The notes: generated by a model not told the origin, from the letters alone. 64,000 nucleotides of DNA from Leptonemataceae bacterium (GCA_965227295.1 OZ245742.1:5312001-5376000), one strand, 5' to 3'; positions 1-64,000 are shown, counted from the first letter of the stretch. Numbers and translations: made by a program.

Positions 1-1
1 T

Positions 2-742
2 AAACGTCTGGAAGAAACCCTGCGCGCGGATCCGAAGATCAGCCACGTGGCCGCGGTGCACTGTGAAACGACGACGGGCATGCTGAATCCGGCGGCGGAG
101 ATCGGTCGCATCGTAACTTCCAGCGGGCGCATGTTTATCCTGGACGCCATGAGTTCTTTCGGCGGCACGGACTTTGATCCAGTGAGTGCCGGGGCGGACT
201 TTCTCATTTCCAGCGCGAACAAATGCATTCAGGGTGTGCCCGGTTTCGGATTCATCGTGGCACGCCGGGAAGCCATGCAGTCGTGCGCGGGCCGGGCGCG
301 TTCGTTGTCGTTGGATCTGTACGATCAGTGGCAGTGCATGGAAGAACAAAACGGGAAGTGGCGCTTCACGTCACCGACCCATACGGTGCGCGCTTTCGCC
401 CGGGCCCTGGAAGAACTTACAGAAGAAGGCGGCATCCAGGTGCGCGCGAAACGTTACCGGGAAAACCATCGCCGCCTGGTCGCGGGCATGCGTGGCCACG
501 GCTTTCGCACGTTGCTTCCCGACGAACTGCAATCTCCCATCATCACCGCCTTTCAGAATCCCGAGCATCCCGAATACGAATTCACAAGATTCTACGACGC
601 GCTGAAAGCGCGCGGCTTCGTGATCTATCCGGGCAAGGTTACTTCGGCGAATACGTTTCGCATCGGTTCGATCGGACACCTGTTTCCGGAGGACGTGGAT
701 CGCCTGATCGACGCCGTCGGCGCGGCGATCTACTGGCAATGA
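2..742 (+). CDS. phnW: 2-aminoethylphosphonate-pyruvate transaminase (5' truncated by window edge)
   Basis: Frame open from base 2; motifs [25 protein letters not shown] (PLP lysine), [13 protein letters not shown]. Confidence 0.93.
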
Positions 743-2025
743 AGTCCCGGCGCAAAATCCTGTTTCTCGCCGACGACGATCAGGACTTCGTGGGTTCGTT
801 GCGGACGCAACTGCAACACTTCGGCTACGAGATCCGTACGTTCGAAGATCCGAAGCCGTTGCAATCCGCTCTGGGAACCGTAGAAGACGACGAAACGCCC
901 GCGGCCATCTTGCTGGACATCATGTTCTCCGGGGACTACCACGCCGGTCTGCGGGCCGCGGAGCGCCTGGGCCGCGACGACGTGCCGGTGCTGTTTCTTT
1001 CGGCGCGGGACGATCTGACCGCGCGCATCGAAGCCATTCGCGCCGGCGGTGCGGGTTATTTCTCGAAACCCGTGCAGATCGGCGCCCTGGTGGACCGCCT
1101 CGACGAAATCTTCCAGGCCGCCACCGCCGATCCGTACCGCATTCTCATTCTGGAAGCCGACCGCAAGATCGCCGAGGAGTACGCCTGGATTCTGGAACGC
1201 GGCGGCATGAGTACTCAGATCGCGGAAGATCCCGAACGCATCTTCGACATCATGACGGAATTCAAGCCGGAGCTGTTGTTGTTGGAACACGATCTAAAAA
1301 CACATACCGGCGGCGAGATCGCCCGCGCGGTCTCTCAGCACGAGGCCTTCTTCAACGTCCCGGTCGTCTTTCTCTCGGATAAGACCGATCCGAATCTGCA
1401 CTTCGAAATGCTCGCGGCCGGCGGCGACATCTTTCTGAGCAAACCGCTGCTGCCCGAACATTTGTGTACGGTGGTGCGTTCCAAGGCCGCGCGTTCGCGT
1501 AAGGTCCATTCCCTGGCGGTGCGTGACGGACTCACGGGACTCTTGAACCACGCGGCGGCGAAGGACGAACTGATCGCCCTCTTCGCGCAGGCGGAACGTC
1601 AGAAAGCGCATCTCTCGGCGGCCATGCTCGACCTGGATCGCTTTAAAGAAATCAACGATACCTACGGCCACGCCGCCGGGGACCGCGTGCTCATGGCCCT
1701 GGCACGGATCTTAAAGCGACGGCTGCGCAAGTCGGACGTGGTGGCGCGCTACGGCGGCGAAGAGTTTTTGATTCTCCTCCCGTTCACGACGGCCGGGGCG
1801 GCGGCCGCGGTCATGAACGAGGTCCGCAAGAACTTCGGCTCCCTGGAACACTCGGCCTCCCACGATCGTCGCTACCGCTGCACGTTCAGTTGCGGCATCG
1901 CCGATCGTTCGTTTGAAAAGGGCGGCGGGGATCCGGACGAGCTGGTGGACGCGGCGGACCGAGCACTCTACCGGGCGAAGCAGGACGGCCGGGACCGGGT
2001 CCGCATCTTCCGTGACAATTCGTAA
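739..2025 (+). CDS. Response-regulator diguanylate cyclase (REC-REC-GGDEF)
   Basis: ATG at 739 overlaps phnW stop (ATGA); REC1 LADDD..LLDIMF..SKP; REC2 [33 protein letters not shown]-site, GGEEF. Confidence 0.92.
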
Positions 2026-2033
2026 GATCGAAC

Positions 2034-2765
2034 TTACTGATTGTTAGCAGCCGGTTCTTTAGAATCGGCCGACTCGTTCGACTCCGGACGCCGTTCGAGG
2101 TTGGTCAGCACTTCGCTGTTGTAATTTTCGGGGAAGCCGCTTTCCGCAGCGGCGTTTAATCTGCCGGCGGCGCCCCGACGATAACAGACCTCGGGCAGGC
2201 TCGCCTCCGAATCTTCGTACTGCCATTCAAAGCAAACCTGCTCTTCACGAATTCGCCAGGTACCCGCGATCTGTACACAATCACAACCGGACACGTCGCA
2301 GCCGCCGAAGAGCCGGGCCTCAAAGCTACCGTCCTCATTCACCGCAATGCGCGAACGTTCGCCGTCGCAAAGATTCTCGCCCTGCCAGACACCGACGTAT
2401 TGCGCATCCTTTTCCGGACGTACGCCGGGGCTCACCTCACGTTCCTGGCCCAGGTAACCACCGAAGACCCAGCCCTCCACGGCGCCGTGGCGCACACGGA
2501 CCCAGGGCGCTTCGATGTTATCGATGGTCACGGGAGCGCTCTCTTCGAGGATCTCCACCCGGGTTCCCTGGGGCAACAGTCCGAGCCGCGTGGACTCGGT
2601 GTTCGGTTCCGAACGCATGCGGAGTCCGGACGACGCGCTTACGAAACGAAACTCCGCCTCGCCCGGCTGCGAAGTTTCGGAACCGCAAGCAAGCAGTAAC
2701 ATTACAAGAAGAGAACTTAGTATCTTAGACTTTGCCGTGAAAAACATAAGTTTGGTTCGATTCAT
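2034..2765 (-). CDS. SH3b-domain lipoprotein
   Basis: Lipobox-like LLLAC; SH3b-like VSASSGLRMRSEP...W.RVR...EGWVFGGYL; Cys-containing C-terminal domain; start at 2765 or 2747. Confidence 0.75.
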   Translation of the reverse strand: MNRTKLMFFTAKSKILSSLLVMLLLACGSETSQPGEAEFRFVSASSGLRMRSEPNTESTRLGLLPQGTRVEILEESAPVTIDNIEAPWVRVRHGAVEGWVFGGYLGQEREVSPGVRPEKDAQYVGVWQGENLCDGERSRIAVNEDGSFEARLFGGCDVSGCDCVQIAGTWRIREEQVCFEWQYEDSEASLPEVCYRRGAAGRLNAAAESGFPENYNSEVLTNLERRPESNESADSKEPAANNQ

Positions 2766-2775
2766 TTTACGATTA

Positions 2776-2811
2776 TTTGGGCGCCTCGCCGCCTTCGGCG
2801 TCGACCGGGCT
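2776..2811 (+). repeat. Truncated 5' part of the structured intergenic repeat
   Basis: TTTGGGCG-CCTCGCCGCCTTCGGCGTCG-ACCGGGCT matches the 5' end of the copies at 22022 and 22284; followed by CCTCGGT units. Confidence 0.75.
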
Positions 2812-2854
2812 GGAAAACCTCGGTCCCTCGGTCCTCGGAGTTCATCTCCTGCTT

Positions 2855-4000
2855 TCAAATCCGCACTTCAATCGCCGCAGCAGTGCGTTCCATGTCGAAG
2901 TCCCGGCGCGCGATGTCCTTCGCGTTGCGACCGAAACGTTTGCGCAGTTTCTCGGACTCCGCCAGTTGGCGCATACGTTCCGTGGTCTCTTCGACGTTGC
3001 CTGGCGCCACCACGAATCCGGAGACGCCGTGCCGGACAATCTCTTCGACGCCGCCCAATCTTCCGGAGATGACGGGAATGCCGAAGTGCGCCGCTTCCAT
3101 GAAGACCATGCCCAACGACTCCACGTCGTCCTCGACCTCCCGGCCCGGCTGGATGAGTATATCGGCGCGTTGAAACAACGAGGCCAGCGCCGCGTCGTTC
3201 AGGAAGCCGGTCATGGAAACCATCTCCTGTAGTTCGTGAATGCGCACGAGTTCCTTCAAGTATGTGTACTCCGGTCCGGAACCGGTCAAGACGAAATGCA
3301 GGTGATGCCGCAGATCACGCAGTTCGCGCAGGGCCTGAATGGCCACATCGAAACCCTTGCGCGGCAAAAACGGCCCCAGGCCGAGCATCAGCACTCTATT
3401 TTTGACACGGGACTGCAATTTTTCCGGAAGCGGATTGCGGCGGCGCCCGGTCCAGCGCGGTTCGAATCCCGGCGGCAGCACCGTAATGCGTTCTTCGGGA
3501 ATGCCGTAACCGCGCGCGTCGCGGGCCAGGTAACGTGAGATGGCGAAGATGTTGCGCGCCCCCATAACCAGCCGGCGCTCCAGGATGCGCGTGAAGCCGA
3601 GTTTGTTTTTCAGATTACCGCCGGTCAAAAAGACGGAGTACGGAATGCCGGCCAGGTACGCGCGCGTGGCGATGATGCGCGAGGTGCGATTGATGTCGCT
3701 CAGGAGAATGTGATCCGGACGGAATTGATCGAGGCGCTCGCGAAACAACGCCTCGATGCCCTCGCGGCGGCGGCGATTCCAGAAACCGTTCTGCACGCCG
3801 CTGGTGCGATAAACGGCATACGCTTCTTTTTGATCGAAGCTGCGAATGTCTGAATCGTTGCAGAAGTAGTGCCGCCGGTCGGCGGCCACCAGGACCTCCA
3901 CGTCCTCCGGCTGCCACTGCCGAACGATGCCGGTGAAGAGCGCTTCCAGTCCGCCAGGTTCCGGCCGGAAAAAATCCGTCAGCAGCAGGACTCGTTTCAT
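2855..4000 (-). CDS. Glycosyltransferase family 4 (GT-B)
   Basis: N-terminal TDFFRPEPGG, RKGFD, ESLGMVFMEA (E-X7-E), GGVEEIV..GVSGFVV. Confidence 0.92.
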   Translation of the reverse strand: MKRVLLLTDFFRPEPGGLEALFTGIVRQWQPEDVEVLVAADRRHYFCNDSDIRSFDQKEAYAVYRTSGVQNGFWNRRRREGIEALFRERLDQFRPDHILLSDINRTSRIIATRAYLAGIPYSVFLTGGNLKNKLGFTRILERRLVMGARNIFAISRYLARDARGYGIPEERITVLPPGFEPRWTGRRRNPLPEKLQSRVKNRVLMLGLGPFLPRKGFDVAIQALRELRDLRHHLHFVLTGSGPEYTYLKELVRIHELQEMVSMTGFLNDAALASLFQRADILIQPGREVEDDVESLGMVFMEAAHFGIPVISGRLGGVEEIVRHGVSGFVVAPGNVEETTERMRQLAESEKLRKRFGRNAKDIARRDFDMERTAAAIEVRI

Positions 4001-4152
4001 CGTCTCTCAACGGGAGAAAAAATTCGAAAGTGCGGAACAGGGCTCCAAAAAACGCGGAACGATTGAATCTTTAAATACCTTCCTTCGGGGTGAAACATGC
4101 AAACCCAACCAGAGTCCATGTACGATTCGGGCAAACACGGGGCAACCCGAAA

Positions 4153-7100
4153 ATGCGAAGCCCGCAGAGCCTTCGCATTTACCGTGTTTCGTCACCGTTC
4201 TTCCTCTTGCTCTGCTGCTTCCTGCGCTGTGCGGCGCACGATGGTCCGGCACCGTTTCTGTTCGCCGCGCCGCCCGGCGGGCCGGTCCCCTATCTGGATT
4301 TCGCGTGGATAGAACTTACCGGTGCGGGCAGCTTTCCCGCCCTGCCCGCATCCATCGCGGGGGATTCGCTCCCGCCCGGGCTGTCGCGGCGACCGGCCGT
4401 CCTGCGCCTGGAAGATGGGCGTTTCTGTCTCTCCGCCGTGCCGATTTTTTACGCACGCGAGGAACAGGGTGCCGGCCTGCGTTTTCTCCACTGCGGTGAA
4501 GCCTGGCGCAACCCGGAGCTGCAATCCGTCCTCACCGTGCTTACGGAATCTCCGGACCCCGCGGCCACGGCCTACCCGACGTACGTCGGTCCGGGCGTGT
4601 CGATCTTTATTGCGCGCCCCGCCGAACTCCGGGCACGCATCGGCACTGTCCTTGCCTCGGTCGACGGGGCTCCGAGCGCGCAACTCCCCGGCTGGAAACT
4701 CGCCGGGCGGGATCTGCGTTACAGTTACTCCGGCTCCGGGGAGCCCGCGGCCCCGCCGGCCCTGCCCCGGCGATTTCCTCTGAGTTACTTTCATTTACTG
4801 TTAACGCAGGAGCATGCGTATCTCGCGTACGAATTCGAGTCTTCCGGCGATCGCCTGCTCGTAATCGCCCTGCACGATGCCGGCCTGAGCACAACGCTGC
4901 TCGCGGCCCTGCAACGCCTGCGCGGCGTGCAACACGATGTACTGCAGCGCGCCGGCCGCGACGGTGTTCATCCCGCGGAGGACTATGTCAGCGAGCTTTA
5001 CTTTCGTGACCAGGGCCCGGCCGACGAGTACATTGAGTTCGCGGGCGACAACGAGAGCCGGCTCATAGAAATCCGCTTCGCCGCGGACGGCAAACCGTAC
5101 GCAGGACGCTCGGAGATCTTCCTATTCCCGCACGCGGCTTATCTTCTAACTCACAAAGATCATAAGTTAAATCTCAAGCGAGAACTCACGTTTCCCAACG
5201 GCCGTTCTCTGCGCCTCGCGGATATGCAACCCGCCTCCGGACTTCGGGCATTCGTTCGCGAGGCCGGGATGGACCCGCAGCCGTTAGGGCCGGCCCTGCA
5301 GTGTTACGGCGGTGCCGGTCCGTGCGGATCGGCGGGACTCGCTCCGACCTTCGCGAGATCCGCCTCCGCGCAGACCGGAGGCGCCGGGGCATGCAGCACG
5401 GAAGATGTAAGCCTGTCCGAGCTGAACTTTAGCGGCGTCTTCGAGCCGCAGTCCGGGCGCATCCAGGCCGGCGGCCGATTCGTCGAAGTCGAACTGCGCT
5501 CCGATTGTCGCCCCGACTCGCTCGCGCTCATCGCCGGGAATGCCGTAGTGGAATTCGGGCGGCAGCCCGCCCGGCGCGTGCTGTTCACGGCCGACGGTGA
5601 GTACTTCGCCGATCTTCCCGGGCAGGCACGTCTGGTGTTGCATTCGAAGCTCCGACACCTCACCGCCGACGATACGATCCTGGTCCATGACTGGCGCAGC
5701 GGCCGGCAGCGAATCCTTCGTTACGGAGAAGACGTTGCTCATTGGACCGGTACCGCCCGGACAGACAGTGCACCGTTGCGCGCGGTGCATTCGCTGGAGT
5801 TCGCGGGGACCCCGGCGCCGGACTACACGGGCCCGCGCGCGATCGGACTACGCCCGGACCTGCTCGCCGACAACGCCATGACTCCAGGCCATGCCGGAGT
5901 TTCGGAAACGACGTCGGAAGATCTCCCGACCTTCGCCGAGATCCTGCCCCAGGGCGGGCGGAATGCAGACGGCGTTTCCCTGCCGGACGAAGAGTTCATT
6001 GAGTTCCGGAACGCGCTAACATCAGGCAAACACAATCTAACGATGCTTGAGCTGGAGGTCGTGCGCGAGCGGGACGGCGACCGGCGGCGCTACCGGTTCC
6101 CCGCCATGCCCGGCGTAGCGCGCTTCACAATCGCCGACGGCGAACCCGAGTGCTTCGCCGCCGGGCCCGGCCTCCGGCTCAACGATCTGCACCTGCCCAA
6201 CGAGGCGGCCGTCTACCGGCTGCGCAACAACACGGGCACGCTGGTAGACGAACTGCGCATCGATGCATCGACCTATGCTCGACTCGACGGGGATCCGCGC
6301 ACGAGCCTGAGCCGCTGCTTCGGCTGCGCAACCGACGGCGAACCGGTATGGCGGCCGACGGACGGCGAGGCCGCCCGCAGCGATCTTTGCGCCGGCCGCA
6401 CCTACGCCAGCCCCGGCCGCCCGGAATCCTTCCGGCCCTTTCTGAGCACGGAAGCACTAACTTCCAGTACACGCAGGTTTACACTTCACAGCGACGTTGA
6501 CCGGGAACTGCATTTCCTGGCCGGCAACGATTTGAATACGCCCGCGTTGCGTGCGCAGGCCCCGGACCGGATCTCGGTCCGGCTGTCTCCCGGACAGTCC
6601 TTCGAGTTCACGCCGTCTTTTACCGGAAATCGCTTCCGTGCGATCTATGCCGTAAGCGACAACGGCGATGCGATCCTCGCCTTCGGTGAGGCGCATCCGC
6701 CCGGCCGGCACGTGCTGGCAGTCCACGCCGTTTCTCCCACGCCCGGCCCCGGCGCTTATGAATGGTTCCGCGTTTGTTCGCCCGACGGCTTTGCCCTGGA
6801 ACCTGGAACAAGCCTGCACATCCGTGACGGCGGCGGCTTCGAAGACGAGCTCATCTCGTACGCCGAACGTTTCCCGCAACGCAACCTGCCCCCGGCGTTC
6901 CGGCACTCAACGGAAACGGATCTTACGATCCCGCCCGGTCGCTGCGCGGTGATCGTGGATCCCGATGACGAACTCACCGATGCCGGCCGCATACCGCTAC
7001 TGGCCGACGACGTCCGCCTCTGGACCGTCCGTTCGTCCTCTACGATCGGCAACGGCTTGAGTTCCGCGGAAAGCATCCTGCTGTTTCTTCGCCGGGGCAC

Positions 7101-7260
7101 GCAGCACGAACACCTGGCAACCTACGGCCTTCCCGACGGCCCGGAGTCCTTCGGCCTCGGCAGCAGCGGCGGGTACTACGTGCGTCGCATCGACGTTATG
7201 CACGACAACGACCGGCCGGAGTCCTACGTCGTAGACCGACTCCCGGAGGTGGCCCCGTGA
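4153..7260 (+). CDS. Large putative lipoprotein with several lamin-tail-domain (LTD)-like modules
   Basis: Hydrophobic leader ending in Cys (FFLLLCCFLRC); four segments resembling the LTD I-N-E-I...E-W/F-I-E-L pattern (VSELYF..EYIEF; LSELNF..FVEVE; FAEILP..EFIEFRN; HAVSP..EWFRV); start uncertain (4090/4153). Confidence 0.65.
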   Translation: MRSPQSLRIYRVSSPFFLLLCCFLRCAAHDGPAPFLFAAPPGGPVPYLDFAWIELTGAGSFPALPASIAGDSLPPGLSRRPAVLRLEDGRFCLSAVPIFYAREEQGAGLRFLHCGEAWRNPELQSVLTVLTESPDPAATAYPTYVGPGVSIFIARPAELRARIGTVLASVDGAPSAQLPGWKLAGRDLRYSYSGSGEPAAPPALPRRFPLSYFHLLLTQEHAYLAYEFESSGDRLLVIALHDAGLSTTLLAALQRLRGVQHDVLQRAGRDGVHPAEDYVSELYFRDQGPADEYIEFAGDNESRLIEIRFAADGKPYAGRSEIFLFPHAAYLLTHKDHKLNLKRELTFPNGRSLRLADMQPASGLRAFVREAGMDPQPLGPALQCYGGAGPCGSAGLAPTFARSASAQTGGAGACSTEDVSLSELNFSGVFEPQSGRIQAGGRFVEVELRSDCRPDSLALIAGNAVVEFGRQPARRVLFTADGEYFADLPGQARLVLHSKLRHLTADDTILVHDWRSGRQRILRYGEDVAHWTGTARTDSAPLRAVHSLEFAGTPAPDYTGPRAIGLRPDLLADNAMTPGHAGVSETTSEDLPTFAEILPQGGRNADGVSLPDEEFIEFRNALTSGKHNLTMLELEVVRERDGDRRRYRFPAMPGVARFTIADGEPECFAAGPGLRLNDLHLPNEAAVYRLRNNTGTLVDELRIDASTYARLDGDPRTSLSRCFGCATDGEPVWRPTDGEAARSDLCAGRTYASPGRPESFRPFLSTEALTSSTRRFTLHSDVDRELHFLAGNDLNTPALRAQAPDRISVRLSPGQSFEFTPSFTGNRFRAIYAVSDNGDAILAFGEAHPPGRHVLAVHAVSPTPGPGAYEWFRVCSPDGFALEPGTSLHIRDGGGFEDELISYAERFPQRNLPPAFRHSTETDLTIPPGRCAVIVDPDDELTDAGRIPLLADDVRLWTVRSSSTIGNGLSSAESILLFLRRGTQHEHLATYGLPDGPESFGLGSSGGYYVRRIDVMHDNDRPESYVVDRLPEVAP

Positions 7261-8924
7261 ACCGTCGCATCGTACTAACTTCATATATACTAACATTAGC
7301 GACGGGGGCCATCTTCGCGCAGGAGATGGAGACCCCGCCCGGGAATGCTCCGATCGAGAAATCCGCGCGAAATCGCTGGCACTTTGAGTTGCAGGCCGGT
7401 GCGGGAGGCGCGCGCATTCGTTCGGCGGGCGAAGGACCGGAGGATTCCTCGCCCGCTTCGCTGACGGATCAGTTTCAATCCGCGGGGATTGTCATCGACA
7501 GTCGTTCCGAAGAGCCGGAAGATTCATCGCCGGACTCCGGCGTACGCGCGCTCTTTCGCCTGCGCGCGGGATTGCAGTTGAGCCTCGGCGAACATCGCTA
7601 TGCGCGCCGTAGTTCCACTGACGGGCGCCGTGAAGACGAAGCCGTACAATCCTTTGCAGTGCTCCCGGGCAACGATCTATACGCGGGCGTGAGTTTCTGC
7701 AGTGCCCCGGAGAATGCCGCCCCGTTAGAGTCTACTGAAAATACATTAACGGATAACCTTGAATGCGCTTTTCTTCTGGGGCGCGCGGGCGGCGATCCGC
7801 TGTTCCATCGTTTAAGCGGCAGCCACGGTTCACTAACGGGTGTGCATCTCACCTTTGCCCTGCCCCTGACGGGACGCCTGGTGATCAGTCCGCTCCACCG
7901 GCCGGAACTCGCCGGCACCTACCTGGAAGCACGGGATGATCCGCGCGCGGACGCTTACGCCGGCCGCACGGCCATCCCCGGTATGTATTACGGCGCGAAC
8001 CGTCGCGACGCGGACTTCTTTACGGTAGCGCGGAGCGCCGAAGCCTACGGGAGCCGCGCCGCCTTCACGGCCGGTCATTCCATTTTTCGCATCGGGTTCA
8101 GCTATGATCATCAGTTGCGCCGGGACTCCGCTCCCCGGGAGATCCCCGACGAACAGCGCCGGCTCGATCACATCGAATACACCGGCTTCGGGCTCGGCCT
8201 GAGCAACGATCACTTAGCTTCCACAAAAGATACATTAGTATACCACGCCTTCGTCCACCTGGAACGTTCGGCGGGTTCCTACCGTACGTTGCTCGCGGAC
8301 GAAAACGCGGAACGCTCCACGCGCATAGAAGGACACGCCCTGTCCACCGGGGCCGGCCTGAGCTACGGCCGTCTGGCGTTCGGGTTGGCTTTTTTTCTAC
8401 CGGAGCCGGGACGAACCACTGAAGGCTCGAATCCTGTCTCCGTCGAAGAGAGTGGTTACGTGGGCTTCGGTGATAGTTTGATCCATGCGCCCATACTCAG
8501 CGACACTCTGAACGCCCGGGCCTTTCCGTCGGCGTGCCCGTACGCCGCGGCGTGTCACGGTCTGCTCACGGAAACCAACGCGGACGGGGAAGGCTTTCGC
8601 AATCACGCGGCGATGTTTTCCGCGCATGTAACGTATCGCGGGGAGCGCGTGTTCGTACGCCCTTCGGTAACGGTGTTTTCCATGCTCGCGAAACGGCCCG
8701 CGACGGGCGGCGGCACTACGCCCTTTGCGAAACTGAAGAAGGATCCGCACGGCTTTGAGTTTCGCGAGTACGATCTGCGGCTCGGCTACGCCATTCCCGA
8801 CGGCGCCCTGGAGTTGCTCTACGCGCGTCTGTATCGCCGCGGCGGCTCCGGCACCGGAGGCGTTGATCGCCGGGAACGGCTCAAGGGCGAGGCGTTGTTC
8901 CTGCGCTTTCGTTACTATCTTTAA
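7257..8924 (+). CDS. Putative outer-membrane beta-barrel protein
   Basis: GTGA overlap with upstream stop; Sec signal peptide (..GAIFA-Q); amphipathic strands; aromatic C-terminus ALFLRFRYYL. Confidence 0.6.
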   Translation: MNRRIVLTSYILTLATGAIFAQEMETPPGNAPIEKSARNRWHFELQAGAGGARIRSAGEGPEDSSPASLTDQFQSAGIVIDSRSEEPEDSSPDSGVRALFRLRAGLQLSLGEHRYARRSSTDGRREDEAVQSFAVLPGNDLYAGVSFCSAPENAAPLESTENTLTDNLECAFLLGRAGGDPLFHRLSGSHGSLTGVHLTFALPLTGRLVISPLHRPELAGTYLEARDDPRADAYAGRTAIPGMYYGANRRDADFFTVARSAEAYGSRAAFTAGHSIFRIGFSYDHQLRRDSAPREIPDEQRRLDHIEYTGFGLGLSNDHLASTKDTLVYHAFVHLERSAGSYRTLLADENAERSTRIEGHALSTGAGLSYGRLAFGLAFFLPEPGRTTEGSNPVSVEESGYVGFGDSLIHAPILSDTLNARAFPSACPYAAACHGLLTETNADGEGFRNHAAMFSAHVTYRGERVFVRPSVTVFSMLAKRPATGGGTTPFAKLKKDPHGFEFREYDLRLGYAIPDGALELLYARLYRRGGSGTGGVDRRERLKGEALFLRFRYYL

Positions 8925-8959
8925 GTTTCGGAAAAATTACTCTAATAACGGAGGCCTTT

Positions 8960-10762
8960 ATGCATTCTCGGTACAGTATTCGATTATTCGTCCTGCTCAC
9001 GCTCCTCTCGCGCTGCACAACCGGAGGCGAAGACCCGGCACCGGCCTGGCTGCTGCCCGGTCCGTTCCTGGAGCCGCCGGGAACAATGCGCACTTACTTT
9101 ACGTATCCGCAGTCCGACGCCGGCATTCCGGATCGTTTTCGTGCACGCAACGCCGTGCTGGATCGCATCCACGGGGCGGCCGGACGCATCGATGCCTTCG
9201 TCTACGGCTTCAACGAGCCGGAGATGATCGCGGCTTTGCGCCGGGCCAGGGACCGCGGCATCGCACTGCGCATCATCGGTTCGCCGGACCAGGGCTACAC
9301 CGAGGCCGAATCGGCGGGCCTGACGATCGAACGACGCGCGAAGTCGGGTCTCCAGCACGTAAAGCTGTTGCTCATCGACGATCGATTCTTAATTTCCGGT
9401 ACGGGAAACTTTACGCGCAGTGGTTTCTTTCAGAATCACAACGTCTTCTTCGAACGCATCGTCGATCCGGCGACGGCCGCGCGGGTTCGTCGGAGTTTGC
9501 TCTTCGAAGATGAACCCTCCCTGCCGGCCGTCATCGATCTCGGCCCGGCGCCGTTTTCACCGGTTCGCGACCGCGCCTTCTTCGCGCCGCGCCACGGTCG
9601 GCTCATCCAACGCGAGATCGTCCGGGCCATCCTGGCGGCAAAGCACAGCGTTCGTTTTTTGATCTTCAGCTACACCGACCCGGTGATCTCGGCCGCCCTC
9701 TATGCTCAGGCCCGACGGGGAATTGCGATCGAGGGCGTCTTTGATGACGAGTTCAATCGCGGCGAATTGAAAGAGGACCATGCCGGTGCGCGGCTGAACG
9801 CGGGACTCGGCCTCGTCCCGGCCGTGTTCTATTTAGAAGGCAATCGCGCGGTCACGGCGGAGGCGATCGCTACGGACGAAGACGGGGAACCCGAGCAGTT
9901 CGCCTATCACGGCGGCCATCTGCATCACAAAACGCTGATCATCGACGACAAACGCGTTCTTACCGGTTCGTACAACTGGTCGCTCTCGGCGAGGGATCGG
10001 AACCTGGAAATCCTGTTTGATCTGCACGACCCCGCGGTGGCGCGCGGTTTCGTGGAGGAGTTCGAACGCATTCGCGGACGGGCCCGCATTCTGCCCCGCG
10101 CTCCCTTCGATCCCGAAGTGCGCGACCGCATGTTGATCGGCTCGGCCGCGCCCCTGCACTTCGAAGATTACGGCGGCGAAATCCTGGCCTGCGTCCATGC
10201 TAACATGACTTCTCTTGATCTTAGCATATTCTCCGGCCGCGGAGCGTATTTTCGCGGCTATCATTTACCCGGCGGCAACGCCTGCCGCGATCCGGGCCGG
10301 CCGGGACGCGCGTCCTTCGGCCCGCTGTCCGGAACCGGCTACGGCCTGCCGGCGTCCGCCGGAACCAGGATCTTTACGGGCGGCCCCCTGGAGGACGGAA
10401 CCGCCGAAGCGCCGCGGCCGTGCGAGTTCGGCTGCGGAATACTGGAACTGCATCGCGCGCATCCGGAGGACGGCTGGTTCTGGCTGAAGGCTCCCGTCCC
10501 TTTACGTTCAGTGTACGTCTGGAATCGCGGCGGCTTTTCGGCGGAGCTTTCGCTGCAGCGAGTCAGCGGGGATTTTTATCGTTACCCGCCGCCGGAGCCG
10601 GGCGGTGGAGACAACCTGGTCTTCGCGCGGGATGAGTCTGGCGACTTCCGGCTCGGCTGCATAGTCTCCGGCGCCGGCCTGGACCGCGGTCTCCAGGACT
10701 TCCTCGACACCTTCGAGGTCGAAAGCGGGCACCGGCCGCCGTGCATCGCCGCGGAGTTATAG
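8960..10762 (+). CDS. Phospholipase D-superfamily lipoprotein (two HKD motifs; nuclease or phospholipase)
   Basis: HVKLLLIDD..SGTGNFT and HHKTLIIDD..TGSYNWS; lipobox-like LLSRC. Confidence 0.9.
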   Translation: MHSRYSIRLFVLLTLLSRCTTGGEDPAPAWLLPGPFLEPPGTMRTYFTYPQSDAGIPDRFRARNAVLDRIHGAAGRIDAFVYGFNEPEMIAALRRARDRGIALRIIGSPDQGYTEAESAGLTIERRAKSGLQHVKLLLIDDRFLISGTGNFTRSGFFQNHNVFFERIVDPATAARVRRSLLFEDEPSLPAVIDLGPAPFSPVRDRAFFAPRHGRLIQREIVRAILAAKHSVRFLIFSYTDPVISAALYAQARRGIAIEGVFDDEFNRGELKEDHAGARLNAGLGLVPAVFYLEGNRAVTAEAIATDEDGEPEQFAYHGGHLHHKTLIIDDKRVLTGSYNWSLSARDRNLEILFDLHDPAVARGFVEEFERIRGRARILPRAPFDPEVRDRMLIGSAAPLHFEDYGGEILACVHANMTSLDLSIFSGRGAYFRGYHLPGGNACRDPGRPGRASFGPLSGTGYGLPASAGTRIFTGGPLEDGTAEAPRPCEFGCGILELHRAHPEDGWFWLKAPVPLRSVYVWNRGGFSAELSLQRVSGDFYRYPPPEPGGGDNLVFARDESGDFRLGCIVSGAGLDRGLQDFLDTFEVESGHRPPCIAAEL

Positions 10763-10777
10763 CTAACTTTCGATGAG

Positions 10778-12874
10778 TTATATCTTGTACTCGATCTTCA
10801 TGAGCGAAAGATCGTCCGTAATTCGCCCGATCGTTTGCAGGCGACGGATGATTGCCTCAATGTCACCGTGGCATTCGGCAACGACCTCGAGGAAACGCTG
10901 TTCGTCGCTGTCGATCATGCGGCCGTGTTCGTCGCCGGCCCCGAGGGCCAGGTCGTCCCGGCCGTCGGAGCCGGCGACCAGGATGTCTCCCGGTTCGAGC
11001 TGCACCGGCTCAATGTGCAAATCCTCGAACGAAACACCGGGCAGGTCCAGGGCGTCGGGCGCCCCGATCTTACGCAGACTGAGCGGCAACTCCAGGAAAC
11101 TCGCGTTGCCGTCGCGCAAGAGGACGGTGTTCGGATGTTCGGCGTTGATCGCGTAGACTTCCGCCGTAGAAATTCGAATCAACATCAGCACGAACGAGGC
11201 GAGCATACCGCCCTCGAACGGCAGGAACGTGCGGTGCAACTCCGCGTAGGCATCACGCAGCCATTCCACCGGTGAACCCGCGGCGTCTCCGGCCCGTGTG
11301 CGATTGACGATGGCCTGGTAGGCGACGCCCAGAACGATGGCACCGCCGGCCCCCTGCATGGACTTGCCCATGGCGTCCGCATTCAACAACGCGAGATATT
11401 CCTGACCGCTCCCGTCTCCCAGGCGCAACACATCCGCCATGCACAGGTCCCCGCCGATTTCCTGGTCCTTCCAGTCCTTAAATTCAAAGCGCTTCTTTTG
11501 TTCGACCCGGTGCGCCACGGTGATCCGCCCGACCTTGAGTTCGATCGTGGATCGCGGCCGGGCCAGGGGACGCATGAGCCGACCGATCAAAAAATAATCG
11601 CCGTCCTGCTGCTCCTTCAAGCGACGCACTTCTGCCAGACTCTCGCGCAATTCCCGGGTGCGACGCTCTACTTCGCCTTCGAGATTCTGGGCGTGGTCTT
11701 CGAGACGCGCCCGGGCGTCTTCCAGTTCCCGCGAGTACTCACGCAAACGTTGTTGCACTTGATCGTAGCGACGGGAAACGACCATCGCCATGCACAACAG
11801 CAAGCCGACGAAACCGTACGTGAGCATTTGTTTCGGCCAGGCGTAAAAACCGAGCACGCCCAACAGATCGTAGATCGCCACTGCGGTAAAGATGCCGATG
11901 CCGCCGGCGATCCAGCGCGCCTCGCGGTTGCCCTGGAGCGCCGCGCGCACGATCACCGCGAAGAGGGCGAGGGCCGAAAAGAGCAACGTATAAAAGAACA
12001 GGGTCAGCGACGCATAAAATCGCACGAGCCCGCTGACTTCGAGAAGCCAGAAGACCAGGGCCGTCACCACGGCAAAGCCCACGAAAAAACGAACAAAGCG
12101 CGAGGGAACGACCTGGTAAAAATACCAGGCGATCGTCGCGGGAAGAAAGTAGAGCGACGTGTACTCCAGAAAAAGCCAGGCACCCGGCGCAAACGCAACG
12201 ACGTATTGCAGACGCAACGTACGATTCGAAATGAGATACAAGCCGGCCGCAAGACACAGGAACACAAACGCCAGATGAATGCGCTCCAATGAGCGACGAC
12301 GCACGTAGAGAAATAATACGAACAGCGCCGTCACGAGTATCAACACGCCCGCCACGAATCGATCGACGTCCTGTTGTACAATCTCATGCAACAGCTCGTC
12401 GCGACAGCCCAGGCGCGGCGTGCCGGCGATGCCCGCGGTCGGCGCGCCCGAGTAAATGTGAAAGATCAATCGACCCGCACTCTTCGGCAGGGAAATGAGA
12501 TGAAAGGGCCAGCCCGCGTAACCGGCGGCCCCGCGCTCCACGTCGCCGAAACGATAGACGACTTCACGGGAATCCTCGCGCTCGTGGTAGACGGTGAAGC
12601 TCTGATTTACGAAAGAAAGATACAGCGCGGGATCGCGACAGGACGTAACCGGCACCGGCACGCGCAGAAACAACTCACGGCCTTCCGGGATCGGCAACGG
12701 TCGCAGCCGATCTTCGCCGAAAGCCTCACTGAACGTACGCCACTCCGCATCCGGGGCGTGGCGAAAGGACCAGCCGTGATCGAAAGGCTTCGGCTCGAAG
12801 GCCACGTCACCGTACACCGGCGCGACGGAGATAAGTAACATGCTGAAGATGATGAAACGATCTCGAACGATCAT
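10778..12874 (-). CDS. Membrane sensor PP2C/SpoIIE phosphatase (extracellular domain + 7TM + coiled coil + SpoIIE)
   Basis: Signal peptide, ~7 TM helices, coiled coil, QQDGDYFL, IGGDLC, NADAMGKS, NAEHP, GSDG, TDDLSL. Confidence 0.88.
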   Translation of the reverse strand: MIVRDRFIIFSMLLISVAPVYGDVAFEPKPFDHGWSFRHAPDAEWRTFSEAFGEDRLRPLPIPEGRELFLRVPVPVTSCRDPALYLSFVNQSFTVYHEREDSREVVYRFGDVERGAAGYAGWPFHLISLPKSAGRLIFHIYSGAPTAGIAGTPRLGCRDELLHEIVQQDVDRFVAGVLILVTALFVLFLYVRRRSLERIHLAFVFLCLAAGLYLISNRTLRLQYVVAFAPGAWLFLEYTSLYFLPATIAWYFYQVVPSRFVRFFVGFAVVTALVFWLLEVSGLVRFYASLTLFFYTLLFSALALFAVIVRAALQGNREARWIAGGIGIFTAVAIYDLLGVLGFYAWPKQMLTYGFVGLLLCMAMVVSRRYDQVQQRLREYSRELEDARARLEDHAQNLEGEVERRTRELRESLAEVRRLKEQQDGDYFLIGRLMRPLARPRSTIELKVGRITVAHRVEQKKRFEFKDWKDQEIGGDLCMADVLRLGDGSGQEYLALLNADAMGKSMQGAGGAIVLGVAYQAIVNRTRAGDAAGSPVEWLRDAYAELHRTFLPFEGGMLASFVLMLIRISTAEVYAINAEHPNTVLLRDGNASFLELPLSLRKIGAPDALDLPGVSFEDLHIEPVQLEPGDILVAGSDGRDDLALGAGDEHGRMIDSDEQRFLEVVAECHGDIEAIIRRLQTIGRITDDLSLMKIEYKI

Positions 12875-12991
12875 GGAGCAGAACGAAGCAGGCGGCGACG
12901 TGCATCATACCGCAAGAAAAATCTTTTTCGCCGTCGGGGTGAAAATGTAAATAACGTTGAACATCGCCGAAACGGCCGCGTCGAAGCAAAC

Positions 12992-13873
12992 ATGAACCGA
13001 ACGATCCTGCGCTTCGCAACCGCGACCGTTTTTTCGCTTACCGCGGTCGCCTGTTTTCCCGGCAGCGAAAAGCAAGCCCCCCTCAACGAAAGCCTGCGCC
13101 CCTGGAAGAACGATGCGGAGCGCGTGGAGCTCATGTTCGCCGTGGCGGCCTTCGCGGCCAGCGGCAGCCAGCCGCACGGCAGCCAGGCGCACGGCGACGA
13201 AGCCGGGGGCGCGACAAAAAGCAGCGATCCCACCCCGAACGCCTGCATCCAGCGTACGCTGGAAGAACTTCACAAACCGCAAGACGACGTCGGCGAGGCC
13301 GTAAAACAACTCGAGGAACCACGCAATACTCCCGCCGATGAAAAACGCGACGATCCGGCGCCTGTCAAACTCCGGCAGGACAGCTCCCCGGCTGTCGCTC
13401 GCGAACCCGATCCCCTCCACGACTGTCGCGATGCGTTGCGCTCGTGCGGCAACTGCCACATGCCGAAGCAAAACAACTGCAACTATACCGTGGAGTACAG
13501 CATCGACGGCAAGACCGTGAGGCGCGCTTCGGGACAATTCGACGTTGCACAAAACGGCACATTGACCGAACGCCCCGGCTTCTTCAAAGAAGAGGTATCC
13601 TCTAACGACGGCCCCATCGCTTCGAAAGACGTCGTGCGCACCGTGTGGCTGAACGGCGCGGATCCGGTCATTACCTGGTGGGACTTCAAACAACTGAACG
13701 GCCGCGGCTCCACGGCGAAACGCATGATGGCCATCGCCGCGCAGCACAACGTCGCGTGCTCTAACTGCCACGTAGGTCACGGAGACTTTCAGTTAACGCA
13801 AGAAGGCGAAACGTTCTTCGAAAGCGGCAAGGTCATCCACCGCGTGCCGCTGAAAGAAATGCTCGGCAAATGA
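12992..13873 (+). CDS. Putative diheme c-type cytochrome lipoprotein
   Basis: Lipobox-like LTAVAC; two CxxCH motifs (CGNCH ~13445, CSNCH ~13757). Confidence 0.6.
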   Translation: MNRTILRFATATVFSLTAVACFPGSEKQAPLNESLRPWKNDAERVELMFAVAAFAASGSQPHGSQAHGDEAGGATKSSDPTPNACIQRTLEELHKPQDDVGEAVKQLEEPRNTPADEKRDDPAPVKLRQDSSPAVAREPDPLHDCRDALRSCGNCHMPKQNNCNYTVEYSIDGKTVRRASGQFDVAQNGTLTERPGFFKEEVSSNDGPIASKDVVRTVWLNGADPVITWWDFKQLNGRGSTAKRMMAIAAQHNVACSNCHVGHGDFQLTQEGETFFESGKVIHRVPLKEMLGK

Positions 13874-13876
13874 ACA

Positions 13877-14818
13877 TCAACAATCGGCGAGGCCGCAGTC
13901 CTCGTCCGGACGTTCCACTTCGATGGTGGCGTGGTCGATGGAGTTTTCCCGGGCAATGGCGCGGACGGTGTTCTTGATCTCGCAGATCTCTTCGAAGACC
14001 GCGCCCTCGGAGACGACGACGTGCGTGGTCAACACGTTATACGAACCGTCGAGGGACCAGACGTGGGTATCGTGCAACGAAGCGACGCCTGCCGCCCCCG
14101 CGATGCGCCGTTCGATCTCCGGCACGGACACGGACTTCGGCACGCTCTGCAAGAAGACCTTCGTCGTTTCGTAGAGCATGCGCACGACGTTGTAGAGGAT
14201 GAACAAATTGATGCCGATGGATAACAGCGGATCAAGCACCGGCAGATCAAAAAAGAGCATGACCGTGGCCGTAATCAACACCGCGATCCAGCCGAGCACG
14301 TCTTCCAGGAGATGCCAGCGGACCATGCGCTCGTTCAGCGAACCCGCACCGTGCAGACGCAGCACTGCGAGGCCGTTGAACAAAATACCGGCCAGGGCGA
14401 AACCGATCATACCCGGCACGTGGACCGCCTCGGGTTCGAAGAGTCGCGGAATCGCTTCGAAGAAAATGACCACCGCCCCGGCCACCAGGAAGAGCCCGTT
14501 GAACACGACGCCCAGCAACGAGAAGCGCCGGTAGCCGTAAGAGAACGTCTCGTCGCGTCCGCGCCGCGACACGCGCTGCATGATGATAGCGAGAAGTAAC
14601 GCCATGCTGTCGCCGAAGTCATGGAGGGCGTCCGCCAGGATGGCGACGCTGTTCGTCCAGAAGCCGCCGATGACCTCGGCAATGGTGAACACGAGGTTCA
14701 GCACAAAGGCCACGGTCAGATTGCTGACGGAACCGTCGTCGCCGGACTGGCCGTTGTGGCGATGTCCGTGGGCGTGATGATGACCGTGGTCGTGCGCATG
14801 TGCGTGAGTGCCGCCCAT
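13877..14818 (-). CDS. Cation diffusion facilitator (CzcD/ZitB-like Zn/Co/Cd exporter)
   Basis: His-rich N-terminus, LADALHDFGD, FSYGYRR, HLLED, HDTHVWSL, HATIE. Confidence 0.93.
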   Translation of the reverse strand: MGGTHAHAHDHGHHHAHGHRHNGQSGDDGSVSNLTVAFVLNLVFTIAEVIGGFWTNSVAILADALHDFGDSMALLLAIIMQRVSRRGRDETFSYGYRRFSLLGVVFNGLFLVAGAVVIFFEAIPRLFEPEAVHVPGMIGFALAGILFNGLAVLRLHGAGSLNERMVRWHLLEDVLGWIAVLITATVMLFFDLPVLDPLLSIGINLFILYNVVRMLYETTKVFLQSVPKSVSVPEIERRIAGAAGVASLHDTHVWSLDGSYNVLTTHVVVSEGAVFEEICEIKNTVRAIARENSIDHATIEVERPDEDCGLADC

Positions 14819-14917
14819 ATACGGTCAGTATCGCAATCCGACTGAATTGCTCAAGCAAGAACCACGGCGCCGGCACCGATGTGATTGACAGATCCGTCCC
14901 GACTTGCAGCATTCCGC

Positions 14918-16504
14918 ATGCTCAAGAATTGCTGTTCTTTCTATTATAATCGATCGAAGCAGCGCCGGTTTCGGCCCGTCGGGTTCCTCATGCTGAGCCT
15001 GGCCGTCCTTCTTGCGTCGGCGGTGTCACTGTCCGCCCAGGACGATCTGGAAGTGGAAGGCGACGCAGCATCAGCAGAACCCGCCGTCGGTTCCGGCACG
15101 TTGTCCTACAGCGAGTTCCGGATCTTCTGGGAAAACGACGCCATCTACGGCGAGACGGATTTTTATTACACCAACGGTCTGCGTGCGGAACTCGCCACCG
15201 TCGAAGACGAACGGCTCATGCGGGAGGACTTCCTGTACGACCTCGCCATGCCCGCGTCGCTCCAGAGCTCCGGTACCCTGGCGGAGTCCGGCTGGGCCCT
15301 GGGCCAGGACATCTACACTCCGACGGACCTCACCGTCTCGGACATCAGCTATGGTGATCGTCCCTACGCCGGTTATCTTTACCTGGGCCGCTTCTATTCC
15401 GTGGCGAGCGATGACACCTACCACCGCTTCGAACTGGACCTGGGCGTCATCGGACCGGCCTCCGGAGCCGCCGAGGCACAAACATTCATTCATGAGCGGT
15501 TAACGAGTTCCGAGTATCCCCAGGGCTGGGGCTGGCAGATCCCGAACTATCCCACGGTGCAGTTCGAGTACGACTACAGCAATCGCCTCTTTCACACGCC
15601 CGTGGCGGACCTGGCGGGCAACTTCGGCCTGCGCGCGGGCAACGCGTTCACGGACGCGAGCTTCGGTGTCACCCTGCGCCTCGGTTATATCGGCGATGCG
15701 AACAAAGGCTACCTGCCCCTGGAAAGTACTCCCGGCCACATCGACGCGACGCAGGGCGGCGGCTTTGCCATGTATCTCTTCGCACGTCCCGAGGCCACGG
15801 TGGTCGGCTACAACGGCACGCTCCAGGGTCGGCCGGGCAGTGATCGCTACGTGGAGCGCGGCACGGACCCGCTCACGGATTACACGGCATACAGTGTCTT
15901 ACAGAACAGCATCAACCCCGCGGCGGAGGACCTCACGTATCTCGGTTACTTCAGCCTCATCGAGGACCGGGACACGCTCACACCGCTCGGCCGTTTCTTG
16001 ATCTTCAACGACACCGTGGGATCGAACGTGAGAAATCCCGGCATGCAGTTCCTGGTATACAACACGCTCTTCGACGGCGGACGGACCATCGATCCGAACG
16101 TCCGCGACCTGGTGGCCTCCAGTCTTTTGACCGGCGCCGAGAACTACGATCCGGTGAGCCTGTGGTTTATTTCGAAGACCCTCGGCCGCAAAAACGGCGA
16201 GCCCCTGGATCCGGTGGCAAAGTTCATCGCGTATCGCATCATGAACAACAACAGCGCCATGACCCTCGACGATCTGGTCAGCTACACCATCTATTCGACA
16301 CTCTTTCAGAAGTCCCGCCCCGGCCAGACCTACACCGTGGAACCGCGACGCTTTTACGGAACGTTGCGCGTGGGCGCGGTCTTCCAGTACGGCGACTTTT
16401 CTCTGCTCACCGCCGTGGCCGTACGCAGCGCCGAATTCTTCCAGGGCGGCTTCCTCCCGGAAGAACAACGCTGGTTCACGTTGCAGTTGTCGACGCGGTT
16501 TTAA
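14918..16504 (+). CDS. LpxR/DUF2219-like outer-membrane lipid A deacylase family protein with a large insert
   Basis: WENDA..YTNG, GQDIYTP, DRPYAGYL, LGVIGPAS, GW.WQI, C-terminal LQLSTRF; start uncertain (14885/14918/14990). Confidence 0.8.
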   Translation: MLKNCCSFYYNRSKQRRFRPVGFLMLSLAVLLASAVSLSAQDDLEVEGDAASAEPAVGSGTLSYSEFRIFWENDAIYGETDFYYTNGLRAELATVEDERLMREDFLYDLAMPASLQSSGTLAESGWALGQDIYTPTDLTVSDISYGDRPYAGYLYLGRFYSVASDDTYHRFELDLGVIGPASGAAEAQTFIHERLTSSEYPQGWGWQIPNYPTVQFEYDYSNRLFHTPVADLAGNFGLRAGNAFTDASFGVTLRLGYIGDANKGYLPLESTPGHIDATQGGGFAMYLFARPEATVVGYNGTLQGRPGSDRYVERGTDPLTDYTAYSVLQNSINPAAEDLTYLGYFSLIEDRDTLTPLGRFLIFNDTVGSNVRNPGMQFLVYNTLFDGGRTIDPNVRDLVASSLLTGAENYDPVSLWFISKTLGRKNGEPLDPVAKFIAYRIMNNNSAMTLDDLVSYTIYSTLFQKSRPGQTYTVEPRRFYGTLRVGAVFQYGDFSLLTAVAVRSAEFFQGGFLPEEQRWFTLQLSTRF

Positions 16505-16551
16505 TCAATTCGCGCGCCCCGGGCCTAAGTGCGATTGGAGTGAAGTTAAGA

Positions 16552-16654
16552 TTTTTTTGGCGCGTCTGCCGGCAAGCTCCCGCCTGTCGGTAGCGCGGCA
16601 GTCGGTTCCCTTTCGGCGACCGCGCTTTCCAGGGCTCCGCCTTACGGCTACGGT
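16552..16654 (+). repeat. Divergent/expanded copy of the structured intergenic repeat (5' part)
   Basis: TTTTTTTGGCGCG...GACCGCGCT-TTCCAGGGCTC-CGCCTTACGGCTA-CGGT matches the family core. Confidence 0.65.
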
Positions 16655-16839
16655 TCGCGGTATCGAATCTTTTCGTTACGGCGTATGCCATCAGCGACAA
16701 CGGCAGCGATCTTTTCAGCGAACGAAGAGTCGTACTCGGAGCCTGCACACCGAGGGGATGGCGCGCAGCGCCAGGGGCTGACTATAAAGTCCACGGGAAA
16801 TACAACGTGCCATATTTTAACAGTTTTGCGGCGAAGCCG

Positions 16840-16965
16840 CTCTTCGCGCCAGGGATCGGAAGGGTTGCGCCGTCAGGCGCAAGTCCGGAGCGAAGCGGAG
16901 GACCGCAGGCGAAGCCGGAGCCCTGGAGAGCCCGGTCGCCGCGCAAGCGGCGAGGCGCCCAGAAG
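16840..16965 (-). repeat. Structured intergenic repeat, full copy
   Basis: Reverse complement reads TGGGCG-hairpin-ACCGGGCT-CTCCAGGGCTC-..-CGGTC..GAC-hairpin-CCCTTCCG-ATCCCTGGCGCGAAGAG. Confidence 0.9.
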
Positions 16966-17035
16966 AGTATTTCAATTTTCCCATGTTTTTCAGTGAGAAA
17001 TCAATGTGCTAACTTAAAGTAAAACAATATTTGTA

Positions 17036-17249
17036 TGGGCGTTCCCCTCCGCGCTTCGCGCTCGGTGGGGAAGAGAAGGAATTCCGCCCCGACAAGCGGG
17101 GCGGAATTGGGCGCGCTTTTTTGGCCATGGATGGCCTTATGCCGCGAAGGACAGGATGTCCGAGAGCGGCCCGGGGCTCCGCGAACTCCGGGCTTCACCC
17201 TACGGACGCGCGGCTACGCCGCGCCCCCTCCCATCGCTCGCGCGAAGAG
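17036..17249 (+). repeat. Long variant of the structured repeat with extra palindromes
   Basis: Starts TGGGCGTTCCC (as at 49007), ends CATCGCTCGCGCGAAGAG; internal palindromes AATTCCGCCCCG/CGGGGCGGAATT, GGCCAT/ATGGCC, GGACA/TGTCC. Confidence 0.6.
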
Positions 17250-17288
17250 AGCTCTCCCGAACCACGAATACCCTGCCGATACATAAAC

Positions 17289-18389
17289 ATGGCCTCGTAC
17301 CTTCGCATGACGCTGCTCGGTCTGGGCACGGTGTTGTTGCTGTCGACGACCGCCGCGGCGCGGTCGTGGCACGGAGATCGCACGCAAAGCCCGCCGGAAG
17401 ATTTCCGCCTGGTCATCCTGGCCGCGGCCGATCGTGCCGGTCGCTTCGACGTGGACGACGAAGGCCGGGGCGGGCTCGCCGCGTTACACGCCTACGCCTC
17501 GGCCATGCGTAGCCGGCTGACGAACGGCCGGATCGGCGGCCTGGTGCTGATCCACGCCGGCAATCTCAGCGGGGCCCGGAACCCCACGGACCTCCGCAAG
17601 GCACTGCTGTATCCGGAACTGAATCTGTCGCGCTACCTGGAACTGGACGCGGTGGGACTCAGCGCCGCGGAGATCCAGGCCTTCCACGCGCTGAGCGAGG
17701 ACCCCGGCATCCGGGGCGTGCCGGCCCTGAGTTTCAACTATCGCCCCGAGACGGCGAATCGCGAATCGTCGGCGCCGCTCCAGTACCGCATCGTCCGACG
17801 GAGTTCCTACACCACGCTCATCACCGCGCTGACGCCAGGGCCGGAGCCGGCCTTCGCCGCGAAACCCATCGACGGCCTGCACCTCGAACTCTCCCGCCAC
17901 TCCGGCGCCGATCTCAGCATTCTCATGGCCCGGGACGATACGCCGCTGCTCAAGGACGACGCGTTCTGGGAGACCTTTTTCCCGACCACCCCGGACAGCC
18001 TGAATCCCTATCGCATCCCCGAGGACAATCGCTTCGCCACGCACTGGCTCATGATTACCCACGGCGCCCCGCGCAACTCCTTCGAACGTCTGACGGAAGG
18101 CCCCTACATCTGTCGCCTGGCGGATGATGCGGTCTGCGAGATTACCGTGGAATTCCGCCGGCGTAAGATTCGGGGCGTGCACGCACGCTTCGTCCGTCTC
18201 AACGATCCGCAAGACCCGGATACCTGGTTCGCCCCGGATCCCCTGCTCCGCCGCGTACTGAAAGGCCACCAGCCGCCGACGTACCCGGAAGAATCCGAAG
18301 AGAAACCGGAGCAACAGGACGAACCGCGCGACAGCCACGAGCGCCGGGACGATCCGCCGGTGCAGGGCGGGGAAACCCACACCATCTGA
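17289..18389 (+). CDS. Secreted protein with degenerate 5'-nucleotidase/calcineurin-like N-terminal fold
   Basis: Signal peptide; ILAAADRAGRF..GGLAAL..LIHAGN..LDAVGLSAAEI align with ILHTNDxHG..GG.A..LLDAGD..YDA..GNHEF but lack most metal ligands. Confidence 0.6.
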   Translation: MASYLRMTLLGLGTVLLLSTTAAARSWHGDRTQSPPEDFRLVILAAADRAGRFDVDDEGRGGLAALHAYASAMRSRLTNGRIGGLVLIHAGNLSGARNPTDLRKALLYPELNLSRYLELDAVGLSAAEIQAFHALSEDPGIRGVPALSFNYRPETANRESSAPLQYRIVRRSSYTTLITALTPGPEPAFAAKPIDGLHLELSRHSGADLSILMARDDTPLLKDDAFWETFFPTTPDSLNPYRIPEDNRFATHWLMITHGAPRNSFERLTEGPYICRLADDAVCEITVEFRRRKIRGVHARFVRLNDPQDPDTWFAPDPLLRRVLKGHQPPTYPEESEEKPEQQDEPRDSHERRDDPPVQGGETHTI

Positions 18390-18437
18390 AAAATCCTTGT
18401 CACAATTTTCGAAGGCTTCGAAAACTCGACACCCATC

Positions 18438-19616
18438 ATGCCCGCCCTGTTTCAGATCCTCTTCCTGCTCCTGTTTCCCCTGGCGGCGATCTTCCTCGCC
18501 GGCCGGGTGAAGGTGTTCTCCTGGATCGGCCCGGTCGTGTTGTGTTATGCGGGCGGCGTGCTGCTCGCGCTCACACCGGACGCCGTCTTCACCGCCGATG
18601 CGAAGCTCTCGGACACGATCGCGTCGGTCGTGGTGCCGCTGGGCATTCCGCTGCTGTTGTTCTCGACGGACTTCCCGGGTTGGTTCCGCTACGCCGGCGG
18701 GGCCGTGCTCTCGTTCGGCCTGGCCATCGTGAGCGTGCTCGTCTCTTCGACGGCGGCGTTCTATTTTCTCGGCGACACCGTCCCGGGCGCGGCGGACATC
18801 TCCGGTATGCTGGTCGGTGTCTACACCGGCGGCACGCCGAACATGGCGGCCATCGGCAAGGCCCTGGAGGTTCCGGAGAATACGTATCTGTTGATTCAGA
18901 CGGCGGACGTGCTCATCGGCGGCGTGTATCTGCTGTTTCTGCTGTCGATCGCCCACCGGGTGGCCCTGCTGTTCCTGCGGCCCTTCACTGCACCGGCAGA
19001 CGACGGCGACGCGGCCGACGTGCTGGACAGCGAAGACATGGCCGGCCTGGAATGGCGGGACATCCCGCCGATTCTTCTCGGCGCGGGGCTGTCCGTCCTG
19101 GTCGTGGTGCTGAGCGCCGCCGTGGCCGTGGGACTGGTGTTAGTGGCGGGTTATACCCTGGACGATCTGGGCGAGAGCATCCAGCCGCTCATTCCGCCGC
19201 TCTTTCTCGGGATTACGACGTTCGCCATTGCCGCGTCGTTCCTCCCCGCGGTGCGCTCGCTGCGTGGTTCGTACGAGAGCGGGGAGTATCTCATTCTTAT
19301 TTTCTGCGTGGCCATGGGCAGCATGGTGCAACCCGGCTCGCTCTTCGACACCGGTGGAGACATCATCGTCTACTGTCTCTTTGTCATGGGCGGCAGCATC
19401 GTATTGCACTATTTCTTGGGATGGTTGTTCCGCGTGGATGCGGATACGTTGATCATCACCTCTACCGCGGCGCTCTATGGTCCGCCGTTCATTCCGCCGG
19501 TATGCGAGGCCATTCGCAATCGCCGGGTGCTTGTGTCCGGTTTAACGACCGGTCTGGTCGGATACGCCGTCGGCAATTACCTCGGCTACACGATAGCGCA
19601 GTTCCTGGCGGCATAA
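18438..19616 (+). CDS. DUF819-family membrane protein
   Basis: ~11-12 TM segments; YTGGTPNM; S.A.LYGPPF; GYAVGNYLG. Confidence 0.8.
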   Translation: MPALFQILFLLLFPLAAIFLAGRVKVFSWIGPVVLCYAGGVLLALTPDAVFTADAKLSDTIASVVVPLGIPLLLFSTDFPGWFRYAGGAVLSFGLAIVSVLVSSTAAFYFLGDTVPGAADISGMLVGVYTGGTPNMAAIGKALEVPENTYLLIQTADVLIGGVYLLFLLSIAHRVALLFLRPFTAPADDGDAADVLDSEDMAGLEWRDIPPILLGAGLSVLVVVLSAAVAVGLVLVAGYTLDDLGESIQPLIPPLFLGITTFAIAASFLPAVRSLRGSYESGEYLILIFCVAMGSMVQPGSLFDTGGDIIVYCLFVMGGSIVLHYFLGWLFRVDADTLIITSTAALYGPPFIPPVCEAIRNRRVLVSGLTTGLVGYAVGNYLGYTIAQFLAA

Positions 19617-19747
19617 GACGTAATCCTGGCACGTTTCATATTACAGACCATGTTAGCGAATCGTGAATTCAGCCCGTTCCGCGTGTTTTTCAGTAGATCT
19701 CCTGCATGGGTTCAGTAATTTCTACGAAGAGTCAGCCAAAATAGCTT

Positions 19748-21928
<2,181 letters not shown>

Positions 21929-22021
21929 GGCGTTTGTATTCGGCGTCTCATGCTGCGCATGGACGCGGGCCGATTCGTGCTTCGTGACCGGCCTGAGACT
22001 GTAAGGTAGATGGACTTGTGA

Positions 22022-22142
22022 TTTTTTGGGCGCCTCGCCGCTGCGCGGCGACCGGGCTGCTACGGGCTCCGCTTCGCTGCGGTCTCGGCCTGCGGCCGAG
22101 ACTGGCGCTGCGCGCCACCCTGCGCATCCCTGGCGCGAAGAG
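22022..22142 (+). repeat. Structured intergenic repeat, full copy
   Basis: TTTTTTGGGCG-TCGCCGC/GCGGCGA-CCGGGCT..GGGCTC..GTCTCGGCC/GGCCGAGAC-TGGCGC/GCGCCA-CCCTGCGC-ATCCCTGGCGCGAAGAG. Confidence 0.9.
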
Positions 22143-22155
22143 TCCTGAATTTCAA

Positions 22156-22284
22156 CTCTTCGCGCCAGGGATTGGAAGGGTCGGCGGCGCAGCCGCGAGT
22201 CCGGAGCGCAGCGGAGGACCGAAGCGCGTAGCGCGGAGCCCTGGAAAGCCCGGTCGCCGCCGAAGGCGGCGAGGCGCCCAAAAA
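22156..22284 (-). repeat. Structured intergenic repeat, full copy, inverted partner of 22022-22142
   Basis: Same conserved blocks on the minus strand; 13-bp spacer between the two 3' ends. Confidence 0.9.
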
Positions 22285-22342
22285 CTTCCTAAATTCTATC
22301 CACTTACACTTAGATTCGGGCCGGTGACGAAATACGAATCAT

Positions 22343-23320
22343 CTAAAACCGATCGGTCGCGTTCAACAAGGCCGTCCTGGTCCCCGGTTCCATGGCCGAA
22401 TGACCCGCGTCGGGGATAATCTCCAGTTCCGCCTCGGGCCAGGCCTCGTGTAAGTCCCAGGCGTTCGCCAGCGCGCAAACGACGTCGTACCGACCGTGGA
22501 CAATCACCGCGGGGATGTGCCGAATGCGATCGATGTTCCGCAACAGTTCGTCGTCGTGTTCGAAGAAGCCGCGGTTTGTAAAGTAATGGCACTCGATGCG
22601 CGCGAAGGCCTCGGCGAAACGTTCGCTGCCGAAACCCTGAGTAAACCCTTCGTCCGGGAAGAGCTTCGACGTAGCGCCCTCCCAGATGGACCAGGCCCGG
22701 GCCGCCTCGATACGTAACTTACGATCACCGGAAGTTAATCGTTTGTAGTAGGCGTTCACGAGATCCCCGCGCTCGTCCTCGGGAATGGGTGCCAGGTACT
22801 CGCGCCAGGCGTCGGGGAAGATGCGCGACGCCCCCTCCTGGTAAAACCAATCGATCTCGTGTTTGCGCAAAAGAAAGATGCCGCGCAAGATGAGGCCGCG
22901 CACGCGTTCGGGATGAGCCTCGGCGTAGGCCAGCGAGAGCGTGCTGCCCCAGGAGCCGCCGAAGACGGTCCAGGCCTCGATGTTCAAGTGGCGGCGAATC
23001 TTTTCGATGTCGGCGACGAGATCGTGGGTCGTGTTTTCGCGCAGTTCGGCGAAGGGCGTGGAGCGGCCGCAGCCGCGCTGGTCGAAGAGAATTACCCGCC
23101 ATTTTTCAGGATCGAAAAAGCGGCGGTAGTTTCCGGAAACGCCGCCGCCGGGGCCGCCGTGAAGAAAGACGACGGGCTTACCTTCGGGATTGCCCACCTG
23201 CTCGACGTAGAGCGAGTGCAGCTCCGACACCGACAACCGGAACGTTTCGTAGGGTTCGATGGGCGGATAGAGTTCCCGCACGGGCGAGCCGCCGGGGCTG
23301 GTGCGTGTCGGATCGTTCAA
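22343..23320 (-). CDS. pip: Proline iminopeptidase (S33)
   Basis: LYPPIEPY, HGGPGGG, DQRGCGRS, GGSWG nucleophile, GRYD, AGHS. Confidence 0.95.
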   Translation of the reverse strand: MNDPTRTSPGGSPVRELYPPIEPYETFRLSVSELHSLYVEQVGNPEGKPVVFLHGGPGGGVSGNYRRFFDPEKWRVILFDQRGCGRSTPFAELRENTTHDLVADIEKIRRHLNIEAWTVFGGSWGSTLSLAYAEAHPERVRGLILRGIFLLRKHEIDWFYQEGASRIFPDAWREYLAPIPEDERGDLVNAYYKRLTSGDRKLRIEAARAWSIWEGATSKLFPDEGFTQGFGSERFAEAFARIECHYFTNRGFFEHDDELLRNIDRIRHIPAVIVHGRYDVVCALANAWDLHEAWPEAELEIIPDAGHSAMEPGTRTALLNATDRF

Positions 23321-23338
23321 GCCGTTAACTATCTCTTA

Positions 23339-24808
23339 CTATGTATTAGCGTCCGTAAACTTATCGAGGAGGTCCTTCACGATTTCGTTCAGGTCGCCGC
23401 GGTTCGGGAGCGAACCCATCATGCCGTACATGGCCGCGCTGCGTTTGGGCAGACCGGTGCCGCCCATTTTCGAAAACAGCCGCGTCACCGCCGAGGCCGT
23501 GGACTCCGGCAACCAACCGAGCACGGTTCCCACGAAGGAACCCAGCGAGGTCTGGAAGCTGTTCAGGCTGAAACTCCGGGCCTTACGTACCGCGAGCGCG
23601 AGGTCCTCCACGAATTGATCCACGGACTGCGTGTGCGCCGCGTTCACTGTAAGATGTATGCTCGCCGGATACTGCTGCCGGTCCAGGTGCCAGCCGCGCA
23701 CGCTCATCTCATCACCCACGGCGTAGATGTCCAGCACGTCTTCGGCGTCTTCGTTTCCGTCTTTCTTTGCCGCGGCGATGCAGAGCACCGACATCTCCGG
23801 TTCCCCCAGCAGGCGCAGCCCGTCGATCCGCTCAATGCCCTGGCGAAATTTCCCCACGGTGTCCATCACCGTACGGGTAATCTCCAGGTAACCGTCCTCG
23901 CCCAGATGATTCATGATCGCCCAGGCCGCGGCAATCGATCCACCGGGACGCGTGCCCATCACCGAGGGCGAGCCGTAGATGCCGCCCGGCCATTCGGTGT
24001 AGACGAAGTACATATGCCGGCGGAGCGCCTTGTTTCTATACAAAATACACGATGCGCCTTTCGCGGCGTAGCCGTACTTATGCAGGTCGACGCTCATGGA
24101 CGTGACGCCGGGCACGGAGAAATCGAAATCGCGCACGGCATAACCCAGCCGGCGGACGAACGGCAACATCATCCCACCCACGCACGCATCCACGTGCATC
24201 AACAGGCCGCGGCGCTGCGCAATCTCCGCCAGCTCCGCAATGGGATCGATGACCCCCTGGGCATACTGCGGCGCCGAGCCGACGAGCATGATGGTGTTGT
24301 CCGTGATGGCCGCTTCCATGGCGGCCACGTCCGCGCGGTAATCGGGGCCGACCGCCACGTGCTTCACGCGCACGTCGAAGTAGTGGCCGGCCTTGTCGAA
24401 CGCCGGATGCGCCGTCACCGGCACGACGATCTCGGGCTCGGTGATCTCCGGTCGCTCTTTGCGAAACTTCTGCCGCGCGGTTTTGACGGCCATGAGGATG
24501 GACTCGGTCCCGCCGGAGGTCATGTTGCCCGCGGTCTCGTCGTCGCCGCCGAGCAACGCCGCGGTCATGGCCACCACCTCGCTCTCGAATTTCTTGAGAC
24601 TCGGGAAGGCGCCGGGGTTCAGGCCGTTCTCGGAGAAGAACATCGTGTAGGCCTCTTTGAGCAGGCTCAGAATTTCATCGCCGGCGTAAAAGACCAGGCT
24701 GAACGTGCGGCCGTCCTTCCAGCGCGTGTCCTGGTCCCGGGCAGTCTGCATGGTTCCGAGGACGTCCTCACGACTGCGTCCGTGTTGCGGCAGGGCGATC
24801 TTCTTCAT
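23339..24808 (-). CDS. Group II PLP-dependent enzyme, sphingosine-1-phosphate lyase-like
   Basis: TSGGTESI, HPAFDKA, HVDACVGG, SVDLHKYG, WPGGIY.SP, GTRPG, AAMYGM; ATG at 24808 preceded by GGAG. Confidence 0.85.
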   Translation of the reverse strand: MKKIALPQHGRSREDVLGTMQTARDQDTRWKDGRTFSLVFYAGDEILSLLKEAYTMFFSENGLNPGAFPSLKKFESEVVAMTAALLGGDDETAGNMTSGGTESILMAVKTARQKFRKERPEITEPEIVVPVTAHPAFDKAGHYFDVRVKHVAVGPDYRADVAAMEAAITDNTIMLVGSAPQYAQGVIDPIAELAEIAQRRGLLMHVDACVGGMMLPFVRRLGYAVRDFDFSVPGVTSMSVDLHKYGYAAKGASCILYRNKALRRHMYFVYTEWPGGIYGSPSVMGTRPGGSIAAAWAIMNHLGEDGYLEITRTVMDTVGKFRQGIERIDGLRLLGEPEMSVLCIAAAKKDGNEDAEDVLDIYAVGDEMSVRGWHLDRQQYPASIHLTVNAAHTQSVDQFVEDLALAVRKARSFSLNSFQTSLGSFVGTVLGWLPESTASAVTRLFSKMGGTGLPKRSAAMYGMMGSLPNRGDLNEIVKDLLDKFTDANT

Positions 24809-24916
24809 TTGTAGGAACTCCTTCACATACCACGCGAGAGCGCGGAATGATCGTTCCGACGCTAACTCGAAAGGACGTGTGCGGGCAATGAAAAATTCCG
24901 AGACAAAGATATGACA

Positions 24917-25019
24917 CCGAGGACCGAGGTACCGAGTTTTTAAGATGAGGACTTTCATAGCCCGAGCACGACCAGATACGGTCGCCTCCAAAATCCTGCC
25001 TCGATACCTCGGTCCTCGG
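24917..25019. repeat. 20-bp inverted repeat (1 mismatch) built from CCTCGGT units in a divergent intergenic region
   Basis: CCGAGGACCGAGGTACCGAG (24917-24936) versus CTCGATACCTCGGTCCTCGG (25000-25019). Confidence 0.8.
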
Positions 25020-25080
25020 CGCAAAAAAAATTGTACACTTTTGCTGCTGTATCCGGGTCCTTCGGATATACAGGAGTCTC

Positions 25081-25740
25081 ATGTTGCGCCGTCGCAAATT
25101 CAAAGTCCAGCCCCGTTCCCTCCAGACCGCCGACGCCGTCGACCTCGTGCGAAGCGCGCGCTCCGGTTCGGCCGCGGCCTTTCAGTTGCTCGCCCATCGC
25201 GAACGACCGCGGGCCGTGCGTTTCGCCACGGCCATTCTGCGCGACCGGGACCTGGCCGAAGACGCCGTGCAGGAGGCCCTGCTCGACTGCCATCGCAAAC
25301 TACGCCATCTCCACGAGGCAGCAGCCTTCCCGGCCTGGTTCCGACGCATTGTCTTCAAACACTGCGACCGCATCCGCCGGCGGCGGGACTTCGAAACCGT
25401 GCCGTTTTCTCCCGAGCAGCTCGACGTCGCCGCTCCGCAACGCAGTCGCGAACGCAACCGGGACATTCGCCGTCGCTACGAGCGGGCATTGGGAAGCAAG
25501 GATCTCAGCGCCGAAGAACGCCGCATCGCCCGCCTGCGCTTCGAGGAGGAGCGCCCGTATCGGGAAATCGCGAGGCGGCTTAACATCTCCGAGGATACTG
25601 TTAAGAACCGCGTGCGCGTATTGCGACGCAAGCTCCAGTACCTCATGACGCACAAACAGCCGCAAATGTTGCTTGCGGTGCCGCAGCGCCCTGCAAACGC
25701 TCCGGCACCGGTATTCACGCCCATGTGCGCGGCTGCGTGA
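25081..25740 (+). CDS. ECF-type sigma-70 factor
   Basis: Region 2 DRDLAEDAVQEA..AFPAWFRRI; region 4 LSAEER..Y.EIARRLNISEDTVKNR; AGGAG RBS. Confidence 0.9.
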   Translation: MLRRRKFKVQPRSLQTADAVDLVRSARSGSAAAFQLLAHRERPRAVRFATAILRDRDLAEDAVQEALLDCHRKLRHLHEAAAFPAWFRRIVFKHCDRIRRRRDFETVPFSPEQLDVAAPQRSRERNRDIRRRYERALGSKDLSAEERRIARLRFEEERPYREIARRLNISEDTVKNRVRVLRRKLQYLMTHKQPQMLLAVPQRPANAPAPVFTPMCAAA

Positions 25741-25814
25741 GTCGCTGAATTCTCTCGAATAAAACGTACACGATTCACGGATCGGACGGGTCTTCTCTAC
25801 ACAAGGAGAACCCC

Positions 25815-26393
25815 ATGCCCGAATCCATCGACACCGCCGAAACCATTGCCGCCCTGCATCCCATTCAACAGCGCATCGACGAACACAACATAGGCGAGCG
25901 CCGCATCTTTCTCTGGGGCCAGGTGGACGACAACTCCGCCCGCCATGTCATTGAACGTTTGCTCTTGCTCGATTCCGAAAGCAACGAGGACATCACACTC
26001 CTCGTTAACAGCCCCGGAGGTGCGAACACGGCCGGCTTCGCCATCCTCGACACCATGCGATCCTTACGTTCGGACACGGCCACCGTATGCCTGGGCCTCG
26101 CCGCCAGCTTCGGCGCGCTCATTCTTACGTGCGGCACTCCGGGCAAACGCAGTGCCTATCCGCACAGCCGCATCATGATCCACCAGCCATGGATCCCCGG
26201 CGAAATCCGCGCACCGGCCATGGACCTGCGCATCCACGCCCAGGAAATTCAGCGCCAGCGCCAGACCATCAATGCCATCATCGCAGATTGCACCGGTCGT
26301 AGCATCGAAGAAATCGAAGAGGACACCGACCGGGATAGCTGGTTCACCGCGGAGGAAGCCGTAGACTACGGTCTCATTGACGAAGTGCTGTGA
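25815..26393 (+). CDS. clpP: ClpP-family protease subunit (paralog)
   Basis: RRIFLWGQV, NSPGG, CLGLAASFGA (Ser), MIHQP (His), DRDSWFTAEEA..YGLID (Asp); AAGGAG RBS. Confidence 0.93.
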   Translation: MPESIDTAETIAALHPIQQRIDEHNIGERRIFLWGQVDDNSARHVIERLLLLDSESNEDITLLVNSPGGANTAGFAILDTMRSLRSDTATVCLGLAASFGALILTCGTPGKRSAYPHSRIMIHQPWIPGEIRAPAMDLRIHAQEIQRQRQTINAIIADCTGRSIEEIEEDTDRDSWFTAEEAVDYGLIDEVL

Positions 26394-26446
26394 ATTAAGT
26401 CTAACATTGCGGCGGCCGACACTTATGACAGCCCGGAAAATCATAC

Positions 26447-27286
26447 GTGTCCCTCCGCCGCATATACGAGATCGTCCAGAAGGCCGAATCCGAAGACACT
26501 GCCAGCCGTATCTTCGACGGCCTGCTGATAGCGCTCATCTTTCTGAACGTGCTTGCCATCATGGCCGAGTCGTTCGACGAGATGAGCGTCTATGCAGTCT
26601 ACTTCCGCGTTTTCGAGATTGTTTCCGTTATCGTGTTTACCGTGGAATTCTGCGTCCGCCTGGCGACCGCCCGCTACTTCTACGAACACGAGGACGAACC
26701 GCCCGGTGCGGTCCGGTCGGCTCTACGCTGGTTTTTCTCCCCGCTGGCGCTCGTGGACCTCATCGCCATCCTGCCGTTTTACATTCCGCTCATCATCGGC
26801 TTCGATCTTCGCTTCGTCCGGATGATTCGCATCCTGCGATTGCTGCGCATCCTGAAGCTACAACGCTACTACACTTCGCTGGCGGTCATCGCCACCATCT
26901 TTCGCGAAAAGAAAGAAGACCTGGTCACCACGGTGTTTCTGAGCCTTATCCTGCTGGTCATCGCTTCGACGTTCATGTACTACATCGAAAACGACGCCCA
27001 GCCCGATGCCTTTCCAAACATCCTGGCAACGCTCTGGTGGGCCGTGGCCACGCTGACCACCGTGGGATACGGCGATGTCTATCCGGTGACAGCGGCAGGC
27101 AAATTCCTGGCGGGTTTCTTTGCACTGCTGGGGGTCGGTGTCATTGCCCTGCCGACGGGCATCCTGAGCGCGGCGTTCATCGACAAGCTGGCCGAACAAC
27201 GCCGCCTCGCAGCCCTGGCGCAAGCGGAAGAAGACGAGCAATTCCAGCGCTGTCCGCATTGCGGCAAAGTCATCGATGATGCCTGA
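26447..27286 (+). CDS. 6TM voltage-gated-type potassium channel
   Basis: S4-like RMIRILRLLRILKLQR; pore WWAVATLTTVGYGD; C-terminal CPHCG. Confidence 0.92.
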   Translation: MSLRRIYEIVQKAESEDTASRIFDGLLIALIFLNVLAIMAESFDEMSVYAVYFRVFEIVSVIVFTVEFCVRLATARYFYEHEDEPPGAVRSALRWFFSPLALVDLIAILPFYIPLIIGFDLRFVRMIRILRLLRILKLQRYYTSLAVIATIFREKKEDLVTTVFLSLILLVIASTFMYYIENDAQPDAFPNILATLWWAVATLTTVGYGDVYPVTAAGKFLAGFFALLGVGVIALPTGILSAAFIDKLAEQRRLAALAQAEEDEQFQRCPHCGKVIDDA

Positions 27287-27303
27287 GCACCAGGCGCGCG
27301 CCT

Positions 27304-28221
27304 TCAGCCGCGCCCGCGGGTTTTTGTGCGACCGGGGCGCGCGGTCTTTTCAATGAACTCCACAATGGATCCGGCAATGTCCTTGCCCGTGGCGTTCTCG
27401 ATACCCTCCAGGCCCGGCGAGGAGTTCACTTCCATAATCACCGGGCCGTGGCGCGAACGCAAGAGATCCACACCGGCCACGTTCAGGCCCATGGCCCGGG
27501 CGGCACGCACGGCGGTGGAGCGTTCTTCGGGGGTAATGCGAATCGCCTCCGAGGTCCCACCGCGGTGCAGATTCGAACGGAACTCGCCCTCTTTCGCCTT
27601 GCGCATCATCGAAGCAACGACCTTGTCCCCGATCACGAAACAGCGAATGTCCGAGCCGCCCGCTTCTTTAATGAACTCCTGCACAATGAAGTTGGCCTTC
27701 AGGCCGCGAAAGGCGTCGATGACCGACTCCGCCGCCTTGCGAGTTTCCGCCAGCACCACACCCACGCCCTGCGTCCCTTCCAGGAGCTTTACGACGAGAG
27801 GCGCCCCACCGACCATATCGATCAGCGCGTCCGTTTGTTGAGTCGACGCCGCAAATCCCGTCACCGGCAGGCCGATGCCCTTCTTCGAAAGCAACTGCAG
27901 GCTGCGCAGCTTATCCCGGGAACGCGTAATGGCGACGGATTCGTTCACCGAGTAAACGCCGGCCATCTCGAACTGTCGCACCACGGCGCAACCGTAGAAG
28001 GTAATCGAAGCGCCGATCCGCGGAACGATCGCATGCACGCCTTTGATGACCTGGTTTCGGTAATGCACCTCCGGATTATGCGCCGTGATGTTCATGTAAC
28101 AGCGCAGAGGGTCGAGAATCATTACCTCATGGCCACGGGCCTCGGAGGCTTCCACCAGACGTTTGGTGGAATAGAGCTCCGGACCGCGCGAGAGAATTGC
28201 GATCTTAAGTTTTTCTGTCAT
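27304..28221 (-). CDS. rimK: Ribosomal protein S6-L-glutamate ligase (ATP-grasp)
   Basis: [57 protein letters not shown]. Confidence 0.95.
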
Positions 28222-28225
28222 AGTA

Positions 28226-28750
28226 TTAAGCCTGGCCGCTTACGTGCTCGTTCCGGCCGATGATAAACGACGCCGACGGGTCGATCCAGAAACGACCGTG
28301 CATGGCCCGCCGCCCGATCAGCATGCGAAAGCCCATGAGGTCCCGGTCCGTCAGATTCAACTCCACCTGGAACTCGTGCAAGCCGAGCCGCAACTTCGTC
28401 GCGATGACCGGTCGTATTTCGCGCTCGCCGTTGGAACTGCGCACCGCGCGCCGGTCCAGCACCCGGGCCTCCGCCTGAATCGGCTCCCGCCGTGATCTGG
28501 AACCTACGGCGGCCTCAGCACTCGCGCCGCGATGATTCGGATCCGTCACGAAACGAACGAACTCAACCTCACCTTCTCCATCGACCCGGCGGTTAAAATA
28601 TTCCAGGTCCACGGCATGCAACGAACAGTTATGAGCGCCGGAATCGACTTTTGCTTTCAGAGAGAAGATGCCGAGATCGGGAAGGCTCACCCACTCGCGC
28701 CATCCGAGCCGCGGGAGCTCCGCAGAGATTGGTCCTGCCTTCCGGTGCAT
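28226..28750 (-). CDS. RimK-associated retropepsin-like protease (RimB/'ATP-dependent zinc protease' family)
   Basis: [20 protein letters not shown] (D-S/T-G), [18 protein letters not shown]; 4 bp upstream of rimK. Confidence 0.9.
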
Positions 28751-28866
28751 GTTCTAAAAATCAGGGCAACGTGCGCGAGCGTTGGGCTACAATCGTTTTT
28801 CGCCGCCGCGGTTAGAAAAATCGAAAAAAGCGTTCCCATCAAGGCAAAAACGGCCGAACCTCCCCC

Positions 28867-30195
28867 ATGGTCGTCGATTCGTCTCAGACGCGTTACCGCG
28901 ATGCCATCCGTGAAATCTCCGATGCCGTCGTCCGTGCACAAAAACCCATTCGCATCATTGAGTCGCTCAAGTGGGACACTCGCATCGAAGAGCGTTGCCT
29001 GGCCGGACACCTCCGTGAACTGCCCGCGGTAGACGCCGCCTACTATAGAGAAAAGCGTCCCCTGGAGTTCTCCCCGGCCGCGAAGCTGGAAGAATTCGAA
29101 GCCATCAAAGAAAGTATCTTACGTTATCCAGGCAAAGACGACGACCTCGGCGCGATCCTTTATCGCAACTGCGAGAACTACCAGGACGCGGTGCGCATGC
29201 TCGACTGCCGCGGAACTCCGGAGTTCTTCACATTCGCAAAGCGCCTTTACGGGAGCCCGAAGGATCACTTCGAGGGAGATTCGACAACCATCCGCGATCT
29301 GGGCGAAACCATGGCGGAGATTCTCGGCGGCATTCGTGAGACGGACCTCGGCACTGTCGCCGTAAAAGACGTCCCCGCGGAAACCGTGGTGCAAATACTG
29401 GATGATCGTTTCCAGGAATTTTTCCGGCCGCCGCCCGGCGCTCCGTCGGACCCGTTTCGCGTGCGCGTCATTCTGGACGACGGCATCCTGGCCGACGCGG
29501 CGGCAGGTTCGGATTACGTTAAGATCAAACGCGGCGTACTGTTCTCGATAAAGGAGATCGATCTCCTGGAAAAACACGAGGGCTGGGTGCACGTGGGCAC
29601 CACGTTGAACGGACGCGTGCAAAATTACGCGCGCTGGTTATCCAAGGGACCGCCGTGTGTTTCGGCGGTTCAGGAAGGCCTCGCCGTGCTCATGGAACTC
29701 ATCACCTTCACCATCCACCCGCACCGCGCCCGCAAACTCAACGACCGCATCGTCGCCACGGACCTGGCCGAGAGCGGCGCCGATTTCCTGGAAGTCTGCG
29801 AGTTTTACCGGTCCCGCGGTTACGAAGAGATCGATTGTTATCGCAACGCGAGTCGCATTTTTCGCGGCGGCGTAATTACCGGCGGCGCGCCCTTTCCGAA
29901 AGACATCGGCTACTGCAAAGGCATGGTCATGATCTACAACTTCATGCGCACGGCCATTCGCCTGGGCCGACCGGCGATCATCCCGTTTCTCTTCGCGGGC
30001 AAGCTGATCCTGGACGATGTGCCGGTGTTGTATCGCAAACACAAAGAAGGCGTGATCGACGCGCCGCTCTTTCTGCCGCCGCAGTTTCGCGACCTGAGCG
30101 GTCTCGCCATGTGGATGGCCTTTTCGAATTTTTTCAATCGCGTAAACCTGGACGGCGTTCGCGAACACTATCGACGCATCATCGAGGCGTGCTGA
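28867..30195 (+). CDS. DUF1704 / QEGLA-motif metallopeptidase (MATCAP-like carboxypeptidase family)
   Basis: HEGWVH (HExxxH) at ~29575, QEGLA at ~29671, RIFRGG, F.KD..Y..G, LFAGKL. Confidence 0.88.
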   Translation: MVVDSSQTRYRDAIREISDAVVRAQKPIRIIESLKWDTRIEERCLAGHLRELPAVDAAYYREKRPLEFSPAAKLEEFEAIKESILRYPGKDDDLGAILYRNCENYQDAVRMLDCRGTPEFFTFAKRLYGSPKDHFEGDSTTIRDLGETMAEILGGIRETDLGTVAVKDVPAETVVQILDDRFQEFFRPPPGAPSDPFRVRVILDDGILADAAAGSDYVKIKRGVLFSIKEIDLLEKHEGWVHVGTTLNGRVQNYARWLSKGPPCVSAVQEGLAVLMELITFTIHPHRARKLNDRIVATDLAESGADFLEVCEFYRSRGYEEIDCYRNASRIFRGGVITGGAPFPKDIGYCKGMVMIYNFMRTAIRLGRPAIIPFLFAGKLILDDVPVLYRKHKEGVIDAPLFLPPQFRDLSGLAMWMAFSNFFNRVNLDGVREHYRRIIEAC

Positions 30196-30253
30196 AATAG
30201 AGCGCGCCGATCAGCGCGTCTTCGGCCTCGCTGTCACACGTTTGCGGCCTGTT

Positions 30254-30820
30254 TTATTGGCCACCTATCGTAGAGGACACGACGGGCAGGTCCTTCACGT
30301 TGCTGTCCTTGAAACAATTACCGCCGGTCACGACCGATCGCAACTCTTCGTTGGTCAAAGACTGATCGATCTTTACCTCGAACAGGAACATACCGCTCTT
30401 GCTGACGCTTTTGTTTCGAAAGTGCGCCGTCCCCACGTTCATGAGTCGTCCGGGTTCCGCCGTAACGGTGATCTTCGACGGGAATTCGAATTTGCCGGCG
30501 TCGTTATTGTACTTAAACTTCTGGAGCTCCACCGGTCCCGCCGGAACGTTCAAAAAATAGACCCACGTAACGGGTTTATCTCCCGGTCGGCCGACACAAC
30601 GAAATGCCGGAGAGAACTCTCCGACGGACGTCTCGACAAAGAACCAGGGTTCCCGCAGAGAACGAGTGGAACCGTCGGAGTTCAGTACTTCGTGACGGAA
30701 GCCCAGTGCCAGGACGGACTCTTCCGCCGAAACCGAATCGTTCTGTCCCAGGCCGAGCGAAAAGCAACCGGAAAGCCCCAGGCAGAGAACAACTACTAAA
30801 AAAACATTACGAACAAACAT
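30254..30820 (-). CDS. Hypothetical lipoprotein
   Basis: Signal with LGLSGC lipobox; 188-aa ORF continuing the minus-strand run. Confidence 0.65.
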   Translation of the reverse strand: MFVRNVFLVVVLCLGLSGCFSLGLGQNDSVSAEESVLALGFRHEVLNSDGSTRSLREPWFFVETSVGEFSPAFRCVGRPGDKPVTWVYFLNVPAGPVELQKFKYNNDAGKFEFPSKITVTAEPGRLMNVGTAHFRNKSVSKSGMFLFEVKIDQSLTNEELRSVVTGGNCFKDSNVKDLPVVSSTIGGQ

Positions 30821-30851
30821 CCCGAAATCCTGCCGGGGAAGCCCTGCCGTG

Positions 30852-32063
30852 TCAACCGCATATTTGCACGACGTCCCATAATGCCCCGAGCAAGGCGTCC
30901 GGCTTCGTTACGAAGAACGCGTCCGGCGTCGCTCCACGCACGCGCGCCCGCAACCCCTCATCTTCCGTAACAAACACTGCCGTAACGTTAGTGGATCCCG
31001 CGCGTTCCACCGCCGCCGCAACCAACGGCACATCCGAGCCGGTGTCGCCGCAGACCAGCACCCGCCCGCCGGCGTTCAACTTCACACGAAGCTCATCCAG
31101 CACAAAGCGCAGTCCGTCGCCCTTATCGAACTCGCGGGCGGGCGAGGCCTCGCCGCCCCCGGAAGCGTCACGCGGCAGCGTGAGATGCACTTCGATGTCC
31201 AGGCCCGTATCCTCGATGCGCAAGGTCCCCGGATCCACGGCGTCCACCAGTTCGCGGACCAGTTCCAGGAATGCCTCCGACTCGTCCGCGTCCACGTTGC
31301 GTGCACTGTCCTGGCGCGCCACCGTGAGCTGACCGACCTTTTCCTGAAAACCGGAACCGATCAGCGCAAACTTCCGGTAAGCTTCTGCTTGTAGGATGTT
31401 TGCAATACGCGCGGCCAGTTCGTCCAGGGACCGCTGTTGTTGCGGCGCCACGGGGGTGGAGCCGCGACCCGAGGGAGCGACGTATTCCCGGCCCTTCGAA
31501 CCGGCGAAGACGATGGCATGATCGTCCGGCAGCGTCGACAGATCCCTCAGCCCCGCCGACGCCCCGGTTCCACCCAGGGGCGCCGATGTGAGAATCAAGG
31601 CGAGGCCCGGCAGCGCACGCGCGAAACGATCCACGACGGCGGAGTTGTATGCGCTCTGGATCGACGACAGATACCGGCCGCAGTAATTGTTGATGGTACC
31701 GTCGCGATCCGTAATCCAGTGTGCGATCCTCCCGCCGCGCAAGCGTTCCGCGAGACGGCGTGTCCCGTCCCGGTCCTCCGCGCTCAGATCGAGGACATCC
31801 GGGAGCTCCACGCGGTCGAACCAGGCCAGGTCTTTGCTTAACTCCTGAATTTCGTAACTTACGTCAAAGAGATATTTGTGACCGTCCGGGGCCTCCAGCC
31901 GCGCCTGCCAGGGCGGGCCCTTACCGGCGGAGCCCCCGATAGCGGGCAGGAGTTTACGTAGTTCCGCGGCCGTGTCCGCGGCGCTCCGCCGCGCGTTCGC
32001 GAAGTCCCGGCGCAAATCCCGGGAGCGCATCATGCTCGCATCGAAGTCCGCCAGGCCGAACAT
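30852..32063 (-). CDS. HAD-family trehalose-6-phosphate phosphatase-like protein (gob-1/nematode-type T6PP-like)
   Basis: ITDRDGT..NYC..Y..SIQ (motif I), LTSAP, GSKGRE, DKGDG, CGDTGSD (motif IV). Confidence 0.75.
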   Translation of the reverse strand: MFGLADFDASMMRSRDLRRDFANARRSAADTAAELRKLLPAIGGSAGKGPPWQARLEAPDGHKYLFDVSYEIQELSKDLAWFDRVELPDVLDLSAEDRDGTRRLAERLRGGRIAHWITDRDGTINNYCGRYLSSIQSAYNSAVVDRFARALPGLALILTSAPLGGTGASAGLRDLSTLPDDHAIVFAGSKGREYVAPSGRGSTPVAPQQQRSLDELAARIANILQAEAYRKFALIGSGFQEKVGQLTVARQDSARNVDADESEAFLELVRELVDAVDPGTLRIEDTGLDIEVHLTLPRDASGGGEASPAREFDKGDGLRFVLDELRVKLNAGGRVLVCGDTGSDVPLVAAAVERAGSTNVTAVFVTEDEGLRARVRGATPDAFFVTKPDALLGALWDVVQICG

Positions 32064-32071
32064 ACAATCCG

Positions 32072-33178
32072 TTACAACCAGCTCCGGTGTCTCAGCCAGA
32101 GCAGCATGCCCAGCCCCACCGCCCCCATTCCGCCCAGAAACACCGGGTAGGCGTAAGTCCAGGCGAGTTCAGGCATGTGCCGGAAGTTCATGCCGTAGAT
32201 GCCGACGGCGAACGTAAGCGGAATGAAGACCGATGACATGACCGTGAGGAACTTGATGATCTCGTTCAGGCGCAGGTTCTCCCGGGCGAAGTGCAGTTCG
32301 TAGAGGCCGGTAAGCTCATCGCGAAAGTGTTCGATGGTCTCCGTAATCTCCACGGAATGATCTTCGATGTTGCGCAGATAAATGACGTTGCGTCCGTCGA
32401 GAAAATCACTCAATTCCGGCGGAGGATCGCGAAACACGCCGATCAGCGTGCGCGTCATCTCACGCATGGGCCGCACGACCTTCCGCAACAACGCGATGCG
32501 TCGCTTCGCCTGGTGCAAAGCCGCCACGTTCAAAGCCCCGGCCTGCGCCGCCGCGGCCTCGATGTGATCTTCCAGAGCCTCCAGTTCCTTCTCGATGTTT
32601 TCCAGGCTGTCGAAGTAGCGATCGGTCAGATAATCCAGCAGCGCGCATACGAGATAGTCGGCGCCCTTCGTACGAATGCGCCCGTCCGCGTTGCGGATGC
32701 GATGAAAGATCGGCAGACATCCGGAGATCGGATCTTCGTCTTCATGGAAACTCAACACGAAGTTGCGCCCCAGGATCAAAGCCGCCTGACGTTCACTGCC
32801 TGGTTCGCCGGAGACAGGGGCGGCGACGAATACCGCCAGGTAATTGTCGAAGACTTCCACTTTAGGACGCGAGTACGACGTTAAGATGTCTTCGAGCGTC
32901 AGCGCGTGTATGCCGAAAACATCACCGAGCTTTTGCAACTGCTCTCCGTGCCTGGCTCCGCACACCTCGACCCAACGCACTCCGGCGCCGCCGTCCGCGA
33001 AGGGGCGCGCAGGATCGAAGCCCGGTTGAAAGAACATCGTAGCATCCTCTTCCACGCAACGCTCCGCGTTGTACACAACCGAACGCAACGAAAACGAACC
33101 GGCATCTTCATGGGCCACCAGCGATCCCGGATGCAATCCGGCACGTTTTCCGCGAGCGTGCAGTAGTTTGCGTTTCAT
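32072..33178 (-). CDS. corA: Magnesium/cobalt transporter CorA
   Basis: G..PG N-terminus, IHALTLEDI, RPKVE, GADYL, YGMNF..MPEL.W; ATGA overlap with mscS stop. Confidence 0.92.
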   Translation of the reverse strand: MKRKLLHARGKRAGLHPGSLVAHEDAGSFSLRSVVYNAERCVEEDATMFFQPGFDPARPFADGGAGVRWVEVCGARHGEQLQKLGDVFGIHALTLEDILTSYSRPKVEVFDNYLAVFVAAPVSGEPGSERQAALILGRNFVLSFHEDEDPISGCLPIFHRIRNADGRIRTKGADYLVCALLDYLTDRYFDSLENIEKELEALEDHIEAAAAQAGALNVAALHQAKRRIALLRKVVRPMREMTRTLIGVFRDPPPELSDFLDGRNVIYLRNIEDHSVEITETIEHFRDELTGLYELHFARENLRLNEIIKFLTVMSSVFIPLTFAVGIYGMNFRHMPELAWTYAYPVFLGGMGAVGLGMLLWLRHRSWL

Positions 33179-34089
33179 GCGGGACCCTCCCGGTGCAGAT
33201 CGTAAAAACGCGTGGTCGGGTACGCGAAGTCGATGTCGGAATGTTTCGCGAATTCTTCCAGGACCAGTTCCCAGATCTCTTCTTCCCGCACACGTCGGCG
33301 CCTGGGCTCGCACAAGAAACGCATGGTCAATAGCACGCCGGAATCTTCCACGGTGGTGTATACGATGGGCGTGAGCTTATTGTAAAAGATTAAGTACTTC
33401 TGCGAAGCTTCGCGGATTTTCGTCTGGGCGCTTTCGGACAACTGCACCGCCGTATCGGTAACGACGCGCGTGAGGATCTGCTTCGCTTTTTTCCAGTCAC
33501 TCTCGAACGTTACCAGCACGGGCACCTCACACCAGATGTACGCGAAGCCGCTGAAAAAGTTCGACAGCGGCGCGGTAAACACGAGGCCGTTCGGTACGTG
33601 AATGACCCGGCCGGTGCTCTGATCGGCGCGGACCCAGTTGCCGATTTCCAGCAACGTAAATTGAAAGATGCGTTGGTCGATGACGTCGCCGGCATACTCC
33701 CCGATCTCGATGCGATCCCCGATGGCGAACGGCCGGCGCCAGAGGATGAACAACCAGCCGGCCAGGTTCTTGATCACGTCGCTGAGCGCAATGGCCAGAC
33801 CCGCCGAGAGCAAGCCGAGGTAGGTCACAAGCGACTGAAAGCCGTGGAACCAGATGCGTCCGATCACCACCACCGCAAGGGTGAAAACCAAATAGCCCGA
33901 CAGTCGACTCCATTGATAACGCAAAGTCAGGTTGTCGGTGCGCCGCCCGATTACGCGCAGACTGAGGCGCCGGACGGCCCAGAAAACGATCAACAGCACC
34001 AGCGTCTGAATGGCGCGGCTTTGCGTTTCCGGATCCAGGCCCAGAAAACGATCGATCCAGGTGGAGACAATTTCGTAGAGTTCGTTCAT
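33175..34089 (-). CDS. Small-conductance mechanosensitive channel (MscS family)
   Basis: GLAIAL.D...N..G, RPFAIGDRIEI, VPNG, FAYPT. Confidence 0.92.
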   Translation of the reverse strand: MNELYEIVSTWIDRFLGLDPETQSRAIQTLVLLIVFWAVRRLSLRVIGRRTDNLTLRYQWSRLSGYLVFTLAVVVIGRIWFHGFQSLVTYLGLLSAGLAIALSDVIKNLAGWLFILWRRPFAIGDRIEIGEYAGDVIDQRIFQFTLLEIGNWVRADQSTGRVIHVPNGLVFTAPLSNFFSGFAYIWCEVPVLVTFESDWKKAKQILTRVVTDTAVQLSESAQTKIREASQKYLIFYNKLTPIVYTTVEDSGVLLTMRFLCEPRRRRVREEEIWELVLEEFAKHSDIDFAYPTTRFYDLHREGPA

Positions 34090-34108
34090 CTAATGTTAGT
34101 GAAACGAC

Positions 34109-35143
34109 TCAGTGTTCTCGCACCACGCGCTCCATCCACTCCCGCGCCTGGGTTTCGTTGGCCAGCATGCGCACGTAAGGTCGACGCATGGCGGCGCCGA
34201 AAACCACGCGGATATCGTCCGTGTGCGGATGAGGATGCAGTGGATCCACGAAGAATATGACCACGGAGCAGCGGTGATAGAGGATCTCGGTGGCGATCTC
34301 GATATCGCCGCCCTTCGGCCCGGAGTTGTACGGCTGCACCCGCTCCTTTAACATGGTCGTGGCGCCGAGGATTTCCCGGCCCGTGGTACCCGTGGTGAGA
34401 ATACGACCGAAGCGGGCCAGTTCAAACTCAAAGTCGACACAGAACTCCACCATGCGCGGCTTCATGCTGTCATGGGCGATCAACGCCACGGTGAGCGCGC
34501 CGAAATCGTCGTAGTCGACTTTTTGATACTCGGCCGGGAACACAAAGACGTTACCCGCGTGTTCGAGATGTCGGTCGGCCCGCACCTCGCGATTGTCGTT
34601 GAAACGAAAGAGCGGCGGCACCGGCTGCAACCGGCGACGCACATCGCGGTCGGCCTCCCGGGCGAACCACTCTTCCACCGAACCGTAGTTCATGAGCCGC
34701 TTCGCCCGCCACACATCGGACAGGCGCATCAACGCGAGCAAGTCCGGATTCAACCAGTGATTGGTCATGGGATTCAAAAAGGTCCAGAGGATGGAGCAAC
34801 GCTTGCGCACCACGAAGTACGAGAGCAGGATGACGCCGCCGTCCCGGTTGCGCGGCAACACCGTGGAACGCTCGATCAGGAAGTCGCGCACTTCATTGTC
34901 GAGGCGCAGGTGTTCGCCGGCCTCTTCCAGATCGCCGTATTCGCCGTACTCTTTGCCGAGGACGCAACGATCAAAGGTCCCGCGCGTAAACAGAAAATGA
35001 AAGCGACCTAAGAGATCGCGATCCCGGCGATACATCTCGGAAAAGATCGTGACCAGTTCGAGGTTTTTGCGCAGGGAATCGTGGCTCGCCAGCACTCCGA
35101 TGTACGTGCGATCATCTTTGCTATTTGAATGAGTCGAACTCAC
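34109..35143 (-). CDS. Methylglyoxal synthase-like protein with an additional degenerate N-terminal MGS domain
   Basis: C-terminal ALIAHD..K, TTGTTG, SGPKGGD, FFVDPLHPHPHTDD; GTG at 35143 overlaps antiporter stop (GTGA). Confidence 0.78.
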   Translation of the reverse strand: MSSTHSNSKDDRTYIGVLASHDSLRKNLELVTIFSEMYRRDRDLLGRFHFLFTRGTFDRCVLGKEYGEYGDLEEAGEHLRLDNEVRDFLIERSTVLPRNRDGGVILLSYFVVRKRCSILWTFLNPMTNHWLNPDLLALMRLSDVWRAKRLMNYGSVEEWFAREADRDVRRRLQPVPPLFRFNDNREVRADRHLEHAGNVFVFPAEYQKVDYDDFGALTVALIAHDSMKPRMVEFCVDFEFELARFGRILTTGTTGREILGATTMLKERVQPYNSGPKGGDIEIATEILYHRCSVVIFFVDPLHPHPHTDDIRVVFGAAMRRPYVRMLANETQAREWMERVVREH

Positions 35144-36129
35144 GGGCCTCCGGCGGCGACAGAAATGAGCCAGGCAACATAGAGCACGTATCCGCCGAGA
35201 AACAACGCGCCCTCCAGGCGGCTCACCCGACTGCCGGTGAAGAAAACCGGCACGCACAGCACGGCGGCCCCCAGGGCCACGGGAAAGTCCAGATGAATCG
35301 CCTGATCGGCCACCGGCACCGGGACAATCATCGCGGCACCGCCCAGAACGAACAAGAGATTAAAGAGATTGCTGCCGATCACATTGCCTACGGCGATGTC
35401 ACGCTCCCCCCGCGCCGCGGCCACCAACGACGCGGCCAGCTCAGGGAGCGACGTTCCCACCGCGACGATGGTGAGGCCGATCATAAGCTCACTGACTCCA
35501 AAGCCGCGGGCGAACCGCACCGCCCCGTCCACGAGCAGGTCCGCCCCAAAGACCAGGACACCGAGACCGGCGACAACAAACAGAATCTGCACGATGATGC
35601 CAACGATACTCGCGGGCTTCGCGTCACCGTCTGCGGGACCGTAGGCCTCCGCGAATTCCGCCTGTATCGCCGCCGACTCACGCCGGCTCTGCCGCACGGC
35701 GAACACCGTATACGCGACGGCGCCGCAAACAAAGATCAATCCTTCCACACGACCGATACTGCCCTGCCACGCGAAGAGGTACGCAAGGCCCGTAACGAAA
35801 ATCAACAGCGGCACCTCGATGCGCAGCAAACGCATTTGTACCGCGAGCGGAGTGACGCACGCCGACACCCCCAGAATCAACAACACGTTGGCAATATTAC
35901 TGCCGAGTACGTTGCCCACCGCGATATCCGCCTGACCGCCGAGGGCCGACTGCAGACTCACGGCCAGCTCCGGCGCACTCGTTCCGAAAGCCACGACGGT
36001 GAGACCGACGACGAGCGGTGATACCCCGGCCCCGACGGCGAGGGCCGACGCTCCCCGCACCAGAAGTTCCGCGCCGACCACAAGCAACACCAGGCCGGCG
36101 ACAATGCTGAACAATATCCAGAAGTCCAT
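35140..36129 (-). CDS. Ca2+/Na+ (cation:Ca2+) antiporter, YrbG family
   Basis: Alpha repeats GTSAPEL..GNVLGSNIAN and GTSLPEL..GNVIGSNLFN. Confidence 0.93.
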   Translation of the reverse strand: MDFWILFSIVAGLVLLVVGAELLVRGASALAVGAGVSPLVVGLTVVAFGTSAPELAVSLQSALGGQADIAVGNVLGSNIANVLLILGVSACVTPLAVQMRLLRIEVPLLIFVTGLAYLFAWQGSIGRVEGLIFVCGAVAYTVFAVRQSRRESAAIQAEFAEAYGPADGDAKPASIVGIIVQILFVVAGLGVLVFGADLLVDGAVRFARGFGVSELMIGLTIVAVGTSLPELAASLVAAARGERDIAVGNVIGSNLFNLLFVLGGAAMIVPVPVADQAIHLDFPVALGAAVLCVPVFFTGSRVSRLEGALFLGGYVLYVAWLISVAAGGP

Positions 36130-36235
36130 TCCGTCGCGCTATGTATGCCCGGCGGCCCGGTCAATCCAAATCGAGAAACGTCGTAAAAATCTAAACAACA
36201 TTGAAAGATCATCGGTTGTGCTCGACGCTGGCCGC

Positions 36236-37249
36236 ATGAGCCATCCGGATCAAGCTAATCCGTACAGCCCCACCGAACACGGTGGTCCGGAAACGCCTCA
36301 CAGTCCGGCGGACGATCTGCTGCAGGCAATTCGCGAGCGCGAGTACAGCGTCGACAACATCATCCGCGTGGCGGCGCGGCTCTATCGGCTGAACTTCGCG
36401 GACTTTGCCGGCGCCGCCGCCGTCCATCTGGCGGCCACGGCGGCCTTCGCCTTCGTTTATTTGCGCACAATCGTTCTCATGATCGAGGGTTTGCTCGATT
36501 CCTTGCAGGACGAGGCCGCCGGTACCGAAGCATTCTTCAATACGTTCCTCATGGACTTCTATTCGATGATTGTCGCCCTGGGCGGCCTGGCCATCCTGTC
36601 GACGCTTACGCAGTTCGTGGTCTATCTCTACACGGTCATCCGGGCCGGCGAGCGCCTGGACGGCATCGAACGTCCTCCGCTGGCCACCGTCGGCACGATG
36701 GCAACGCGTTTTGTTCCGTTCGCCTTCGTGATCTTTCTAACCTGGCTCGCGCTGATTTTACTGTTCGCCATTCCTCTGGCATTGATGGCCCTGGAGCACT
36801 ACCTGCCCGGCGTGTTTTTGCTGCTGGCGTTTTTCGTGTTGCTCCCGTACTTCATGGTCCACTTCGCGATGATCGCCCCGGTGGTCGGCATTGAAAGATC
36901 CTTCGGCCGTTCCCTCGTGCGTTGTTTCCAGCTCCTGCGCGGCCGATTCTGGAAATCCTTCGGCGTGTTCATGGTCATCCTGGCCCTGGCCTACGTCGGC
37001 TCCATGGTCACAACCTATCCCATCTTCCTCTCGCTGCCCGGGGAGATGGTCGATCGCCTGGAAGCAAACCCGGACCTCGATCCAACGACCTTCTTTCAGG
37101 AATTCTTTCACGGACCTACTTTCTATCTCATGCAGATTCCCGGACTGATCCTGGGAGTCGCCGCTTTCTCGTACACCGCGGTCGTAACAGCTGTGATGTA
37201 CGTAAACTACTCCCGCCCGGAGCCGGCCGCAACGGATCGCAAGAGTTAA
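36236..37249 (+). CDS. Hypothetical integral membrane protein
   Basis: NPY.P N-terminus, ~6 TM helices, R...L.RGRFWK motif; ATG at 36236. Confidence 0.7.
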   Translation: MSHPDQANPYSPTEHGGPETPHSPADDLLQAIREREYSVDNIIRVAARLYRLNFADFAGAAAVHLAATAAFAFVYLRTIVLMIEGLLDSLQDEAAGTEAFFNTFLMDFYSMIVALGGLAILSTLTQFVVYLYTVIRAGERLDGIERPPLATVGTMATRFVPFAFVIFLTWLALILLFAIPLALMALEHYLPGVFLLLAFFVLLPYFMVHFAMIAPVVGIERSFGRSLVRCFQLLRGRFWKSFGVFMVILALAYVGSMVTTYPIFLSLPGEMVDRLEANPDLDPTTFFQEFFHGPTFYLMQIPGLILGVAAFSYTAVVTAVMYVNYSRPEPAATDRKS

Positions 37250-37330
37250 CTGCCCCGAAGTTTGCGACAGGAACGCAGCGTAAAAAATTGTACTTGTACT
37301 CCCCGGCCCTGGTGTTAGTTTGCCGTTACC

Positions 37331-37993
37331 GTGGAATATCCGGAGATGCCTCCGATCGTCTGGAAGAACGATCGTTACCTGATCGGCCTGACCGGCGGCA
37401 TTGGTTCCGGGAAGTCCGCCGCGGGACGTGCCTTTGCCGACGCGGGCGCCGTCGTCGTGGATGCGGATCTGGTGGCCCGGGACGCGTTGCACTCCGCGGA
37501 GTTGCGACCGAAGTTGATCGATGCGTTCGGCGAAGGCATCCTCGGCGCGGACGGCGAGATCGAACGGCCGAAGCTCGCGAGCCTGGTCTTCGGCGACGAG
37601 GATCGTCGCCGCGCGTTGAACGCGCTGATCCATCCGCACGTGCGGACGGAGTTTCGGCGCCGGGTGGAAGCGCTACGAAGCGGCGATGTGCTCGTCTATG
37701 ACGTGCCGCTCCTGTTCGAAACCGGCGCCGAGCAGGACTTCGATCTTACGATCGTCGTGAGCGCGAACCGGAAGCTGCGCTACGAACGCGTGCGCGAACG
37801 CAACGGTTGGTCCCGGAAAGAATTCGAAGGACGCGAGCAGAGCCAGATGCCCCTTGCGGAAAAAGAAAAACGCGCCGATCTAATCATTAGCAACGAAGGT
37901 TCACCGGAAGACCTTCAAAACATCGTAACGGAAATTTTTGAACACATTCGGGCCGCCGGCCCGCAATCTTCGCAGCAGCAGGTCTCGTCGTGA
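37331..37993 (+). CDS. coaE: Dephospho-CoA kinase
   Basis: IGLTGGIGSGKS, DAD..AR, IHP.V, DVPLLFE, SQMP. Confidence 0.95.
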   Translation: MEYPEMPPIVWKNDRYLIGLTGGIGSGKSAAGRAFADAGAVVVDADLVARDALHSAELRPKLIDAFGEGILGADGEIERPKLASLVFGDEDRRRALNALIHPHVRTEFRRRVEALRSGDVLVYDVPLLFETGAEQDFDLTIVVSANRKLRYERVRERNGWSRKEFEGREQSQMPLAEKEKRADLIISNEGSPEDLQNIVTEIFEHIRAAGPQSSQQQVSS

Positions 37994-38817
37994 AACAAAG
38001 AGTCTTTTATGTCCTTCATCTGGATCGCGGGCGCATCTGGGTCCTCGCCACCCTGTTCGTGAGCACGTTGCTGTTCGCCTTCGCCACGGGTTTCCGTGTG
38101 GGGGCCGCCCGCAGTCCGGAAAGCACGGCCGTCCCCCAGGCCACCCTGGACCTGGGCGAGGACACAAGCCTGCGCGCGCTGGGAACAGAGGAAGAGCCGG
38201 GTGCGGACGGCACTCTGATGGATGATGAAAGCGATCTGACGGCCCACAACGACGGGGAGATCGACGATCCGGCCCCGGCCGGGTCCGTCGCCGAAGAAGA
38301 AGTCGCATCCCGCAAGGACAGCGAATCGAAGCCGGGCGAACGCCGGGCCGAGGAACAACGCCGCCTGGCCGCCCTGCGCGCCGCCGCCGAGGAGGCGGAA
38401 CGCAAGTCCCGCCAGGAACGTCAGACGGCCTCCAACGAGAAGAAGCCGGCCACGAATCCGCGCTCGGCCCTGCTGGATTCCAGCGGCAGCGTGAAAATGG
38501 CCAACGTCTCCAAAAGCCCGCGGACCTCCGAAACGGAATCCGCCCGGGACCGGGAACCCGGGAATACGCAGCGGGCCGAGGCCTCAAAAGAACGTCAGCG
38601 CAAGACCCACAGTCTGCAACTCGCGGCCTTCCGCTCGAAAAGCGCCGCCGATCGCATGATCGAAACCCTGAAAAAACAGGGCTTTCATCCATATATAGTC
38701 AAAAGCAAGAACATTTACCTGGTGCGGATTGGACGCAGCGACTCGGCGAAGGAACTCTGGGCCGTCGAGTCCAAACTCCGCGACAAAAAATATTCGCCCA
38801 TGCGAGTTTCTCATTAA
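37990..38817 (+). CDS. SPOR-domain cell-division/peptidoglycan-binding protein
   Basis: One TM helix, acidic/charged linker, LQLAAF...A......LK..GF...YLVRIG; GTGA overlap with coaE. Confidence 0.85.
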   Translation: MKQRVFYVLHLDRGRIWVLATLFVSTLLFAFATGFRVGAARSPESTAVPQATLDLGEDTSLRALGTEEEPGADGTLMDDESDLTAHNDGEIDDPAPAGSVAEEEVASRKDSESKPGERRAEEQRRLAALRAAAEEAERKSRQERQTASNEKKPATNPRSALLDSSGSVKMANVSKSPRTSETESARDREPGNTQRAEASKERQRKTHSLQLAAFRSKSAADRMIETLKKQGFHPYIVKSKNIYLVRIGRSDSAKELWAVESKLRDKKYSPMRVSH

Positions 38818-38905
38818 TTTGCACCGTCGAATATAGAAACGCCGCTGCACGAAATAGGCGGATTTTAACTTGTCAGCAAACGCCTGACCGTGGCGAGGTT
38901 ATTCC

Positions 38906-39556
38906 GTGACTCCGGAGGAGCAGAACGCCAAATCTCGCGTGGTCAGTACGACGATCGATCGTCTGGAGAAGACGTACGCCGATTTCATCGAGCAACCCGG
39001 CTACAGTGGGATTCCCAATTTCTTCCGCGAACACCTCTATTCGCCGCCGAATAAGGAAGCCCGGGACGCCGCCCTCGACCAACTCTACCAGAAGCTGAAG
39101 TCCGTCACCGGCAAGGAGATGACGGAGAACATCCATCAGCTCATCCTCCTGAACAAACTCACCGACGAACTCGACCTGGATACCGCGCGCATCCTTTTAA
39201 ACGGCAAGTGGAAGGGACGTTCCGCCGCGGACCTGGAAAACGCGGAGCTTACGATCGAGGAACTCAACGAGGCCGTGGCCGAGGCCGGGCGCTTCGAAGA
39301 GCGCGAACAGCAGATCATCATGGTCGGCGAATCGCTGCGTTTCTTTTTCACGCTCTCGAAGCTGCCGCTCATCCGTCTGGTGCTGGCACCGATCAAGGTG
39401 GCCGCGTCCATGGTGGGCGCCATGGATCTGGTGAGTACCATGGAAGCCGGCTACGAACTCTCCCGGGGCATCAAAGACATGAAGCCGTTTACCGACGCCT
39501 TCAATGAACGGGAAAAAGAGTTGTTGCATTCCCTCCGCTCCCTGGCAAAAAACTGA
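38906..39556 (+). CDS. Conserved hypothetical protein (FFLEELY-motif-like)
   Basis: RL..TYAD..FFREHLY.P...RD pattern; helical. Confidence 0.65.
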   Translation: MTPEEQNAKSRVVSTTIDRLEKTYADFIEQPGYSGIPNFFREHLYSPPNKEARDAALDQLYQKLKSVTGKEMTENIHQLILLNKLTDELDLDTARILLNGKWKGRSAADLENAELTIEELNEAVAEAGRFEEREQQIIMVGESLRFFFTLSKLPLIRLVLAPIKVAASMVGAMDLVSTMEAGYELSRGIKDMKPFTDAFNEREKELLHSLRSLAKN

Positions 39557-39565
39557 CATCATCCG

Positions 39566-41839
39566 ATGTCCGAAAACACCGCACGTAAAAAATCATCCGG
39601 CAAACGCACCGCGAAAGACAAACAGGTGCAGCTGTCGAAGAGCAATCACGAGCTTTTCTTCAACCGTGAGCTTTCCTGGCTGGAGTTCAACCGCCGCGTC
39701 CTCGAGGAGTCCGCGCGCCGGGACAACCCGCTCATGGAACGCATGAAGTTCCTTGCGATCTTCGAATCGAACATCGTCGAATTCTTCATGATCCGCGTCG
39801 CCGGGCTCAAGCAGGTCGTCGCCTCGTCCGTGACCGAAATCCAGTTGGACGGTCGCACGCCGCGTCAGGCCCTGGAAGAAATATCCCGCATCACCCACGG
39901 CATGGAGCAAACCGCGGCGCGCTACCAGCGCGAGGTTGCGAACAGTCTGGTCGGCCAGGGCGTGGAGCTGCTGTCCCGCTTCGAGGAACTGCACGCCCAC
40001 GAAAAAAAATACGCCCGGGAGTACTTCGACAAGGACCTCTTTCGTGTACTTACTCCCCTGGCCATCGATCCGGCGCACCCCTTTCCGCACATCGCCAACA
40101 ACCGCCTGAACCTGGCCGTGACGCTCCGCCGCAAACAGGGCAAAGATAAGTTCATTGAAAGTTACGCCGTCATCGAGGTCCCCCACGTACTGCCGCGTTT
40201 CGTGGAGTTGCCGCCGAAGCCCCGCTCCCGGGCAAAGGGGCGGCGCTTCATTCCATTGGAAGAAATCATCAAAATGCATGCGAACGAGCTGTTCCAGGGC
40301 ACCACGGTAAAGTCCTTCCACGGTTTCTCGATCTTGCGCAACAGCGACCTGTCCATCGACGAGGTGGCTTCGGACAACCTCTTAAGTACCATCGAGGATG
40401 AGTTAAAGAACCGCCGCTGGGGCGAGGCGGTCCGCCTCACCTATCGCACGGGCATGCCGGCGAACATCCTGGAGTTTCTTCAGGAAAAGCTGGACCTCGA
40501 GGATTTCGAACTCTACGAGCGGCCCACCATGCTGCACTTCGAAGATCTCATGCAGCTCTACGGCAAGCTGGAAGATCAGGACAACCTCTACGATCGCCCG
40601 TTCATTCCGCACAACGCGGTGGAGATGGATCATCCGCGGCGCATCTTTCGCATTTTGCGCCGGCGCGATCTTTTGCTGCATCATCCCTACGAATCTTTCC
40701 AGACCGTCACCGACTTTCTGGCCTGGGCCGCCCGGGATCCGAAGACCCTGGCCATCAAACAAACCCTGTATCGTACCGGTCGCGATTCACCCATCGTGGA
40801 GTCGCTCATCGAGGCCGCGGAGAACGGCAAACAGGTAACGGCCCTGGTGGAACTCAAGGCCCGCTTCGATGAAGAGCGCAACATTACCTGGGCGCGGGAA
40901 ATGGAAAAACACGGCATCCACGTGGTCTACGGCCTGGTGGGTCTTAAGATTCACGCGAAGATGTTACAGGTCATTCGCCGCGAAGAAGAAGGCGTGCGCG
41001 CCTATTGTCATCTTGGGACGGGCAACTACAATCCCGGCACGGCGCGACTCTACACGGACCTCGCGCTGTTCACCGCGGACCCGCAGATCAACAACGACGT
41101 CACGAATCTTTTTCACAGCCTCACCGGCTACGCCACGCTGCCGCGTTTCAACAAGATCGCGGCGGCGCCGATCACGTTGCGCGAAACCCTGGTGCGTCTC
41201 GTGAACAAAGAGATCAGCAACGCCGACGCCGGAAAACCGGCCCGCATTCGTTTGAAGATGAACTCCCTGGTGGACCCGGACATGATCCTCGCGTTATACA
41301 AGGCGTCCCGGGCCGGAGTGAAAATCGAGCTGAACGTGCGCGGCATCTGTTGCCTGCGTCCCGGCGTGCCCGGCGTGAGCGAGAACATCGTGGTGGACAG
41401 CGTGGTGGGTCGCTTCCTGGAACATACGCGCATCTTCTACTTTGAAAACGCGGGCACTCCGAAGGTCTATCTTTCCTCCGCGGACTGGATGCCCCGCAAC
41501 CTGAACCGTCGCGTCGAAGTCATGTTTCCGGTAGAAGCCGCGGAGCACGTGCAAACGATCACGGACATCATGGACGCGACCTTTCGGGACAATCACAATC
41601 GCCGGCGCCTTCAGCCCGACGGCACGTACGTGCGGGTAAAGCCCGGCTCGAACGAGGCGCGGTTTTCGTCCCAACGTTACTTCCGCGAACAGGCGGCCAA
41701 AGAGTTCGCCGAAAAAGAAAAGGCCCGCCAGGATCAACGCAAGACCGTCTTCCAGCCGCTTACGAATCCCGGCAAAGACGCCCCCGAATCTTCGCTGGTC
41801 AATCCGGTGACGGATCGCGACGACGTCGTCGAGCCTTGA
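39566..41839 (+). CDS. ppk1: Polyphosphate kinase 1
   Basis: FNRELSWLEFNRRVL, EFFMIRVAGL, HHPYESF, ELKARFDEE, KIHAK, GRFLEH, SADWMPRN. Confidence 0.97.
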   Translation: MSENTARKKSSGKRTAKDKQVQLSKSNHELFFNRELSWLEFNRRVLEESARRDNPLMERMKFLAIFESNIVEFFMIRVAGLKQVVASSVTEIQLDGRTPRQALEEISRITHGMEQTAARYQREVANSLVGQGVELLSRFEELHAHEKKYAREYFDKDLFRVLTPLAIDPAHPFPHIANNRLNLAVTLRRKQGKDKFIESYAVIEVPHVLPRFVELPPKPRSRAKGRRFIPLEEIIKMHANELFQGTTVKSFHGFSILRNSDLSIDEVASDNLLSTIEDELKNRRWGEAVRLTYRTGMPANILEFLQEKLDLEDFELYERPTMLHFEDLMQLYGKLEDQDNLYDRPFIPHNAVEMDHPRRIFRILRRRDLLLHHPYESFQTVTDFLAWAARDPKTLAIKQTLYRTGRDSPIVESLIEAAENGKQVTALVELKARFDEERNITWAREMEKHGIHVVYGLVGLKIHAKMLQVIRREEEGVRAYCHLGTGNYNPGTARLYTDLALFTADPQINNDVTNLFHSLTGYATLPRFNKIAAAPITLRETLVRLVNKEISNADAGKPARIRLKMNSLVDPDMILALYKASRAGVKIELNVRGICCLRPGVPGVSENIVVDSVVGRFLEHTRIFYFENAGTPKVYLSSADWMPRNLNRRVEVMFPVEAAEHVQTITDIMDATFRDNHNRRRLQPDGTYVRVKPGSNEARFSSQRYFREQAAKEFAEKEKARQDQRKTVFQPLTNPGKDAPESSLVNPVTDRDDVVEP

Positions 41840-43508
41840 GTTTCTTTTCGCAGGATCGCACGGCCTCGTCCACATCGAAGAAAAACCGCTCCGCACCGAT
41901 GCGATCGTACATGCCCGAGGAACGCAGCACGCGAACGACCGGCATCTTCAACGCCGCGAAACACAAGTCCACCCCGCGTTCGTTCAACGTATCCGCAATC
42001 AAACGCAGCGTAGCGTCCGCGGTGCTGTCGATCCAGGTCAACGTGCTGCCGTCGATGATCACGACCTGGAGCGTTTCGTCCGCGGCCATGCGGCGAATCA
42101 GATCCTTAAAGAACGCGACGTTGCCGAAGTAGAGCTGCGCGTCGAAGCGCAGGATCACCATCCCGGGATACGGCCGGGCCTCGGGATAGTTCTTCAGATT
42201 GCGAAAGTGCCGGCTGCGCCCCACCCGGCCGAGCACGGCGGTGTGCGGGCGACTGGTATGATAAATAAAAAACGCGAGCGACGCGCCGACACCGACCAGG
42301 ATGCCCTGCTGCACGCCCAGCAACAGGGTCGCAATAAAAGCGATGAGCAGCAGATAAAAATCCGGCGAGCCCATATTACGCAAGCGGCGCGCCTGCGCCA
42401 CGTCCACCAGACCGGAGACACTGTGAATGATGATAGCCGCAAGAGCGGCGGACGGTAAGTAATAGAGAGCGTCAGTTAAGAAAGCCAGCGTGAGCACGAC
42501 CCAGGCGGCGCAGACCAGCAGTGTAAACGGAGAAGTCGCCCCGGCGCGATCGTGCACGGCCGAGCGCGAAAAGCTGGCGCTCACGGGAAAGCCCTGACTG
42601 ATCCCGGCCGCAAAGTTCGCCGCCGCCGCCGCGTAAAGTTCCCGGCCCGGATCGATCTCGTAACCGTTGCGATCGGCGAAGCTGCGGGCAATGGAGATCA
42701 TCGTCAAATAACCGATCAACGCCACGACGAAGGCCGACGGCAAGAGTTCGAGCAGCCCGGCCGCGTCCAGACGAGTCGAAGGATCAAACAGGAACGGCAA
42801 GGCCAGGGCGGGCAGGCCGCGGGGAATCTCACCGACAATACCGACCCCGCGTTCAAACAACGCAAAGGCGATCGTTGCGAGGATGCCCGCAAGCACGACG
42901 ACGAGCGGCCCGGGAATCTTCCGCGACAGACGCCCGCACACCATCAACACAACAATGCCGCCGATGCCCACAACGGCGGTGAGTGCATGCATGTCCGGAG
43001 CGCGAAGCACGGCGCCAAGAATCTCCGGAAAGTTCGTCGCTCGTTCCGCCTCGTATCCCAACAACGCCGGCAACTGACCGCCGCCGATCAAAAACGCGGC
43101 GCCCGAGGTAAAACCGCTCAACACCGGCTGCGACAAAAAGTTCACGAGATAACTCGCGCGCAACGTCGCCATGAGCAATTGAATGATCGCCACCTCAAGC
43201 GCCAGGGCCATCGCCCAGGCCGCGCGCTGTTCTTCGGCGCCGGCCACCGCCATGCCCGTCAGCGCCGCGCCGATCAACACGGTATCCAGCGCCCCCGGCC
43301 CCACCGCCAGCTGGCGCGACCGACCGATCACGGCATATGCAATCAGCGGGAGCACCGACGCATAGAGTCCGTGGTACGCGGGCAGGCCGGCCACGAGGGC
43401 GTAGGCCATGCCCTGAGGAATCAAAACGACGGCCGTGGTGGTGCCCGCGATCAGATTGCGCAGCAAGATGCGGCGGCGCGACGACGGCTTTGCGGAAGCT
43501 TCAGGCAT
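41799..43508 (-). CDS. SulP/SLC26 anion transporter with STAS domain
   Basis: IPQGMAYA..GLY, GFTSG, SFSRS, C-terminal STAS LRFDAQLYFGN..WIDST. Confidence 0.92.
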   Translation of the reverse strand: MPEASAKPSSRRRILLRNLIAGTTTAVVLIPQGMAYALVAGLPAYHGLYASVLPLIAYAVIGRSRQLAVGPGALDTVLIGAALTGMAVAGAEEQRAAWAMALALEVAIIQLLMATLRASYLVNFLSQPVLSGFTSGAAFLIGGGQLPALLGYEAERATNFPEILGAVLRAPDMHALTAVVGIGGIVVLMVCGRLSRKIPGPLVVVLAGILATIAFALFERGVGIVGEIPRGLPALALPFLFDPSTRLDAAGLLELLPSAFVVALIGYLTMISIARSFADRNGYEIDPGRELYAAAAANFAAGISQGFPVSASFSRSAVHDRAGATSPFTLLVCAAWVVLTLAFLTDALYYLPSAALAAIIIHSVSGLVDVAQARRLRNMGSPDFYLLLIAFIATLLLGVQQGILVGVGASLAFFIYHTSRPHTAVLGRVGRSRHFRNLKNYPEARPYPGMVILRFDAQLYFGNVAFFKDLIRRMAADETLQVVIIDGSTLTWIDSTADATLRLIADTLNERGVDLCFAALKMPVVRVLRSSGMYDRIGAERFFFDVDEAVRSCEKKLKARRRRRDPSPD

Positions 43509-44301
43509 GCGGGTATCCGGAACAGATGCGAATCTCCACACCGGAGCGGGCGCGACTCAGGGAATCGCCGGGCTTGAGACCGAACATGTCCCGAAACGTT
43601 CGTGTGAAGTGCGCCTGGTCCGCGAAGCCGGCGGCGTGGGCCGCGTCCGTCAGTGAGTCAAGTTTTGCCGCGGCCTCAATGGCCCGACGCAATCGCAGCC
43701 ATAGAATGTAACGCCGCAAAGGTATACCCATCTGTTCTTTGAAGAGGTGCGTGAACCGCCCTTCGGAAAGGCCGACGTGATCGGCCACGTCCTCCAGAGG
43801 AGCGCGCAAATCTTCCTGCTCGTTGATGTAGCGACAGGCTTCGACGATCCGGCCGTCCATCTCCGTAACTTTCGAAGGCGCGACCTGCAGGTCAAAACAC
43901 TGCTTGAGCAAAGCAAACACGTGGCGGCGGAGCGCCGGGCAGTCGTCCTCGTTCGGATCGCCGGCGATGTCGAAGGCCACGGCGGCGAGGCGGTCGTCCT
44001 CTACTAACTGAAAGTCAGAATTACTTAACAGGCGACGACTGAGTTCTTCGGCCTCGCTGCTTTCACGATCCAGCAAAATTAGATTCTGCAACGCATGATC
44101 GCCGTCCAGGGCGTGCTCGACATCCGCCGCAATGAGGGCGCAGCGCGTACGCAAACGCCGCGTTCCCACGCTCAGCTCGAAGGGTTCCGGCGACACGACG
44201 AACTGAATGGCATGATGGCGGTGCGCTTCGTTGTCGCGAACGGGACCGAGGAACAACGCGCCGCCCGGGAACAAAAACAATCGTCGTCGGACGGCGGCCA
44301 T
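43501..44301 (-). CDS. AraC-family transcriptional regulator
   Basis: H.HHAIQ cupin; LSEGRFTHLFKEQMG..RRY..WLRL; GFADQAHFTRTF. Confidence 0.92.
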   Translation of the reverse strand: MAAVRRRLFLFPGGALFLGPVRDNEAHRHHAIQFVVSPEPFELSVGTRRLRTRCALIAADVEHALDGDHALQNLILLDRESSEAEELSRRLLSNSDFQLVEDDRLAAVAFDIAGDPNEDDCPALRRHVFALLKQCFDLQVAPSKVTEMDGRIVEACRYINEQEDLRAPLEDVADHVGLSEGRFTHLFKEQMGIPLRRYILWLRLRRAIEAAAKLDSLTDAAHAAGFADQAHFTRTFRDMFGLKPGDSLSRARSGVEIRICSGYPHA

Positions 44302-44351
44302 GGGGCAAAGCTGACCGGCCAGGCCCCGCTCAGTCAACGAGATTCGGTTGC

Positions 44352-45350
44352 TCAACGTACGTGGATCCACCGGCCGACGCGTACCGGACGATAACGTTCG
44401 CCGAACGCCGCGGCAAAGCGCGCGATGACTTCGTCGGAGGTATCATGTCCACCGAGTCCGACGAGACCCGGTGACAGATCCTGCAACAAAACCAGATCGC
44501 TTTCGACCTCGTCCCACCCCAGCGGTTGCCAGGGCCCGCGTCCGGACGCAAAGAGGCGCTGGGCATTCAGACCGAGAATTTCCAGGCGGCCGGACGGCAC
44601 CGGATAGTGCAGATCACCGACGATGCCGTAGATCGGCTCATCGAACGACGCGCGGACGCGGGCGACGAGACGCCCCAGGGTTTGGTGGCCGCAGCCTACG
44701 ATCAACACCAGGCCCCGCCCCGCCAGGTTCACCACCAGGGCCTGTTCATCAATGCGACCAATGAACAGGTGCCGCGGGATCGTCCCCGTACTTGCGAAGC
44801 CCGGCAGTAACATCTGTGGATCAGCAGTTAACCGCGGTTCCAGGCCGGGATAACTCAGCGGCACCGGCGCAAAGACCGGCATGTTCTTGAGCGGGCGCTG
44901 CGCGGTACCGAACGAAAAGGAATTCTCGCGCGCCCACGTTCGGCCGCCCACGTGATCAAAGTGCGCATGCGACAGAAAAATCGCGTCGATGTCTTCGATG
45001 TTCACGCCCAATCGTTGCATGTTGTGTTCGAGGGGCGACGGGCTTTGGTTGGTCGCGTTCTGCCCGAGATCAAAAAGCACGGTGAAACGATCCGTGCGCA
45101 CGAGGTACGCGACGCCCATCTCGGTCCGCAGTTCCGCGGAATCAGTGTGCCAGTTGACGAGCGGCAGAATCGAAAGCGAGGTCGCCGCGCCGAAATCCTT
45201 AACTTTCGACGGCACGAACTCAGCCCATTCCCGATCCGCGGCGCGTACGCCGAGTTCGTGCCGCGTGTACACCAGGGCAACGACCGACAACAACAGCAGC
45301 GCCGCGACGAATCCAAACTTACGCCAGGTTCCCGTAAACATCGTACTCAC
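44352..45350 (-). CDS. MBL-fold metallo-hydrolase with N-terminal membrane anchor
   Basis: LFDLG, LSHAHFDHVGG, EQAL, VGCGH, GDLH, GGHD. Confidence 0.85.
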   Translation of the reverse strand: MSTMFTGTWRKFGFVAALLLLSVVALVYTRHELGVRAADREWAEFVPSKVKDFGAATSLSILPLVNWHTDSAELRTEMGVAYLVRTDRFTVLFDLGQNATNQSPSPLEHNMQRLGVNIEDIDAIFLSHAHFDHVGGRTWARENSFSFGTAQRPLKNMPVFAPVPLSYPGLEPRLTADPQMLLPGFASTGTIPRHLFIGRIDEQALVVNLAGRGLVLIVGCGHQTLGRLVARVRASFDEPIYGIVGDLHYPVPSGRLEILGLNAQRLFASGRGPWQPLGWDEVESDLVLLQDLSPGLVGLGGHDTSDEVIARFAAAFGERYRPVRVGRWIHVR

Positions 45351-45688
45351 CTCACGTCCAGGATCGCCTGGAGATCCGCGGGCACGGGCATGGGTTGCAC
45401 CGGACTCACGTTCGCCCCGCCCGTGTTCCCTACCGGTACCCAGATCCGCGAAATCACCAACGACGCCGCCATGCGCACGACCTGGCCGAATATTTCGCGT
45501 ACGTCCCGGCGGCGCAGGCCGACCTTAAACATCCACCAGTGCGATTCCGTGTGCGGCAGAATGTAGCGCTGGCCGAGAATGTGAGCGCGCTCCAGGTGAT
45601 GAAACGACTCATCGAGGTTTCCTTCCCGATAGTACTTCGCGGCAATGCGCATTTCCGCGCGAAAGGCCTGTTTGAGTGGTGCGTGCAT
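45347..45688 (-). CDS. DUF3703-family protein
   Basis: HLERAHILGQ...H...HW.M, P.GNTGGANV; GTGA overlap with the MBL gene. Confidence 0.85.
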   Translation of the reverse strand: MHAPLKQAFRAEMRIAAKYYREGNLDESFHHLERAHILGQRYILPHTESHWWMFKVGLRRRDVREIFGQVVRMAASLVISRIWVPVGNTGGANVSPVQPMPVPADLQAILDVR

Positions 45689-45804
45689 GCTGATATCCCT
45701 CCGAATTGATGCCGGAGTGTAGCCCGCATCCCTGGCACACGATTGAACAAACTGGCTATCGTGATTTTTACTTCTGCGTGCCGGGCCGCATCCTAATCTG
45801 CCCC

Positions 45805-46551
45805 ATGCCCACGCCCCCGCTCGTCAGCCTTGCGCGCGCCCTCTCCCGCTCCGTGAACAACCTGTCGTTCTCAGAGCCGGTGAGCCACGTTTACAATCCC
45901 CTCGATTATACGAAGGCCGTGCACGAGTTTTACCTGACCGAGTACGGTTCCGATACAAAGCGTGTGCTCTTTCTCGGCATGAATCCCGGGCCCTTCGGCA
46001 TGGCCCAGACCGGCGTGCCCTTCGGCGAAATCGCCGCGGCCCGGGACTGGATGAAGGTCCCCACGAACCTGGCCGCGAAAATCAAACCACCCGCGAACGA
46101 ACATCCGAAACGGCCCATCCAGGGTTTCGCCTGCGAAAAATCCGAGGTGAGCGGGCGGCGACTCTGGGGGCTCTTCGCCGAACGATTCGGCACGGCGAAG
46201 AAGTTCTTCGCACAACACTTCGTGGCGAACTACTGTCCGCTGGTTTTCATGAACGAGAAGGGTGCTAATGTAACACCGGACAAACTTAAGAAAAACGAGG
46301 CCGCGGCTTTGTTCGCGGCCTGCGACGATCATCTCGCGAAGTTCATCCGGGCGGTGGGCCCGGAGTTCGTGGTGGGCATCGGCAAGTTCGCGGAAAAACG
46401 CGCCCAACTCGTCTGCGATGCGGCGGGCATCACGGACGTGAAGATCGTGACGGTGCTGCACCCGTCACCGGCCAGCCCCGCGGCGAACAAGGGCTGGGCG
46501 GAGAAAGCAACGACGCAATTGATCGAAGCCGGCGTGTGGCCGAAGAAATAA
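45805..46551 (+). CDS. SMUG1-type (family 3) uracil-DNA glycosylase
   Basis: VYNPLDY, GMNPGPFGMAQTGVPFG, SEVSG.R.W, NYCPL, HPSPASP. Confidence 0.92.
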   Translation: MPTPPLVSLARALSRSVNNLSFSEPVSHVYNPLDYTKAVHEFYLTEYGSDTKRVLFLGMNPGPFGMAQTGVPFGEIAAARDWMKVPTNLAAKIKPPANEHPKRPIQGFACEKSEVSGRRLWGLFAERFGTAKKFFAQHFVANYCPLVFMNEKGANVTPDKLKKNEAAALFAACDDHLAKFIRAVGPEFVVGIGKFAEKRAQLVCDAAGITDVKIVTVLHPSPASPAANKGWAEKATTQLIEAGVWPKK

Positions 46552-46555
46552 CGGA

Positions 46556-47014
46556 TCACTGCACCTGCAGGCAGTTCACTCGTTCGATGCGCGGCGAACC
46601 CGGCGGTGCCGCCACGGTAATACCGGCGCCCTTCGCCGCGGCAGCCTCACGATCGGAGATGCGCTGCACGCGGATGGTCCCGCTTCCGTGAGACACCACC
46701 GGCGAAATACGCAGGGCACACGGGGACCACAGGATGCCGCAGTCGTACTGCTCCTTGCGGACGCGCATGTTGATTAAGATCGGACTCGCCGCGGGCAGCG
46801 CGATGCTGTTGTTCTTTTCGATGACGCCGCTGCCGCTGACGTAGACGGACTCAAAGTAACCGAGGACCACCTCCTGCTCCGTTTCTAACGCGCAGGCATT
46901 CTGGATTGCGGCCGTCATCAAGAGGCCGATGCTCTCGGATTGTTCTTTCCCCTGGGATGAAGCGCACGTTACGCACAGCGCCCCCGCCAAAACACAACTC
47001 ACCCATCGCATCAT
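46556..47014 (-). CDS. Hypothetical secreted/lipoprotein
   Basis: GGAGG RBS; hydrophobic leader ending in Cys; fills the gap between flanking genes. Confidence 0.55.
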   Translation of the reverse strand: MMRWVSCVLAGALCVTCASSQGKEQSESIGLLMTAAIQNACALETEQEVVLGYFESVYVSGSGVIEKNNSIALPAASPILINMRVRKEQYDCGILWSPCALRISPVVSHGSGTIRVQRISDREAAAAKGAGITVAAPPGSPRIERVNCLQVQ

Positions 47015-47072
47015 AGTTTTTATCCCTCCGCGTCCTCGGAGCCCCGGCGGCTAAACTTCTTCTAAAATTACT

Positions 47073-48323
47073 CTAATCATCCAACAAGTGGACGAGAAAG
47101 CCCGAGCGCAGTTTCGGTTCGAACCAGGTGGACTTCGGCGGCATGACCTTGCCGGCGTCCGCCACCGCGAGCAGTTGGGCCGTGGTCACCGGAGGCATGG
47201 CGAAGGCGCAGGCGAATTTACCCGAATCCACCAGGCGCTGCAGCTCCTGATCGCCGCGGATGCCGCCGACAAAACTCACGCGATCCGAGGTGCGCGGATC
47301 GTCGATGCCCAGCATGGGAGCGAGCACGTGATTCTGCAAGATGCTCGGCGCCAGCCGGCCGATTTCGTCGGCGTCTTTGTAGAGTGCTTCACTCGCCGTA
47401 AGACCGATCCAGCGCCCTTCGACGTAGAGGTTCATCTCGTACGGCCCGGGGTCCGCGTGTTTGCTTTCGCTTACGCGAAAGCCGTTCGCGCGCAATGACT
47501 CAATGAAGTCGCCGGTGTTCATGCCGCCCAGATCTTTCACCGCGCGGTTGTACGGGAGGATCTTCATTTGATCGTCGGGGAAGATGACCGTGAGAAAATG
47601 ATTGAACAGTTCGCTGCCGCTGACGTTGCCCGCGCGTTCCCGGCGCAGGCGGCCGACGGAGTTCGCGGACGCGGCCCGGTGATGGCCGTCCGCAATGTAC
47701 GTCGCCGAAAGTTTGCCGAAGAGCTCCAGCAACTTCGATTGTAAATCGCCCGGCGGGACCGGATAGATTTGATGGCGGACACCGTCGTCGAAGGACTCGT
47801 CGTAAAGCGGCGCGTTCGCGTCGGCGTGACCGTCCATGAGCTTCGCGATCTCCGCCTGGTCGGCGGAACGATACAGCAGAAACACCGGCCCGGTGTTCGC
47901 GCCGAGCACGTCGATGTGCGTGGTGCGATCCTTTTCTTTTTCGGGACGGGTGAACTCGTGTTTCTTAATGACGTCGTTGAAGTAATCGTCGATGGCCGAG
48001 GTCGCCACGAGGCCGGTTTGCCGGTGGCCTTTCCAGTGCAGACGATAGATGTACAGCGAGGCCTGGTCTTCGCGCACCAGGGCGCCTTCGCTCAGGAACT
48101 TCTGTAAGTTCTCTTTCGCGCGCTCGTAGATTTTCGGATCGTAGGGGCTGATCTCATCGCCGAACTCCAGGTCCGAACGAATGACGCGTAAAAACGACGA
48201 CGGCTTGCCGTTCGCCATCTCCCTGGCCTCGTCTCGATCGAGGACGTCATAAGGAACGCTGACAATATCTTTTGCGCGAGCAGGATCGGGCCGCACGGCC
48301 CGGAAGGGTCGAATGTCTACCAT
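47073..48323 (-). CDS. DUF1015-family protein
   Basis: I.PFRA.RP, PYDV, KHE.T, YIADGHHR, MPPKSTWFEPKL.SG. Confidence 0.9.
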   Translation of the reverse strand: MVDIRPFRAVRPDPARAKDIVSVPYDVLDRDEAREMANGKPSSFLRVIRSDLEFGDEISPYDPKIYERAKENLQKFLSEGALVREDQASLYIYRLHWKGHRQTGLVATSAIDDYFNDVIKKHEFTRPEKEKDRTTHIDVLGANTGPVFLLYRSADQAEIAKLMDGHADANAPLYDESFDDGVRHQIYPVPPGDLQSKLLELFGKLSATYIADGHHRAASANSVGRLRRERAGNVSGSELFNHFLTVIFPDDQMKILPYNRAVKDLGGMNTGDFIESLRANGFRVSESKHADPGPYEMNLYVEGRWIGLTASEALYKDADEIGRLAPSILQNHVLAPMLGIDDPRTSDRVSFVGGIRGDQELQRLVDSGKFACAFAMPPVTTAQLLAVADAGKVMPPKSTWFEPKLRSGFLVHLLDD

Positions 48324-48372
48324 ACTAAAGCTGAGTTCAAGTTAGTGAAGTTTTGAGGAACGACCAGGCGTT

Positions 48373-48924
48373 TCAGGCGCCGTGGTCTTCTTCCCAGTAT
48401 GCCGAGGGTTGCGTGGTCGCGGTCCCCTGGGTCGTGTATGCCGAATATGCTTCGAGGAACATGCGGTTCTCGTCCTGGAAGTTCGCCATACGATGAAACA
48501 GAAAGCGGATGTTCGGATCTTCGAACTTCTCCGCCATTTTACGATAAAAGTCCGAGGCGTCCTCGTGCTCCTGGGTTGCCAGGCTCACCGCTTCGATTTC
48601 GTCGCCCAGGGCGTCCTTGTCGGTGTTCCGATCGAGTTTGCGCATGAGCACCTGGAGCGAGGTCTGATGAAACTTCGAGACCGCGGACATCATTTTGAGG
48701 TTCGGCAGGGCCTCGCCCTTCTGCACCTCGCCGTACATCTCGCGGATCATGCCGATGTGTTCGTCCACCTCACCGGCGAGCTGGTAGAAGAGATCCTTCA
48801 CGGGACCGTCGGGCATCTTATCCGCGTTGCGGTGATAAAACTCGAACATGCGCGTCTCGTGATCGATGGCCGATGCCACGGCCTCCAGGAACGTCGTCTT
48901 CTTAACCGGCTTGAATTTACCCAT
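48373..48924 (-). CDS. Ferritin/rubrerythrin-like four-helix protein
   Basis: A...E....FY and LF..LA.E..EH pattern repeated twice; second half degenerate (FQDENR). Confidence 0.75.
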   Translation of the reverse strand: MGKFKPVKKTTFLEAVASAIDHETRMFEFYHRNADKMPDGPVKDLFYQLAGEVDEHIGMIREMYGEVQKGEALPNLKMMSAVSKFHQTSLQVLMRKLDRNTDKDALGDEIEAVSLATQEHEDASDFYRKMAEKFEDPNIRFLFHRMANFQDENRMFLEAYSAYTTQGTATTQPSAYWEEDHGA

Positions 48925-49000
48925 GATTACACCTTAGCCTGTCCGAATTATTCGTAAATCGTTTTTCCGCCGCGTTGGCCGGGAAGAATACAAGGCGGGA

Positions 49001-49127
49001 TTTTTTTGGGCGTTCCCCCGCGCTACGCGCGGGGTCGGGCTGCTACAGGCTCCGCCTTCGGCTACGGTCTCACGAAGACGCGAGACTCGCGCTAACGCGC
49101 GACCTTCCGCATCCCTAACGCGAAGAG
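49001..49127 (+). repeat. Structured intergenic repeat, full copy
   Basis: TTTTTTTGGGCG-CCCCGCGC/GCGCGGGG-TCGGGCT..GGCTC..GTCTC/GAGAC-TCGCGC/GCGCGA-..ATCCCTAACGCGAAGAG. Confidence 0.9.
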
Positions 49128-49164
49128 CTTTCATACGCCGCATCACCCCAACCATGTCCCTTCC

Positions 49165-49188
49165 CTCTGTGTTCTCTGTGCCTCTGTG
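49165..49188 (+). repeat. Short CTCTGTG x3 repeat
   Basis: CTCTGTG at 49165, 49174 and 49182, just past the ileS stop. Confidence 0.7.
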
Positions 49189-49200
49189 GCCAAAGGAGTT

Positions 49201-52542
<3,342 letters not shown>

Positions 52543-52792
52543 ATGTCTCCTGGCCGACACGGAGTCGGGCGAGATGAGGACCAGGACACCGGGGGCGGGT
52601 GCGGCCATCAAGTAGAATGCCCGCGCCCTGCACTTAGAATGCGGTGAAACGACTAATTCTCTCGAAATCTTTAAAAAAAGAATTGCCCGAATCGTGCAAG
52701 CGGTGAGTACTATCGCCGCGCGCACAGGTCGTGCGCCCGCACGTACGCAACGTACCGTTGACCACCACAAGGACTAAGTAAGGAGCGCTTCT

Positions 52793-53275
52793 TTGAGCTA
52801 CGATAGACATGCAGCCAGGGCCTTTGTCGAGTTACGCTTCGGCCCCAAATGGACCTATATTTCCACGGTTCGGACCTTTATTCAGAACTTCCTGGCCATT
52901 ACCCTTGAAGATAAAATCAAAGCCGACAAGGTTTCCATGGCCGTTAGCGAGCTTGTGGAAAACGCGGTGAAGTATTCAAACCAGGAAGACACCTTCCTCC
53001 GGCTGGAAGAACCGCCGGATCGCAACTCCATCGAAGTTGTTGTATCCAACAACGCCGAAGCGGACCAGGCGGAATCCCTGCTGAAGTTCGTCTCCGAAAT
53101 GGAGGAGCTTCCCCCGCTCGAAGCCTACATGAAAATGATGCGCTTGAGCGCAGAACGACAGGACGGCAAGTCTCAGTTGGGCCTCGCCCGCATTCGTTAC
53201 GAAGCAAACGCGGAACTGAACGTCACCTTCGAAAACGGACTGGTGACCATCCGCGCCAAATTCAATCTCTCCTGA
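52793..53275 (+). CDS. GHKL-type anti-sigma/switch kinase-like protein (RsbW/SiaB-like)
   Basis: ELVENAVKY N-box, SQLGLARI; TTG start after AAGGAG. Confidence 0.75.
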   Translation: MSYDRHAARAFVELRFGPKWTYISTVRTFIQNFLAITLEDKIKADKVSMAVSELVENAVKYSNQEDTFLRLEEPPDRNSIEVVVSNNAEADQAESLLKFVSEMEELPPLEAYMKMMRLSAERQDGKSQLGLARIRYEANAELNVTFENGLVTIRAKFNLS

Positions 53276-53308
53276 GCGGAGAAGGCATAATCCGGAGATA
53301 CCATAACA

Positions 53309-53695
53309 ATGAGCAAACTGAACGTAGAGAATCTGAAGCTGGACAAGGTTTCGATCACCGTGTCCGACAGCCAGGACGCGGCCGAGGTGAAGCTGGTCGG
53401 TGAAATCGACGTCGAAGATCCGAGCCAGGAAATCAAACCGTTCCTGAACAAACTGCACGAGGCCATCATCGGCGCTTCGTTTAAGTCCGTGAACGTGGAC
53501 TTTCTGCAACTCAGCTTCATGAACTCAAGCGGCATCAAGGAACTCGTCAACTGGATCATGAAAGTGAACGTCCTGCCGCCGGATCAAAAATACAAAATCA
53601 ATCTGATCTACTCCAAGAGCATTACCTGGCAGGTATCCAGTCTGCCCGTTCTTCAAAAACTGCACCCGGACGTCGTCGAAGTCAAAGAAGTCTGA
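53309..53695 (+). CDS. STAS-like anti-sigma antagonist
   Basis: L.GEID, VDF..LSFMNSSGI (phosphoacceptor Ser region), WQ..SL. Confidence 0.8.
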   Translation: MSKLNVENLKLDKVSITVSDSQDAAEVKLVGEIDVEDPSQEIKPFLNKLHEAIIGASFKSVNVDFLQLSFMNSSGIKELVNWIMKVNVLPPDQKYKINLIYSKSITWQVSSLPVLQKLHPDVVEVKEV

Positions 53696-53726
53696 GGCTT
53701 CCGGCGGCGTTCCCACCGCACCTTTC

Positions 53727-55373
53727 ATGACGGACCCGGACGTTATACAGGAGCAGAAACCCGAGGTTTTTTCTGACATTCTGAAGAAAGCCAATGTCGG
53801 CCTTCTTCTGTATGACGGCCGGCGGCGACTTCTCTACGCCAACCAGTTCATGTTCGAACTGACGGGATATGCCCCGTCGGAAATCCTCGAAACCGGCTTC
53901 TTCGAACTTGTTCTCGATAGCGATGAAGAAGTCGAAAGTTATCGCGAAAAGCTGGATCTCACCGACCGCGAACCTCCATACGATTTTGATCTTGCCATTC
54001 AAAAGAAGGGCGGCGAGAAGATCGATCTCAACATCACCACTTCCCTTTTCGAAAACGAGGTCGATCCGTACCTCCTGCTGATCGTTCAGAACATTACGAA
54101 TCGCAAGGCCTTCGAACGCGTCATCGTCTCCAGTTTCGATAAGTTCATTCAGACCACCATTGAACTGGACACGGCGCTCAAGAAGATCCGCGATCAGAGC
54201 CGCGTCCTCGAAAACTACAAGGACAAGATCCAGAACGAACTCATGATCGCCAGCAGCGTCCAGCGCGCGATCATCCCGCAGCAGTTTCCGTCGACGGACA
54301 CCCTCGACATGTACGGCGTTTCGTTGCCGTGCAGCGAACTGGGCGGCGACTATCTCGACATCTTTCGCCTGGAACGCAATCGCCTGGGCATTCTGCTTGC
54401 CGACGTCTCCGGCCACGGCGTCCACGCGGCTTTGATCTCCGCCATGGCCAAGGTCTACTTCGTGAACTACAGCCGGCTCTACGCCGATCCGGCTCACGTC
54501 CTCGCGCGTGTGAACGCGGACCTGGGTAAGATCTTCAAGGGCACCGGCTTTTATTTGAGTGCCGTCTACAGCGTACTCGACCTCGATACCATGTCCATTC
54601 GCACGGCGACGGCCGGCCACGAGAACCCGGTCTGTTACATGGGCCAGAGCGGCGAACTCGTGCGCATCGGCAATCTGGACGGCGGCGCCATCCTGGGCAG
54701 CCTCGGCCCCTCGGAAGTCTACTACAAGTCCGCTACGAACCAGTTGGAGATCGGCTCCACGGTCGTCTATTACACCGACGGCATTCCCGAGGCGCGCAAC
54801 AAACGCCAGGAGTTCTACGGCGAGGAACGCCTGGAAACCTTTCTGAAAGAGAACTACTATCTCTCGGCCCAGGAGTTCGCGGACAAGATCCTCGAAGACA
54901 CGGACCGTTTTTATGAAGGCGCCGAACCCAACGACGATCGCACGTTGATCGTGTTGCACGTGACGAAGATGCCCACGGTCACTGCCGCGAAGGATCGCAT
55001 GGATTACATCCGCGAACACTTCAACACCGGCCAGGGTCTGCTGGACCGCAGCAAGTACGAAGACGCCATCGAAGAATTCGAAAAGATCCTCAGCCTGGAT
55101 CCGGAGTCTTTTCGCGCGCATCATTTCCTGGGACGTTCACTCTCCGGCCTCAAACGTTTCGAGGAGGCCGAGGATCATTTCCGCCAGGTCGTCGAGCTCA
55201 ACCCGGACTACTACCAGGGCTACTATCAGCTCGGCATCGTGCTTTACAACCAGGGCAAGTATCGCCACGCACATCGGGTCTGGACGACGTTACGCGAAAA
55301 GGCCGGCGAGTTCAAGAAAGTCAACGACTACCTGGCCATGGTGAACGCGCGCCTGAACGGTAACGGCGACTGA
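53727..55373 (+). CDS. PAS-SpoIIE(PP2C)-TPR phosphatase
   Basis: PAS (YAN..LTGY..E), coiled coil, LGGDY, ADVSGHG, AGH, YTDG..E, DDRT; C-terminal TPRs. Confidence 0.92.
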   Translation: MTDPDVIQEQKPEVFSDILKKANVGLLLYDGRRRLLYANQFMFELTGYAPSEILETGFFELVLDSDEEVESYREKLDLTDREPPYDFDLAIQKKGGEKIDLNITTSLFENEVDPYLLLIVQNITNRKAFERVIVSSFDKFIQTTIELDTALKKIRDQSRVLENYKDKIQNELMIASSVQRAIIPQQFPSTDTLDMYGVSLPCSELGGDYLDIFRLERNRLGILLADVSGHGVHAALISAMAKVYFVNYSRLYADPAHVLARVNADLGKIFKGTGFYLSAVYSVLDLDTMSIRTATAGHENPVCYMGQSGELVRIGNLDGGAILGSLGPSEVYYKSATNQLEIGSTVVYYTDGIPEARNKRQEFYGEERLETFLKENYYLSAQEFADKILEDTDRFYEGAEPNDDRTLIVLHVTKMPTVTAAKDRMDYIREHFNTGQGLLDRSKYEDAIEEFEKILSLDPESFRAHHFLGRSLSGLKRFEEAEDHFRQVVELNPDYYQGYYQLGIVLYNQGKYRHAHRVWTTLREKAGEFKKVNDYLAMVNARLNGNGD

Positions 55374-55473
55374 ACGGCAAATTTTGCCTGTACCGCTGAT
55401 CGCACGTGCGAACACGTCGGATCATGCGGATCCTTCGTTATTGTTTGCGCGTCACGGCACGCGTTCGATGAAG

Positions 55474-56214
55474 TTACGAAACATCATACTCAAAACCTAC
55501 TACGCCCACGTCCCGGGCCCGCAACGCCAGCGCTCCCGCGTATCCCGGTGCCGGGTCCAGATCCAATAACGTCCACTCGTCCTCGCGGAACTCCGGCTTC
55601 GCGAACCGCACGAAGCGCGCCTCCCGCTCCGGATGCAGCTCCACCTCGAATTCGTCGAGGGGTTGATTCAGTCCCAGGCCGATCGCTTTGATGAACGCCT
55701 CTTTGCGAGACCAGGCGAGAAAGAAACCGCGCACACGCAACGCGTCCGGTAGCGCCTTCCAGGTATCGAATTCCCCGGGCGCGAACTGCATGCGGGCAAT
55801 GTCGGTCATGGAATTCGGATCGCCGAAGTCACGCTCGCGCTCCACGTCCACGCCCAGTTCCTGCGCCGCCACGGCCAACAGGGCCAGCTCCGCGGAGTGA
55901 CTGAGATTGAAAGACAGGGCCCCATCGTCGAGATAGGGCTTGTCGTACTCGCCCGTACGAAAGCTGAGTTCCCGCGGATCGCGGCCCAGATAACCACCCA
56001 GGATACGTCGCTTCGCGGCGTGCGAAACGATGTAACTGCGGCGGTCGCGCTCGAAGACAAAGGCGTCGGCCTTGCGCCGTTCGGCGTCGTTTAGATCCTC
56101 GCGTATGAGTCCCGCATCGCCGCGAGCCAGATCGATCTTCCACACGTGCACGCCGGCCCCCAACTTCGCACGCAGGCTTGCGAATGATTCTTGCGGCGGA
56201 GCGTTCCAGAGCAT
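55474..56214 (-). CDS. Sfp-type 4'-phosphopantetheinyl transferase
   Basis: KP.L, FNLSHS, LGVDVE, WSRKEAFIKA.G.GL. Confidence 0.92.
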   Translation of the reverse strand: MLWNAPPQESFASLRAKLGAGVHVWKIDLARGDAGLIREDLNDAERRKADAFVFERDRRSYIVSHAAKRRILGGYLGRDPRELSFRTGEYDKPYLDDGALSFNLSHSAELALLAVAAQELGVDVERERDFGDPNSMTDIARMQFAPGEFDTWKALPDALRVRGFFLAWSRKEAFIKAIGLGLNQPLDEFEVELHPEREARFVRFAKPEFREDEWTLLDLDPAPGYAGALALRARDVGVVGFEYDVS

Positions 56215-56376
56215 ACTTTCGCGACGGCACTTCTCCGTTTGCCGAAGAATCGAAATGTGCCGATAATTATAGAAGAAATAGGATTGACCGTAGATGGGGA
56301 GGCCCGGAAGCTGGCAATTACCCTCTCTACTGTACTGAACTACTCAGTATCCCCGATCAACGTATATTCCCCTGAT

Positions 56377-56405
56377 TTCAAACAAAAATTATAATCAGGT
56401 ATAGT
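56377..56405 (+). promoter_or_regulatory. Candidate sigma-70 promoter for greA
   Basis: TTCAAA-N17-TATAGT in an AT-rich stretch, overlapped by the inverted repeat CCTGATT/AATCAGG (56371-56399). Confidence 0.35.
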
Positions 56406-56506
56406 TTCGTTTAAAGCCCGGCGTTGCCGGCCGCCGCCGCAAGCGTGCGTTGTTTGCATCTTCGCCCCTGGCGCAGATGATCCATTACAGAGGAACGGTT
56501 AAGAGC

Positions 56507-59269
56507 ATGTCACAACAGGTTACGGATAACGAAGTCAAGAATCCCATCGCCGAAAAAGCGATTCAACAGATCAACGAAGAGAAACTCGTCAAGGATCTGA
56601 GTAACCTCCAACTGAGCCGCCTGAAGGCTTTCGATGAACTCGCGGAAGAAATCCACGGCGGCGGTGATGCCGGCAAGGACAGCCGCGCCCTGCTGGAAGA
56701 AAACCTGAAGGAATCTCCGTCCTCTCTCGTTTCGCGCTACGTCCTCGGCAGTCTGGACATCCTCGAACAGGGCGAGGACGCCGAGGGTCGCATGCGGTCC
56801 CTGCTCTCCGAGTTTCAGAAGAGCGGCAAGTGGACCCTGGTCGATCACCTGGCCGACAAAATCCTGGAGGTCGACGACAAGAACCGCCACGCCCTGCGCG
56901 CCAAAGTCGAATCCACCGAACGCCTGAAGGGCAAAAAGGAACTGCGCCCGTACCTCGAACGCCTGGCGCGCATCGACCGCAAGAATCCCGACATCGTTAA
57001 GAAATACGCCCTCTCGATTCTGGAAGAGGAACCCGAGCAGGCCCTCCAGTACTTAAAGCAGGCCGGCGAAACCTACGCCCGCCTCAAGGACTACAAAAAC
57101 CTCGAGGAAATCTGGAACCTCATCGTCGAACACGATCACAACGATCTTCCGTTCTTCGAACGCCTCGAACGGATCATGGTGGGCAACCGCGAACGCACGC
57201 GCGTCGCCGCCTACCTCGTAACGCTGGTGGAACCGTTCAAGGCCGAGGAAAACTGGCCCGCGGTCATCACCATCTTAAAGAAAATCCTCGAATACGAACC
57301 CACGTCTTCCCGCGCCCGCTCGGACCTGGTTCGCGCCTATCGTGCGCAGTACGAGAACCACAGCCTGCTCGCCGAGTTCCTCAAGATGTCGGATCTCACG
57401 AACCACAAGAAGGCCGTGGGTCCGTGCATCGCCTCGTTCGAACGCAACATAGTCTTCGACAAAGACAACTACGTCTACCACCGCACCCGCGGCGTGGGCA
57501 AGATCCAGGAGATCGATAAGGACCAGGTCATCGTGGACTTCCGCGATAATCCCGGCCAGCGCATGTCGATTCAGATGGCCATCTCTTCGCTGCAACCGCT
57601 CATGGAAGATCACATCTGGGTGCGCTACTACGAAAATCCCGACGAAGTGAAAGAGATGTTCGAACAGGACGTCCCGCTCTTCTTCGAAACACTGCTCTCT
57701 TCTTTTAAACATAAGATGGTCATCGCCGAGATCAAAGTGGAGATCGTGCCGCGCTTTCTCGAAGCGAGCGCCTGGTCGCGCTGGTGGTCCAAGGCGCGGA
57801 CCCAGTTAAAGAAAGACCCGAAGTTCGGTTTCAACCCGCGCAAGAAGGACGAACTCGTCCTCCGCGAAACTCCGATGACGCTCTCCGAAGAAATGTCCCT
57901 GCGTTTCCAGAGCACCAACGACTGGAACAAACGCCTGGACATCGCGCTGGATACCCTCAAGGACTCCGATACCGAAGGCGCGGCCGAACTCTGCGTGCAG
58001 TTCTACCGCGAGAACGAAACGAACAAAGACGCGCTCAAGCAACTGCATTCGTATCTATTCCTGGAACTCGCCGGCCAGGCCATGGGCGAAGACATTACCG
58101 GGCGCAAGTTAAAGAAAGCCCACGTCCAGGACGTCTTCAAAAAGGCCGACGCGAAAGAACTGGTGCGCTGGTGCGCCGAAACGCCCATCGTGGAGTTCAA
58201 GCGTGAGATGGTGAATCTCATCATCCACAACCGCGAAGACTACACCGAAATCCTGAAAGAAATCCTCTTCGAGGTGCCCATCAAGATCAACCGTTACGTA
58301 CTGAACGAGCTGAACCGTCTGGGCCAACACGAAACCCTCGCCGCCTTCCTCAAACGCACGTTTCAGAAGTACCGCGACTACCCGGAAATCTTCCTGTGGG
58401 CCGCGAAGTCGATTCTCGGCGGCACGTGGACTCACGAATGGATCACCCAATCGAAAGAAGAAGTGATGCTGCGTGTCTTCCGTCTCCTGAAGCCGCTCGT
58501 GAACATCGAGAAGAAAGGCACGCGCCAGAAGAACAGTGCGCTGGAAACGATCTTCGGCTCCACGAACATTACCGTGGAAGGCCTCATGGAAAACGAGACC
58601 CTCGTCGAAATCGTGAAGAACGCCGACGGCTCGACCCTGCGCCGCATGTACGCCCTCTTCCGCGAGGTCCCGTACGCGGCGGACGCGCACAAAGAAAACT
58701 TCCTGGCGTTCATTCAGGAATTGCACCCGGACTTTTCGATGGAGAGCGCCGAGGACGCCGACGACGACTACGAGGACGAAGAAGAGGAAGACCTCTTTCC
58801 GCCGGCGGACGTCATTCTCGTTTCGCCCATGGCCCTGGAAAAACGCCGCGCGTATCTCGATCACCTGATCAACGTCGAAATGCCTTCGAACTCCCGCGAC
58901 ATCGGCGAGGCCCAGGAGAAAGGGGACTTGCGCGAGAACGCCGAATACAAGGCGGCCATGGAGAAACAATCCCAGCTCCAGGCGGAAATCAAAAACGTCA
59001 GCGAAGAAATCAAGAAGGCCCGGGCCCTGCGCAAAGACGAAATCCGCGACGACGTCGTTTCCATCGGCGTGCGCGTGGAACTGAAAAACCAGTCCGGTGA
59101 GGACCTGGCCTATACGATCCTCGGCCCCTGGGACGCGGACACGGAGAAGATGATCATCTCCTACGCATCGCCCCTGGCCCAGGCGCTCATCGGCAAGAAA
59201 GCCGGTGAAGAAGCGAAACTCGAAGACGGCCAGACGTTCAAAATCGAAAGCTTCGCGCCGTTCTTATAA
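56507..59269 (+). CDS. greA: Long-form transcription elongation factor GreA (large N-terminal helical region)
   Basis: C-terminal A.EKGDLRENAEYKAA, YTILGPWDAD..ISY.SPLA..L.GK; ~760-aa N-terminal extension as in spirochaete/chlamydial GreA. Confidence 0.93.
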   Translation: MSQQVTDNEVKNPIAEKAIQQINEEKLVKDLSNLQLSRLKAFDELAEEIHGGGDAGKDSRALLEENLKESPSSLVSRYVLGSLDILEQGEDAEGRMRSLLSEFQKSGKWTLVDHLADKILEVDDKNRHALRAKVESTERLKGKKELRPYLERLARIDRKNPDIVKKYALSILEEEPEQALQYLKQAGETYARLKDYKNLEEIWNLIVEHDHNDLPFFERLERIMVGNRERTRVAAYLVTLVEPFKAEENWPAVITILKKILEYEPTSSRARSDLVRAYRAQYENHSLLAEFLKMSDLTNHKKAVGPCIASFERNIVFDKDNYVYHRTRGVGKIQEIDKDQVIVDFRDNPGQRMSIQMAISSLQPLMEDHIWVRYYENPDEVKEMFEQDVPLFFETLLSSFKHKMVIAEIKVEIVPRFLEASAWSRWWSKARTQLKKDPKFGFNPRKKDELVLRETPMTLSEEMSLRFQSTNDWNKRLDIALDTLKDSDTEGAAELCVQFYRENETNKDALKQLHSYLFLELAGQAMGEDITGRKLKKAHVQDVFKKADAKELVRWCAETPIVEFKREMVNLIIHNREDYTEILKEILFEVPIKINRYVLNELNRLGQHETLAAFLKRTFQKYRDYPEIFLWAAKSILGGTWTHEWITQSKEEVMLRVFRLLKPLVNIEKKGTRQKNSALETIFGSTNITVEGLMENETLVEIVKNADGSTLRRMYALFREVPYAADAHKENFLAFIQELHPDFSMESAEDADDDYEDEEEEDLFPPADVILVSPMALEKRRAYLDHLINVEMPSNSRDIGEAQEKGDLRENAEYKAAMEKQSQLQAEIKNVSEEIKKARALRKDEIRDDVVSIGVRVELKNQSGEDLAYTILGPWDADTEKMIISYASPLAQALIGKKAGEEAKLEDGQTFKIESFAPFL

Positions 59270-59309
59270 TTCGGGCCCCCGAATCAAAAGGGCGAATGCC
59301 GGGTAATTC

Positions 59310-59439
59310 TTTTTTGGGCGCCCCCGCCGCCTTCGGCGGCGGTCGGGCTGCTCCGGGCTCGCTATTCGCTCGTTCCTCCGCGCGTTGCGCTACGGAATTG
59401 CGCCTTCGGCGCAACCCTGCGCATCCCTGGCGCGAAGAA
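59310..59439 (+). repeat. Structured intergenic repeat, full copy
   Basis: TTTTTTGGGCG-CCGCCGCC/GGCGGCGG-TCGGGCT-GCTCCGGGCTC..TTCC/GGAA-TTGCGCC/GGCGCAA-CCCTGCGC-ATCCCTGGCGCGAAGAA. Confidence 0.9.
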
Positions 59440-59515
59440 CGAAGTCCCGCCAACTCTCATCTTTTGCTGGACAAACCGATAAACTCTTTAGATTATCAGG
59501 TCCGGTTCGCAAACG

Positions 59516-61303
59516 ATGCGTAACATCCTTTCCACAAACATTACGTCTCCCCTCTTCCGCTCGGTGACCTCGGTGTCTCGGTGGTTGATCTTTCTTTCCC
59601 TCACGGCACTCACGATACCGGCCTACGCTCAGTTCGGCGGCCTGCTCGATAACGTCACAAAGTCCGCCGAGGACAGCGTGAAGGCGTCGGCGAAGTCCCT
59701 CGAAGATTCCGCGAAGAAAACCGTCGAAGACACGCAAAAGCAACTCGAGGACAGCGCCAACAAGGCCGTCGACGACGCGAAAAAACAGGTCGAGGCCACG
59801 CAAAAGCAACTCGAAGACCAGGCCAACAAGGCCGTGAACGACGCGAAGAAGCAGGTCGACGACGCGCAAAAGAATCTGGAACGCCAGGTCCAGGAGACGC
59901 AGCAGCGCGCCATCAACGCGGCGACGCAACCGTTGAACGACGCCACCCGCAGCGTCAACGAAAGTATCCAGAAGAACACCCGCGGCCTGGTGCCCGGCGT
60001 GCGTCTGGATACCGGCAACTCCGGCAATCAGTCGCAGCCGGCGGCGAGTACAAACAGCAATCAAACTCAGCCGACCGGCAATGCGGACAATCGCTCCACC
60101 GCCGCAGGCAACAAGCGCGGCAATTCTCGAACGACGGACGATTCCGGTACGGTGCGCGGTGACAATCGTCGTCCGACTTCCACGCGCAGCACCGGCAGTA
60201 ACTCCGGCGGCAACGCGGGCAACAGCACTGCTGCCGAAACGGAAACAGAAACGGCCACCGAAACCGACGAACCGATCGATGCCACGGGTTTCGGTGACGC
60301 CGACGTCGCCGGCTTCGTAGATCCGATCATCCGCCGGTCCATGCAGCGCCACAATACGCCGGGCAGCGTCGTCTGCCTGGTGCAAAACGGACGCGTCTAC
60401 TTTTTGCGCGGCTACGGCTACGCCGACGTGGCGGATCGGGTGCAGGCGGATCCGTGGCGCTTGCGTTTTCCGGTGGGACAGATCTCGTCGGTCTTCACCG
60501 CGGCGGCGATCCTGCAGTCCCGGGACCGCGGACTCCTGGAACTGAACACCCCCGCGCGCTACTATCTGCGCGAGACGCTGCCGCGCTACGACGGTCGGCG
60601 CATCACCATAGAACATCTCCTGGAACGGCGTACCGGCTTCGCCCCGCTCCGGGACAACGGCGGCGTGGAAAACCGCAATCTGCTTAAGTCACTTTCAGAC
60701 TATGTTTACGAGCGGCGCCCGCGTTTGAACTCCCGGGACACCGGCCCGTCGGACTACGAGATCGGCGTTCTGGGCTACATCCTGGAACGCAAATACCAGA
60801 GCAGCTTTGCCGATCACATGCGCCGCTCGTTTCTTTATCCCCTGGGCATGCGCAACAGCACGTTCGACCACCTGGAGGACGACGATCGCACGGCGAAGTC
60901 TTATCGTTTCAGCAACGGGAGCTACACGAAACTACCGGAACTCTACTACTCTCCCGCCCCGGCCCTCGGTCTGCGCACCAGCGCCGGCGACATGGCGCGC
61001 TTCATGGCCATGCTGCTCGACGACGGCCTGCTCGGAACGGTGCGCATCCTCAATCCCGACAGCATCCGACGCATGCTGCCGCCGTCCGAGGCGGGTACCG
61101 AACGGCGCTTCGCCTACGGCCTCGAACCCTTCCAGCGCGGCCGGGCCCGCGGCTACATCCGCCGCGGTTCGCTGAGCGGTTACGCCGCGGTGATGGTCCT
61201 GTTGCCGGAACGCAAGGCGGGCATCTTCATCGCCCAGAACAACTACGCCCCGGACATGTACGAAACAGTGATGCGCTCGGTCATCGACGAATTCTTCCAG
61301 TAA
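59516..61303 (+). CDS. Secreted beta-lactamase/serine-hydrolase-fold protein with N-terminal amphipathic repeats; catalytic motifs degenerate
   Basis: Signal peptide; PG....V..G...GYG.AD, IT..HLL...G, PLGM..STF, GL.TSA.DMARF; QISS in place of SxxK. Confidence 0.85.
   Translation: MRNILSTNITSPLFRSVTSVSRWLIFLSLTALTIPAYAQFGGLLDNVTKSAEDSVKASAKSLEDSAKKTVEDTQKQLEDSANKAVDDAKKQVEATQKQLEDQANKAVNDAKKQVDDAQKNLERQVQETQQRAINAATQPLNDATRSVNESIQKNTRGLVPGVRLDTGNSGNQSQPAASTNSNQTQPTGNADNRSTAAGNKRGNSRTTDDSGTVRGDNRRPTSTRSTGSNSGGNAGNSTAAETETETATETDEPIDATGFGDADVAGFVDPIIRRSMQRHNTPGSVVCLVQNGRVYFLRGYGYADVADRVQADPWRLRFPVGQISSVFTAAAILQSRDRGLLELNTPARYYLRETLPRYDGRRITIEHLLERRTGFAPLRDNGGVENRNLLKSLSDYVYERRPRLNSRDTGPSDYEIGVLGYILERKYQSSFADHMRRSFLYPLGMRNSTFDHLEDDDRTAKSYRFSNGSYTKLPELYYSPAPALGLRTSAGDMARFMAMLLDDGLLGTVRILNPDSIRRMLPPSEAGTERRFAYGLEPFQRGRARGYIRRGSLSGYAAVMVLLPERKAGIFIAQNNYAPDMYETVMRSVIDEFFQ
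59731..59880 (+). repeat. 66-bp coding tandem repeat (22-aa unit TQKQLED.ANKAV.DAKKQV..)
   Basis: CACGCAAAAGCAACTCGA at 59731 and 59797, with a third degenerate start at 59863. Confidence 0.85.
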
Positions 61304-61430
61304 GAACAGTCTTTCGCCGCGAAAATTCCACTTACCGGAACGCCTGCGACAAACCGGCCAATCATATAAATCAAAACACGAACGATCACACTATTTTGCT
61401 TTCTCGTTCTTCCCCCGGAGTCAGCATGAC

Positions 61431-63413
61431 ATGGTGAAGTACTTCGCTGCTCTTGTGATCACTGCGGCCGCCCTGCTCGGAGCCTCCTGCCGCCAGGACA
61501 CTTCCTGCCTGGCCATCGACATTGAATGCAATCCGTTCCTGGGCCTCGCCTGGTCTTACATTCCCCCGCCGGTCATTGGAGACCCGGCCCCGGTTTACGC
61601 GAACGCAACGAACATCAACGATTACATCAGCAACGACGGCACCGGACCGACGACGGCCACGGGAACTGCGTGCAACACCGGCGGCAACGGCTACAACGCC
61701 TGCCTGCACGGCGCCTTCCTGCGCACCGCCGCCATCGCGAGAGCGGTTTCGTGCACGGGGCTCACCATCGCCGATGATCGCAACGTCCTGGAGTGGGTCT
61801 GCGACGACAGCGCCGGAGTCGTCCGGGCCGTATCCCTCGGATTAAAACCGGGCGTCGGACTCGCGGACCTCATCGACTTCAATACCCTTAGCTTTCATCC
61901 GCTGCAAATTACGCTTTCGCAAAACGGCACCGCCGTTTCGACGAGCGACAGCAGCGTGTTCTGGATGAATCCCATCGTCGTCGACAACGACGGCATCGGC
62001 TTCGGCCAGGCATCAAGCGGCACCATCAACGTCGTCACCCAGTCCACGAACGCGCTCTACGCCCTGGACGTGGAGCGCGCGGCCCTGGTCATGCAACCGG
62101 GATTCACCATGTCCGGCACCGTGGCCGGCAGTGAAACGATCATCCAGGCCGCGGCGGCGAATCATCTCTGGGTGGAAGTCAGCGTCGACCTGACCGGCGA
62201 CACCACGGGCATTCTGTTCAGCGCCACGAATTTTTCGGTGCTGCGCAACAGCTCCGTAAAGAACTGCACCGCCGGCCTGAACGTTACGCAGTTCACCAAC
62301 TCCGCGCGCAGCAACTACATCAGCGGCCTGCGCATTGCCGAGCCCGGTAACTGTAGCTCGGTTCAACTGGACAGCGGCGCGACCTACAACACCTTCGAAC
62401 GCATTGTCGTCGGCAACGGCAACACCCTGCTCGCTCGCCTCCAATCGCCGGCACCGTTCAACAGCTTCATCGATTTCACCGGCTTCGCCGCCGGCGGCAA
62501 CCCCGTGACCAACATCGGCGGCAACGATCTGGTCCTGGTCAATGCGACCCTGGCCGCGTCCGGCAGCCGGGGCTACGTGGCCACCGCACCGACGCACCTG
62601 GTCCTCCAGAACGTGGCGACTACGAACCACGCCTTTCACGGCGTCGAGTCCAGCAGTCCCGGTAACAATACCGTGGTAAACCTGGCCTCGGCGAACAACA
62701 CCCAGCTTGGCATAAACCTGAACACGTCATCCAACAATCAGTTTCGCGGCGTTCTGAAAACAGGCAACAATCTCGGCGGCCCCTGCGGAGTCGCCGGCGG
62801 CACGGCGCCGGGCCTCATCAGTCTCACGTGCACGGACAGCGGCGCGGACGGTTCCAGCAGTTACACCGGACAGAACTCCGACGCCGTCTTTACGAGCACG
62901 CTCGATTTTAGCAGCGGCGTATTCATCGGTCGCGTTACGAGCGACGACGCCGCGAACACCCAGGACGGGAACGGCCTCTTGCTCTGGGACTCGCTCACGG
63001 ACTTCCTGACGTTCGATAACCGCTACCGCGCCTGGGCCCAGGAAACCACGGGCATTACCGACACGAACCTGCGCACGGCGTGTTCCTCGGGATCGAACTG
63101 CCGCATCTACGACTGGTCCTTAAGTTCTTCCGATACACAGTTACGCAACGTAAATGCGATCGTCACGAACAACGGCACGACCACCCATACGTTCAGCGAC
63201 GGCAGCACCGCCACGTTTCTTACGTTCGCCGCCGAAATCCTGGGCGACTCCACCGGCAATGAAAACGGCCTGTGCGAATCGAACGAACGCTGCCTGTATT
63301 CGCCGAACATCGGCTCTTACCAGGGGCATGGCGACGTCAGCGAAGTCGGCACGGTGGCCGCGGACAGCGTCACGAACGTGACGTTGTACCAATACGCTAC
63401 GAACGGAAGATGA
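61431..63413 (+). CDS. Surface lipoprotein, probable parallel beta-helix protein
   Basis: Lipobox LLGASC; N/T/S/G-rich repeats (N.....N...GI....S.NN); Cys-rich ends (GNENGLCESNERC). Confidence 0.75.
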   Translation: MVKYFAALVITAAALLGASCRQDTSCLAIDIECNPFLGLAWSYIPPPVIGDPAPVYANATNINDYISNDGTGPTTATGTACNTGGNGYNACLHGAFLRTAAIARAVSCTGLTIADDRNVLEWVCDDSAGVVRAVSLGLKPGVGLADLIDFNTLSFHPLQITLSQNGTAVSTSDSSVFWMNPIVVDNDGIGFGQASSGTINVVTQSTNALYALDVERAALVMQPGFTMSGTVAGSETIIQAAAANHLWVEVSVDLTGDTTGILFSATNFSVLRNSSVKNCTAGLNVTQFTNSARSNYISGLRIAEPGNCSSVQLDSGATYNTFERIVVGNGNTLLARLQSPAPFNSFIDFTGFAAGGNPVTNIGGNDLVLVNATLAASGSRGYVATAPTHLVLQNVATTNHAFHGVESSSPGNNTVVNLASANNTQLGINLNTSSNNQFRGVLKTGNNLGGPCGVAGGTAPGLISLTCTDSGADGSSSYTGQNSDAVFTSTLDFSSGVFIGRVTSDDAANTQDGNGLLLWDSLTDFLTFDNRYRAWAQETTGITDTNLRTACSSGSNCRIYDWSLSSSDTQLRNVNAIVTNNGTTTHTFSDGSTATFLTFAAEILGDSTGNENGLCESNERCLYSPNIGSYQGHGDVSEVGTVAADSVTNVTLYQYATNGR

Positions 63414-63489
63414 GAGTTTTCGGTACCCGTCCAGATTTCGCCTTATGCGCGGCGAAGAAGAAAAGCAACCGAGTATCTGGAGTCACGTT

Positions 63490-63740
63490 TGCGGCAACCA
63501 GCTTCATGAAAGCGATCCGAATCGTGCCGCATATCGCACAGAAGAGCCGGTCCAGCGCCGTCGATTATCGAACCGCCCGCAGCCCCGCCTATGCAAGAAG
63601 TCAACGGCGGCGCAAAGCCGTTGAAGAAATCTTCGGCTGGCTGAAGTCGATCGGTCTGTGCAGGAAGATGCGTTTTCGCGGCCCGCACCGCGTCGGGTGG
63701 ATTTTCCGCTTCGCTGTTGCCGGATTAGAAACCTGGAGTC
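63490..63740 (+). pseudogene. IS5/IS1182-like transposase C-terminal remnant
   Basis: PHIAQ..SAVD.RT.R...YA.SQRRRK.VEE.FGW.K....RK.RFRG...V...F.FA; no N-terminal DDE part; apparent frameshift before the terminal NL. Confidence 0.75.
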
Positions 63741-63780
63741 GCCAGCCGCGTGATTGCAACTATTAACTTGAGAATATTAA

Positions 63781-63912
63781 GCGTTAGGGATGCACAGAGT
63801 GCCGCACAGCGGCAGTCCGGAGCGCGAAGCGCGGAGGACCGAAGCGAAGCGGAGCCCGGAGCAGCCCGGCGCCCGGCCGGCTTCGCGGCCCGGCCGGGCG
63901 CAACGCCCAAAA
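63781..63912 (-). repeat. Structured intergenic repeat, full copy
   Basis: Reverse complement reads TTTTGGGCG-GCGCCCGGCCGG/CCGGCCGGGCGC-CGGGCT-GCTCCGGGCTC..CGGTC..GAC-TGCCGC/GCGGCA-..ATCCCTAACGC. Confidence 0.88.
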
Positions 63913-64000
63913 GAATATCACTGGTTCCGCTTTCGAATGACTTTTTCAGCAGTCATCTAGCCGGGGCGTGCTGTGATGGACCTGCCCCGGGTTCCACGAC

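Follow-up and report, generated by a model that had tools for sequence, protein, structure and literature searches.

What joins a retropepsin-like peptidase, a RimK-type glutamate ligase and a putative DUF1704 metallopeptidase encoded side by side in a Leptonemataceae bacterium, and on what substrate might they act? A first-pass annotation of the locus proposed that a shared divergent promoter couples a glutamylation writer to two peptidase erasers acting on ribosomal protein S6 or on poly-alpha-glutamate, as a prokaryotic analogue of the tubulin code. The genes lie in a 64,000-nucleotide stretch of the genome (GCA_965227295.1, OZ245742.1:5312001-5376000; hereafter the window), and positions are counted from its first letter.

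The rimB-like, rimK and DUF1704 genes

27304..28221, minus strand: rimK, predicted alpha-L-glutamate ligase (ATP-grasp), 305 aa; NF007764, 461.6 bits; PF08443 and PF18030
28226..28750, minus strand: rimB-like gene for a retropepsin-type aspartic peptidase, 174 aa; PF05618, 92 bits; 4 bp upstream of rimK
28634..28645, minus strand: DSGA catalytic motif of the RimB-like protein, Asp36; read from the sequence
28751..28866, no strand: divergent intergenic region of 116 bp, presumed to hold the promoter(s); no sigma-70-like sites
28867..30195, plus strand: predicted DUF1704/MATCAP-family zinc metallopeptidase, stand-alone short form, 442 aa; PF08014, 371.6 bits
29575..29592, plus strand: HEGWVH (HExxxH), residues 237-242, with predicted zinc ligands H237 and H242 and catalytic E238; from alignment to the MATCAP HExxxH
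29671..29685, plus strand: QEGLA, with QEG from residue 269 and predicted third zinc ligand E270; from alignment to the MATCAP EEG motif

The genes, strands and family names of the first-pass annotation, the HEGWVH and QEGLA motifs, and the gaps of 4 bp (rimB-like to rimK) and 116 bp (rimB-like to the divergent DUF1704 gene) are all confirmed in the sequence and by profile scores. Each of the three genes is present in one copy in the 5.94-Mb genome.

RimK is predicted to be an ATP-dependent alpha-L-glutamate ligase. It scores above the curated NF007764 cut-off (461.6 versus 331 bits), contains both the PreATP-grasp and the ATP-grasp domain, and scores far lower on the MptN (163) and CofF (73) models than on NF007764 (461). 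Residues K145, E182, I184, F214, S216 and N217, paired by a constant offset of 4 and without structural alignment, correspond to the ADP-binding side chains K141, E178, I180, F210, S212 and N213 given in the available text of PMC10092738. The peptidase encoded upstream is classed as RimB-like by its D[ST]G motif, its PF05618 match and its position next to rimK; RimB is the top of four NCBIfam models (RloA models, 52-60 bits), at a score under the NF052261 cut-off for RimB (100.5 versus 200 bits). The DUF1704 protein far exceeds the PF08014 gathering cut-off (371.6 versus 27 bits) and falls under that of TIGR02421 (301 versus 338.65 bits).

A scan of 26300-30400 found no sigma-70-like sites (shuffles, 1.4 +/- 1.2), which neither shows nor excludes a promoter and leaves the shared divergent promoter of the first-pass annotation a supposition; the same scan gave seven terminator-like matches (shuffles, 4.5 +/- 2.2). 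With GC3 values of 0.72-0.74, the three genes are similar to flanking genes, and the nearest DUF1704 and rimK relatives belong to the same family, so recent foreign origin of the trio is not indicated. For the DUF1704 protein, the nearest relative carries the label Spirochaetota.

The locus resembles the Pseudomonas RimK-RimB(-RimA) system (PMC11957791, PMC10092738) in having rimB directly upstream of rimK, a canonical RimK and a D[ST]GA retropepsin. It differs in lacking an adjacent rimA, in an S6 without terminal glutamate, and in the adjoining MATCAP-type gene; the available text of the two papers describes no exopeptidase for the Pseudomonas system. RloABC of Pseudomonas aeruginosa also combines a retropepsin with an ATP-grasp ligase, and its reported activity is cleavage of poly-Glu, with no genome-encoded substrate found (PMC12239564, available text). 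RloA is secreted, however, the operon includes the membrane protein RloB, and that text mentions no MATCAP-type gene.

A MATCAP-like fold and metal site

The AlphaFold model of the DUF1704 protein (45 sequences) has a mean pLDDT of 92.8, and its best structural match is human MATCAP (Foldseek E 1.3e-5), onto which it superposes with Z 22.3 and rmsd 3.3 over 296 aligned residues (7z6s). The next matches are DUF885 proteins (Z 15-18, best 18.1) and M32 carboxypeptidases (Z 9-10). Sequence identity to human MATCAP is 16%; neither phmmer nor a narrow profile reaches MATCAP by sequence, whereas a broad profile of 70 sequences does so (7z5g, E 1.2e-9), with the HExxxH and EG motifs aligned. As modelled, the protein has the MATCAP gluzincin fold and the metal-site motifs, and the first-pass annotation was right on this point.

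In 70 of 70 aligned relatives H237, E238, H242, E270, R287, R294 and R330 are unchanged, and R333 (65/70), K345 (63/70) and Y349 (69/70) are nearly so. All ten residues are kept in the 42 proteins (42/42) of an alignment that covers every DUF1704 clade sampled. The conserved basic residues would suit the holding of an acidic C-terminus.

Human MATCAP/TMCP1 and TMCP2 (KIAA0895L and KIAA0895; 7Z5G, 7Z6S) share with the bacterial protein the Pfam family, the HExxxH and EG motifs and the fold. Human and Tetrahymena TMCPs trim polyglutamate from the C-terminus, shortening chains built by ATP-grasp TTLL ligases (PMC10499314). The differences are the low identity (16%), the lack of tubulin here, and a deglutamylase activity known, in the available text of that source, from eukaryotic members only. 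In the open full-text literature searched, which does not include the original MATCAP publication or earlier surveys of ATP-grasp neighbourhoods, no substrate or function is described for bacterial DUF1704 proteins. Searching genome contigs with the single protein yielded no confirmed DUF1704 relatives, and an alignment query recovered them. Among about 8000 candidates per search we found no longer, fused forms, which is weak evidence.

The gene arrangement is rare

The enrichment of DUF1704 beside rimK that follows from the first-pass annotation is not seen. Among genome loci of the closest relatives, 0 of 82 have a rimK or rimB gene near DUF1704 (80 plus 2 added, with one duplicate; at least 1.5 kb of upstream sequence in 66 of the 80), and among metagenome loci 0 of 80 do (at least 1.5 kb upstream in 49), giving 0 of 162 related loci overall. 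In genomes holding both genes, they are close together in one of the 36 from Bdellovibrionota and in none of the 19 from Planctomycetota. A ligase beside DUF1704 is absent at 12 of 12 Planctomycetota loci. An RLAN-type RimK-like ligase adjoins DUF1704 at 4 of the 80 metagenome loci, and in both of those scanned a GNAT-C39 fusion separates the two genes. In the closest relative (G007), rimK and DUF1704 are on separate contigs, and a search for flank synteny by way of the trehalose-phosphatase gene was negative in four of four relatives. The cluster of rimB-rimK and DUF1704 is a rare arrangement and not a conserved operon.

One explanation is that the genes are chance neighbours, the DUF1704 protein being a general peptide-turnover carboxypeptidase that was rearranged next to rimB-rimK, with any co-occurrence arising from shared lineage or lifestyle. 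The absence of the layout at all 162 related loci fits this explanation, as do the lineage-specific housekeeping genes that neighbour DUF1704 in close relatives, the divergent orientation, a same-genus genome (G002) that has rimK and astE without DUF1704, and the wider fold held in common with M32-type general carboxypeptidases (Z about 10). We nevertheless consider it unlikely, given an independent operon described here and the genome-level patterns of the next section.

The single Bdellovibrionota case (G168) was picked out from coordinates among the 36 genomes holding both genes. There rimB, rimK and DUF1704 follow one another in the same direction as an operon, and the rimK stop is followed by a gap of 6 bp. 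Its DUF1704 protein is 24% identical to that of the window and belongs to a different clade, so the adjacency arose separately there. Besides the genome studied here, this is the one case in about 100 genomes with both genes, and it weakly suggests adjacency beyond chance. In the window, the adjacency may reflect co-regulation.

Co-occurrence with RimK and other ATP-grasp ligases

The comparative evidence for a tie of this DUF1704 clade to RimK is good. Counting this genome and none twice, all 72 of 72 genomes of the close clade, from at least five phyla, have a RimK-family gene, against rimK baselines of 4-50% in the groups sampled, a pattern that speaks against chance neighbours. In the 50 genomes drawn from 80 close-relative loci (chosen before the outcome, and mostly longer contigs), all 50 have a RimK-family gene at E <= 1.4e-51, 16 of them above the RimK equivalog cut-off. 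Among the 41 nearest genomes, seven have rimK and three have DUF1704, and those three are all among the seven.

The same direction is seen within phyla. In Bdellovibrionota (n=151), rimK is present in 24 of 24 close-clade genomes versus 51 of 127 others, and in Planctomycetota (n=151) in 19 of 19 genomes with DUF1704, from about 8 lineages, versus 37 of 132 without it. The naive P for Planctomycetota, with the centre genome left out, is 1.8e-9 and ignores kinship. A lepA tree of 78 of these genomes (all 19 with DUF1704 and 59 of the 132 lacking it; no lepA match was obtained in 2 others) implies 8 changes for DUF1704 and 13 for rimK. Its six independent pairs comprise 4.5 that agree, 0 that disagree and 1.5 ties, and the tree-corrected sign test (median p 0.125, range 0.03-0.25) is not significant alone but consistent in direction; the median value is a further point in favour of chance neighbours. 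Alphaproteobacteria (n=221) have rimK in 36 genomes overall and in both of the two with short-form DUF1704. Among Spirochaetota (n=191), a rimK-like gene is found in 8, and DUF1704 in this genome and in two long-form genomes without rimK. Most rimK genomes lack DUF1704, so DUF1704 is at most accessory to rimK.

Other DUF1704 clades behave differently. In Bdellovibrionota, a second short clade shows no link to rimK (present in 12 of 33 genomes, versus 39 of 94 without DUF1704; P 0.76), and rimK is absent from the genomes with long-form DUF1704 (0 of 4 Alphaproteobacteria, 0 of 2 Spirochaetota). The DUF1704 family as a whole therefore needs no RimK. Long forms have about 620-680 aa, are about 20% identical to the window's protein, and adjoin or are fused to an FGase-like (N-formylglutamate-amidohydrolase-like) enzyme, with a GshB-like (PRK12458) ligase beside them. 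The ligase is adjacent at 7 of 9 intact long-form loci (L187, L189, L190, L260-L262 and L311); of the other two, L188 has no adjacent ligase and L310 runs off its contig. One frameshifted long-form copy has no ligase beside it. This operon, found in rhizobia and elsewhere, resembles the window in joining DUF1704 to an ATP-grasp ligase and a second hydrolase, but it is tightly conserved and its ligase is GshB-like, while members of the window's clade occur as stand-alone genes.

Ten of the 21 second-clade genomes that lack rimK were examined, and each carries a PRK12458-like ligase with 37-41% identity to the ligase operonic with long DUF1704; among controls with neither gene, 1 of 10 has a comparable 350-aa match (54 bits). 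RimK-less DUF1704 clades may thus be accompanied by a GshB-like ligase. The pattern may be a lineage effect, because the ligase adjoins ddl and pepP and may be an ordinary glutathione synthetase.

Genome co-occurrence, the G168 operon and the ligase operons of other clades together support the view that DUF1704 and ATP-grasp ligases are functionally linked. The separately formed rimB-rimK-DUF1704 operon and the operonic ligases elsewhere (7 of 9 intact long-form loci; 4 of 80 metagenome loci, with an RLAN ligase) also speak against a chance arrangement. Of the writer/eraser coupling first proposed, this link stands and the conserved neighbourhood does not. A stand-alone DUF1704 clade nested within rimK genomes is new, as is the exclusion of S6 described below, and the co-occurrence points to one partner (RimK) and one substrate class (poly-alpha-glutamate) for bacterial DUF1704 proteins.

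Protein tails as candidate substrates

The first-pass annotation left the substrate as either S6 or poly-alpha-glutamate; the former fares badly and the latter is the surviving alternative. S6 of this genome ends in -HMIHVTN followed by TAA, with no terminal glutamate, and a terminal glutamate is present in only 2 of 18 genomes with rimK and DUF1704 (G048 and G221); other ends include -RRA (G007), -RVA (G019) and -RKQ (G168). In E. coli, modification of S6 by RimK requires an S6 ending in glutamate. Such a need is also implied in the available text of PMC11957791, according to which many RpsF proteins have no terminal glutamate and RimK is found in many bacteria whose S6 cannot accept a glutamate tail. 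We rejected S6 as a general substrate on these ends, and it is an unlikely substrate of RimK and DUF1704 here.

L9 of this genome ends in -ATEE. Acidic L9 tails also occur in family relatives without rimK (G001, G013), and in most of the other phyla sampled L9 has no such tail; L9 was likewise set aside as a general substrate. A crude genome-wide ORF scan, which missed L9, counted an EE end in 22 of 4005 proteins, close to the expectation from letter frequencies, with no evident candidate.

These observations bear on a protein-tail code, in which RimK would write, and RimB and DUF1704 erase, a glutamate tail on S6 or on another protein ending in Glu-Glu. The Pseudomonas S6 system is established (PMC11957791), protein tails are the substrates of MATCAP (PMC10499314), and L9 here offers a Glu-Glu end. 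The -VTN end of S6, the scarcity of glutamate ends (2/18), the acidic L9 tails in genomes without rimK and the unremarkable EE count make this code rather unlikely. Describing the locus as an analogue of the tubulin code overstates the case, as no protein substrate was identified.

Glutamate polymers and small molecules

In the available text of PMC11957791, cleavage by RimB is confined to runs of at least 5-6 glutamates, and RimB stimulates RimK to form poly-alpha-Glu, draining the glutamate pool. Short oligomers would then remain, for which an exopeptidase would be needed. Taken together, the RimB/RimK poly-Glu data, the chain shortening by TMCPs and the S6 ends favour a glutamate polymer as the substrate.

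The distribution of an AstE/AspA-like peptidase gene (PF24827) 3' of rimK hints that AstE-like and DUF1704 exopeptidases may be interchangeable. It is present in 14 of 24 genomes without DUF1704 versus 4 of 25 in which DUF1704 is present (4 of 38 if the bit cut is dropped), in a comparison of related, non-independent genomes that used a cut of RimK >=380 bits chosen after seeing the table. The replacement argument is weakened because both this genome, where the astE-like gene is elsewhere, and G007, where it is beside rimK, hold astE-like and DUF1704 genes.

A cycle on a small molecule can also be envisaged, in which RimK would attach glutamate to a metabolite or cofactor and DUF1704 would take it off again. 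Archaeal MptN and CofF glutamylate such compounds, and animal RIMKLA/B add glutamate to N-acetylaspartate and citrate. The long-form DUF1704 proteins, with their N-formylglutamate-amidohydrolase-like enzyme and GshB-like ligase, suggest small acyl-glutamate chemistry. RimK homologues in coenzyme synthesis and the many S6 proteins without a glutamate end (PMC11957791, available text) are in keeping with such a cycle. The RimB-like partner, however, implies long chains if it needs runs of 5-6 glutamates (PMC11957791), and this RimK scores as the canonical equivalog at 461 bits, with MptN (163) and CofF (73) far behind, which renders a small-molecule cycle quite improbable.

A proposed glutamate-chain cycle

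We hypothesize, with about even confidence, that the DUF1704 protein is a carboxypeptidase that recycles poly-alpha-glutamate made by RimK. RimK is predicted to build alpha-linked glutamate chains, the RimB-like protease likely cleaves long chains into pieces, and the DUF1704 protein is likely a zinc carboxypeptidase that takes glutamates singly off alpha-linked chains. The chain is probably free poly-alpha-glutamate or carried by some other acceptor, because S6 here has no terminal glutamate. Together, the three proteins would store and release glutamate. Their activities in this organism and their substrate are proposed from sequence comparison.

A broader version is doubtful at present: that bacterial DUF1704 proteins are general erasers of chains made by RimK- or GshB-type ligases, the counterpart of MATCAP/TMCP, within an unrecognised glutamate-storage cycle, with free poly-alpha-glutamate as the store, that buffers the glutamate pool of the cell on salt downshift, and that RimK in many phyla serves mainly polymer metabolism rather than modification of the ribosome. 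If the recycling hypothesis is true, the RimK/RimB system gains its missing exopeptidase, and the pairing of an ATP-grasp glutamylase with a MATCAP-type deglutamylase exists in bacteria too.

Salt and osmotic context

A role for the glutamate-chain cycle in buffering the cytoplasmic glutamate pool upon a change of salt or osmolarity is speculative and similarly doubtful. In Photobacterium damselae at 1% versus 3% NaCl, rimK (chromosome I) is up 52-fold, an overlapping pair on chromosome II is up 38-fold (gshB-like) and 27.5-fold (long QEGLA), and two AstE-like genes are down about 2-fold (PMC10308900). The authors, in the available text, draw no connection between the induction of rimK and that of gshB-like/QEGLA, and these values are a lead only, from a single data set and a long-form DUF1704 of a different clade. 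Rlo peptidases, which cleave poly-Glu, are required under hypo-osmotic stress (PMC12239564).

Around rimK, the window also encodes a potassium channel, trehalose-phosphate phosphatase, CorA and MscS. In the same-genus genome G002, rimK, accompanied by astE and without DUF1704, lies amid three MscS genes, two MgtE-type genes, one CNNM gene and a RimK-TrkA_C fusion; one of these MscS proteins is 72% identical to the MscS of the window.

Operon with rimB, rimK and DUF1704 genes

In the Bdellovibrionota genome G168, the three genes of interest form a single operon:

L213, 4311-6984: rimB-rimK-DUF1704 operon, all genes co-directional

Ribosomal protein S6 of this genome ends in -RKQ. For testing the idea that the DUF1704 protein, a predicted carboxypeptidase, trims glutamate chains made by RimK, the G168 operon is preferable to the window as a model locus. 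In the source genome of the window, ribosomal protein L9 carries a long acidic extension (L001, 2322-2957) that ends in -EGESEGEATEE, and L9 tails of a similar kind occur family-wide, irrespective of rimK.

Other neighbours and fusions of DUF1704

The second short DUF1704 clade of Bdellovibrionota has as recurrent neighbours a Glu/Leu/Phe/Val dehydrogenase, methylmalonyl-CoA mutase and an rRNA methyltransferase-like gene (loci L217, L219, L221-L223, L225, L226 and L230), which hint at a link to amino-acid recycling. A glutathione S-transferase N-terminal domain is fused to DUF1704 in the 650-aa protein P0245, and genes named GST-like from the sequence start only adjoin DUF1704 in seven Bacteriovorax-type loci.

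Ion-transport genes around rimK

In the same-genus genome G002, MscS, MgtE-type and CNNM genes surround rimK and astE-like genes (L285, 100-10817), and the same stretch includes a RimK-TrkA_C fusion. Because rimK sits in these surroundings, ion or osmotic control of RimK is suggested. In the window, a potassium channel gene converges on rimK:

Window 25081-26393: in this order, ECF sigma factor gene, stand-alone clpP paralogue and the potassium channel gene

The source genome has another ligase-hydrolase cluster (contig C1, about 1876100-1880400), which lies 3-5 kb from mscS and an astE-like gene:

L305, 4100-8356: consecutive genes for FGase-like, GCS2 glutamate-cysteine-ligase-like, RLAN RimK-like ATP-grasp and C39-like peptidase proteins

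Other genes of the window

Window 30852-32063: trehalose-6-phosphate phosphatase (PF21141)
Window 34109-35257: 382-aa protein, methylglyoxal-synthase-like domain at the C-terminal end, no domain assigned to the N-terminal part

The phosphatase had no match in any of the four relatives searched, which included both same-genus genomes.
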